Shown: positions 1 to 64,000, counted from the stretch's first letter. The stretch: DNA of 64,000 nt from Pecten maximus (GCF_902652985.1 NC_047026.1:30690001-30754000); one strand, 5' to 3'. Numbers and translations: made by a program. Notes: generated from the letters alone by a model not told the origin.

Positions 1-589
1 ACTCGACTGATGCAATAACGAACCTCTCCAGTCAAGGGCTGTGTGCATGTAAATCATCACATAGATCAAATAAGGATTTTGATGTATGCATAAATAACAT
101 CGATTCTTAAACGTTTAATGACTTGATACTAAATATGATTTTTGTAACAAGCCGAATCATGCATCATCTTATTGTCTGTCTTTGATCAAGCCTCTAAATA
201 TTACACGCTGAATAGAACGGGTATTGCCAATTAATTGGTTAACATCACAGAGCGCCATTTGTTGCTAATTTTGACATAGATAAACAGCGTTAAAATACAA
301 ATTAATTTTTGTTAAAGGCAGAGTAGCTAAATTTGCTAATCCTAGCATCTATTCTAAAAAACACTTGCCAACGAACTGAGAAATTTAATGCAAGACAACA
401 GCATAATCGTGCAATATCACCAACATTTTGTAAGTCACAAGTGAACGGTTTTAAAATATTTATAAATATTTCTAGTATGAATTACCACATATCATGTTCA
501 ACACCAATCTGCGATTATTTCATCCCTCCCAACAAATAATCCCCCACATTTCTATCTACAATTGTGTAAGTTGCGAATGAAAAATTGAA

Positions 590-1260
590 ATCGCGATCGG
601 GTTGAGAATTTATAACGTTTCCTCTAATTTCTGAACACGTCCTGTTTGTATTGACTGAGGGTTCGTCTCTCTTAAGTAACAAAAAAATTTTTTAAAAAAT
701 TCCCTATTTCTAATGTGCAAGTCAGAGTTGAGAAATTATACCGAGACTCATAGATGAGAATATATAATTGCTTCTCCAGGGCACATTCAGCTCGTATCCT
801 GCTCAACTCTATTTAAAATGTTCTATTCCAGACAACACAGGAATGCCCCCATTTTTATGCAAATGTGAAAGTCTTTGTAAAGGTTACGTTAAAAGTAATG
901 GCTGACGTTCTGTTTATATCTCTGTTACCTGTGTTAACCAATCACATAGTCCAAAAAAGCCCGACTCATTTTTACAACTAATACCACACACTTGACTGAT
1001 GAAATAACATAAGAAGGGTTGAGAATCTATAACGTTTCCACTAAGTTCTGGAACTCGTCTTATGTTTATTGGTATAACCTTTTTTTCTATTCGTCAAGCC
1101 CAGATAACAAAATGATCTACATATTTGTTTCTTTACAATTTTGCAAGTCAGAGTTGAGAATTAATACCGCGATATAGTTGGGAATATATAATTTTCCTGT
1201 TGTGTAAATTCAGCTCGTGTCCTGTCCGTTTAAACTTTTCTCTCCCTGTCAACATAGGAA

Positions 1261-1295
<35 letters not shown>

Positions 1296-1345
1296 CGCTT
1301 GAACAAATCTGAGTCATAGTAGAGGCTTTGTAATGGTTACATATT
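590..1345. repeat. Diverged tandem duplication, period ~420 bp, second copy containing a poly-C tract
   Basis: Paired motifs: gttgagaatYtataacgtttcc (~601/~1018), caagtcagagttgagaa (~718/~1145), ttcagctcgtRtcctg (~786/~1209), caacaYaggaatgccccc (~833/~1250). Confidence 0.7.
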
Positions 1346-4300
1346 ATGTCCCTCGCAGTCGCTAGTGACATTGAATATTTACACAGCGTTAAAGTAAAAG
1401 TAAAGTTAAGGTAACATATAAGTTGTTGATAATGCAGGAAAGGATGTGTAGAATAGAGCAGTGTTTTAATTTTATGAGTTGGGGTCATGATGACCTATTT
1501 CCTGAGATTATTGGTATATGAACGAAGACATTGCTGTTTGTAAAATAGTGAGTTTGAAAATGATATTATATAATGCAAATAATAATTTGGTACACGTGTG
1601 TGTGATTTATCACCCTTTAGAAGTAGTGTAAAACATGTAAAAGTTAGAAGTTGGATATTAATAGAGTATATGATAAATATTCTTTAAACATAAGTTGCTT
1701 CATACAACTAGATGCAGTTGCCACTAATATAATAGGATGAGTTCATGAATAACGCGAATAGATGTAGGTGTTAAATGTATGGTAAATGTCGAATGACCTC
1801 TTAATTAGGACTGAAATATGCTGATAAAGACATGTTCTGTGAAAAATGATTATATGATTGTATTCTATATTGATAAAGCCGTATGTATTTACTTAATTTG
1901 GAAGGTTATATCTACAAACAAAATGTATACAACTCAGGTGTAATACAGTACTGATTTCTGCAACTTTCACAATTCATCCCTTTTATCACCATAGTCATTA
2001 TCAAGTTCATCTCTACATGCTCTGTAAGTTTTATATATAACCATTATAAGGGATTTAAAGGAATGAATGTTTCAGGGATTGTATAACATTTTTGTGTGTT
2101 TCGGATTTTAAGGATACCCAGCACATTAATCCAATTGGTTGTGCTAGAGTTATACCCCTTGAATTTCTTGAAAAAATCAGTATCAGAAATAGATGAATAT
2201 GATCAATATAGGTTGTTGAAATTATCTTTAATGAATTACTAAGAACTTAAGAATTATGATACTTTTTATTTTAGGGGTGGCTATACATTGGCATGGTGAT
2301 GTAAAATATAAACACTATATTCACCTGCATATCGATCTGCCCATGGAATGCATTGTAGACATTTGCGAGATCCAGTCAACTTTGTGTAAAGTGCCTGTGG
2401 CAGTTGACCACTTCCAATAAATATCCATTTTCTGTTGGTTTAACTCCTTATCCGGAATAAAACTGAAATGAAAATTAATACTAATTATTAATGATTCTGT
2501 ATACCAGTTCACAGGATTGTACAAACGACACGCAAGATATTAACACATTTCAAAACAAATTTAGAGTTTGATATAGTAGACCCAAACTGAATTAAACTGT
2601 AATACACTTTTTTATTATCCCTCTAGGGATACTAAGGGCCTAAAGTGGTGATATAGGGCGATCAAAAGGCCCCAAATAATTAAAAGAAATATCAAAACCC
2701 CATTCCTTGGTAAAATTTGGTCTGTACGTTGTTCATGTGAATGAATAATGATTTTAAAAATGAAATTGACCTTCATTCAATGTCACAAAAATGAATTATG
2801 CTACATAATGAAATGAGACTTTTCCTTTCAGCATTGAAAGTAAATTAATAGTTATGTGGTTTTTCGTCACAGAAGAGAATTTTTTTCATTAGCGTACTTC
2901 GTCTACTGGGGCACCTGCGAAAACGGTTTAATCGAAAATAGCATCGTCGAATTTTCAAAATTAACCATGGAATAAAAAAGTGCAACTTTTATCATTGTTT
3001 GATGGATTATAACAATTTATCATCCAGTATGTCCAGTGTTATTCAACGTTACAAATATAACGTCACCATGGTTACACGTTAACAGTTGGACAATTGGGTT
3101 TCATAGGGTTATATAGTAATATCTGCATACAAATGCAAATACCGGTAAAGGTTTCTACTTAAGAAAATAAGTAGATGCAATGGTATCGACCTTCACCTTC
3201 CTAAGACTAACCTCGACGGTTGTAATATTGTTCCTACACAAATATATGAAAACGTTTGTTGACAGTCCCCTTATCAGGAGATAGCTTGAAGATACTCGCA
3301 AACACAGATAATTTCTAGTATACTCTCCATTAGTTCAACCTGTTGTCTTAATCTAACTGTAATAATATTTCTTCTTTTTAAATTCTATTTTCATTTAAGG
3401 ATTAATGTCATCATAGTTTTTCATTTCGAGATTTTTATTCTGACTTTTTTTTTTCTCTTTCTGTTTGTTTTTCTTTGTCTTTTGTTGTCTAAATTTAATT
3501 GTGTCTCATTCTTATTTACACAAAACGAAACGGTTTTTAACTCATCACATCACTCTAATAATCTATTTTCATATCATTTTATAACATTAGCTAATTTTAA
3601 TTTTATTGTATATGATCACTTTTTATTCGATTTTATTGGGTTTCGAGACGAACCCTTGGTATTATCGTTATCGTAGGTACCTTTATGGGACTCTATTGTC
3701 ACATGGCCTATCACACACGTGGTCTACTGATTTACTTCAGGTTACGATTACCGAATTTATACATCAGTAACGCCTCATAATAGATAATACAGTCTATCTT
3801 ATTTAAATTGAAAATGGAGCATATTTACTTGACCTAAGAGTTTTATTTCATGTTTAAAATAAGGTCCTTTAATTCGTTTAATTTATTAATTGATATAGAT
3901 ATTGATATCTAAAACAAAAGTTGGTTAGTCATCGGAATACTTTAGTACTTGAGTACCTGTTCTTGATCTCATAGCTAAAGATAGCCAAAATGTTTTTCAG
4001 ACATTTTATAATGTTGAAACTACATTTACTATGCAGTTGTTTGGTTATCAATCTTTCTATTAAGTTATTAATGTATTTGAATGTAAATGTTGTTCATTGA
4101 AAGTGCAACAAATCACTGAATAATTGTCAAATATGATCATATATTAAACGAAGAAATTGATATTCAACAGGGGATCTTAATTTTGTGTCATTTTGTCAAA
4201 ATACTTTAAAGTTAATGTTCTTTTTTTTTATTAAGCCATCAGAACAAATTCAGATTCGTGACAAACATAATTCAAATAGACATAGCCTTGACACAAAAAA

Positions 4301-5397
4301 CATGAGCGAATTCTTGGCGCTGGCCCAAAATGTAGTCTTGACATGCGAATCTGTCACCAAATATACAACACCGCATTTAGCAAAAATACCACGCAACTAT
4401 GATGTGGTAAGGGAGGGATAAGGAAAACAACAACATTATTGCATCATTGCGCTTACAACAAAGCCTTATCGGATATTGTACAATATTTCCAGCTGTTAAT
4501 ATTCTGAGCATATTCAAGATAAGTCGTGTGTAAATAATTGAAAGGTCTCGGGTTAGTCACCAGCGCTAAAGCAGTATTATATGAGTTGCGAGAGGGAATA
4601 CTCATCTATATCAATGACTGCCGACCACAGTCAGTTATTTACGTTCGATCAATTGGCTTTGTGTTGTAAGAAACCTACTTTTTGCATGCAGCGTGTTTCC
4701 ATTTATTTCGCAATTATTAGAAACCCGCATTCTGCAAAACACCATAACTTTATGTTATATTTACATTACATATAATTTGCCATAAAAATCATTGCTAAGT
4801 TAAAAGTAAGAAAACACATTTTATTAGCTCCATACTCAACCATATTTAATCTGATAGAGGCAGTGTTGTGCGTCACCTGAGCTTATATACCGGTGCTCAC
4901 TAACGCCACCTAGCGACATGTCTAGTGACGATAAACGTCACTGGTCGGCCGGGTTATCTAATTATAGAATTTCTGTCTCAAAGTGCAATGGGCAATAGTC
5001 GAGATGGACGATACACGCACTTCACTTTGTGATATTTTGATTGCAGGTTACATTGATAAAGATGATGTGGTCAGCAACATTCAGATAAAATAAATCTTGA
5101 CCTTAATTATATATATTTTTATCATAGAATAGCTGGACATTTTGTACAACACGTCATTACAAGCATGTTAACTAGATCTGTTAAACAAATATATGCACCT
5201 ACCGTATTTACACAGATTATTTATTTTTGTAATGTTTTAAAGACATTCTTCAAAGTTCTATATGGATTTGTATTCAATCTAAGTTACGTTTTATGGAAGC
5301 ATAGAGGTTTTGGTAGATTTGCTATCGTCGGTATATCAGATCCCAACATATAAGCTAGTTAAAACACAAGGATTAATAATCTTACAGTAGCTTGATA

Positions 5398-5428
<31 letters not shown>

Positions 5429-7861
5429 TAATTCTAAAACCTACATAATTAGTCTTATTGTTTTTCTTGATACACTGAGACAGTTTTGTCGTTTTGACAA
5501 AGGAATAATTATATTTACACAGTTTATTTATACGTTTAGGTAGACCAACGTAATATTTTCGAAAAGTGACAAGCAAAATATATACATGTACATGCTTTTA
5601 AATAAATTGTCCAAGAAATGCGAGATGAAATTTGTGAACATTTTATTTCTATACATGATATATTTATATTACTGCATATACTTTCTCTGCATAATATGTA
5701 ATACTGCATATAATGCTGCATAACAACTATACTTTGCTTTTGGAATATTAAAAAATGTGTCCAATAAGGCAATCAACGATTCCAAAATAATGCATATAAG
5801 ACTGTATCATACATGTGTTTTGTCTTTTTACGACTCGTCATTGTTGCTATAGGGCCTCCAGAAAATCCAGAAGGGAGATTTGAAGCATCAAAATTTGCCT
5901 GATAAAAACTATCTACTACGTACGTATACAGCTGTATGTGTGAATAGTCTGAGCACATGCCACCGTTCATTATTAAAAAAACAACACAGAAAACACTTTC
6001 CAAATGCCGGAGCAAAACAGAAAATATTACATACTTCTACGGTTGTTAAATTTTGTCTGCTAGTTTACAATCTAGAAATGTTTAAATAAGGTAATTAAAT
6101 ATTTATCATCCACCAGTAATATTGTTGACCAGCTGATTGATACTTATGACTTTTCTCTTGTTCTTATATTTTCTATTTTGCAATGACGGAAATTAAGAGA
6201 CCTATTTATGATACGATAGTTGTTATGTATCTCATATGATAATATATATCTATTATATTTACAAAATACTGTGTATTGTTCAGGGAGAGAGTTAGTGTAA
6301 ACTACGCCTGTTGCCCAATTCGCTTTGTTCTGCGCAATGAAATATTCTGAAATGTCAAATCTAAGGTGACTTAATTTAAGTACACCAAAAATAATCAAGG
6401 GTTTTTGTTGTGCTGTTTATACATGTTTGGTTAATGAAGATGATCTGTAATTGGTACAAATATCGTTGGAAGTATGTTTGACATCAAGATATGAACAAGT
6501 ATGAGGGTTAATAAGTTTTGAAATAGTTATTGGCTAACATTGAACTATTCAGCACTGAAAAACCAGATGTTTCAACCAGGCATGTACCTTATTCATCAGT
6601 ATTTATATTTGTATATAATATCGAGTGAACAATTTCCTTACGGCAAAGGTATCTATTATCACTCTTCGTGGAAGGTAATTTTGCTATTAAAACATCTGGC
6701 TTACCCATGCATGTAAATAAATGCAAGAATACTTACCGGTGATCCATTTGTTATAAGTTAATTAGAAGAATAAACGAACACAAAATCCAATATATTGAAA
6801 CGTTCCAAAGACCATTTTATGTGTCGTACTTGAACGAATCATTTTTGACAATGCAGTCATATCTAGGAACGTTTTTTAAGGTAAATAATAACATTTTGTG
6901 TACGAATATTTTTGATATCTTGCATTCAAATCAAATTGCATCTGCAATTGTTTTATGGTGTAATTTTTCAAAACCAATATTATATATAGCATAATTATAT
7001 ACCTACCTGAATGAGCTTTGCCAATTCTCCGTTCACTTCCATTAATTTATTTTGAAATTCAGCTTACTCTGTTTTAGTTTCAATTTAGATACTAACTTTT
7101 GTGAAATTTTCAATGTTTTTCCCCCTTAATTTCAATAACCATTGCTTCCAAAATTGCTGAATTAATATTCTCGGTAATGATATTAAAAAACAGATGTTTC
7201 TAAGAAGATACATGATAATTATTACTGAAACATAGAACGATAACATACAATCACATTCCTTCTAAATTTATAATCATCTTGTAGCTCTATACGTGTGTGT
7301 TGAGCACAAGCTAATTGTATGAAAAGGAAGATAACAACTTGTTTACGGTATTTATACACAATGCTATCAGCGCCATCTGTGAGACTTAAATAGTAACAAA
7401 GTCCAGAAGGGTAGATATCATACGGTCAGATTTGAATATTGTATTACTTCCCGAAAGACAGAGATTTATTGCTCAGGTAACTCAACAGCTGTCTATCGAT
7501 TGTATTGCTATGGAAATTTATTGACCACAGACATCATGTCAATTGATAACACATATAGCTTCATGTAAAAACATATGTCTATCACACACAAACTGTCATA
7601 TGTACTCACAGCAAACATATGTCTATCACAAACAAACTCTCATATGTACTCACAGCAAACGTATGTCTATCACACACAAACTCTCATATGCAATTACAAC
7701 AAAACTATTTTAATCACACAGACGTCACACGTATGAAGACAACTACCATCAATCTGTCTTGTGAACAAACTTACAGTAAAGTAATACCATACACATTCAC
7801 CACACAAATGTATAGACCAACTAATCTCTCTTTCGGACATATATGCAGCTTACGACAACAC

Positions 7862-10800
7862 ACATCTATACATCTATATGACACACAGTCAATTACTATA
7901 TATATATATCAATCTATATCACACACAGTCAATTACTACATATCTATCTATATCACACACAGTCAATTACTACATATCTGTCTATATCACACACAGTCAA
8001 TTACTACATATCTATATATATCACACACAGTCAGTTACTACATATCTGTCTATATCACACACAGTCAGTTACTACATATCTATATATCTATATCACACAC
8101 AGTCAATTACTACATATCTGTCTATATCACACACAGTCAATTACAACATATCTATCAATATCACACACATTCAGTTACTGCATATCTATCTATATCACAC
8201 ACAGTCAATTACTACATATCTATCTATATCACACACAGTCAATTACTATATCTATATCTATATCACACACAATCAGTTACTATATATATATCTATATCAC
8301 ACACAGTCAATTACTACATATATATCTATATCACACACAGTCAATTACTACATATCTACCTATATCACACACATTCAGTTACTATATATATATCTATATC
8401 ACACACAATCAATTACTATATATATATATCTATATCACACACAGTCAATTACTACATATATATCTATATCACACACAGTCAATTACTACATATATATCTA
8501 TATCACACACAGTCAATTACTACATATCTATCTATATCACACACAGTCAATTACTACATATCTATCTATATCACACACATTCAATTACTACATATATATA
8601 TATCTATATCACACACAGTCAGTTATTTCATATCTATCTATATCGCACACATTCAATTACTACATATCTATCTATATCAGTCAATTACTACATATCTATC
8701 TATATCAGTCAGTTACTACATACATCTATCTATATCACACACAATCAATAACTACATATCTATCTATATCACACACAGTCAATTACTACATATCTATCTA
8801 TATCACACTCAGTCAATTACTACATATCTATCTATATCACACACAGTCAATTACTTCATATCTATCTATATCACACACAGTCAATTACTACATATCTATC
8901 TATATCACACACAGTCAATTACTACATATCTATCTATATCACACACAGTCAGTTACTACATACATCTATCTTGATCACACACAGTCAATTACTACATATC
9001 TATCTATATCACACACAGTCAGTTACTACATATCTATCTATATCACACACAGTCAATTACTACATATCTATCTATATCACACACAGTCAATTACTACATA
9101 TCTATCTATATCACACACAGTCAATTACTACATATCTACCTATATCACACACAGTCAATTACTACATATATATATATCTATATCACACACATCCTATTAC
9201 TACATATCTATCTATATCACACACAGTCAATTACTTCATATATATCTATAACACACACAGTCAGTTACTAAATATCTATCTATCTATATCACACATAGTC
9301 AATTACTACATATCTACTGTATCTATATCACACACAGTCAGTTACTACATATATATCTATCTATATCACACATAGTCAATTACTACATATCTACATGTAT
9401 CTATATCACACACAGTCAGTTACTACATATCTATCTATATCACACACATTCAATTAGTACATACATCTATCTATATCACACATAGTCAATTAATACATAT
9501 CTACATGTATCTATAATCACATATCTATATACATCACACACACAGTCAATTACTACATATCTATCTATATCACACACAGCCAATTACTACATACCTATCT
9601 ATATCACACACAGTCAATTACTACATATCTATCTATATCACACACAGTCAATTACTACATATATATATCTATCTATATCACACAGGGTCAATTACTACAT
9701 ATCTATATATATCACACACAGTGAGTTACTACATATCTATATATATCACACACATCCTATTACTACATATCTACTGTATCTATATCACACACAGTCAGTT
9801 ACTACATATATATCTATCTATATCACACATAGTCAATTACTACATATCTACATGTATCTATATCACACACAGTCAGTTACTACATATCTATCTATATCAC
9901 ACACATTCAATTAGTACATACATCTATCTATATCACACATAGTCAATTAATACATATCTACATGTATCTATAATCACATATCTATATACATCACACACAC
10001 AGTCAATTACTACATATCTATCTATATCACACACATTCAGTTACTGCATATCTATCTATATCACACACAGTCAATTACTACATATCTATCTATATCACAC
10101 ACAGTCAATTACTATATATATATCTATATCACACACAATCAGTTACTATATATATATCTATATCACACACAGTCAATTACTACATATATTCTTATATCAC
10201 ACACAGTCAATTACTACATATCTACCTATATCACAACACATTCAGTTACTATATATATATCTATATCACACACAATCAATTACTATATATATATCTATAT
10301 CACACACAGTCAATTACTACATATATATCTATATCACACACAGTCAATTACTACATATATATCTATATCACACACATTCAATTACCTACATATCTATCTA
10401 TATCACACACAGTCAATTACTACATATCTATCTATATCACACACATTCAATTACTACATATATATCTATATCACACACAGTCAGTTATTTCATATCTATC
10501 TATATCGCACACATTCAATTACTACATATCTATCTATATCAGTCAATTACTACATATCTATCTATATCAGTCAGTTACTACATACATCTATCTATATCAC
10601 ACACAATCAATAACTACATATCTATCTATATCACACACAGTCAATTACTACATATCTATCTATATCACACTCAGTCAATTACTACATATCTATCTATATC
10701 ACACACAGTCAATTACCTACATATCTATCTATATCACACACAGTCAATTACTACATATCTATCTATATCACACACAGTCAATTACTACATATCTATCTAT

Positions 10801-11706
10801 ATCACACACAGTCAGTTACTACATACATCTATCTTGATCACACACAGTCAATTACTACATATCTATCTATATCACACACAGTCAATTACTACATATCTAT
10901 CTATATCACACACAGTCAATTACTACATATCTACCTATATCACACACAGTCAATTACTACATATATATATCTATATCACACACATCCTATTACTACATAT
11001 CTATCTATATCACACACAGTCAATTACTTCATATATATCTATAACACACACAGTCAGTTACTAAATATCTATCTATCTATATCACACATAGTCAATTACT
11101 ACATATCTACTGTATCTATATCACACACAGTCAGTTACTACATATATATCTATCTATATCACACATAGTCAATTACTACATATCTACATGTATCTATATC
11201 ACACACAGTCAGTTACTACATATCTATCTATATCACACACATTCAATTAGTACATACATCTATCTATATCACACATAGTCAATTAATACATATCTACATG
11301 TATCTATAATCACATATCTATATACATCACACACACAGTCAATTACTACATATCTATCTATATCACACACAGCCAATTACTACATACCTATCTATATCAC
11401 ACACAGTCAATTACTACATATCTATCTATATCACACACAGTCAGTTACTACATATCTACCTATATCACACACAGTCAATTACTACATATCTATCTATATC
11501 ACACACAGTCAATTACTACATATCTATCTATATCACACACAGTCAATTACTAGATATCTATTTATATCACACACAGTCAGTTACTACATATCTATATATA
11601 TCACACACAACCAATTACTACATATCTATCTATATCACACACAACCAATTATTACATATATATATATATCTATATCACACACAGTCAATTACTACATATA
11701 TATATA
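7862..11706 (+). repeat. 34-bp satellite (TATCACACACAGTCAATTACTACATATCTATCTA)n, left block
   Basis: Tandem array read directly; the long ORFs here repeat every 34 aa (3 x 34 bp). Related degenerate ~45-bp units precede it at 7565-7700. Confidence 0.97.
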
Positions 11707-11707
11707 G

Positions 11708-11875
11708 AGGTTCCCCAACGAGTGGAGGTTGTTTATCATTTTTATCCAACTCGAGTTAGTTAATTTTCTAATTTTGAAAAGACACGAGCTTTAACGAGTG
11801 TCTTTTCAAAATTAGAAAATTAACTAACGAGAGTTGGATAAAAATGATAAACAACCTTCACGTGTTGGGGAACTT
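11708..11875. repeat. Left terminal hairpin (~168 nt)
   Basis: gttccccaac...gaaaagacac / gagctttaacga / gtgtcttttc...gttggggaac: self-complementary apart from a few mismatches. Confidence 0.95.
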
Positions 11876-12182
11876 GTTTATCCCATAACTCTTATTCTTC
11901 AACTGTGCCGAGTTCAAATTCTCCCAACGTAGCCATTGATACGCTGTTAGCCGCATCACTCCTTGAAGAATATAGTTCCTAAATAGAGAACTCTTAATAT
12001 GTCGTTTAGAATAACGCTCGTGATAACTGTGGTATATTAGTTGCTGTTAAGGAAATTGGAATATGAAATTATACAAGAAAATAAACATTTTGAATGAATT
12101 TTATTAATACAGCACTTGCTATAAATCACTCCGCGTTACAAAGATGACACCGCGCTCCAGGTCGAAACTACCAGCTACAAGC

Positions 12183-13997
12183 TTAATCACTGTCCGATTC
12201 GATAATGGGACGTTTCCTGGACGTTGCAGCAATGTAATTATTGTTAACTGTGATGTTAAAAGTCCCCCCGAAGATCTGTCCATTCAGTACACCACAAGGA
12301 AGACGCGTATCTGCAGGCTTTCCGGAGATAGAGATGGAATGCTGGCCTACTGTCATGGCACTGGTCATGGTGGAGCTGGTGACACGTGTAGTTTCGGTAT
12401 TCATTGCTGATGGGATCACAGGACAGCTAGCACTGCTGCCATAATCAGAGGACAACATATTCGAAATTGTCCGTTGTTGTTGAGAGTTCAACGTCGAATA
12501 TGCGTTAATGCTTTGCACATTTTTGTGTCCGGAGATCTACAGTGGGAAAAAAATCGTGCATTAGGAAATCTGTCAGTTGATCCGAGATCTCTTTTTGAAT
12601 TTAGGCCTTCCAAAAAAACTAGTGATAAAAAATAATATGGAATTGTATATTTTGTGTTTGGGATATAAATTCATAATAAAGGTAAGTGGACTGGTTTAGA
12701 AGATGGTGTTTGTTACATGTGTTTTACATTTTTAATGCCTGCATGATTTGTGTAGGCGCTATACCACTGTAGTTCAACTTCTGGACAAGGTACTTCCTGG
12801 CCGAATGGTTGGTCAACCTTTTCCCAGTTTCCCCTTTTACTTTGAGGCCTATGAGAAAAGCGCATAAACTGGGTAACCATTGTGCATATTTAATAATACA
12901 TTGACAATTTTAAAAATAAATATACGACAAACCGCGTGATATGAACGAAGGGAGACAACTCGTATTTATTTTTAAGTAATCACACCTGCTTTCACTGCCA
13001 TCGAAGGCATGAATTTCGACAACTTGTTCACTTCCATAGGCTGGTTTTTAAACCATTTCTCCGATTTCTCGGTGTTTGTGTTTGTCGCAATGTAAAATGG
13101 CGTTTCTGGTCCACTACAGGCTGCCGGCCGATGGTTACTGTACATTTTATAATACTTTACAGGACATTTGTCAGGGTTTGTGGGTGTCGCCCATGCCCAA
13201 GGGGGGATCGCCCGAACATTCCTTGTGTTTGAACCGGGACGAGTTTTCGTCTGACGTTCATTGTATTCCAGATACTCGCGGTTGTCTGTGTCAAAACACA
13301 ACTTTACGTCGCCCCATTTCATGTTGTGATGTTCAGTTACCCCGCGCATACCGAAATGAATTGTATTCAAAAACCAGACTGTCCTCAACAAGGCATCTGG
13401 TGTTTTACTACCAAGTTGATCGAATTCAAAAAGGCGATCAATCTCTTCATCAGTGATTGGATCTGCACGGTGTTCTAAATTTCCTTTGCCAGAACGTTTC
13501 AATTTCTTCTGTTTTGGTTTTGATAACTTCTTGAAGTTTAGAAAAAATGCTATCATTCACGATACTGTAACCATAACTTTTTTGGCGAAGATATCTATCT
13601 ATACTGGCAGCGATGCCACGAACAGTGCTCGGTTCATAATCATCGCCGTCTTTTTTCTTCATATTAACAAAGAAAATGCACAGCAATTTGCACAAATCAT
13701 TTGGAGGAATATGTTCAATTTGGCGACATTCCTTCAGTTGTGTTTTCAGGAAATCCGACAGATTTCTCATATCATTTTCCGTTTTCCGTGCAGTGTTTTT
13801 GTTTTGTTCTTCTTCGATAAATTTATCTACATCCAAATTGTACAGTTCCATATCAGAACCGTCATCGTTAGATAGCTCTTTAGACTCTGTGACTAAATTT
13901 GTTTTCTGTTTTGCTTGAGCGACAGCGGACGTACCAGGGACAGGGGGGTCGGATTTGGGTACATCAATCCGATATCTTGCCTCCGTACATGTTTTAC
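12183..13997 (-). pseudogene. Tyrosine recombinase, left copy: 5'-truncated and frameshifted
   Basis: Exons 13997-12986, 12848-12739, 12536-12183. One extra base near 13512 splits ORFs 13450-13851 and 12972-13556. Intron 2 donor is GC. The first ~43 codons are missing, with an in-frame stop just inside the spacer. Confidence 0.85.
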
Positions 13998-14058
13998 GCT
14001 TGTTTCACAACTGATATGGCACGTGTTAAAGATCGTAGCAGTGTGTTATTGTTTTTGT

Positions 14059-14214
14059 TTACACACCGCGGTGTGTAACCACTTTCAGAGCGTCCGATTG
14101 GCTAACTCTGACCTGCAACAGTTCTGATTGGCTAACCTCTGACGTTTGACACCGGACTACTTTTAACCCAGCGCGTGTTGTTTTGTTGTCGTCTGTCAAT
14201 CAAAAAACGTCAAC
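14059..14214 (+). promoter_or_regulatory. Putative recombinase promoter in the central spacer
   Basis: Perfect 20-bp palindrome TTACACACCGCGGTGTGTAA (14059-14078); two direct repeats GATTGGCTAAC(C)TCTGAC, each an inverted CCAAT box (~14096, ~14126); Kozak-like caacATGg at 14215. Confidence 0.55.
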
Positions 14215-16157
14215 ATGGCCACGTTTTTAGACTTGCCGGTAATCAACATTGGCGATACAGTGACTGTCATGGGTAAGAAGGGTGTCGTACGGGAAAAGTC
14301 GAATAATCTGGGGTTTGAATCCTTTGATATTCAATTTGATGACGGTAAAACATGTACGGAGGCAGATATCGGATTGATGTACCCAAATCTGACCCCCCTG
14401 TCCCTGGTACGTCCGCTGTCGCTCAACCAAAACAGAAAACAAATTTAGTCACAGAGTCTAAAGAGCTATCTAACGATAACGGTTTTGATATGGAACTGTA
14501 CAATTTGGATGTAGATAAATTTATCGAAGAAGAACAAAACAAAAACACTGCACGGAAAACGGAAAATGATATGAGAAATCTGTCGGATTTCCTGAAAACA
14601 CAACTGAAGGAATGTCGCCAAATTGAACATATTCCTCCAAATGATTTGTGCAAATTGCTGTGCATTTTCTTTGTTAATATGAAGAAAAAAGACGGCGATG
14701 ATTATGAACCGAGCACTGTTCGTGGCATCGCTGCCAGTATAGATAGATATCTTCGCCAAAAAAGTTATGGTTACAGTATCGTGAATGATAGCATTTTTTC
14801 TAAACTTCAAGAAGTTATCAAAACCAAACAGAAGAAATTGAAACGTTCTGGCAAAGGAAATTTAGAACACCGTGCAGATCCAATCACTGATGAAGAGATT
14901 GATCGCCGTTTTGAATTCGATCAACTTGGTAGTAAAACACCAGATGCCTTGTTGAGGACAGTCTGGTTTTTGAATACAATTCATTTCGGTATGCGCGGGG
15001 TAACTGAACATCACAACATGAAATGGGGCGACGTGAAGTTGTGTTTGGACACAGACAACCGAGAGTATCTGGAATACAATGAACGTCAGACGAAAACTCG
15101 TCCCGGTTCAAACACAAGGAATGTTCGGGCGATCCCCCCTTGGGCATGGGCGACACCCACAAACCCTGACAAATGTCCTGTAAAGTATTATAAAATGTAC
15201 AGTAACCATCGGCCGGCAGCCTGTAGTGGACCAGAAACGCCATTTTACATTGCGACAAACACAAACACCGAGAAATCGGAGAAATGGTTTAAAAACCAGC
15301 CTATGGGAGTGAACAAGTTGTCGAAATTCATGCCTTCGATGGCAGTGAAAGCAGGTATGATTACTTAAAAATAAATACGAGTTGTCTCCCTTCGTTCATA
15401 TCACGCGGTTTGTCGTATATTTATTTTTAAAATTGTCAATGTATTATTAAATATGCACAATGGTTACCCAGTTTATGCGCTTTTCTCATAGGCCTCAAAG
15501 TAAAAGGGGAAACTGGGAAAAGGTTGACCAACCATTCGGCCAGGAAGTACCTTGTCCAGAAGTTGAACGACAGTGGTATAGCGCCTACACAAATCATGCA
15601 GGTATTAAAAATGTAAAACACATGTAACAAACACCATCTTCTAAACCAGTCCACTTACCTTTATTATGAATTTATATCCCAAACACAAAATATACAATTC
15701 CATATTATTTTTTATCACTAGTTTTTTTGGAAGGCCTAAATTCAAAAAGAGATCTCGGATCAACTGACAAATTTCCTAATGCACGATTTTTTTCCCACTG
15801 TAGATCTCCGGACACAAAAATGTGCAAAGCATTAACGCATATTCGACGTTGAACTCTCAACAACAACGGACAATTTCGAATATGTTGTCCTCTGATTATG
15901 GCAGCAGTGCTAGCTGTCCTGTGATCCCATCAGCAATGAATACCGAAACTACACGTGTCACCAGCTCCACCATGACCAGTGCCATGACAGTAGGCCAGCA
16001 TTCCACCTCTATCTCCGGAAAGCCTGCAGATACGCGTCTTCCTTGTGGTGTACTGAATGGACAGATCTTCGGGGGGACTTTTAACATCACAGTTAACAAT
16101 AATTACATTGCTGCAAAGTCCAGGAAACGTCCCATTATCGAATCGGACAGTGATTAA
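14215..16157 (+). CDS. Crypton-type tyrosine recombinase (DUF3504, related to ZMYM/KCTD1/QRICH1 domain), 3 exons, 534 aa if one frameshift is corrected
   Basis: Exons 14215-15354, 15492-15601, 15804-16157 with GT-AG introns. Catalytic motifs HFGMRG (R), QTKT (K), TNHSAR (HxxR), SGHKNVQSINAY (H, Y). A 1-bp deletion at ~14364 relative to the left arm separates ORFs 14215 and 14352. Confidence 0.88.
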
Positions 16158-16465
16158 GCTTGTAGCTGGTAGCTTCGACCTGGAGCGCGGTGTCATCTTT
16201 GTAACGCGGAGTGATTTATAGCAAGTGCTGTATTAATGAAATTCATTTAAAATGTTTATTTTCTTGTATAATTTCATATTCCAATTTCCTTAACAGCAAC
16301 TAATATACCACAGTTATCACGAGCGTTATTCTAAACGACATATTAAGAGTTCTCTATTTAGGAACTATATTCTGTCAAGGAGTGATGCGGCTAACAGCGT
16401 ATCAATGGCTACGTTGGGAGAATTTGAACTCGGCACAGTTGAAGAATAAGAGTTATGGGATAAAC

Positions 16466-16633
16466 AAGTTCCCCAACACGTAAAGGTTGTTTATCATTTT
16501 TATCCAACTCTCGTTAGTTAATTTTCTAATTTTGAAAAGACACTCGCTAAAGCTCGTGTCTTTTCAAAATTAGAAAATTTACTAATTCGAGTTGGATAAA
16601 AATGATAAACAACCTCCACTCGTTGGGGAACCT
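16466..16633. repeat. Right terminal hairpin (~168 nt)
   Basis: Reverse complement of the left hairpin; apex gacac-tcgctaaagctc-gtgtc. Confidence 0.95.
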
Positions 16634-16634
16634 C

Positions 16635-18120
16635 TATATATCACACACAGTCAATTACTACATACCTATCTATATCACACACAGTCAGTTACTACATATA
16701 TATCTATATCACACACAGTCAATTACTACATATCTATCTATATCACACACAGTCAATTACTACATATCTATCTATATCACACACAGTCAATTACTACATA
16801 CCTATCTATATCACACACAGTCAATTACTACATATCTATCTATATCACACACAGTCAATTACTACATATCTATCTATATCACACACAGTCAATTACTACA
16901 TATCTATCTATATCACACACAGTCAATTACTACATATCTATCTATATCACACACAGTCAGTTCCTACATATCTATCTATATCACACACAGTCAATAACTA
17001 CATATCTATCTATATCACACACAGTCAATTACTACATATCTATCTATATCACACACAGTCAATTACTACATACCTATCTATATCACACACAGTCAATTAC
17101 TACATATCTATCTATATCACACACAGTCAATTACTACATATCTATCTATACTACACACAGTCAGTTACTACATATCTATCTATATCACACACAGTCAGTT
17201 ACTACATACATCTATCTATATAACACACAGTCAATTACTACATATCTATCTATATCACACACAGTCAGTTACTACATACATCTATCTATATCACACACAG
17301 TCAATTACTACATATCTATCTATATCACACACAGTCAGTTACTACATACATCTATCTATATCACACACAATCAATAACTACATATCTATCTATATCACAC
17401 ACAGTCAATAACTACATATCTATCTATATCACACACAGTCAATTACTACATATCTATCTATATCACACACAGTCAATTACTACATATATATCTATATCAC
17501 ACACAGTCAATTACTACATATCTATCTATATCACACACAGTCAATTACTACATATATATCTATATCACACACAATCAATTACTACATATCTATCTATATC
17601 ACACACAATCAATTACTACATATCTATCTATCTATCTATATCACACACAGCCAATTACTACATGTATCTATATCACACACAGTCAATTACTACATATCTA
17701 TCTATATGACACACAATCAATTACTACATATCTATCTATATCACACACAGTCAATTACTACATATCTATCTATCTACCTGGTATATCACACACAGTCAGT
17801 TACTTCATATAATTATCTATATCACACACAATCAATTACTACATATCTATCTATCTATATCACACACATTCAATTACTACACATATCTATCTCTATCACA
17901 CACAGTCAATTACTACATATCTATCTATCTATCTATATCACACACAGTCAGTTACTACATATCTATTTATATCAGACACAATCAATTACTACACATATCT
18001 ATCTATATCACACAGTCAATTACTACATATATATTGCATTTGTCTATATCATACACAGTCAATTATTACACATATATTGTTTCTATCTATATCATACACA
18101 GTCAGTAACTGTACATATTT
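16635..18120 (+). repeat. 34-bp satellite, right block
   Basis: Same unit and orientation as 7862-11706; degenerates after ~17700. Confidence 0.97.
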
Positions 18121-20051
18121 AGCAGATAACCTAACGACCAAACTTACTAAAAAAGAAAATAAGAAAAATATGTCAATTTTTTTTTTTTAAAGTGATGTTT
18201 CTTGAAATTAGAATTCAATTGTTTAAATATATGATTTCCAACGTTACTCTGTTAATTGTATTTATATTACCTTCAGTGTCATATGTTCATAATATTTACC
18301 CTCTGATGAAACCTTACCCAAAGGAATGTCGCTAAATATAGTGGAAAATATGACCCTCTGTCTCATTCGATAACTAACTGTATGTTATGTTCATAATTGC
18401 AAAGCATAAGATGACTGTATTTTAACTCTAACTAGACTGTAACTTAATGTAAATAGCTGCATTTAGGTGTTTCACATTTGTTTATTCTATATATACCATT
18501 TTATATTGCTATCTTCTTACTTTAACACCTTCGTTACATTGTCTACCCTAGCAAGTTTTAACATGATGTCAAAATGCGTTGACCCAACTCATCAAGAGCA
18601 AACACTAGGTCTATTTGGAAGTCTGATGTTTCTTATACCACACACGAGTGCATACGTCCGCACACTATATCTGATATCCTGTCACATCAATCTAAAACTA
18701 CTTTAGTGTCATTTCGTGAACGTGTCGTTTGTAGAATTCAACATGACTTTTATTTCGGATAGAGAAACATGGTTACATATGTTGTCGTTAGTTAACTGGA
18801 ACACTGATAGTACAATACAGCTTTATGCAATATCAGGCTGATTGATTCTATGGCTGATATACAGACATATGCCGAAAATTCTGCATATACATAAATATTC
18901 ATTAACTTAATATTTGGAGATGTTATTTGCTTGTATGTCTTAATGCTGGGAACATATTTAACTATATTCCCATCTGGTGTCATATTATATTAATGAAAAA
19001 AATCTTGTCGTCACTGAAACTTGTTATTTAGATTTATTAAGTGTAAATTCATATTCGTTAGTATAACCAAGCTCCCGTCTAGAATGATTTAGACTCTGTG
19101 ACACAGTATTACATAAGAGGAAGCACTATCTTGTGATAAAGTTTGCCTGGTTAAACTGATCGAGTATGTGTGCAGGGTTTTGAAATGAAAATGGTAACGC
19201 GTGCTAGATAACCACCTCAAACTGAGGACTGCCTCTGGAATTAAATATTATCTTGTTTGTATTAATGATCATCTGCATTCGATTACGGTTAAAATACTCT
19301 ATTGAAATAAAATAATATGAAACTTTATACAAGAAAACTTATCACTTGCACAATACAGTTTCTAGCTCTGACGTAAGTGGAAACTCCTATTAAAATTAAT
19401 AATAATAATAATAATAAAATCATTTGCTTACCGAAAGGCGAAACCTGAATAGCAAATCCCACCAAAATGACAATGATGAACAAACAAAAACAAAATAACT
19501 TGAAATTATATATATTTTTTTTTATTTGTATGTCATATTTCAATTCCATAGCAATAGAGATCAAGATGTCAATAAACTCATGTACAAATAAAACATGATA
19601 ACTGTAAGCATTCCGCTTACACATAACAATGAAATTTCCCAACTATATTGAGTCCTCATCAGATGTGATGTAAGCCGAATCCATTGAAACCAAGATAGTA
19701 CAATGTTTAACAATGTTTATGGATAATTTGAGGAGCTTACACATCTAAGTGCTCATCCAACACTTAGCACGGATTACCAACCGTAGCCGTTAGCTTGCTT
19801 CATTTCTTTGATACTGTCGGAAGATCTTATGTAGGTCTAAGGCACACAGTTTGAGCACACATTTTCAAACAATAGCTGATTATTTCAAATGATATCCTCT
19901 CTAACATATAGATCTATTGTTTATGGATGTCATTTCACTGATATTACACTATAAAAGTTCATAGCTTTTTTCAAGCTAGCGTACAAATATGATATAACCC
20001 TGCCCGATCACGTGGGTTTTCTCGCTTTCATCCGGACCAACAAGAGTGATT

Positions 20052-20212
20052 TTGGTTTGGTTTTGTTTAACGTCCTATTAACAGCCAGGTCATTTAAGGA
20101 GTACCCGGAGAAAAACCACCGGCCTACGGTCAGTACCTGGCAACTGCCACACGTAGGTTTCGAACTCGCAACCCAGTGGTGGAGGGCTAGTGATAAAGTG
20201 TCTGTACACCTT
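20052..20212 (-). mobile_element. tRNA-derived SINE, 5'-truncated with internal deletion
   Basis: Near-identical to 49228-49444; 16-bp target site duplication (TSD) ACCAACAAGAGTGATT at 20036-20051 and 20213-20228. Confidence 0.85.
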
Positions 20213-21100
20213 ACCAACAAGAGTGATTAATATAAGTTGATACAACTTGTTTAGCAATTGTTGTAAAGTTAATAGGGTTGACATTATTTATCTAGAAATG
20301 GCAAACTGGGAATGTCTCTTCTGCCTGTTTTAGAGCATCTTCCATATAATCAGCTTCGTTTAAAAACAAGTCAGCCAGTAAGGATACAGTCTACACACAT
20401 TGAGAAACAGTGACAAACTTGTTACTACTTTATAAAAGGGTATTCCTCAGAGGGGTCTGTTAAACAAACTGCCTTCAGGTTATATAATGTTTCTTTAACA
20501 GTTCCGTTTATCAATAAATCAGATTTATCAATAAACAAATATACACACTGATGTGCTGGAGACTATGTTAAAACAGTAATGAGTAACATATCCATGATGA
20601 CTATTTAAAATGAAATTAATTTCTTATGTTGACGCTTAAAACTACTTTAGTTCTTTTCGATAACTTAATTCAATTACACATTTCAAATAACGAGTAGCAC
20701 TGTATCTTGCGGAAACATATTTGTGGTTGCTATGGTTACGAGTTGAGACGAGAGTTGATTTTAAATCTGTCGGGAATTCTGTAATAATTTCAGATGGCAA
20801 TTTTATCATAATGGAAATGTTGATATTTGAAAGTAAATAGGGTACTTAATATTTCACTCGTGATTGCTAAAAACAGAGATATTTGAGGGTTGTTTTTTGT
20901 TTAACGTCATATAAACATATTCAGACAATATTATGACGGTTAAATTCGGAAAACAGTTATGACCGATATATGTTCTATTCTGTTTTTTCAGATAGTGACT
21001 GCGTAACCGAGGAAATATTCTTATCATGATGTTATAAAAGATTCTGGACGTGAAGAATGTCAATGTTGACGGAACAAAGATATCATCAGAATAATAGGCT

Positions 21101-23658
21101 TTACAGGATCGCTGACCCTCCTTGTTCGATATGAGTTGGCTCGTTGAATGGGTAGTTTAGACTTTTTCTTGCACTGAAATTAAAACAAAAGCAAAACTAT
21201 TTAAGACAAAGAAAAACGAAGAACTTCTCGTCAATCATAATCACTGGTTCGAACAAGGAAAAACAAGACATTTTAATTTAGGGCCTGGTGTAATTCTTCC
21301 CTGTTACGATTATGTAGGAATCCCTAGATCGTGTTCAACGTATATTATGCCTTTACTATTAAATGTATAAGACAGTTATCGTTGTTAAAATAAAACTGAA
21401 AAATTATCTGTACGTAATGTGGCCGCATATGCCTTCCTGTTTTGCTAAGACTATATTTGTAGACTGAATACACAATAGTTTTAGTGTAAAATAATTACCC
21501 TTGAAATCCATACGCTTTCTGGCTTTTGTTCAGTGCTGATATTTCCTCCATTTCTCTGGCAGTAAGTGAAAAGTCAAATATCTACAAAAAATATTGTACT
21601 TGGTGTACGTCTATAGGGTGGAGCAGACTCACATTTATTGTAGTGTAGTGCAGTGTAGAGTACTGCCATATCACTTCAACGGAAAGAATTACAGATAAAA
21701 TATAAATATAAAAACCTCATTTTTCAGCAAAACCTGTACCTACTACTTTGATATTTAAGAAGGTCTTGCTCACACGTGTCTTTAGGAAAAGGATCAACAT
21801 AAAAACAAAGCATATATGATAAAGGTACAATATTTAATATTGTTTTTTTTATATCAATATATTTCTTACGTGTAAATTGTCAGTTAATCTCTTCGGATTT
21901 GAACTTTTCGGTATGACTGAGTATCCTCTCTGTACTCCCCAGCGTAGCACAACCTATGTACACAAATATCTATTGTTATCTATTCATTTTGGAGATGAAA
22001 ATGGAAATGTAAACGATCCATCCAATTCGAAAGGGGAGTGGAAAAATCAATACGGTAACAACATCTGATGACATGAGAAGAGTCTGAAGTGTAAATTTTC
22101 TATTGGAAAAATGATATATGGCTTAGTACGTTTGGTGTCTTGTTAGTATGGAAGTTGCTGTAATCTGAATTTAGCTTTAAAATCTTAAAACAGTGAAAAT
22201 CTAGACAGGGTTTAATCTGCATTATAATATAATTATAATGATTGTATTTGCTTTTATTATATTGCCCAGGTCAACAGACCGTTTTCGATCTACCTATTTA
22301 AACATGTTTTACCTGACCCGGTGTTCGTTGATGTATTTTGCCAATCTTTTTAATAACATCTTCCTCGAGAAGCACAGGATCCTCTTTTTTCACCCTGAAA
22401 TGATGTCGATCTACATTAAAGCTCGATATCAAAATGACTGGTTATTTAAACACCGTATTTAAGCTATGATATCAATTTTCTCTGAATGTGTGATTTTAAG
22501 AGGGGTATATTTTATACATTGATGTTTGATGGGTTAATCTCCCGTGAAAATCCATTTTTTTAAGCGGGGTCTCCTTGTTATATTTTGTGACTACTTCACT
22601 GAACAACATACGGAAGGCCCTTTCCATGACATCTCCTGTAATTAGGGTAACGTGTTTAGCCCAAGGAAAGCATAGACCCGCAAGTTTCTCAGCTTCCCGA
22701 GAAAACATACCGACAAGAAGAAGTTTGAAGTTTTGTTACCTGGGTTGTTGGTGACAAATACGAAATTAGAAAATGTCATTTTTGGCAGGTTGCCACATTA
22801 TTAACAAACAGTACTTTTTAGAGAATTTGACGTGCACTTTTGTGAATGGAGATCCGAGCTATCCTAAGCATTGATTTGGGCGTTTAACAAATGAAGTTTA
22901 GAGTCCTTTTCCAGAACAACTAAATATCGACTAAACTAATGCAAAAATATACGTTCATTTCACCTAGGTATTGCGGCAGTGATAAAACCAGAAATACATG
23001 TTTTAGCTATATTATAACAATAATTCCCGTACCATGTGTGATCGTTTATATTGACTACAGTTAATTTAACGGAAAGAAATTTCATCTTAATCAATGCAAT
23101 AGTATTTATAGTATACATTTTTTTTTGTGTTTTTTTTTGGATATCAAGCAATATTCAAATAAAACTATTGACTATTGAAAAAAAAGAGAAGAAAAGAGAA
23201 AAGAAAGAAAAATCAACTATTAACAAGTTATAATTATATATATGGAACACTCAGAAAAAGGTAATTACTAGAGGTTAACAAAACAACAAAAAAACAAAAA
23301 TGTTAAACCCACGTGACTTACCAAAGTCTGGCCGGAGCACCGAGAGGCGCATACGCAACAACATGTGTGTCCCTTTTTTGACAGTACTGGATTAGATTCT
23401 CGTTGACATAGTAAGGTGAAATCTCTATCTAAATGTTACAAAAGAAATAACATACGAGTGTTTCGTTTGGGCGTGTTTCTTATACAGGCACATCTTTTTT
23501 TAACTATACTAACGAATTCACGAGATCCTGGGATAGGAGCTGTACATATTGAAACGTAAACGCTTCCTATATAGGTATTGTATTCAACATGACATTTTAC
23601 CAGGCTTATTTTAATTTCATACATGTCTGTGTTGCTTTGGATGTGGTTTGTGTGTCAC

Positions 23659-23696
<38 letters not shown>

Positions 23697-26600
23697 ACCA
23701 AGTTAAATCCTTCTTCAGACACAACTGACCTGATTACATACTGGCCTATACTTCAGACCCGGGGTATCCAATAGCCTCTGCATTTGTGCACAGTTGAAGT
23801 TTGACACACCTATATACCTGACGGAACCCTCATCCACCAGCGACTCTAACACCTAGGATGGAAATGTAATACAATATTTTTCTTAAATATTGTATTGTAA
23901 AAATGCTATCGAGTCTTTTATCTTTACCAGTTTCTCGAATTCAATACATCACGACATATAGATAAATTCAGAAGAAAAAAAACATATGGACGGATTCAAC
24001 AAATTGGTAGGTATGAATGATTTCATTTAAGTATACACATATAGCAAATTCAATAGATAAATATGAAGCTTGATATTTACCATCTTTTACTCATTTATTA
24101 CGTTTTACAAGCGAGGGAATATTTGCAAAGGAAATCAGACGAAGCAATTTATCCGAAAGAGACACGATGCTTTGAGGAAAACACTAGATCACTTCAAATA
24201 ATTTCAATTGTATCAAATCACGGTGATATATATTAAGTTGAGCAATAAAAAACATACCTTCCATGTGTTTGTATAATCCACATCCGATAGGCAAAAGGTT
24301 CCATCCTCCACTTTCGGAAAATTTTCGTCTCCTTCCTGAAATGAGGAGTTGATTCCAGCAATGATTTCATGTTCACACAATGGTACATCTCTCATGTCAA
24401 ATAAAAAGCTCTTGTCTTGACTCTTAAAGTCTACTAAGCACTCAAAATTACAATTATCAATTCAAACGATTTACTATTAAGATGAAACGAGTGAATGAAA
24501 ATAATCGAGATAGCATATTCCTCCTTAAAATGAACATGTGTACTGGTCCTACGAATCCGCTAGGTTGAGATTTAAGGATAGCAAGAACTTACCTTAAGTC
24601 CAAAGGGAACCTGAATAAGTAGCAGATCTAGGATTTGCAGTTCAAGGTCTGCTAGCGATTTTCTGAATGACTTCTCTGTTTTCTCTGGATTTAAGTTTGT
24701 TCCCCAAATCTATGAAATATAATTAAGTGATAGATGCTCTGCTTTTAGTATCCAAAGATATCCGAATGATTTGTTGAAATACAGATAAAAGTGCAGAGAC
24801 GTATTTGTCTAAATGATAAAAAGCTGCCCACTTAGAATGTGAAGACACAACAGATTTTTTATATTCAATTATATACTTTATCCATGCATTCATGAAATAA
24901 TTTCGTCCTGCTTGTAACAAGCATATTCATTGCCTAAGAAATATTCTGTCAGCACAAAAGTTTAAAATGATGTCGCCGTTAGTAACGTCGCTTTTAATTG
25001 GATGATACATCGGCGTAATAGTTTCAAAGAGAAATTATTTCGTCAATAGAAGTAGATTTTCACAATAGTTGTGAAAAGAAAATTGAATTATAATTATTAA
25101 CTTGAATATGTCTTAATATTATTGAGCTACTACAAAATGAGAAGTGTATTCATAAACCTCCTCGATGTAAAATTTCATAATAATATATCATAATAATACA
25201 ATATATATCAACATTCCCGGTGTGTGTTCATTATATAACCTTACTACCCATCGTTTACTTAAGCATTAATGTATTTTTTTTTTAGTTTTATTGGGGTATG
25301 AAAAAAAATTGTTTCCAAACTATATGAATTCACTTAGCGGATTCTTACAAAAGTTTGCAAACATTTTTTTTTTTTCGATTGATCTTATAAAGGATTCCTT
25401 TTCACAAATCGATACGCAATGGCAATGGCCGTATTATGACGTCACATATTTCGCGCCATTTTCGGATTTTTTTCATAGAGGTATGAAAAAAACCCAGAAA
25501 GCCGCATTCTGCGTACAAACAATGGATAATTAATTATAATCGTGTAAACATCAAATTAGTCTCGTAGGAATACATCATGCAAAGCCGGACTGGTGCACAT
25601 ATGCGCAATTAGTGTGAATGCGCAATGACTATTTTCGTTTCTGCTTTGAATTTATTTTTTTCCAATAAAATATTAATTGAATATGGTAGAACTAACTACA
25701 ATATAACAACGAAAAAATGAAATATTTGAAATATCTTACATGAATCGAATAAAAAATACGATGTTACTGTGGAACTATATGTTTATTCCTGTAGTTGACA
25801 TCCTTTCCCGCCAAATTGGAATCAGCTGTTAAGCGATTCCATTAATTACCGGCTGTTACATTTATTCGTACAATGCCGAAAAAAATGTCGATTAATTTTT
25901 TTTAATAACATTAAATAAAAACACAGGGTGTATAAACTGTATGTTTTTACAGATATTTCAACATGACCCACTAACTTGCGTCATTTAAAATATCTGTACA
26001 AAAATGCAGTTTACATACCAGTAAATGATAAAAAAAAACCCCAGTTATTCCTATGTTCAAATATATGCATACCTTTGATGTAATAAAGAAGTCATTCCGA
26101 TCAATTGTTCCGTCGCCAGCAGTTGTTTTTTCATGTAATACCTTCCCTATTTCTTCTTCGTTTTGATGAAGAGGTGCACAGTCAATGTGACGGTACCCAA
26201 TATCTATAGCATCTCTTAGTGCTGGCCCTACCTCTTTCGTGTCCTAGAAGATATATTGAGGAACATACAAAAGTTCAAAAATACTGCTAATCAAACCATA
26301 CATTATCATTGACAATTGTTCACGAATTTATGTAACGTTTTATAAATAAAACACAATAATATGTTTACTAGAATGGATATGAATAAGTAAGAAAATGTCA
26401 AGACTACGGCACACAAAAAAAGCTTCCTAGCTTATGGATCATGTGACTATGTTGCTGTAAATGAGTGATGTCGCAGTACTGGAACATATGATAGTAATAT
26501 TTCAATGGGAATAATACGGAAAAGTAAATGTCTTCAATAATAAATCAACCAAAACAAGAACAACAACAAAAGAAACAGTCTTTAGATATCAAAAGTGTGC

Positions 26601-29004
26601 TATTTCAAAAACCATGCATGTGGTTGACAGTGAAAAGATATGTATATAATCTTTAGTGAGTTATCATTTCATATTAGTTTTATGGAAAGAGTCTTAGAAG
26701 TATTTTTTTAAATAAAATTTTGTTTTCGTTATTGCGAGCAGTGGCAAGCAAATATTGGAGACAAATATTACCGAGTATAATATGAAATGAAAACAATTTT
26801 AAGATAGTTCTTATCACAAAACTCAGAAAACTTACATTTTGACAGGTTTTGAGGAGAATATGTGGAAGCCAATACCAAACGGAGGCAGCCATTTTATTTC
26901 GCAATGTATACCTCATGACATCACGTAATTGTCCATATCAAATTGACATATAAAAAATATTACATGACTGAATTCGCTGGATAACAGACCAATTGTGTGA
27001 TACATGTATAATATCGTGATTAGAACCCTTGGACTTAAAATATACATTTCACAACAACTGCCTAAACTAATTAATGAACACGGACTGTAATCAAATATAA
27101 ACTTTCACTGGACTGCAATATGCGATCTGACGTTAATTTTAACTGTTAACGGGCATTTCAAGTCTTCGCATTAAAGTTGACGTGATTTTAAAACGGGAAG
27201 CTATTAAAAAGTACATGTATAAGTTTTGAGTGGGGTACAGGGAATAACTTTGTAATATTAATATAGTTACATAGATGTCCTGCGATTTACATGAATCAAT
27301 GATAATAACATATTAATGTTCTGACAAGTTTCAACGACATATGCAAATATTTATGAGACGCATCTGTCAGAAACTATATCGTTGTCATCTTTTGATAACA
27401 ATAGGCGTTTAACAATGTATACCTCAATATACATGTTGCCCTAGCCTGCCTGTTACTCTAGCCTAACCTATTTGTAACAAAATGAGACTATAAATATATC
27501 TAGAGACGATCATTCCATTTGTTTTAGATTCACCGATTATCACGATGAGAAAAATCTCCAGAATACACATATCATATATATATATCTGCAATTTGACGGG
27601 AGTGATAATAAAACTCAAGGGTATTGATAGCCAGAACGATAATTTAGTTTTGTCTGTGAAGTCCTTTGTCAGAAGGTATTGTAGAATATACATACACTGA
27701 AGCATTGTTAGTTTGTACGGTTACACTGGTAAACAATATCTAATCAATGAATTATTGACTCGTTTCGGAATAGAATCTTGTAATCTTTAGTGTTTTTTAA
27801 ATGACTGTTGTAGCTTTCTTTATCAACTTCGTGCTGTGTTATTTAAGCGAAATACTGGTCAACTGGTCTGTTTGAAACATAGGGGTTACAAATGGGTTAA
27901 AAGGTAACGCTTGCATTCAAGGTAATATGTTCCAGCGACTGGTCGATTGTTATATCAGTTGACATTTTCTATTCCATACTTTATCACTGAATTTTCAAAT
28001 TTTTCGAATTATAGACGCAGATCCCTAGTGTAATATCGTCTTCTTAAAGCTAAGATGACTAAACATTTAAGAACGATGTGTCCGTCTATTTGCATTTAAA
28101 TAGCTGTTTGCGGGTGAGTAAGGTTCAGTGAAGTAGGAAATAGTTGTAGCGACCCGTACCTGTACTGACAACACATACACTCCGCCAAACAGATCCCAGG
28201 AATGGCCATCTGGTAACCAATTAAATTATGAGAAAACCAAAACATTTCATAGTATTTGTCGTATATATGTGAACACAATTTTGAACTTTGATGCGTTTCC
28301 TGTCGAATACAAAGACAAATAACCTTGCATCCGTCTATGCGTATATTACTTGACTATCATTATTAAGTCTCATATGCAGGTATATTATAGTCTGTGTTAG
28401 GCGTTTCCATGTAATTATGGTATCGTTTGCTTGAAATGTAATAGTAAATGTGTGTACTAATTAGTTTACCTGTATTTAATACCCAGTTGTTGGGGATATT
28501 GGTTTCACATAATGCCATCAACTTTGAATAACCTAGTTATTCTAGTACATAGTAGAGTTTTCGTATTTGTGACACATTTGAATCATTTTACTGATTGTTG
28601 ACTTAGGAACTATTGCATTTAAAGATCGCCTTTAAAGTAATTATATGTTTGTTTTGAATTTATGAAGATTTTTGGTATACTAAAGAAAAAAACTAGAATT
28701 TAAAACATATTCATACAACAAACCTTTTTCTAAAGTGCTCAAAATAGTAATAATATAAAATTAATATATGAAACAATTATTCGCATTCAGTTCAAAAATA
28801 TTTAAATGTTACTGCTATATCGTTACACTGTTATACTAACTTTTTATAAAAATGCGTTATCCAAGAGGCTGCAAATGTTTGCAAATGAGTGTTATAACTA
28901 ATGATGTTGAAATTTACCTGAATAGTTCCTAGTCCAACATAATGACAGAACTCCTGTCCATTTAGAAACCGCATTCTGGGTGGCTTATATTTAGTGGAAT
29001 CCAT
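21101..29004 (-). CDS. Aldo-keto reductase family 1-like protein, 10 exons, 334 aa, catalytic Tyr and His substituted
   Basis: Exons 29004-28918, 26243-26073, 24709-24593, 24335-24258, 23852-23730, 23428-23322, 22394-22313, 21953-21870, 21581-21499, 21173-21101. All GT-AG, 1005 nt in frame. Motifs [59 protein letters not shown]. Confidence 0.93.
23662..23696. repeat. (GATT)n microsatellite in AKR intron 5
   Basis: About 8 tandem GATT units. Confidence 0.9.
25927..26019. repeat. Degenerate hairpin in AKR intron 2, possible transposon terminus
   Basis: ggtgtataaactgtatgtttttacagatattt pairs imperfectly with aaatatctgtacaaaaatgcagtttacatacc. Confidence 0.6.
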
Positions 29005-30400
29005 GTTGACCGACTACCAATTACGGAGGGTATTAATTGTGATCGACTACCAGGCAGTTGTGTTAAGTACACGGCGTTGTGATAGGTATCAAAGGCGTGC
29101 ATTATTTCTGTTATTAATTAGTCGTAACGAGGTCCTTAAAGGGACTAAATGGCTAGATTTCCACTTAAATAATATATAAAAAAGGGTATACGATTTAAAA
29201 TCATGTAAAAAGTTAAGCACTTTATGTTAATTATACATTTCAAAAGTGTCCATAACAATTTGTTAAAATTTAATGAAAAAAATAAAATAAATTTGATTAA
29301 CCTAGTAAGTATTTCATATTATTATTTTTTGATGTGTGTAAACAAATACCTCTGTGTACGTTTGCGCATGCGCGATGCGGGAAATTGGAAACATCATAAC
29401 AAAAATGGCGAACACCCGATCTAAGTGGAAGGGTTCTGAATCAGTTTTAACCGAGAGCATGAAGAAACGAATAATCGAGAACGTGATTTTAACTTCACAA
29501 AGACGAACACGTATCTTAGAGACAGAGCAAGCAGATGGCATCAGTTAAAAAAGACCGAAGGGATTAAAACAGACCCTCCTTTGGCCAAGCTAATGCCTTG
29601 AACAGGTTAGTTGACAGCACTGGAGTTCGATGTTTCGTAGATCAACTGTCGTGTACGCCAAGATGATGACTTGATAGTACTTGATGGTACATAATTATCA
29701 TAAATGGTAACAACTGATATCGAGATTAAGCTTAAGAAAGGTCACGTAGTGTTAACACGGCATGAATCGCTTGGTATTGGCCTCAACATGTCCTAAATGG
29801 GCCCCCTAAATGGGAATACAAATCAAAGGGGGCGCCCAAGAGGGGATTTTGACATTTGTCAAATTAATCGTATTATACCAGAAAGTAAACTTGATGACTT
29901 TATGCTTTTGTTAGACTGCCTGTATATTACACATTATGTTTACATTGTGTTATTAATATTCCGTTGTACAGTTTTGAAAGCAAGCCTGAGATCTAGAGCG
30001 TACGTAGATCTGGTCATAAAGAAACTGCATGAAGCCAATGAATTCGAAGATGACCACAGGCGACATGGAGTCCAGCCACTACGGACGACACGATTACTAG
30101 TCGCACTTAGGTATTTTTCATAGTTAATTAATTACAAATCCTAGAGGCCATTAATTAGCAAATATTTATATAAATCATTAGCATTTGGATGCGAAGGAAG
30201 AACATTATTTATTTATTGAGTCGTATAATTAGAAAGTCGTGGAATAGTTTCTGTCGATGCTAATTAACATTCAAAATTCTCATAATTATACAACACAAGT
30301 CATGTATCACTGTGAACTGTTATTACGTTATGATTTACATATTGATGTACAAAAAATTGTAGATATATATACGTATATAGGCGTCAAGTTTGATTACATG

Positions 30401-33317
30401 TGTTGTGGAACAGCATTGTATTTTACGTACGGTTCCGAGGATTCCGGGTAGTTATCCTCCGGAAGGCCTTGTGCCTTTATATTACCTATGTTTTAGCCCT
30501 CAGTTATCGGTTAGACCTCGGAGCAATACAGACGTTTATTCCTGTCGTTGCTGTTTTGTCTGACAACATCGTCATACAGATATGATAACTCATTCCTGAC
30601 ATGTTACACCACTCGATTCCACAACATTGGTGTCAGAAGTGGGATTTTATATGCCTGAACCCTCGGAAATCGAGTGAGATGTGATAGATTTTGTATACGT
30701 TTTTGTGGGAATCATTGTTTAGTTTTCCCATTAGCTTTTTGCAGTATGCACATTTTTGATGTTTCCCGGCTTTGTACAGTTCTGTTTCCGGTTGAAATGT
30801 CCTTTTGTGACCATTGTTATTACTTTGTATAATTTTTCAGTTTTGATTTTGATAATGTAGATTGTACAAATTCCTTTATGTACGCATAGGACCTATACCT
30901 GATCAGTTTACCTGTGGTTCGGTACGTGAGCTGTTTTCACTGGCTAATCACTCGTTGGTACTAGCCGATGCCCTGCCACTTGTTTGAATTGAATGGTCAC
31001 TTTACTCTGTGCATTTATTATTCATTTCATTGTACAGTTTACCTGTGTCATTTAGTATACATATTTTATACATTTTCCATAAGAACTTCTTGTTTCAGCT
31101 AGCTTTATTGTCGACTCGGATGCTAACGCTGGTTGTCTACTGAAGTTGCTTTTTTGTGAATATTAACTACATCACATTGGATTATTTAATCCATTTTTGT
31201 CACACAGGTATTCTAAACTTTTTTTCTGTGATTTTTTAAAATTATTTTGTACACTTTGCTGTGTCGGCTTACTTTTTGTATGATACATTTCCGCCTGCAT
31301 TTTTTTAGGCGGGGAGGAAGCTGATGCTATGTTGTTGTATTCATACATCAAATACACTTAAATTGTGTTCACGGACGGAACGAAGTGCCATTATCTGAAT
31401 TCAATACATGTTCATGGACGGAACGAGACGCCATATTTGGATTCAATACATATTTAACTTTTGTGTATGTGGTTAGGTGAGGTAATCTCATCAGCCGTTA
31501 TGCAAAAGTAGTATGATTATATGACTTTGTGCCCAGCGATAACTCTTGACATGTTTTCTCTGTACTTAAATTTGTTCATATTAAGACACATCATCGGATA
31601 TCGTACAATGTCGGATTTTCTAACGAGTGAAGTATTCTGATACATGTGCTTGTATTGTAAATTGTTAGTCTTTTTTCATTATTGTAAACGGATACTGTGT
31701 AATGTCGGATACTCTGACGTGCATGGCTATCTGAATTTTCCCCATGTGTTGTAAATATTTGTAATCAGATATTGTGCAATGTCGGATACTCTTGTGTACA
31801 TATTTATCTGAGTTCTTATACTGTACTGTAAATGTTCATTGTTGTCTGTAGTATAACTTGGTACACTGATTATCGTTGTAAATATGCATTCGTTAAGTTA
31901 TGATGAGCTTGTGACTATATGTAGGAAAGAGCTGTACCTTGTTTCAAAAGGTTCTAGTGAATCACTTGATGGTTACGCTGATAGAATCACAAATTTAGCT
32001 ACAGCTGGATATTGGAAGTGTGGGGAGGATATCATCAAACGTACAGCAATAGACATGTTCCTCAAAACTGTGATGGAAGAGGAAGACTACTATACAGTTG
32101 TGGACAACGAATTGGCAAAATCATTAGAAGATGCCATTACAATTGTTAAAGAGAATAAGTTGAGAGAAAATGAACCAACTGAAACAGGGAGCGAGAGCGT
32201 GAAATACACCACAGGGGAACACAAAGATAAGATGGTTGACGCGAGGGTGCAAATGGAGGATGAGTCTGTTCGGACGCGAAGCAACATACAGAGTATCGAG
32301 AGCGCTCTGGACAATGGCATAAAAGCAAAAGGAAAAAAGAGGAGAAGAAGAGCCCACAGGAAAAAGAAGATCCAGATGAATTTGCCAAGTAACCTGTGTG
32401 ATGTACGCCAAACTCAGCATGAATATCGTCAAAAGCGGCAACAACATCTAACTCATCAACATCTACATCAGCATCATTCTCCTCCAAATACCAGCTCCTT
32501 TCCTCTACCACCACCGCCATATATCCCTCATCAAGGTGAACCGGGCTTTCCACCTCAACCACTTTCATCGCCACCTCCATATGTTCCCTATCATGTACAT
32601 GTACCAACCACACTGCCTCCTCCACCAATGCCAATTCTATATGTTCCAGTAGTACCCGCCATGTACAATAGTTACAATGCAGTACACAACTGTGTACTAG
32701 GTTTCAAAAACAGGACCGGTGGGAACTTGCTGTACATAGTCCCGGTTTTAGAAAATCTGATATTTTAGTTACATTTCCAAATGTTGTATTTTAAGATACA
32801 AGTATTGTGATCAAGTTCCAAGTTTTATAACAAACACATATTTTGTAGGTTTGATAACATTACTTGGACTACTGTTACTAGCTGTTTTTTAAGAGTTTAG
32901 CTGTGATGAATCATAGTTTTTATATACAATTTAAAAACGACACGATGTTATCATCTGCTATGGTCACCTCTCAGTAACCTCATCAGAGTGCAAGTATACT
33001 TTACCATTTAGTACTGTAGTTTTATTGTATAGAATTCATGCTGACCTTTTGTCTTTTATAACGTATCGCACTCTTAGTAAACGGGGAGGAATGTTGTGGA
33101 ACAGCATTGTATTTTACGTACGGTTCCGAGGATTCCGGGTAGTTATCCTCCGGAAGGCCTCGTGCCTTTATATTACCTATGTTTTAGCCCTCAGTTATCG
33201 GTTAGACCTCGGAGCAATACAGACGTTTATTCCTGTCGTTGCTGTTTTGTCTGACAACATCGTCATACAGATATGATAACTCATTCCTGACATGTTACAC
33301 CACTCGATTCCACAACA
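30401..33317 (+). mobile_element. Non-autonomous gag-only LTR retrotransposon (TR-GAG-like), 2917 bp
   Basis: 226-bp LTRs 30401-30626 and 33092-33317 (1 mismatch seen), termini TGTTGTGGAA...TTCCACAACA, CATG TSD. Primer binding site TGGTGTCAGAAGTGGGAT (30628-30645, complementary to tRNA-Leu(CAA) 3' end); polypurine tract GGGGAGGAA. No pol. Confidence 0.93.
31884..32768 (+). CDS. gag: Gag-like protein, 294 aa: capsid C-terminal-like region, basic stretch, His/Gln and Pro-rich tail
   Basis: ESLDGYADRITNLATAGY...AIDMFLKTV...KSLEDAITIV resembles retrotransposon capsid helices; only long ORF between the LTRs. Confidence 0.7.
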   Translation: MHSLSYDELVTICRKELYLVSKGSSESLDGYADRITNLATAGYWKCGEDIIKRTAIDMFLKTVMEEEDYYTVVDNELAKSLEDAITIVKENKLRENEPTETGSESVKYTTGEHKDKMVDARVQMEDESVRTRSNIQSIESALDNGIKAKGKKRRRRAHRKKKIQMNLPSNLCDVRQTQHEYRQKRQQHLTHQHLHQHHSPPNTSSFPLPPPPYIPHQGEPGFPPQPLSSPPPYVPYHVHVPTTLPPPPMPILYVPVVPAMYNSYNAVHNCVLGFKNRTGGNLLYIVPVLENLIF

Positions 33318-33589
33318 CATGTTCTGGTCTATAGTATATGACACATATTGTATATAATCAGTTTAAAAACATAACCAATTCCTATACATGTATTGGTTTG
33401 TAATCAGATACCACCAACCGATCAATTTTCGATAACAATTTTTTTTTCTTATTAAAACGAATGGATTTGAAATATTGTTTTTGTTTAGCAGCTACCAATA
33501 ATCGATTTTTTTGTAATTAATAATTTGAATCAGAAAAAGTGAACCAATCAGTTTTGACCACTATAATTCATGCATGAGCTGCATGCATG

Positions 33590-33726
33590 TGTAGCGGGAC
33601 TGGACTGAGTCGATCAACAGTGACCAGGTAGCTCAATAGTTGGTAGAGCATCCGGCTGGTATTGGGAGGTCCGAGTTGGAACCCCGGTCTGGCCGCTTAC
33701 GCTACATTATCTCCTCTCCTGTTACA
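33590..33726 (+). mobile_element. 137-bp solo LTR containing a tRNA-like Pol III cassette
   Basis: Termini TGTAGCGGG...CCTGTTACA, CATG TSD (33586-89, 33727-30); A-box-like GGTAGCTCAATAGTTGGTAGAGC and B-box-like GAGTTGGAACCC. Confidence 0.65.
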
Positions 33727-34699
33727 CATGTATCCTCTACTGTTAACACTTGTTGAAAATTGCTGAATTCTTAGTGTATTAGGTAAGATATTGTGCAATT
33801 GGAGATTGAAAAACTTCTGGAGTATCAATTTTGTGAATTTAGTAATATTTTTTTTTTTTTGCATTATATATTGATAGTGATTGATTCACCAAATTAATGT
33901 AATAACACCATGATTAGTTAAGTTATTTCCCATGGTGTTTTCTGGCCTAATGGCCATCTTCATGTGCTTCATTTATTTGTCGTCTTGGATACCACATTAT
34001 GATGTCACATATACAATATCATGCCTTAAGATGGTCATTAGGCCTGAAAACGTAAGCGAAACACAACATATGTTGTGTTGAATTTACATTTTTCAACTAT
34101 TGATACTGGTATACATATTTAAGACCCAGCAGAAGCCTTGATTGTGTGTAGAGGCTAATTAAGCTTGAATGTGAGTTGAGAAAATGTTGACAGGCAAATT
34201 ATTTGATGAAAAATCAGACAAAATATCGTGAAGAGCCATCTTTGCATGATAAATAATGACTGCTATGTTTCAATATAAGGCATGATTATAATATTGCCAA
34301 TTTTGCACATTTTGTTGGTTTGTGTAACTGGAAATTACATTGATTTTGTGTAAGAAAATATCTTTTTTTCTTCTTATAGATATCACAGGATTTATAACAC
34401 AAAAGTTCTTGGAGGACAATAGTGCCGTACAAGATGGAAAGGACATACCAACACATCCAGGGACTCGTCAATCTGATAGTGGCCAACAGAATAATGGATA
34501 GAACTGGAATATCTAGCCAAAACCCTTGCATCAAATAGATCCCAGAAGATTCAAACTCCTAGCCCATGCTCCTCCACCATCTACTGCCCAAATGGTAGAG
34601 GAGAAGAAATCCCAATTAAGATGAATGGGAATAATTGACATTTTGACACTAATCACGTTCCAGAGACTATTACTTTTGAATATCTGTCCTTACGTTTAG

Positions 34700-35313
34700 T
34701 AGCTGACCTGGTCCGAAGGACCAAGGTGAGTATGCCATACTGAGGCGTCCGGCATTCGTCTGTCAACATTGTGAACACAATATTTGAATAACTTGAGTAA
34801 ATGTCAGAATATACCAAATTTGATAAAACTTTATACGCAGCCATATATCGACAAGATCTCAGACAACTTCAAAAATAGAAATTATTGGACAGTAGTTTGC
34901 AGAGTTTTTTGCCCTTTGTTATGGTCTTATTATTAACATTTTTTTAGTTCACTGGTCAGAATGGAAACTCTTTTAGAAATTCTACTAGTCCTGAACAATT
35001 AAATGGATTTGATGAAATTTGGTCAGGAGAATTATGTGGCAATGTTATATGTTGCATAAATGAAGCATCACCATCATCTGAGTGGCACCTTTCGGGGCAA
35101 AATAAGAGAATTACCTGGTATAGCAAAAAAAAAAGAAGATTTAACTCTTTTTTTTTTTCAAGAATTACATCTAGTCCACTTGTAGTTTGAACCATTGTTG
35201 GGAGAGGTAGTTCAAAAGTAGAAAAATGTTTGAAATGTAACTTAAATTTGAGTATTATGCCATCATTACTGAATTATCCAGGTTAGCGATGCAGGCCCTC
35301 TGGGCCTTTAGTT
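34700..35313 (+). mobile_element. Helentron-associated non-autonomous element (HINE-like)
   Basis: Subterminal inverted repeat gctgacctgg / ccaggttagc, 5' hairpin ggtccgaaggacc, 3' hairpin aggccc-tct-gggcct followed by a T-rich end. Confidence 0.65.
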
Positions 35314-35537
35314 TATTGGTATAATGTTACTATAATAGCTTAGCTGTTATCCATTCCATTAATGTCATATGATAATCAGTGCAGCCTTAATTTCAAAATT
35401 TATATAATCTCAAGAGACAAACAACATTGTCTGGTCTGAAATTTAAATGCTTAGTCAAAAATGATTATTCATAGCTGTACATGTGTGCACTATTGAAATA
35501 TTCATGTTAACACAAGTAATTTATAAACTCTCAAAAT

Positions 35538-35765
35538 TCATTTATGTCAACACCCACTAGTACTCAATAGTTTTTAATGTCAACACACACTAGTACTCAA
35601 TAGTCATGGATGACAACACTCACTAGTACTCAATAGTCATTTATGTCAACACTCACTAATACTCAATTGTCATATATGTCAACACTCACTAGTACTCAAG
35701 TCATGTATGTCAACACTCCATAATACTAAATAGTCATTGATGTCAACACTCAATTATCACTGATG
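35538..35765 (+). repeat. 33-bp minisatellite, ~7 copies
   Basis: Unit TCATTTATGTCAACACTCACTAGTACTCAATAG. Confidence 0.85.
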
Positions 35766-36021
35766 CCAACAATTGTCATTGATGTTAAGTCACTAGTCAT
35801 GGCAGTCAACTTTCTCTAATCATTGATGCCAATGCTTACATCTGAGCAAGACAATAAATACAATGTGGTAAATTCTTTATTTGCATGTTTGACTTTTCTC
35901 AGTGTTTTCTATATCAAAACTATTTGTGAGACAAATTGTACTGTGCATTTACTGTTTTGTGTATTATCAACATCATAAGTCACTGTTCTGTTGATATTCT
36001 GATAAATTAGGATTGCATCTT

Positions 36022-36511
36022 TAGGTCACCTGAGATGAAGTATGAAGTGACCTATTCTAACTGACTTTTGTCCGTCGTCTTTCGTTGTTTGTCTTCAAAC
36101 AATTTGTCAGTAAGCTTTCATGGTCAAAAGGTCAACCAAAACTGTGGATTACATAGTCCCAACCCCCAGGGACCTGAGGGGCAGGGTCAAAAAGCTTAGG
36201 GGTCAAATTGACTAAAATTTAAAAGATCTTCTCAGCTCGCAGATATGTTAGAATCATATGCTGGTGTCTTTAACAAAAATTGTGAATTTCATGACCCTGA
36301 AGGGGGACTAAAATTTATATAGGGAAATCACAATTTTGATCAGCATTTGTTTGATTTCTATTGAAATTCATTCTAACTTCATTAAAATTATCAGCATGGG
36401 ATGACATGCACATGTTGGCCCTGACTGACCTTCTGGGCGAGGCTAAAAAGGGTCAATTAAATTGAATATTTCAAAACTCAGGTGACCATTAAGGCCAATG
36501 GGCCTCTTGTT
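36022..36511 (+). mobile_element. Helentron-associated non-autonomous element (HINE-like)
   Basis: Subterminal inverted repeat ggtcacctgag / ctcaggtgacc, gtccgtcgtc simple repeat, 3' hairpin aggcc-aatg-ggcct then cttgtt. Confidence 0.7.
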
Positions 36512-36957
36512 TTACATAATCCAGTATCAGTGAAAACTGATGCATATGAAATATGGTAAATAAAACAAAAGGTTTCTATGAATTCAATGATGTAATTTAT
36601 TTTGGTTTTATATCAAACCTTTTCACTGCACAGGTGTCAAAACAACTTCCTTGAAATAAGATAATTCAGCTTATGTGTATGGGCAAACAGACAAGGTGAT
36701 TACCAATAAAATGCTTAAATTTTCACGATTTCTATATTTTCTTTACTCCTGTCACCTTGACCTCTACCCATATATAATTAGACTGCATGCTCTGCTGACT
36801 TGCCAATCAAGATGATATTGAGGTTGACTGAAATACAAGAACATGTAACATATAAATGAACATAATTGTACATGTAGGTAAACTTGAGAATAGTCCAATT
36901 CCTCAATCCATGACTGTCATTGAGACTGTCAGCTAATCATTGAATTATTAAAACAGT

Positions 36958-37044
36958 ATGGACATCAGTATTGTGAATTAAATATCTCATTTATATCGAT
37001 GATAAATTGATATAAATGAGATAATCAACAATACTCATATCCAT
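36958..37044. repeat. Degenerate hairpin
   Basis: atggacatcagtattgt..tatctcatttatatc / gatataaatgagata..acaatactcatatccat. Confidence 0.6.
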
Positions 37045-40000
37045 CTTTTATCATGTATCACTGTTATCCATTTCTTAACGTATATATTTAATTATATAAT
37101 TCATCAAATAACGTACAAGACTTTCAACAACATTTTAACTACAATCATTAAACAGAAGCAAAGTTAAGTGCAAAAACTACTAACTCAATGAAGGTTCCGA
37201 TTTTTAATTAGGATGTCAATCTGAAAGGCCGAGGGAATTCAAACAGTCGAATAAATTACAATTTCTGAGTAAAACTGAATTATTTTTTCTTATATCTAGA
37301 CCTACAGTTTGTGTATTGCTCTCAGTGCAATCAATTTACAATGTAGATCTCCATTTATCAGATTTAAATCGAATTCACTTTTGGGTAGTCCCATCACGTT
37401 AGTGATCGGCATTTTTTTTTTGTATGTTACAACAGAGACATATATGTCTGGTTACAACTGTATAGCTGTTACGTCGTCACAGCACTTACGGTCATACAAA
37501 ATAGCAATTAAAATTTGAGTTTACACTTCGATTTCTTACATTGGGACGATATTGAATTGAATGAACACTTCAAAGATGAATAATAATAATATTTTCCTAG
37601 ATCACAATAAACCAAACGAAGTCCCCTTTGGAGGCCCCATCGCCGAATGTCAAAATTTCACATGCTACTTCTGAGGGTTATACGTACTTTTATCTGTTTG
37701 AGCTCTCAATCAACAATAGTGAATAACGATTGGTACTCCTAGAGACCGTATAAACCATCCGATTGCAAAGTAATCACATGTTCTACATCCACGTGACAAA
37801 ATGTTTACACTTACCTCGATTCCATTTTCGTCGGGTGAAAGCGAGGATACTGAAATCATGTGACGCACTCGGCTCTCTCCGATGTAAACAGCAAATGTTG
37901 TTCAGCGATAATTCGAAGTTGATAAACATTGCCAATATTTCACAAAAAGTGTCATAATTTTGTAAACTATTTAATTTCAAGTATCACAACGCTTTCCGGA
38001 AATCAAATGCATGTAGAAATTAATGAAATCTAACCATTTAGTCCCTTTAAGTAAACAAAGCGTTCATATGGCCATGTCTTAATATCATTGTGGTTTATTA
38101 TCACCAGGCTAATGTCAGAATAATGTTATCAAAAATCCTAAACATACGTTGTTATGATTAAATGCATGCTCTCTATTATGGAATAGACATCCCTGTCCTA
38201 TATGTCCACATTAAAAGTGGATATTTTAATAACAATATCAGTTAGAATCCCGTTTTCCTGCTGCTAGTTAAATGTGCACATTTTCTTATATAGCTTATGT
38301 TATATAAGAGGAAAACATCAAAATACAAATGAGCTGATATATCTTTTTGTCATTTCAATCAAATGTAATTTTTATTCATGTTTCAAATGTTTTCTTTGGA
38401 ACGCTGGTTGATACAATATGTATGCTATAAGGGTATGCATGTTTGAATGGTCGATACGTAAGCTGGTCTTATACACTTGTCAATACAATGATGGTTTAAC
38501 TAGGAGTTTGATTTTGTCTAGTGATCATTCATCTATCTGATAGTGAGTCATGGTAAATTGGTGTCAACAATACATTTACAACAGCATTTTCACAATAGTT
38601 TCACATTAAATCCCAGTCCAAATTTGATATTACCCGGATGTTATATCATCAAGCTTATCAAAAAGTATAGTTGTAATCTGCCCCTGCGGGTTACATTGTA
38701 AGTAATTAAAGATCTATGTAAGTGGCTCATATTGAGGATTCCTGTCGTGTTCTTGATTTCAAGGTTTGAAGGGTATTACAGATCGATATGGTCAATACAT
38801 TTATGGTTTTTGCAGACAATACATCGTCACTATAGCTCTAGATGAAAGTGAAGGGATATTGTCTGAGGATCTTATTTTAAGAAACTCTTCAATATAATCA
38901 GCTTCTTAAAAATTGTCAGCAAGGAGAGGGATTCAGTTTACTCTCATGGAATGTTGTCACCAAACTCAATAAAGATGTTGTCAATCAGAAATTCTATCAA
39001 TCTCATAATTTCATCTGATGTACTTATATGGGCCCTAATAGTATGATTAATCAAATATGCTCATATATTATCAACTTGTTTTATTTTAACAAATATCCTC
39101 ATTCGATATACAATTTAGCTTTGGTATCTTTTTCACTTTCTGATATAACAATGTGAGTGTGGTTTAAGTGTAGTAGATAACAATAAGAGAAAAGAAAATA
39201 TTATGCGTGGTAGATATTGAAGTAGTGATAGAATGGGGTACAATAATAATACATATATAGTCATATTGACAGAGGGAGTGTGGAAAGGGAGATAACTCGG
39301 GTATGATGTGAAAACTACTGGTTCAACAGGAATGAGGATTATAGGCTCTTTGTGGTTGGTACATTTGTGGGTTTTCTAGGGAGCTGGGGAGTGTCTGGGT
39401 TTGATTTTTGTTTGGATGGTACCACAAGCGCTTACATAGAAAATCAGCCTTGTGCTTTCCACAGTACACACACCACTGCCATATAAAAAATAATAATAAT
39501 GCAATTCACATTTCCTATGCAATCGGCTGTTACACTGTGGTTACTATGTCCTGGAACATCTCTCTCCAAGAATCTTTACCTCTCAGATAAATCCAATTGT
39601 CAGAAATCGGACCTTGTATATTTCTGAATACATTTTCAAGTGGCGTTGGATAGGGTTGATATGACTTGTAAAACAAGTAAGGTCCATACTTTTCCAAGCA
39701 GCATACCCTATGGCAATTCTGTATTGTTTAGGGTTGACCAGGTGTGCTTGTCCAAGGGAGGCGATCCCAGTCATATTGTGGAACAATGGAATATATCTGT
39801 AAGTGAAAGCGCCCTTTTAAATACATGCAGGCTTTTTTAAAGGTTGGATCATATGCGCAGTGACCAATAATTCGTCATTTTTGTGGGACACCTTTAACCA
39901 GATACTAATTACTGCTGTACTTCAGAAGCTCTAGGGTGTGCTTTATACCCTTTTAAAAACCCGTTCGTTTTGTACTCGTTCTGCAGCCTAACAGCAAGTC

Positions 40001-40415
40001 ATTTATCTTGAGATAGAATATAGGTATTCGCAAATTTGCTGCATAGCGTGTTATATCCGATCTACAGTGTTCTGTAATTATAGCTGATTCACTGTGTTTT
40101 GGAGAACAAAACATTAGGACAGTATCTTTAGCTGAGTTGTATATATCCTTTAAACGGGATTTGAGCCTGCTATCCTATAGTATGATTCTGTGCAATGAAT
40201 ACTTATTCTGCCTACCTTTTTACCTAGACTTAAGACAGTTTTTTTCACAAGTATTCTCATGGCTGAAAGTAAGACACTCTGATAATGTAGCTGTTGTGGA
40301 CATGTGTATATGTAGGTCAAACAGTGCTTCAAGAAAAGGGATCGTTGCCCCAATACATGTGCAATAGATACCTTCTTCTTCACGGGATGCATTTACCTAT
40401 CTAAACCTGATCATT

Positions 40416-40584
40416 TAAGCAATGAACAGTGGTTTTAATGTTGTTATAGTCGATATGGCAGCAAGATGTATGGTGGGCAAATGGCATGAGAACCCATTAG
40501 GTAGGGTTTTCATGCTACATTTGCCCACCATACATCTTGCTGCCATATCGCTATAACAACATTAAAACCACTGTTCAATACTTA
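40416..40584. repeat. ~169-nt near-perfect hairpin with bulged bases, probable non-autonomous transposon terminus
   Basis: taagcaatgaacagtggttttaatg...gagaaccc / attaggta / gggttttcatg...cactgttcaatactta. Confidence 0.9.
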
Positions 40585-41753
40585 TATTTACATTGTCTTA
40601 CCATTTTCGTTAACTTTAAAAAAAACTAAACCAACACAAACAAATTCCGCCTCTTTTAATGTCACATGACCCGCTGGGTGTTTTAGTCTGAGGCAATGGG
40701 TGTTATAGGCGCATGGTGGCAACTGCCTCTTAGCATTGTGACAATGGGGAAATGTGGAGCAAATGTAAATATTGAGATGTGAGGACTGTTCAAATACTTG
40801 TGATCTTAAACTTGTGTCCTTGAACTTATGTCTTTTTAACCTGATCATTGTGATGTGAAGGCTGACCAAATACTTGTCGTCAGCCCGATTTTGGAGAACA
40901 AGCCATGACCAAATACACCACAAACAATAATACAACGTATCAATAAAAGATCATGTATCCTTAAAATAAGATTTTGTTTATCTATTCTTCAATTAGAAAT
41001 GAACATGCTTAGTAATGTATTTGGCACCTGAATAAGCCCTTCGATCAAAAGGTTAATGTCACAGGATGCAAAGAATTAGGTTATAGATAGATAATCACCG
41101 ATTTGGCGGCCAAAGAACACAGACAATCAGTTATATAAATATGTATTAAGATAAACTGTCTCAAGTAGATATGAAGAAGATAGTATTTGCTATGTAGGGG
41201 AGTTAATACAATAGCATATCAACGCCCCCGTGTGAATCAAGTATGACGTTTCAGAAATATAATTCACATGAATATGCTTACAAGTCCTAAACAAAAGGAT
41301 TGATTAGGCAAAGATTACAAAATCCGTTCTAATTGTTTTTGTAATGTATGCATTTGTAATCTTTTTTAAATCATTGATATTTTCCCAACATATCATAATG
41401 CAGGGAAACAATGTGTATAGTGTAAAGCAATACGTATAAAGTATACCTTTAGAAATACTTAGATGCTTTACATCATAGTAAGTATCTAAGTATATATACG
41501 TACGTACCGGACACTGAGAACCAGAAAAATCAATACATATTCAATAAATACACAAAACAATTCATGTGGATAAAGATATAGTAAACTTTTATTTATTTAA
41601 TACATTCATGTGTAGTCATTTGAAATTATTTATCAAATAACCATCACATATTTGTCTTCCTTGTAGTCATATTAGTAGAATATAAATTAAGTAATACATT
41701 TAAGTGAAAAGTATATAATACATAACCACCAGAAATAGATGAAAATATATATA

Positions 41754-42973
41754 CTGAAATAATAAAGAAACGCAATCGCCGAAAAGTCGGCATTGTAGAC
41801 CAAATCCTTGGCGTAGACCTTTGAAATTTGATAAAGTTTTGTTTATTAAGTCTTCCTTTCTAGTGTACACTATTCAAACTCACGGATGCGTGTCACAAAC
41901 TAACTATGATGACTTTTCAAAGAATAGCGAAAACACACGATATCACAAGCTCAGTCTGAAGGACAGGCTTAAAATTTCTGTGAGCAACTAGTTAAACATA
42001 TCCGTCTTGGATTCTTATATTTCAACGGAAATGATTAACATATAATTCTACGACATTCGGAAGTTGAGAGAGGTCGTTCCATTGCACATTTTATGCAAGG
42101 TAGTTCCATCCATCGACCATTTGCCATGCCACATAACGGGCTGCAGAACGTCCCCAAATGTTCTCTCGAAGGATCGAAAAATACGACTTAAACACCTGCC
42201 CAACCGCTTTCTCGCTTCCATGGAAAATACGAAGAACACAATAGGGCATCATAATGTTCAAATACTAGTAGATCCAAATACAGTGCGTAATAGACAGTGC
42301 GCATTTAGTCCGAGATCGCAGCGGCCATATTTCGGCCCATTATATGCAATTGGCTGAACGCACATTCCGTCAAGTGCAACGTTGGAGGAGGAACTTGCTC
42401 TTGGATGAGTTGATACATGGTATCAAGACTCTCTTAGTAAGTATTCAATGAAATCTCACAACCGCCCGTTATAAAGATAAAGTTATTTTATTTTGTGTTG
42501 TTCCTCTCGTAGCAACGTCGAGTGAAGTTCAGGCAGGACAACGCTCGACCGCATGTAGTTAGAATTTGTCATTATTATTTCATAGTAAACAATAGCCCAC
42601 CCTCTAAATGCCTCCATACAGCGATAACCGCTCCCCTATGAAAAAACATTTATGGGACAAATTGGACAGAAGGATATGGCGTAGGCCGAACCATCGAATC
42701 AACGGTCGCTAAATTGACGTTGGCGCTGGTAGAAATGGAGCCGTATACCATTGAGAAGGGTCTTCAAAAGAGTATATGCAACCACTGCAGATCAGTGGGG
42801 CGTTCAGGATATTGATGGGCCCAGAACGGTATTCATATAAAGAAGGATACTTTGGATTAATCTGAAATTTGACGCAGGTGTCAAAAGTACGTGGATGGAA
42901 TTTTCAGAGGTGAAAGAGTGGTTCCCTGTCTTCCAAGGACACATCATATAATTGAATTTCTTTTTCTTTTCAG
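41754..42973 (+). mobile_element. Decayed Tc1-like transposon
   Basis: TA-flanked degenerate inverted termini (ctgaaataataaagaaacgca / tgaatttctttttcttttcag); fragmented transposase motifs ERGR, IRLKHL.NRF, TVRNR, RPYFGP, QDNARPH, HLWDKLDRR. Confidence 0.75.
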
Positions 42974-43177
42974 TACATCATTTTATACAAAACGTCAACC
43001 GACTCTATAAAAACCTCAAAGGAAAGGTAACAGCAAGTCCAACAGAAGTGTGCAGAAAAAGCCAGACAGCAACTGACCCTACAGAGGAGTACATGAAGTA
43101 AAGGTATGATAATATAGATTTGTTTCATAGTTCGCTAAGTAAAGGGTATGTTTCATTTCGTCTGTAAGTGTCATATC

Positions 43178-45963
43178 CTAAAACTCCTCGTGGAATGGAT
43201 AGTAAGGGCTGTGAGTGGCACTGAAACAAACAAGGGTTAAAGTTATTGTATGTTAGAAGGTAAAATACATACGTAAACAAATAATGCCTTTCATTGCTAA
43301 TTAATTATTTGTTTATTTAAAACAGCCAACTAGTAATATTCATGTTACCGGTACTGCTTTTGCGGGAGAAGCACTCAACAAGAATATAAAATTATATATA
43401 TAGATATGTTAAAATATAATAACATTTAAATGGTGTCTCTGTATAAATATGCTTGTGTTAATGTATGTTTATCGTTATAGTGTCGAATGGCATCTTGTGA
43501 AAACAACGGGAAAAGCGTAAAGCAAATAACCCCTGTGATGCTATTTATTTTGTTTATTTTGCAAAACGTCATACCTAGATCTGTTCCATGTACAAACACG
43601 AAAATTCCGATTCATTCCGTGTATAACATTCATTTCGTCATCATCCAATATAAAGTCAAAAAGCTGTAATAAAAAATGTTTGTTGAGAACACGAACTTAA
43701 TTTGCAAATTCACAATTTCGATATCTCTTCAGTCAATAAAAACTCAAAGTAAGCTCAAACAATTTAAAGACAACATCTAATGGAAGAACCATTTCAGAAA
43801 ATGTTTAAAATATCTGCTATATTCGGTGTTTTGATTAGACTCTCAATTGCGCACCTTTCCAGTTTCATTATAACACGATGTTGGTTTTTGTTTGTTTTTG
43901 TTTTCATGGAGAGCAATATTTTCCTGTAATTTTTGTTAAAGGTGCGGATTCAAAAAGCCTAAGAAGCAAATACGATAGCCCTGAAAAGTACTCAACCATC
44001 AAAATCACAGCAATGTAATTAATATAATGAGCGAATGAATGTAAAGTGCATGATTGCATATATCTATAAAATATCCTTTAAACCTACTGTTCCTTTATTT
44101 GGTAGCTGATTCGATATCCGAGGACTAGTTCTTATATATGGATAGCCGTGATTAATATAGACTGCCTACATTGTTATTTTAGGAGCATCATTTTTCCATT
44201 TCATGATACATACTACTACTACTACTACTACTGTAGTAGAAAAAACTTGAGTACATATGATCTTATTTTCCTTTTCAAAAGTATCGGTATAAACGTTTAT
44301 TTTATTCATATGTTCCCCAATTGATGCATTGAGAGATAGAGTGAAAGTTCAAATTGATACGATGTGTTCATCATTTAAGCTCAATATTAGTCGATTCATG
44401 TATTAACACGTCCATGTTATTTTGGTGCAAGTAAACATATAATTTGCATTGTGATAAAAATTAGAAATACAACTTTAAACCTACTTCAATGTTTTGCTTT
44501 TGTCTGGATTCGGACACACTCTTCGGTATGACGATATAGCCTCTTTGTATGCCCCATCGCAATAGAACCTTGATATAAAAGCATTCTTAAGATACAAAGT
44601 AACAAGTAAAATGAAGCCAACACACTATTTCCAATTCAACACAATATTCAATATTTCCTTAAATCTTAAAAAAAAAAAAAGAGAGCTAAATATCAACATT
44701 TATTTTTTCAAGGAAAAAAAGTAAAGGAAATGAGTATCCGAAAACCTGGCTATGATATATGAACTGTTATTTTGGACACGTTTTGTTTTTGTACGATACG
44801 TTAACAGTGTAATAAAAAGACAGACTTGTCAATTAGACGAATGACGTTAATGTCTATATTTGGAACTTTACTTCCGTCAGTGATATTTCTAAGAATCATA
44901 AAAATCATACTGACCTGTCCAGCAGATTTGTTATACCGAGCTGCCATCTTCAATATTTCTGGCTCCTCTAGTAATACTGGATCGTCTGGTTTAGCCCTGA
45001 TATAAACAAACATAGTAGCTATCTATTTAATTGGATCGCTTGGTATTGTGCAATATCAAACAATTGGTATAGTATTTTGGTTATTGTAAGCATTTATGAA
45101 TGCTCTTGAATACTTTATTAATATATACCAAATGAAGGTAAATGTATGTCATGAATGTAAATATAACATTTAATACACATTATTTATTACATATCATTTA
45201 TTGCATAATATGTACTGTTCGCCATATGCATTGTTTTGTGGGGGAGAAAAATAAGCGTACACTTACCATGGCCGATCGGCTGATCCCAGAGGGGAATACG
45301 CAACTACAACAATGCCTTTCGATTTACAGAATTGTAGCAGCTTTTCGTTAGAATTGTAGGGAGATATTTCGACCTTTAATATAAAGACACAAATCAACAA
45401 AACACATCAAAAGGCAAAAGCTTAATTACACGAGTTGAAATTGATAATTCCCTTATTACAACATTTACCGGAGAGGTTGGTACATCGCGATAGATTATTT
45501 TGCAAAGAAAAAAATGATGATTATATAACTGAACGTATCCATTCGTACTTACTTGATTACAGGTTATAGGATGTTTCAAACCAAGATCTAGAATCCTCTG
45601 GATTTGTTTTGAATTGAAGTTTGATAGACCTATCGATCTACACAAGCCCTGGTCAACCAAATCCTGCATGGCCTGTCACAAATACAGTTGCATGATACCA
45701 TGAGCTAATTAAGTTTTGACCATTCTGTCTCGAATTGACTTTAGAAAAATATAGTTTAAAACAATATGGACAAAAATTGATGTAGAATCTATCTTTTCCA
45801 CTGTATCCTCAACTAAGAATGTTTTTTGATGATTTGTTATTTTTATAAATATATCTTCAGGTCTAACGTTCAATTGTGTTATGTTATTCAAGAACATGGA
45901 CAATCCATACATTGAACTAATGCAGATTTCAAACTACTCTGGGTATTTAACGTATCAATCCTC

Positions 45964-45994
<31 letters not shown>

Positions 45995-48263
45995 TTTTTT
46001 TTTAAAAAGTATTTATCATAATGAGTAGTTACCGTCCATGTTTCTATGTAGTCTATATCGACAACATCAGTCCTGCCATCTGGAGCTATCGGGAACATTC
46101 CCACATTTTCCTTAAACAAATAGAACATGTGGTACATATTGATATCTACCTCCTTTAGTATGGTATTGGCTAGCGTTCACATCCTTTAATGACGTTTCAA
46201 AAAGCAAATAGACAAATCAGGATTTCCGATAATTTCTAATAAAAACAAAACTGTGGACTTATTGTACATCTGTTACCAATGTGTAACAATATACACATGT
46301 TGCTTGAATGTTCATTGCCAGTGAATACCTATCACTCCAATTATAGAATCCTTATATGTCTATTCTTAGGTTTCGATATTGATCTTTCTTTGCTATTTGT
46401 TTTACTGTTCAATAATATTAGCGGGCATAATAAATTACACTTTAGCTTGAAAGGAAAACAAACTACAGTGACTTTTGGTGGCACCAAGCACGTACATTGC
46501 ATTAGAAAAGAATTCAATGCGTTTGCTTGTAAAATAATATGTGTGTCCTTACCCTTAGAGGCAAAGGCCAGTGTATAAGGTACAGGTCAATATAGTCCAA
46601 TCCGAGGTTGGTCAGGGACTCCTTACATCCCTCCGGTACTCGGGCCTTACTGTGGTAGGTGTTCCATAGCTACAAATCGTATATAGTTCCGCGTTTTGAT
46701 ATACAGTAGTGTTTTATCTAACATGATGATACAATTTAGAAAAACACAGAATCATTTGTTACGTTTTCATCTTTATCGGAAACCGAAAACTTGACTACCA
46801 TTAAAATGTGTTATTTTCGTACAAATAATCGCGAAGGATTTCCATTCCTCATGAATAAACGCGAAAGTAAACCCCACGCGAATTATAAATGATTAACAGT
46901 AAACAGCCTTTGAATGTAGTGATAATATTATGATTACAGATTTAAGTTATGCTATTGTTATATCTTGATACCGATAAGATATAATATCATCTCAATTTGT
47001 TTAACAATATCCGGGAGACAAACCACCATTGTTTTTGAACTAGAATTGAAGATGTTGTTGGATATGAACCCTCACGTATATTTTCGAATACTTCTTAATA
47101 AATATGAAATACAATAGCATAAATGCATTTACACAAATATAGAGCGAAATGAATAAACATTGCTTAATGGTATGCGTGTCTGTACACATGGTTTCTGATT
47201 ACGATTGACATTTAACCTCGACACGATAAAGTATTGATTTTATTTACAGGTAACAGAGGTTTAGATAACTGATATCAGCCGAGATAAACATACCTTTGTT
47301 GTGATAAACAAGTCCTCACGTTTGACAATTCCGTCATTAATACATTCTTTAATTGCCTCTCCTATCTCCTTTTCATTTCCATAGATTAACGCACAATCGA
47401 AATGTCGGTATCCCAGCTTTATTGCGGTTTTCACGGCTGCCCCAACCTCTCCTGGTTTGGACTTAAAAACAGTAAAGGAGCCAGTCATAAACATAATATA
47501 ATATAGCATGCATCTAGTGATGTGTTATAACACACTAGTATAACATTCCAGTTACGACCTACTGTGAGCCAACCTTCCTGCTCAAAGCAAAAGCTATGGT
47601 TGAGTGAGTGTTGTATGTAAGAAAATCATATTGAGTGAATAACCTATTGAATTTCAGGGTCAATAATCCGCGGTTTTCTTCGTGGAAAATGGAGTATTTA
47701 TATACGTATATGATGTGCAAGCCCTGTTCAAATTAAATTTGAAGTAAAACATAAAGCTCATTTTTCTTCTGAATTACACATGTCATTGCCTTTAATCCTA
47801 CTCCATACAGTTCAACGAGGGATTCAATGGTGTCGTATAGCTCTCCATACTATAAATATTATATACTTTTATTAATGCATTCGGGTGTGTTGGCGATGGT
47901 TGCCCTCTATTCTATTATAAATCAACAAACATGCATGTAAGCTTATGAAACAGAAACTTAACTATAAAATTCAGGAATCTGTATTTTGATTGAACTTGAT
48001 TTTATTTTATGGTTAAATATAACGGCAATTTTAACTTATATAATTCAGGACGGTTCGCGGAGACGTGGACTCAGGACTCAGGACTCATGGTCTACTTACC
48101 AGCGAAACTCCTTATAGATGCTGTGATCCCTACGAAAATGCACCGAGGATACGAATACTCATTTTTATATTAGTTTACATATACAACCTACCTTCCAGGT
48201 CCCAAGACCAACGCATGGTATCTTAAACCCACTGAGAAGTGTTTGTTCCGGTGTAGCTGCCAT
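43178..48263 (-). CDS. Aldo-keto reductase family 1 (aldose/aldehyde reductase-like), 10 exons, 319 aa
   Basis: Exons 48263-48192, 47461-47294, 46669-46553, 46110-46033, 45672-45553, 45373-45267, 44996-44915, 44568-44485, 43663-43575, 43220-43178. All GT-AG, 960 nt in frame. Intact catalytic tetrad: HFDCA (D), LIYGNE (Y), TTKLW (K), YLIHWP (H); ends YPFHEEF. Confidence 0.95.
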
Positions 48264-48306
48264 GGTGATTTGGTCGTGGTAGATCGATTCACAAGATGTC
48301 GCTGTC

Positions 48307-48313
48307 TTATATA
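48307..48313 (-). promoter_or_regulatory. TATA box of the AKR gene at 48263
   Basis: TATATAA on the - strand, 44-50 bp upstream of the ATG. Confidence 0.55.
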
Positions 48314-49087
48314 TCTGTGTATGGAGGACTGAACGTATCATATGGGACTTGATGTATCGCATCTTATCATTTATTTGAACGACGGCATTCGATTGAACTA
48401 TGCTTTGACTTAATCCTTGTATGAATAAATATGTAGAAACTACTACACCCGTAATTTAAAGTTCTTTTGTCCACAAACACCTGAATATGCTAACAGATGC
48501 AATCTATGTTTAAATGATAAAGCTATAGCATACAAATGTTATGGTATGGAAAATGAAAAGGGATGCCAGGATTATAGAAGAATCGGCATAACCAAATGTT
48601 AACATGTAGAAGAGGTGTGCTTGTCTCGTTGTTCTATTAAATAGTGAAACTTTGTTACTCTGTAATTAAGAAAAATAACAATAACGTGTAAGTGTGTCGT
48701 TTGTAAAAACGTAGACATGGCGTGTAGAGTATTGATAAACAGCGGGGAGTTAGAGGTACAAAAATTAATATTGAAATCGAAGGGATTTGTTTACACGATG
48801 TGTGGCCTGTTCTAGAGAATGTTCTGACGGGTTACTGTACATGCTGGCGACGGTTTAGGATTTATACAACTTACTACTTTACTATATGTTATTACTAGTG
48901 ACTTCATCTCTACATTTGCTCGTTTGAAGTTCAAATGATATGAAATCTCTATAAAGTTTAAGTTTAAGTTTTTCGCTACCTGATAAATGACGTTATTAAA
49001 ATGGTATGATTACACAATTCCTAGCAAAGACAGTAATCATGACATTAACAGTGCTCTGGGGAACCACCATGTGGAAAACTCTTTTTA

Positions 49088-49700
49088 CATGATGTGGTGA
49101 CTGTGTACAGGAGAGGTGGTGACAGTTCACATGATGTGGTGACTACATTTGTATGTACAGGAGAGGTGGTGACAGTTTACAGAATGTAGTGACTGTGTAC
49201 AGGGGGGTGGTGAAAATTTTCACAGTGTTTGTTTGTTTTTGTTTAACGTCCTATTAACAGCCAGGGTCATTTAAGGACGTGCCAGGTTTTGGAGGTGGAG
49301 CAAAGGTGGAATACCCGGAGAAAAACCACCGGCCTGCGGTCAGTACCTGGCAACTGCCCCACGTAGGTTTCGAACTCGCAACCCAGAGGTGGAGGGCTAG
49401 TGTTAAAGTGTCGGGACACTTTAACCACTCGACCACCGCGGCCCGCTTTTCACAATGTAGTGACTGTTTACAGGAAAGGTGGTGACGATATACAGGATGT
49501 GGTGACGGTTTACAGGATATGGTGACGGTTTATAGGAGAGTTGTGGCTGTTTAGAGGGGAGATGGGGGACGGTGTACAGGAGAGGTGGTGCCGGTATATT
49601 GTACATGGTAGATGATTGTTTGCTGGATGTGGTAATGCTTACAGGTGACGTTTGATAGGATATTGTTGGTTGACAGGATGTGACAAAAGTTTTTGAGTGA
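49088..49700 (+). repeat. Degenerate ~20-bp minisatellite (ACAGGAgAgGTGGTGACrGTTT-like), interrupted by a SINE
   Basis: Repeated gtggtgac / tacagga motifs on both sides of 49228-49444. Confidence 0.7.
49228..49444 (-). mobile_element. Full-length tRNA-derived SINE
   Basis: On the - strand: GGGCCGCGGTGGTCGAGTGG (A box), GAGTTCGAAACC (B box), core GGTTTTTCTCCGGGTATTCC, (AAAC)n tail; imperfect TSD ttttcacaRtg. Confidence 0.88.
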
Positions 49701-49804
49701 CCAGGATTGGCAGGATCTGTAGGACTTCAAATCAATAAATTATCGTAAACAAACGTGACGCAGACCAAATTGTTGCCAATGACTAATTGTATGCCCGATA
49801 TTAA

Positions 49805-49975
49805 GTTTGTTTGTTTGCTGGGTTAATCGGCCCTTGAACAGGCAGGATCATTTTGGGGTTGACATTCATTGTAGTAGTTGGTTACTATCTCACTGAACAC
49901 AAAAGGGGAGGCTTGAAGTATCTTGCCGAAGGACACAACTACGACAGTCAGATTACTCCGTGTCTCGGCTTCAAT
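49805..49975 (-). mobile_element. Degenerate SINE fragment, second family
   Basis: (GTTT)n tail plus aagtatcttgccgaaggacacaac, the reverse complement of a common SINE core TGTGTCCTT.GGCAAGA.ACTT. Confidence 0.45.
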
Positions 49976-50029
49976 TCCAAAGAAAACCAAACCGACAGGT
50001 GGGTGCTTCGTTGTATATGACTTTGGTAC

Positions 50030-50567
50030 ATCAAAATAACACTATTGCTACATATAAATGAACTTGGGTAGCATTAGATGGTGGTTATAAGAAAATAACA
50101 CCATTGCTACATATACCTGAACTCGGGTACCATTAGATGTCGTATATATAACACAATAACACCATTGCTACATATACCTGAACTCGGGTAGCCTTTAATG
50201 TCGTATATATAACAAAATAACACTATTGCTACATATACCTTAACTCGGGTAGCCTTTAATGTCGTATATAATAAAATAACACCATTGCTACATATACCTG
50301 AACTCGGGTAGCATTAGATGTCGTATATAACAAAATAACACTATTGCTACATATACCTGAACTCGGGTAGCCTTTAATGTCGTATATAACAAAATAACAC
50401 CATTGCTACATATACCTGAACTCGGGTACCATTAGATGTCGTATATATAACACAATAACACCATTGCTACATATACCTGAACTCGGGTAGCCTTTAATGT
50501 CGTATATAACAAAATAACACTATTGCTACATATACCTGAACTCGGGTAGCATTAGATGTCGTATATA
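50030..50567 (+). repeat. 59-61-bp satellite, left block
   Basis: Unit AACAAAATAACACCATTGCTACATATACCTGAACTCGGGTAGCCTTTAATGTCGTATAT. Confidence 0.95.
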
Positions 50568-51906
50568 TGTCACCGGTACAAGTATGGGGCTAATTAAATA
50601 TTTGTATATATGATTTACAAATATGTATGTGTCGTCGAGTTACTTGTATTGTGGAAAGTACCTTGTCTATTTATATATTTATAGTAACGTCTGTATCTTG
50701 TCTGTAGTTCAGGTGGTCGTCTCGTGATTGTCCTTATTTAGTCTTGTTTGTGTCTTATATGTAAATTAGGGTGTGAAAGTGTGAAAAAGCGTGCAAGAGT
50801 GAGAGAACGTTGGATAAAACTCCATAACTCGCGCGAATCATCGCAGTTGCCATTTAACCGTTGGCTGAGACATATCCTCCGGGGTCCAGCAACTACTACC
50901 TTACGATGTATTATACGACGTGACACTATTTCACCAGACTGCTGAAGTCTTGGAAGGTATATATACTATACAGAATTCGTATTTACCGTGTAATAGATAT
51001 TTATTGAATATCAACATGAAGCACGTATTCGTATACACGTAGTATTAGCCGGTATATATTGATATATACCGTATATACATTGTACTTAGTCCGGCTGTTT
51101 TTATGTTTCAGGGGTTTTTATGTTTGTACGTCTGGAAATGTCTCCGGTTACTAAATAAATAAAGAACCAGCAGGAATTTGGGAGTTTGTTATTATGTCCC
51201 GCATTTTCTTCCTGTGACATTTGGCGCCCATGTAGGGACCGGAGTTCGACGACGATACCCCAGTGTTTTGGAAAATTGTTCCCGACGATATAAAACAACC
51301 ATGTAGCTACGTTTTGCAGTCCTCATATTGTCGAACACAGGAATTTTGTCAACAAGGTATATTTTCAACTTTAATTCCACGACCAGGCCGTCGTGTGTAA
51401 ACTGCCATGGATAGGATATTTCTACACGTGTATACCGTACGGAATTCAAGCACATGTGCGACAGCGTCAGGATTCGTCTTAAAGCGTCTCGGCGACTAGG
51501 AACTCTCATCAACCGGAAGGAGAACTGTGAACGTATAGACAGTAAATTTCATACGAACTCTTTGTTTTGTGAAACTATTGTATATTTCATAGAATTGCCG
51601 GATGGTAGGTGTTGGTTTTAGGTTTTGAAAGCTATAGTCTATTGTTAAGACGTTTGACGAGACTGAGACAGTTTGACTGACTGATATATAAACGTGTTTT
51701 GAACGCGTGCACAGTTTCGCTCCGTCGTCAGCGTGTTGCCACTATTGGTGAATGAGAGAGTATTGAGGGTATTGGGTGTAGTATATTTATCCTTGTTATA
51801 TGTTTCATGTTACATGTTATATGTTGCATTTCATTATGTGTTTCACTCTGTGTTTATATGTTTTCTCAATTAATATAACCAGTTTTCGTTTGACAGGTGA
51901 AATATT

Positions 51907-53124
51907 ATGGGAATAGGTGGGTTGTTAATAACACTGTGTATTATTGCATGTTTGCCCAACACTTTCAGCTCTTATAGGTATCACAAGCAAAGTGTTGAGA
52001 TGGCTACGGAACAGACACAGGCCCAGGATGGTGCAGTGGCTGTAGATCCTGAGCTGGAGGTGAGTAGGATGATTGATGCTTTGTCAAAGCTCAGGTATAG
52101 AGTTGTGACAGAGGAAGAGTATAAAAGTTTGGCATCTAAGAAGCTAGAGTTCAACCCTCCTGGTGATAAAACCAGTACGCCAAAGCCTATAGTCAGGGAT
52201 CGGATAGGTAGAGGTAGGGCTAGGTCACTAGATTATACTTTGAAGGATTTCAAGGAGGAACCTCGTAGTGTAGGTATAACTAGATCGACCCTCAGTACGG
52301 GCCAGCTTGACTCAAACTTGGGGCGAATCCCCAAGATTCCAACATTTAGTGGCCAGGAACAAAAGGGCGATGTCAGCTTTAATGTATGGAGGTATGAGGT
52401 GCGTTGCCTGTTAAAGGACGTTAGTCTCCCTGAGACGGTGCTGTTACAAGCGATAAGGCAGTCCTTAAAAGGTACAGCTCGAGAGATGCTGATACCCTTA
52501 GGGGAAACTGCAACAGGTACTGCAATCCTGAGCAAACTAGAAGGATTGTATGGTAATGTTGAGACGGATGAAGCGACTCTTCAAAAATTCTATACAGAAT
52601 CCCAACAAGAAGGTGAGTCAGTAACGGCTTATGCCTGTAGGTTGGAGACTCTACTCCACGCTTCCATAGAGAGCGGATATATAGATAGGGTAGCCAAGGA
52701 AACTATGCTACGGTCAAAGTTTTGGACTTCTTTAAATGAAAGGTTGAAAACGCAAACTAGAAATAAGTATGAGACTATCAAGTCATTTGATATGCTAGTA
52801 CGAGAGGTCAGGGCCATTGAGTTAGAGTTGACAAATAATGACAAAGTGAAAAGTTCTGCCAAGAAAGGTCAACATCAGCCCGTTCATGCTGAACAGATGC
52901 AAAGCAAAATCGAAATTATGGCTGAACAGCTCACGACATTGTGTGAGAAAATAAAGGACCTAGATTCTAAGGTGATTGGGTTACAGTCTAACAGTAGGAA
53001 TTCAAACAATTCTAATAATTCCAGATCAGGCAGACAGAACAGGCAGCAGAACAATTCAGGACCACAGAGAAATGACAACTCAACTGGGAAGGGAAAAGCA
53101 TCTGGACAACAGCCAAAAGATTAG
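51907..53124 (+). CDS. gag: Gag with PNMA-like capsid domain; alternative start at 52000
   Basis: IPTFSG..KGDVSFNVWRYEV...AIRQSLKGTA...QQEGESVTAYACRLE; coiled-coil and N/Q/R-rich tail; no CCHC knuckle. Confidence 0.92.
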   Translation: MGIGGLLITLCIIACLPNTFSSYRYHKQSVEMATEQTQAQDGAVAVDPELEVSRMIDALSKLRYRVVTEEEYKSLASKKLEFNPPGDKTSTPKPIVRDRIGRGRARSLDYTLKDFKEEPRSVGITRSTLSTGQLDSNLGRIPKIPTFSGQEQKGDVSFNVWRYEVRCLLKDVSLPETVLLQAIRQSLKGTAREMLIPLGETATGTAILSKLEGLYGNVETDEATLQKFYTESQQEGESVTAYACRLETLLHASIESGYIDRVAKETMLRSKFWTSLNERLKTQTRNKYETIKSFDMLVREVRAIELELTNNDKVKSSAKKGQHQPVHAEQMQSKIEIMAEQLTTLCEKIKDLDSKVIGLQSNSRNSNNSNNSRSGRQNRQQNNSGPQRNDNSTGKGKASGQQPKD

Positions 53125-53144
53125 CCTCCACTATTTCAGGGCAG

Positions 53145-56100
53145 ATGGGGGGAGGCAATCAGGTAAGCCCTAATAAGTTGAACAGTGTTAGATTTAAACA
53201 GGCTTTAATTGGCAGTGCTAATGAGGCTACTTTGGAAGTTTGTGGTATCAAAACTTTGTGTTTGGTAGATACTGGGTCAATGGTGTCGACTTGTAGTAAG
53301 ACATTTTTTGAACGGTTACCAGGTAGTCAGTTACTGTCATTAGTAGATTTTGGACTTGATTTGTACTGTGCAGATGGAAGTTCTATGCCTTACTTAGGTT
53401 ACTTTGAGGCAGATATTTTGTTGTCGAGCTTAAATCAGGAAGTGCCAGTGAGGATTCCTGTGTTAGTGGTACCAGATACTGCTTATAATAGTAGAGTGCC
53501 TTTGGTGATTGGTACCAATGTATTGAACCTGTTTGAGGAAGGTGAGGTAAGGGATAGTAGAGAAGCTAGGATATGGAGACAGGCATTGAAGAGTTTGTCT
53601 GGTCAGTTGAACGTCAAAACCACCAATAGAACCTCGTTCAGTATTGGTCCTGGGCAGAGTAGGGTCATTCATGGACTTGTACGTAACAAGGATAGGCAGG
53701 ATGTAGTGATTGTTGAGTCTTGTTCGGATTCTCCTCAGGGATTAATGGTATGTCCTAGATTAGTTAAGTTAGAGCCAGGGAATACAGACAGGATTCCAGT
53801 TAGGGTATGTAACATTACAGCTCACCCTGTACAAATAAGGCCTAGGTCTGTACTGTGTTCTGTGCATGAGGCTAGAGTAGTGGAACATTGGGATCCAGCT
53901 GGTGATCAGGATAGTATTTCGGATACTGAGTCTGAGGATGGTCTAGATTTTGAGGGCTTAGGAATTAAGCTTAACACTGAGAGTTTAAACCCGGATGAGC
54001 TGAAGGAAGCTAAGGGTATGTTGGGCAATTGGAAATCTTTATTTTCAACTAGTCAGTTTGATATTGGCCGTGCAGACTTGGGTAAACACCAGATTAAGCT
54101 GATGGACGAAAAACCGTTCAGGTTACCATACAGAAGAATTCCACCTGCGATGTATGAGGAGGTGAGAGATCATTTAAGGGATCTTAAAGCTTCAGATGTG
54201 ATTGAGGATTCTAGTTCTCCATATGCTTCGAATGTAGTTCTTGTTCGCAAAAAGAATGGACAGTTGAGATTTTGTATTGATTTTCGTACATTGAATGCAA
54301 AGACTGTGAAAGATCAGTACTGTCTTCCTAGAACCGACCAGGTGTTGGATTGTTTGGTAGGATCCAAGTATTTCTCTAAGTTGGATTTAAGAGCTGGTTA
54401 TTATCAGGTTGAGGTAGATGAGAAAGATAAAGAGAAAACTGCTTTCTCGGTAGGCCCACTAGGGTTTTACCAGTTCAAACGCATGCCTTTCGGGTTGTGT
54501 AATGCGCCCTCTACTTTTCAAAGGTTAATGGAGCGTTGTATGGGCAATATGAACTTGGTCGAATGTTTGATATTTCTGGATGATATTCTGGTTTTCTCTA
54601 AGACTTTTAAGGAACATTTAGAAAGGTTGGAAGGTGTGTTTCAGAAGTTACAAGCTCATGGTCTGAGACTTAATCCCACAAAGTGCGAATTTTTCAAACT
54701 CAGTGTACAATATCTAGGTCACATTATAAGTGAGCATGGGATTGGAGCTGATCCAGAGAAAATAGAAGCATTGAAATCTTGGAAACCATGTAGTTCAGTG
54801 AAAGAGGTTAGGACATTTTTAGGATTTACTGGCTACTATAGAAAGTTTGTTAAGGACTATGCAAAGATAGTCAGACCTTTAAATGACTTGCTAATAGGTC
54901 ACCCTACGGCCAAGGTCAAGGGGAGGTCAAAGGTCGAGAAAATCCCATTTGTGTGGAGCGATGATTGTCAAACTGCATTCGATGTGTTGATAGAGAAACT
55001 TACCACTCCACCTGTGTTAGCATACGCAGATTTTACTAAGCCGTTTCGGTTGAACATAGATGCTTCTCATGATGGGTTGGGAGCTGTGTTGTATCAGAAC
55101 CAAGACGGTCATGACCGTGTGGTGGCTTATGCTAGTCGAGGGTTAAGACCTACAGAGAAATTATACCCGGCACATAAGTTGGAGTTCCTGTGTCTTAAGT
55201 GGGCAGTAACAGAGAAGTTTAAGGACTATCTCTATGGTCAACAGTTTGATGTGTATACTGACAACAACCCTTTGACATATGTCACTTCTTCTGCAAAGTT
55301 GGATGCAACAGGTCACCGATGGGTTGCAGAGTTGGCTAATTACTCATTCAAGTTGCTTTATCGTTCAGGTAAGGTTAACAAAGATGCAGACGGTTTGTCA
55401 CGTAGACCAGTTGATACTGAGTGTGTTTTTCCAGATGTGGTTAAGGCAGTATGTCACGCCGCTTCTGTGAATAGGAGTTGTCTACCTTTGGTCGAGAGTT
55501 TGGTTATAACAAATTCAGTGCAAGGCACAGTTGATGATGTTGGCTGTAGTGGTTTCAGTCAGGTTGACTGGGTGAAGGAGCAGTTAGCTGATGCTGATGT
55601 AAATAGAGTTGTACTGCTGTTAAGCTCTGGTGTTGAGTTGTCAGGTAAACAGTTAGAAAAGGAATCCGTAGCTGTTAGAAAGTTAGTAAGAGAAAGGAAA
55701 CGCTTACAAATTCAGGATGGTGTTCTGTATCACGTAGTTGTGGTTGATGGTATTAGAGTAAAACAGATTGTTGTTCCCAAGAATATGAGGTCCAGTGTGT
55801 TTGAAGGCTATCATGATAATCAAGGTCATCAGGGTAGAGATAGGACTTTGTCTTTGCTAAAGGCAAGATTTTACTGGCCAGGTATGGATACTGATGTTGA
55901 GTCAAGAGTCAGGTCATGTGATCGCTGCATTAGGCGTAAAACTCCTGTCACTAAGAGAGCAAAGTTGGTTGACATAGTCACATCGGAACCTATGGAATTG
56001 GTTTGTATGGATTTTCTCTCGCTAGAGTCATGTAAAGGTGGTGTTGAAGACGTTCTAGTCATAACGGACCATTTTACTAGGTTTGCTCAGGCAATACCTA

Positions 56101-57368
56101 CCCGTAACCAGCGTGCTAGTACAGTAGCCAAAGCCTTATTTGACAACTTTGTGGTGCATTATGGGTTTCCAGCTAGGTTACATAGTGACCAAGGTCGAAA
56201 CTTTGAGTCAAAGGTCATTAAGGAACTGTGTGAACTTACAGGGATTAGGAAAACCAGGACGACCCCATTTCATCCAGAGGGGAATGGGATGACAGAGAGG
56301 TTTAATAAGACTTTACTTAAGATGCTAGGTACATTAGATGAGGAACAGAAACGAGATTGGAAGACGTATGTTCCAAGTTTGGTCCATGCTTACAATGCTG
56401 CGTCTCATGACAGTACGGGTTATTCCCCTTTCTATTTAATGTTTGGGAGGTATCCTCGATTAGCAGCCGATGCAGGTTTTGGTCTTAATGAAGGCAAATT
56501 TGACCAATTTCAGCCTAAGACTGATTATGTGGAAAAACTGAAGTCGAGACTACAGTTTGCATACAAGACAGCATCAAAACATGCTAAAAAGTCGGCTGAT
56601 AGGTACAAAAGTCATTATGATGTCAACGTCAGGGACTCCGTTCTTCAGCCTGGGGACCGGGTGTTGGTGAGGAATGTCAATCTCAAAGGTAGGAATAAAT
56701 TAGCAGATAAGTGGGAAAGAATTCCTTATAAAGTATTGTCGAAACCTCATTTTGAAACTCCAGTGTATAGGGTTAGAGTAGAACATGGAAAAGGTAGGGT
56801 ACGAACACTACATAGGAATATGCTTCTTCCATATACTGGTTCAGAGGTTGTCGGTCCAGAAGGTCAAGGTCATTCAAAGCTCAAGGTCAAGTCCAAGGTC
56901 GTGTCAAAAACTAGGGAAGGAAATGATCAAACTCGTAGGGATGAGGATTCTTCATGCAGTTCTGATTCTGATTCAGACAGGGTGTATATTTCTAGGCCTG
57001 TGACTAGAGGGAGGTTGAATCCTAGAGCTGGAGAGTTTGTTTCAAGGACTTTGTTAGATAATTTCAATTCGGGTAGTTCTGACATGTCAAATTTAGTGTC
57101 TAATGTTGGGCTGAACCAGAGCAGAAATACTGTTTCTGACAGTGTAAATATTAGTGGTGGTGAGTTATCTAGAGGTCATGTTAGTGTTGATCAAACTGTA
57201 GGTAGTGGGCGAGTTGCCTCCCCTTGTCTGCCAGAGGTTGTTCCTGTGGTGCCACATGCGGAGGAGCCACCACAGTTGAGGAGATCCTGCAGAAACAGGA
57301 AGTTACCACAGAGGTTTGACCAGTTCGTAATGGAACAGATTGTGGAGAATGACTGGTTGTTAGTGTGA
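53145..57368 (+). CDS. pol: Pol polyprotein: protease, reverse transcriptase, RNase H, integrase
   Basis: LVDTGS; RFCIDFR, MPFGL, FLDDIL; IDAS..GLGAVL, TDNNPL; HDNQGH..CDRC and DDE (CMDF, HSDQG, ERFN). Frame is -1 relative to gag and open from 53076. Confidence 0.97.
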   Translation: MGGGNQVSPNKLNSVRFKQALIGSANEATLEVCGIKTLCLVDTGSMVSTCSKTFFERLPGSQLLSLVDFGLDLYCADGSSMPYLGYFEADILLSSLNQEVPVRIPVLVVPDTAYNSRVPLVIGTNVLNLFEEGEVRDSREARIWRQALKSLSGQLNVKTTNRTSFSIGPGQSRVIHGLVRNKDRQDVVIVESCSDSPQGLMVCPRLVKLEPGNTDRIPVRVCNITAHPVQIRPRSVLCSVHEARVVEHWDPAGDQDSISDTESEDGLDFEGLGIKLNTESLNPDELKEAKGMLGNWKSLFSTSQFDIGRADLGKHQIKLMDEKPFRLPYRRIPPAMYEEVRDHLRDLKASDVIEDSSSPYASNVVLVRKKNGQLRFCIDFRTLNAKTVKDQYCLPRTDQVLDCLVGSKYFSKLDLRAGYYQVEVDEKDKEKTAFSVGPLGFYQFKRMPFGLCNAPSTFQRLMERCMGNMNLVECLIFLDDILVFSKTFKEHLERLEGVFQKLQAHGLRLNPTKCEFFKLSVQYLGHIISEHGIGADPEKIEALKSWKPCSSVKEVRTFLGFTGYYRKFVKDYAKIVRPLNDLLIGHPTAKVKGRSKVEKIPFVWSDDCQTAFDVLIEKLTTPPVLAYADFTKPFRLNIDASHDGLGAVLYQNQDGHDRVVAYASRGLRPTEKLYPAHKLEFLCLKWAVTEKFKDYLYGQQFDVYTDNNPLTYVTSSAKLDATGHRWVAELANYSFKLLYRSGKVNKDADGLSRRPVDTECVFPDVVKAVCHAASVNRSCLPLVESLVITNSVQGTVDDVGCSGFSQVDWVKEQLADADVNRVVLLLSSGVELSGKQLEKESVAVRKLVRERKRLQIQDGVLYHVVVVDGIRVKQIVVPKNMRSSVFEGYHDNQGHQGRDRTLSLLKARFYWPGMDTDVESRVRSCDRCIRRKTPVTKRAKLVDIVTSEPMELVCMDFLSLESCKGGVEDVLVITDHFTRFAQAIPTRNQRASTVAKALFDNFVVHYGFPARLHSDQGRNFESKVIKELCELTGIRKTRTTPFHPEGNGMTERFNKTLLKMLGTLDEEQKRDWKTYVPSLVHAYNAASHDSTGYSPFYLMFGRYPRLAADAGFGLNEGKFDQFQPKTDYVEKLKSRLQFAYKTASKHAKKSADRYKSHYDVNVRDSVLQPGDRVLVRNVNLKGRNKLADKWERIPYKVLSKPHFETPVYRVRVEHGKGRVRTLHRNMLLPYTGSEVVGPEGQGHSKLKVKSKVVSKTREGNDQTRRDEDSSCSSDSDSDRVYISRPVTRGRLNPRAGEFVSRTLLDNFNSGSSDMSNLVSNVGLNQSRNTVSDSVNISGGELSRGHVSVDQTVGSGRVASPCLPEVVPVVPHAEEPPQLRRSCRNRKLPQRFDQFVMEQIVENDWLLV

Positions 57369-58560
57369 AAATTGTAATGTTGATAATTGTTTTCCAGATT
57401 TGTTTGCATTTTGTACATATTTCTATTTTCCATTGATATAAGAGTTTGTTTTGCTTACAGGTTCTTCAGATAGTATATGAATTTATTTTAGCTTGTGGTT
57501 ATTTGAATATCCCTTATTGGTTTTATTAATCATTATGAGTTTCATTGCAGATTTGACTTTAATACATTGATTGAGATTAAAATGTGTTGATACAAATTAA
57601 TGTTTTCGAATTTCAGGATATGTAACCATACAGACTTGATCTTGTTTTGTTTCAGGTTTCTTTGGAGCAAAGTATTGACAATTATTTGATTAATTGCACT
57701 ACATTTATAAGTATTGATTCATTGGATACTACAGCATTCATATTTTGTTGTATTTTGATCTCTTTCTGAAATTTCAGGGTTTCATTAACTAGATAATTGT
57801 TTTGACTTTGTTTCAGGGTTGAATTAATTTTGATATTTTTGTAATTGAGGTTACTTGTCAGTTTCCTAGGTGAAATGCCGGGACGACATTTACCCGACAG
57901 GGAGAGAATGTCACCGGTACAAGTATGGGGCTAATTAAATATTTGTATATATGATTTACAAATATGTATGTGTCGTCGAGTTACTTGTATTGTGGAAAGT
58001 ACCTTGTCTATTTATATATTTATAGTAACGTCTGTATCTTGTCTGTAGTTCAGGTGGTCGTCTCGTGATTGTCCTTATTTAGTCTTGTTTGTGTCTTATA
58101 TGTAAATTAGGGTGTGAAAGTGTGAAAAAGCGTGCAAGAGTGAGAGAACGTTGGATAAAACTCCATAACTCGCGCGAATCATCGCAGTTGCCATTTAACC
58201 GTTGGCTGAGACATATCCTCCGGGGTCCAGCAACTACTACCTTACGATGTATTATACGACGTGACACTATTTCACCAGACTGCTGAAGTCTTGGAAGGTA
58301 TATATACTATACAGAATTCGTATTTACCGTGTAATAGATATTTATTGAATATCAACATGAAGCACGTATTCGTATACACGTAGTATTAGCCGGTATATAT
58401 TGATATATACCGTATATACATTGTACTTAGTCCGGCTGTTTTTATGTTTCAGGGGTTTTTATGTTTGTACGTCTGGAAATGTCTCCGGTTACTAAATAAA
58501 TAAAGAACCAGCAGGAATTTGGGAGTTTGTTATTATGTCCCGCATTTTCTTCCTGTGACA

Positions 58561-59868
58561 TATATAACAAAATAACACTATTGCTACATATACCTGAACT
58601 CGGGTAGCCTTTAATGTCGTATATAACAAAATAACACCATTGCTACATATACCTTAACTCGGGTAGCCTTTAATGTCGTATATAATAAAATAACACCATT
58701 GCTACATATACAATGTACCTGAACTCGGGTAGCCTTTAATGTCGTATATATAACAAAATAACACCATTGCTACATATACCTGAACTCGGGTAGCCTTTAA
58801 TGTCGTATATAATAAAATAACACCATTGCTACATATACCTGAACTCGGGTAGCCTTTAATGTCGTATATATAACAAAATAACACTATTGCTACATATACC
58901 TGAACTCGGGTAGCATTAGATGTCGTATATAACAAAATAACACCATTGCTACATATACCTGAACTCGGGTAGCCTTAAATGTCGTATACAAAATAACACC
59001 ATTGCTACATATACCTGAACTCGGGTAGCCTTTAATGTCGTATATATAACAAAATAACACCATTGCTACATATACCTGAACTCGGGTAGCCTTAAATGTC
59101 GTATACAAAATAACACCATTGCTACATATACCTGAACTCGGGTAGCCTTTAATGTCGTATATATAACAAAATAACACCATTGCTACATATACCTGAACTC
59201 GGGTAGCCTTAAATGTCGTATACAAAATAACACCATTGCTACATATACCTGAACTCGGGTAGCCTTTAATGTCGTATATATAACAAAATAACACCATTGC
59301 TACATATACCTGAACTCGGGTAGCCTTAAATGTCGTATACAAAATAACACCATTGCTACATATACCTGAACTCGGGTAGCCTTTAATGTCGTATATATAA
59401 CAAAATAACACCAATGCTACATATACCTGAACTCGGGTAGCCTTAAATGTCGTATATAACAAAATAACACCATTGCTACATATACCTGAACTCGGGTAGC
59501 CTTTAATGTCGTATATAACAAAATAACACCATTGCTACATATACCTGAACTCGGGTAGCCTTAAATGTCGTATACAAAATAACACCATTGCTACATATAC
59601 CTGAACTCGGGTAGCCTTTAATGTCGTATATATAACAAAATAACACCATTGCTACATATACCTGAACTCGGGTAGCCTTTAATGTCGTATATAACAAAAT
59701 AACACCGTTGCTACATATACCTGAACTCGGGTAGCATTAGATGTCGTATATATAACAAAATAACACCATTGCTACATATACCTGAACTCGGGTAGCCTTT
59801 TATGTCGTATATATAACAAAATAACACCATTGCTACATATACCTGAACTCGGGTAGCATTAGATGTCG
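58561..59868 (+). repeat. 55-61-bp satellite, right block, with 116-bp dimer period at ~58970-59400
   Basis: Same unit as 50030-50567; alternating ccttaaatgtcgtatacaaaat and cctttaatgtcgtatatataacaaaat variants. Confidence 0.95.
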
Positions 59869-60161
59869 ATGATGAAATATTATATCAATATTATATTATC
59901 AGATCAAATAAATTCAATTAATTCTGCAATTTTGTACCTTATCAAATTTGTTAAAATCATATAGAAGGCATGTTTGTCTTATATTTGTTAAGACCATATA
60001 GAAGGCATGCTTGTATTATATTTGACTGAACGTATGATGTCTTTATGCTAATACAATACATAACGCGGCCGGATAGATAACCACACAGTCCTCCATACAT
60101 TGAATGATAAAGTGTTTGGACGACATTTTGTGATTTCTATCCACCATATAACCATATTACG

Positions 60162-63100
60162 ATGGCAGCTATACCAGAACAAACGCTGATTAATGGGTAT
60201 AAGATACCATGTGTTGGACTTGGTACCTGGATGGTAGGTTGTTTACGAAAATGATTTAAACAGGAATATCAAACATTGTGTTTTGCGAATGACTTCCGCT
60301 AGTAGTATATCTCTGATTAGATGGGCCGAACTGGGTAGACATGTTTTAGCAAATATTAGTCTGCATTAACATAAACGATATGCCAAACATTGCAAATGGA
60401 CTCACTTCTTTTGTACTTTTTTTGTATTTGTATTCCTGATAAGTATATTCGTATTACTGGTTATTGTGTTGAGGTACATTTGTCTAGTAGATGATATGAA
60501 ATTAGGGCGTGAGGGCTGCCAACAAATACCCGACTGTACTTCCAACATGACGTAATAGATAGTGTATGGTGAGTTGTAGATACAAAGGTTTTAGTTATGA
60601 AACTTGAATGAGTGTCTTTCGTTTTTCCGTGTGATAAAGTTTTCCTAATTCAACGTATGAGACATCTAAGACATTTGTTAATGTGGTAGAAGGTCTATCA
60701 ACAATAAAAGACATATAAGTAAGACAAAAGGTAGGTCTGGGGTAAAAATACAGGTAAAATATAACGTGACCTCAGTGATTCTCAAAGTAGATCACCAAGG
60801 TCTATTGGCGCGCTGTGTATTGCAAAAACATTTCTTTATGTGGTACGGCCGATCTACAATAAAATAACCTAGGAACCTACGTTGTACAACATTGTACATA
60901 TTCTTAGAAATATTTTTCGATTTGAACATTGTGTGTGACTGGTTGTCTTACAAAATAATCTGACGACAACTTCCATGTTATTATATACATACGTTGCTTT
61001 AGTCTAAACCAGGACAAACAAGTATCGGAGAAGCTGTGAAAACCGCAATAAAGCTGGGATACCGACATTTCGATTGTGCGTTAATCTATGAAAATGAGCA
61101 GGAGATAGGAAAGGCAATTAAAGAATGTATTGATAACGGAGTTGTCAAACGGGAGGACCTGTTCATCACTTCTAAAGTAAGTTTTTAGTCATGAGTATTC
61201 ACTTCCATTACTTAATGATATCAACGTTTAACGACAACTGATATCATTCTTTATAATCTGATGTAAAATCTAATCTGAAACGAATGCCTTTACGATTTAG
61301 TTAAACTCAAATAAAATATTAGTGACGTGTTGGACAAGGAAAAAGGGTGGATACACTTTGGTGAAAATAGTGTTGATCTTAATACCCGGCGAAAAATGGG
61401 AACAGCTGGAATGGATCAGACAACTAATTTATACTTTATCAGATGCATGAAGCATAATCTTAATACGATGTTAATATAAAATAGTCTGATGTTAAGTAAA
61501 CGTTAGCTTGTCTCGTATCTTAATACGGAGAATTACATGAAACATATGTACATGTACAATTTATTTGAAAGAATATCTATGCCCTATTTACTAACATCCT
61601 TTTAACACATATGGACACATTAAAAGCTGTAATTTAAGCTCTCTGTATCAGGGCATATATGTGTTGTGCATTAATTATTAAGATTTGCATTCACCCAATC
61701 ATCGTAAAACCTCGACACTCCGAAACACGGAAACAGAATTACCAGGGGTTTCCTATGATACATTTATCCATACTTCCTCAAACTGATTACAGTAAACATA
61801 TTTGATATCATATTTCAAAAACGTTAATAGTATACATCTTATACGTTTCAGTTATGGAACACCTACCACAGCAAGGCGCGAGTACCGGAGGGATGTAAGG
61901 AGTCCTTGGCCAGCCTCGGTATGGACTATGTTGACTTGTACCTTATACACTGGCCTTTTCCTATGCGGGTAAGGACATACACTATTAAACACTGAATTAG
62001 TTTTGTGTTCATTTTCGTTTGCATTTGTATTAAGTGTTTTGTAAATTAATTTCCATGTCACTGTTTAATTTACGAACGTTTTGTCCTGTATACTAAGGGT
62101 AATGTATACTAGCAGCAATATCACTTAATACTGCGTGTAGTAAGTATAATAGAATGTCGGAATTGAAAATAGGTGTAAAATTGATTTATTATTGAAGAGA
62201 AATTATTAAATGTACATCTGCAGTACAGTTTGTACTATCGTATACAGAAGGTGTGCTATATTTTGCCTTGTATATATGTAACATAATATAGATAAATATG
62301 GAACGAAGAAAAAAATAATAAACACCACTTTTTAGTCAAATAAAAATACTTAGCTGGATGGGGTGTTAACACACCTGCTGCTCAATTATCAACTAACTAG
62401 AGTACTATCGAAACGTACGAGACCGTTTGGTGTTTTGACATAGTGAGATTTTCTACAATATTAAATATTTCAGGAAAATGCCGGATTACTCCCCGTAGCA
62501 CCAGATGGCAAGGCTGATGTTATCGATATAGACTATACTGAAACATGGACGGTGAGAACTTCTCATAATTATAAAGACAATGCTGAAACATGGAGGCGCG
62601 GTGGGGATGACTTCTGCTGAATATTATGGAGACGATATTGAAACATGGAGGCGGGGTGGGAATGGGGTTGACTTTTGATGGTTATTATGCAGATAATACG
62701 GAAACATGGAGGCAGGGTTGGGTTTGGCTTCTGATGATTATTATGCAGAGGCTATTAAAACATGGAGGCGGGGTGGGATTGACTTCAGATGATCATTATG
62801 CAGACGCTATTGAAACATGGAGGCAGGGGTGTGTTGGCTTTTGATGATTATTATGCAGAAAATACTGACACATGGACGGGAAGGACTTCTCATTATTTTT
62901 CTGTTCTAAATGTATTGAAAATCTATGTTGCTTCTAATGTATGATATGTTGATGTTCTGATAATTACATTATTATACTGCCAATGGCATTTGATGATATA
63001 TAATTGATGTTATATATGTCATCAGGACCTTACAGTACAGACATATTAGACCTTTGGGGAACACTTTTGTACCAGGCAATGATACACAACAAGAAATCTA

Positions 63101-63632
63101 TGTAAAATGTGCTTATTTAGGATATATCATTTTCTTTGAATCTTTCTTTAAATTTGACTTAAATAATCTGCAAAAAAACTTATATGAGAAATAGTCATTA
63201 TAAGGGATGTTCAATGCATTATGCAAATGCTGTATTTGTGACAGGCCATGCAGGATTTGGTGGACCAGGGTTTGTGTAGATCGATTGGGGTATCAAACTT
63301 CAATTCAAAACAAATCCAGAAGATTATGGATCTTGGTTTGAAATATCCGATAACCTGTAACGAGGTAAGAACAAATTCTATTCTTCGAATTTAACAAAAG
63401 TAATATCAAAACACATTTGACGTTAAAACTAAACACGCACAATGTATAAACGCCTTAATTCCTGAACATGTATCTCAAATATTGTCTATAACGGCATTTT
63501 ATTGACTGCTTTTGTTAAATTTCAGATCGAAATATCTCCCCACAATTCCAACGAAAAGTTATTACAATTCTGTAAATCCAAAGGCATTGCTGTAATTGCT
63601 TATTCCCCACTTGGGTCTGCTGAGCGGCCATG
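60162..63632 (+). CDS. Aldo-keto reductase family 1 paralog, exons 1-6 (continues beyond window)
   Basis: Exons 60162-60233, 61003-61176, 61852-61968, 62474-62551, 63245-63364, 63526-63632. GT-AG, in frame, catalytic tetrad intact; close paralog of 43178-48263. Confidence 0.93.
62536..62900 (+). repeat. ~45-60-bp tandem repeat derived from the exon 4/intron 4 junction
   Basis: About 7 copies of GAAACATGGA(C/G)G...ACTTCT..T.ATTAT; the first is the real exon end. Confidence 0.8.
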
Positions 63633-64000
63633 GTAAGTGTAAAACGAATGTCTAGAAATACATTACGTGTATTATACACAGGCAAAATGTCTTCATGTCA
63701 ATTCAGGTCAAATTCAGGTCAATTTCAAGTCAATATTTTTTCAGGTCAAATTGACCTCAAGACATTTTGCCTGTGTATAAATAGTTATCAACACGAATTT
63801 AGTCAACATTGATGCTTTGCGAATTTACGTTAACGATACATGTTTTATGTTTATGTGTTATGCATAACAAAGCATTCAAGAATGTAATGATTAGAAACAT
63901 AATACCAAACAAAGTATTCAAAGTATTTCCGTATATCAGTGGGTTGGAGATTCGACATAGGATTTTAAGTTCTTAGAGTAAATCCTAACGATGCAATCTT

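What the first reader, a model, noticed from the sequence alone, without database searches (positions are those of the whole stretch)
11707..16634. Giant palindromic tyrosine-recombinase element whose inverted repeats are the gene itself
Seen: a 4928-bp element with two ~99% identical 2.29-kb inverted arms. Each arm holds most of a 3-exon recombinase gene, the 3' region and a terminal hairpin, around a unique 347-bp spacer with the promoter and first ~43 codons. It is flanked by TATATA, and the host satellite keeps its orientation on both sides, which argues against a fold-back read artefact. Known: Cryptons encode a tyrosine recombinase and are classically described with short direct repeats, not multi-kb inverted repeats. 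Inference: either (a) a mobile unit replicating through a hairpin-ended or fold-back intermediate, captured as a head-to-head dimer, as for protelomerase-processed or rolling-hairpin replicons; (b) a terminal repeat extended across the gene by template switching; or (c) two one-ended elements joined head to head. I do not know of a described family with this architecture.
Basis: partly seen in the sequence, partly recalled or inferred. Interest (0 to 1): 0.9.

Follow-up and report, generated by a model that had tools for sequence, protein, structure and literature searches.

The report
Head-to-head pair of Crypton transposon copies
The 4.9-kb palindrome is present in the assembly, but it is a one-off inverted duplication of an ordinary 2.65-kb tyrosine-recombinase (Crypton) jumping gene whose single-copy form occurs hundreds of times in this scallop-like genome, so it is not a new kind of mobile element.

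Summary
Window 11706-16635 has two 2.29-kb inverted arms, 99% identical, around a 347-bp spacer. Each arm ends in a ~170-nt hairpin. The host 34-bp satellite keeps its orientation and phase on both sides.

- The spacer is not unique. It is the conserved 5' end of a family with at least 264 canonical 5' termini in this genome.
- Most sampled copies are ~1.5-kb non-autonomous monomers: 5' region, short body, 3' hairpin, flanked AT...AT.
- The only other full gene-bearing copy (contig C17) is a monomer with that 5' end.
- The arm/spacer junction occurs nowhere else in the assembly. It lies 13-15 nt inside the right copy and ~360 nt inside the left copy, with 2-3 nt of microhomology.

The gene is a three-exon CryptonA-type tyrosine recombinase (DUF3504; R, HxxR, H and Y all present). 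All three copies in the assembly are broken.

Best reading: two sister monomers lie head to head at one AT site, with DNA missing at the centre. Either inverse re-integration followed by a central deletion, or replicative template switching, would give this.

Earlier notes of this scan already described hairpin-ended Cryptons on other DNA of this genome. A second sister-arm palindrome in another Crypton family (contig C15) keeps a mechanistic link open.

The parts
11706..13997 (-). Left arm: an inverted copy of the element lacking its 5' ~360 nt (no 5' terminus, promoter or first 43 codons). It is a pseudogene, with a +1 frameshift near 13513 and a GT>GC change at the intron-2 donor near 12739.
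11706..11876 (.). Left terminal hairpin, the mirror image of the 3' hairpin. Its outer foot AGAGGTTCCCC abuts the flank ...ATATAT.
   Evidence: (I4)
11877..11889 (.). TTTATCCCATAAC at the inner foot of the hairpin, identical to the family's 5' terminal 13 nt.
13995..13998 (.). Head-to-head junction (13997|13998). The left copy is broken at the position equivalent to 14345. The right copy is broken 13-15 nt inside its 5' terminus. The overlap is (T)AC. The junction is unique in the assembly.
13998..14344 (+). 347-bp spacer: the 5' region of the right copy. It holds conserved cis sequence, the promoter region, the ATG at 14215 and the first 43 codons. It is the 5' end shared by the whole family.
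14059..14078 (.). Perfect 20-nt palindrome TTACACACCGCGGTGTGTAA, invariant in 24 family copies.
14096..14136 (+). Two GATTGGCTAAC (inverted CCAAT-box-like) motifs, at 14096-14106 and 14126-14136. The second is >90% conserved in 24 family copies; the first is conserved through GATTGGCT only. Calling them promoter elements is inference.
14215..15354 (+). Exon 1 of the recombinase: a small N-terminal domain, a QRICH1-like domain and DUF3504 (first catalytic R at 14994). A derived 1-bp deletion at 14363 breaks the frame at codon 50.
15492..15601 (+). Exon 2, which carries the HxxR motif (NHSARK; H at 15533, R at 15542). Intron 1 is 15355-15491, GT..AG.
15804..16157 (+). Exon 3, which carries GHK and the catalytic Tyr (TAT at 15840) and ends at the stop codon. 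Intron 2 is 15602-15803, GT..AG.
14345..16635 (+). Right arm, the part of the right copy that is duplicated in inverted orientation on the left.
16452..16464 (.). GTTATGGGATAAA, the reverse complement of the family's 5' terminus, at the inner foot of the 3' hairpin.
16465..16635 (.). 3' terminal hairpin ending ...GTTGGGGAACCTCT, the canonical 3' terminus of the family.
7800..18100 (+). Host 34-bp satellite array interrupted by the element. It has the same orientation on both sides. The flanks are ...ATATAT|element|ATAT.... The rebuilt empty site is one 34-nt unit plus a duplicated AT.

Best explanation
The mobile unit is a ~2.65-kb monomeric animal Crypton, roughly the spacer plus one arm. It consists of:
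- a 5' terminus TTATCCCATAACYAC...;
- about 170 nt of conserved cis sequence with the promoter;
- a three-exon tyrosine-recombinase gene;
- a ~170-nt terminal hairpin ending ...GGGGAACCTCT.

Copies are inserted at AT, with AT on both sides. By analogy with other Cryptons this implies an excised circle whose hairpin-AT-5'-terminus junction recombines with a target AT (inferred).

The window holds two sister copies of this unit head to head at a single AT site in a satellite. The hairpin ends face outward and about 375 nt are missing at the centre: ~360 nt from the left copy and 13-15 nt from the right copy.

Two routes fit, and the sequence alone cannot separate them. I weight them about equally.
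1. Inverse re-integration plus deletion. A second copy recombined in the opposite orientation at the first copy's 5' junction, which is possible because the AT crossover dinucleotide is its own reverse complement. Alternatively an inverted dimer circle integrated. The resulting perfect palindrome centre was then removed by an asymmetric stabilising deletion with (T)AC microhomology.
2. Template switching. A replication error with two template switches inside one resident copy: one in the self-complementary (TA)n flank, one at the TAC microhomology.

Either way the composite has lost both 5' termini, so it cannot form the family's normal junction. It is a non-mobile, decaying one-off. It is neither the architecture of a family nor a replicative form (inferred).
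For: Monomer is the family form:
- The C17 copy is spacer plus one arm with a canonical 5' end and no second arm.
- About 25 sampled loci are ~1.5-kb non-autonomous monomers with the same 5' region and 3' hairpin.
- There are 264 canonical 5' termini genome-wide.

Ends and target:
- The termini and the AT..AT flanks were read from the sampled copies.
- Seven head-to-tail junctions read CCTCT-AT-TTATCCC.
- At such a junction the hairpin gains a 13-bp foot formed with the 5' terminus.

The palindrome is unique:
- The arm/spacer junction is found only here; every other match starts at the family's 5' region.
- No close head-to-head or tail-to-tail junctions exist in the family.
- The right copy lacks the terminal TTATCCCATAACT.

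The arms are real and are sister copies:
- They differ by 22 substitutions with a transition bias. Derived changes sit on both arms, 16 on the left and 9 on the right, polarised with C17.
- The arms are 99.0% identical to each other but 97.6-97.9% identical to C17.

Single insertion site: the flanks rebuild one satellite unit plus AT.

Gene identity: DUF3504 at 4e-27. The three exons are collinear with an intronless 536-aa paralogue, and R, HxxR, H and Y are present. Homologues occur in bivalves, cnidarians and a hemichordate, many also carrying PF00589. All gene copies are broken.

Literature: Crypton properties and non-autonomous derivatives are described in PMC3212892. Palindrome formation at short inverted repeats, and the centre-break literature (Cunningham et al. 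2003, seen only as a reference-list title, not read), are cited in PMC2444050 and PMC4255720.
Against: - No read-level or second-assembly confirmation could be obtained.
- Which of the two formation routes applies is not resolved. No intermediate, such as a perfect head-to-head pair, exists in this family.
- A second sister-arm palindrome in a different Crypton family on contig C15 is centred on that family's natural 5' stem-loop. This hints that inverted dimers may be more than accidents.
- The circle intermediate and the AT crossover are inferred, not shown.
Confidence: 0.8

Rival explanations
1. The palindrome is a captured by-product of the transposition chemistry itself. A fold-back (hairpin-primed or nick-run-off) copy of an excised or nicked element was made as an inverted dimer and then fixed in the chromosome. 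On this view inverted dimers recur in hairpin-ended Cryptons.
For: - The arms are each other's closest relatives.
- Both outer ends are exact element/flank junctions at one insertion site.
- A second sister-arm palindrome exists in a different Crypton family at C15:37.89 Mb. Its arms are 99.3% identical, and its centre is exactly that family's 5' stem-loop with a single loop. It carries an extra inverted 37-nt 5' terminus, and the host minisatellite is continuous on both sides.
- The same hairpin/inverted-terminus junction recurs as a 120-nt remnant on C16.
Against: - In the window the inner junction is at a non-specific position, 13-15 nt and ~360 nt inside the two copies, with only 2-3 nt of overlap. 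It is not at a hairpin or terminus.
- It is 1 palindrome against 264 monomer termini and 7 tandem junctions in this family.
- The monomer has a hairpin at one end only.
- The C5 inverted pair proved to be two unrelated subfamily copies, 85% identical.
Confidence: 0.1
2. Assembly artefact: a single monomer, or two haplotypes of it, wrongly assembled as an inverted repeat inside a satellite array.
For: - The locus sits in a 10-kb satellite that is hard to assemble.
- Arm divergence of 1.0% is within the range expected between haplotypes of a heterozygous bivalve (own knowledge).
- No reads could be inspected.
Against: - There are no N gaps in the window.
- The flanks keep orientation and phase. 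A fold-back chimeric read or an inverted haplotig would invert a flank.
- The palindrome is interrupted by a 347-bp asymmetric spacer, not a perfect fold-back.
- Both arms carry their own derived, transition-biased substitutions.
- No alternative contig with a monomer allele of this locus exists.
Confidence: 0.05
3. The palindromic form is the true architecture of an autonomous element family with gene-length inverted repeats, and the monomers are its derivatives.
For: Only the structure at this one locus.
Against: - Every other gene-bearing or non-autonomous copy is a monomer with a conserved 5' terminus that the palindrome lacks.
- The junction is unique.
- Both gene copies in the palindrome are broken.
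Confidence: 0.02

Closest known systems
CryptonA elements of animals (Kojima & Jurka 2011, PMC3212892)
   Same: - A single gene encodes a tyrosine recombinase whose domain is Pfam DUF3504, with no reverse transcriptase.
- The host is an animal.
- Short direct repeats sit at the ends, here AT.
- Non-autonomous derivatives far outnumber the autonomous copies.
   Different: - That paper reports no terminal repeats of any kind for animal Cryptons. This family has a ~170-nt terminal hairpin plus a 13-nt motif shared in inverted orientation between the 5' terminus and the hairpin foot.
- The gene has two introns.
- The window copy is rearranged into a head-to-head pair.
Large palindromes formed in cellular DNA: short inverted repeat or microhomology next to a break, and centre-break stabilising deletions (Yasuda & Yao 1991; Butler et al. 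1996; Tanaka et al. 2002; Cunningham et al. 2003, as cited in PMC2444050 and PMC4255720)
   Same: - Kilobase arms of near-identical sequence.
- An asymmetric unique centre.
- 2-3 nt of microhomology at the inner junction.
   Different: Those events invert everything distal to the break. Here the duplication stops exactly at the element's ends and the host flanks are unchanged, so either two template switches or a recombinase-made inverted pair is needed.
Site-specific recombinases acting on sites with a symmetric crossover region, e.g. lox sites with symmetric spacers and FLP inversion in the yeast 2-micron plasmid (own knowledge)
   Same: A tyrosine recombinase with a self-complementary crossover sequence (AT) can join partners in either orientation, giving inverted as well as direct arrangements.
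   Different: This has not been shown for this enzyme. The 2-micron inverted repeats are a functional part of that plasmid, whereas this palindrome is a single dead locus.
Rolling-hairpin or protelomerase replicons: parvoviruses, N15, Borrelia
   Same: Head-to-head dimers with hairpin-forming termini, and in the protelomerase case a tyrosine-recombinase-like enzyme.
   Different: - The monomer here has a hairpin at one end only.
- The dimer junction is not at a terminal hairpin.
- No Rep/HUH or protelomerase gene is present.
- No second copy of the dimer exists.

Membership tests
Crypton (CryptonA group) | Encodes a tyrosine recombinase with the catalytic R-H-R-Y residues | tested here: met
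   DUF3504 at E = 4e-27. R lies in HFGMRG (14994), HxxR in NHSARK (15533/15542), H in GHK, and Y in NAY (15840). The exons are collinear with an intronless 536-aa paralogue. Many homologues also carry PF00589. All local copies carry frameshifts.
Crypton (CryptonA group) | No reverse transcriptase or other transposase, which distinguishes it from DIRS, Ngaro and VIPER | tested here: met
   The ORF list of the whole element shows only the recombinase gene. The remaining ORFs are antisense or out-of-frame shadows. Pfam searches of the other ORFs were empty.
Crypton (CryptonA group) | Short direct repeats at the ends; no long terminal direct or inverted repeats in the mobile unit | tested here: met
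   AT precedes the 5' terminus in 21 of 30 ends and follows the 3' terminus in 28 of 30. The monomers have no long TIR or LTR. The 13-nt inverted motif and the one-sided hairpin are additions to the published description.
Crypton (CryptonA group) | Multi-copy, with defined ends at many loci, including non-autonomous derivatives | tested here: met
   264 canonical 5' termini. About 25 sampled ~1.5-kb non-autonomous copies.
Crypton (CryptonA group) | Excision as a circle and integration by site-specific recombination | not testable with these tools
   Only indirect evidence: 7 exact head-to-tail junctions CCTCT-AT-TTATCCC, and the hairpin-plus-foot structure formed at that junction.
Crypton (CryptonA group) | Phylogenetic placement inside the CryptonA clade | not tested
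   No reference Crypton protein set was available. The distribution of homologues (bivalves, cnidarians, hemichordate) and the DUF3504 match are consistent with CryptonA as described in PMC3212892.
Palindromic or rolling-hairpin replicon (parvovirus-like or protelomerase-processed) | Terminal hairpins at both ends of the unit genome, and dimer junctions centred on a terminal hairpin | tested here: not met
   The monomer has a hairpin at the 3' end only. The window junction lies 13-15 nt and ~360 nt inside the two copies, at a non-palindromic site.
Palindromic or rolling-hairpin replicon (parvovirus-like or protelomerase-processed) | Encodes a Rep/HUH nickase or a telomere resolvase | tested here: not met
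   The only gene is a DUF3504 Crypton-type recombinase.
   The junction is unique in 918 Mb. The C17 copy and all sampled relatives are monomers.

The most novel reading that the evidence does not exclude
Inverted sister-copy dimers may be a recurrent by-product of how hairpin-ended animal Cryptons move. A polymerase U-turn or fold-back on a recombinase-nicked or single-stranded copy would produce them. On this reading the window palindrome and the C15 palindrome, which is centred on its family's 5' stem-loop, are fossil intermediates. They would point to a replicative, structure-dependent step in Crypton transposition.
Probability: 0.12. Interest if true: 0.7.

Novelty: new member of a known kind. 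Interest (0 to 1): 0.3.

Why it matters
As a palindrome it matters little. It is one rearranged, dead locus of a transposon family, and it shows that a striking architecture seen in a single window can dissolve once the rest of the genome is consulted.

Its main use is as a marker. The comparison needed to explain it pins down the real ends of an animal Crypton family:
- the 5' terminus TTATCCCATAAC;
- a 3' hairpin whose foot pairs with that terminus at circle-type junctions;
- an AT crossover.

The published description of animal Cryptons reports no terminal repeats, so these ends add to it. The scan's earlier notes reached the same point on other DNA of this genome.

If inverted sister dimers prove recurrent, they would offer a way into the still untested mechanism of Crypton transposition.

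Tried and rejected
- As a result the junction has no read-level or independent-assembly check.

Ideas tested and dropped:
- Perfect head-to-head and tail-to-tail junctions in the family were searched by pattern and none was found.
- An inverted pair of 5' termini on C5 looked like a mirror-image case. Its two parts are only 85% identical and belong to different subfamilies, so it is just adjacent insertions.
- A 17-nt intron joining the upstream ORF to the main ORF was considered. It was rejected because the two frames are separated by a derived 1-bp deletion at 14363. The left arm and the C17 copy read straight through.
- The N-terminal 49 residues show no significant BLAST match to the paralogue's N-terminus. 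The Tudor_5 Pfam hit is far below threshold.
- Literature searches found no description of Crypton hairpin ends or Crypton palindromes in bivalves.
Full report
**1. Observation**

The repeat finder on window 10500-18000 returns three contiguous inverted-repeat blocks. Together they make arms 11700-13977 and 14364-16641 at 99% complementarity, plus a hairpin at each outer end. A direct alignment of the two arms extends them to 13997 and 14345. That leaves exactly 347 unique bases, 13998-14344.

The outermost six bases of each arm are self-complementary ATATAT flank. The element proper is therefore 11706-16635, or 4,930 bp.

The surrounding 34-bp satellite spans about 7.8-18.1 kb. It has the same orientation and strand skew on both sides. 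The last unit on the left (32 nt) plus the first 4 nt on the right rebuild one 34-nt unit with a duplicated AT. The composite therefore occupies a single insertion site.

**2. The gene**

ORF 14352-15368 matches Pfam DUF3504 (E = 4e-27) and the QRICH1 domain. Reading the downstream sequence gives two GT..AG introns, 15355-15491 and 15602-15803.

- Exon 2 (15492-15601) carries NHSARK.
- Exon 3 (15804-16157) carries GHK...NAY.

The three pieces are collinear with an intronless 536-aa paralogue elsewhere in the genome (L039). They align to its residues 107-392, 398-425 and 426-534, at 49%, 75% and 32% identity. The full tyrosine-recombinase tetrad is present.

The ATG is at 14215 in the spacer. 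In the left arm and in the C17 copy this frame reads straight into the main ORF. The right arm has lost one A at 14363, which breaks the frame at codon 50.

The left copy lacks the first 43 codons. It also has a +1 frameshift near 13513 and a GT>GC change at the intron-2 donor. The C17 copies are broken too. No intact gene of this lineage is in the assembly.

Homologues at 40-60% identity come from bivalves (Argopecten, Mytilus, Saccostrea, Pinctada), cnidarians and a hemichordate. Most carry DUF3504 with or without PF00589. This fits the CryptonA group, whose recombinase domain is the source of DUF3504 (PMC3212892).

The assembly size (918,306,378 bases in 3,983 contigs) matches what I recall for the king scallop reference. 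The scan's earlier notes also name that species. I did not verify the species independently.

**3. What the rest of the genome shows**

A DNA search with the centre of the element and follow-up BLAST gave three results.

First, only two other loci carry the gene at more than 90% identity, and both are on contig C17.
- One is a complete monomer: 5' region plus one arm. A 2.3-kb unrelated insertion interrupts its 5' region.
- The other is an internal fragment.
- Neither has a second arm.

Second, the spacer is the 5' end of an abundant family. Most of the 25 sampled loci had the same three parts: a ~350-nt 5' region (77-82% identical to the window), a short unrelated body, and the 3'-terminal ~240 nt including the hairpin (~90% identical). 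Complete copies measured 1.27-1.75 kb, most of them 1.42-1.51 kb.

Third, the ends are sharp. Every copy begins TTATCCCATAAC(Y)ACGCTTGTTTCAC and ends ...GTTGGGGAACCTCT. AT lies outside the 5' end in 21 of 30 cases and outside the 3' end in 28 of 30.

Pattern searches count 264 canonical 5' termini in the genome. They also count 7 exact head-to-tail junctions CCTCT-AT-TTATCCC.

At such a junction the hairpin gains a 13-bp foot, because the 5' terminal TTTATCCCATAAC pairs with GTTATGGGATAAA at the hairpin's inner base. The fold is -86.5 kcal/mol, z = -20.8. For the window hairpin alone the values are -66.2 kcal/mol and z = -16.4.

The first ~170 nt are more than 90% conserved across 24 copies. 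This stretch includes a 20-nt perfect palindrome and two GATTGGCTAAC boxes. The coding part is riddled with stops in the non-autonomous copies.

The mobile unit is thus a monomer of about 2.65 kb. Its features fit the Crypton model of circle excision and recombination at a short shared sequence. That mechanism is inferred, not shown.

**4. What the palindrome is**

The window's right copy lacks the first 13-15 nt of the family terminus (TTATCCCATAACT). At that point it is joined to the inverted left copy, which is broken at the position equivalent to 14345, about 360 nt inside the element. The two share only (T)AC.

A search with 141 nt across this junction finds the full length only at this locus. 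All 39 other scored matches begin at the family's 5' region. No perfect head-to-head or tail-to-tail junctions exist in the family.

Both outer junctions are canonical 3'-end/AT junctions.

With the C17 monomer as outgroup, the 25 arm differences split 16 derived on the left and 9 on the right. Of the 22 substitutions, 15 are transitions. The arms are 99.0% identical to each other and 97.6-97.9% identical to C17. They are real, separately decaying sister copies.

**5. How it arose**

Two routes fit all of this.

(i) Inverse re-integration followed by deletion. The AT crossover is self-complementary. A circle could therefore recombine with the resident copy's 5' junction in the inverted sense, or an inverted dimer circle could integrate. 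Either gives hairpin-out, head-to-head copies at one site. Long perfect palindromes are known to be trimmed by asymmetric central deletions; I saw this literature only as citations in PMC4255720 and PMC2444050 and did not read it. Such a deletion would leave the 347-bp asymmetry and the microhomology.

(ii) Two template switches during replication of a single resident copy. One would be in the self-complementary (TA)n flank and one at TAC. Short inverted repeats or microhomology next to breaks are an established source of large palindromes (PMC2444050).

I cannot separate these from sequence. Both make the palindrome a secondary, single-locus event. Because the composite has no 5' terminus, it should be unable to form the hairpin-AT-5'-terminus junction, and so unable to move (inferred).

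**6. Artefact?**

I think an artefact is unlikely, about 5%.
- There are no Ns.
- The flanks are not inverted.
- The centre is asymmetric.
- Each arm has its own transition-biased derived changes.

**7. A complication worth recording**

While checking protein hits for oppositely oriented neighbours, I found a second sister-arm palindrome in a different, defective Crypton family. It lies at C15:37,891,813-37,895,829 (L047 2813-6829).

- Its arms are 99.3% identical over 1.5 kb. Other copies of that family are about 92-98% identical to them.
- Its centre is exactly the family's natural 5' stem-loop (7-9-bp stem, 22-nt loop), present once.
- An extra inverted 37-nt 5' terminus follows the right hairpin.
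- The host minisatellite is continuous across the whole structure.
- The same hairpin/inverted-terminus junction recurs as a 120-nt remnant on C16.

That structure looks more like a polymerase U-turn at a terminal hairpin than the window's does. It keeps alive, at about 10-12%, the idea that inverted dimers are by-products of the transposition mechanism.

A third candidate on C5 turned out to be two unrelated subfamily copies.

**8. Relation to what is known, and to the scan**

Kojima & Jurka (PMC3212892) state that they found no terminal repeats in animal Cryptons, and they describe non-autonomous derivatives. A 2026 paper repeats that Cryptons lack TIRs (PMC13465315). The hairpin and the 13-nt foot motif therefore add to the published picture.

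The scan had already noted hairpin-ended Cryptons, and a head-to-tail stack in a minisatellite, on other DNA of this genome. I reproduced the ends and the head-to-tail junctions independently for this family.

The palindrome itself is a rearranged member of a known kind.

**9. Verdict**

The claim of a new palindromic family is not supported.

Interest is 0.3. The value lies in the family anatomy and in the open question raised by the C15 structure, not in the palindrome.

Noticed in passing
L047 2813-6829 (contig C15:37,891,813-37,895,829): A second sister-arm palindrome, in a different and defective Crypton family. A (-) copy with an internal 576-nt deletion is joined at its natural 5' stem-loop to a (+) copy that starts at nt 30. 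An extra inverted 37-nt 5' terminus follows the right hairpin. The arms are 99.3% identical. The host minisatellite is continuous on both sides.
   Followed up: partly
L068 5848-5966 (contig C16:9,566,848-9,566,966): A 120-nt remnant made of one hairpin arm plus the inverted 37-nt 5' terminus of the C15 family. It has exactly the same junction as in the C15 palindrome. Its origin is unexplained.
   Followed up: partly
L024 2744-3163; L062-L065; 7 loci genome-wide: Exact head-to-tail junctions (…GGGGAACCTCT-AT-TTATCCCATAAC…) between copies of the window's family. The junction folds into the hairpin plus a 13-bp foot.
   Followed up: partly
L032 5303-7628 (contig C17:28,624,302-28,626,627): A 2.3-kb insertion inside the 5' region of the C17 monomer. 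It is an unrelated element with ~13 tandem copies of a ~156-bp unit between unique ends (CAAGAGGCCCATGG... / ...GGTCCAGGTGAGCT).
   Followed up: no
contig C2:10,692,702-10,697,885 (L039, L040) and many other loci listed: The genome holds at least 120 scored DUF3504/Crypton recombinase matches, several with intact intronless ORFs of 480-610 aa. Two of these are identical copies 4.3 kb apart in tandem. They are candidates for currently active Cryptons.
   Followed up: no
window 14059-14078: A perfect 20-nt palindrome, TTACACACCGCGGTGTGTAA, invariant in 24 family copies. It lies 75 nt from the 5' terminus. Function unknown; it may be a recombinase or transcription-factor site.
   Followed up: no
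window 15355-15491 and 15602-15803: The recombinase gene of this family has two spliceosomal-type introns that are absent from a 49%-identical paralogue (L039). This means intron gain or loss within a transposon gene.
   Followed up: partly
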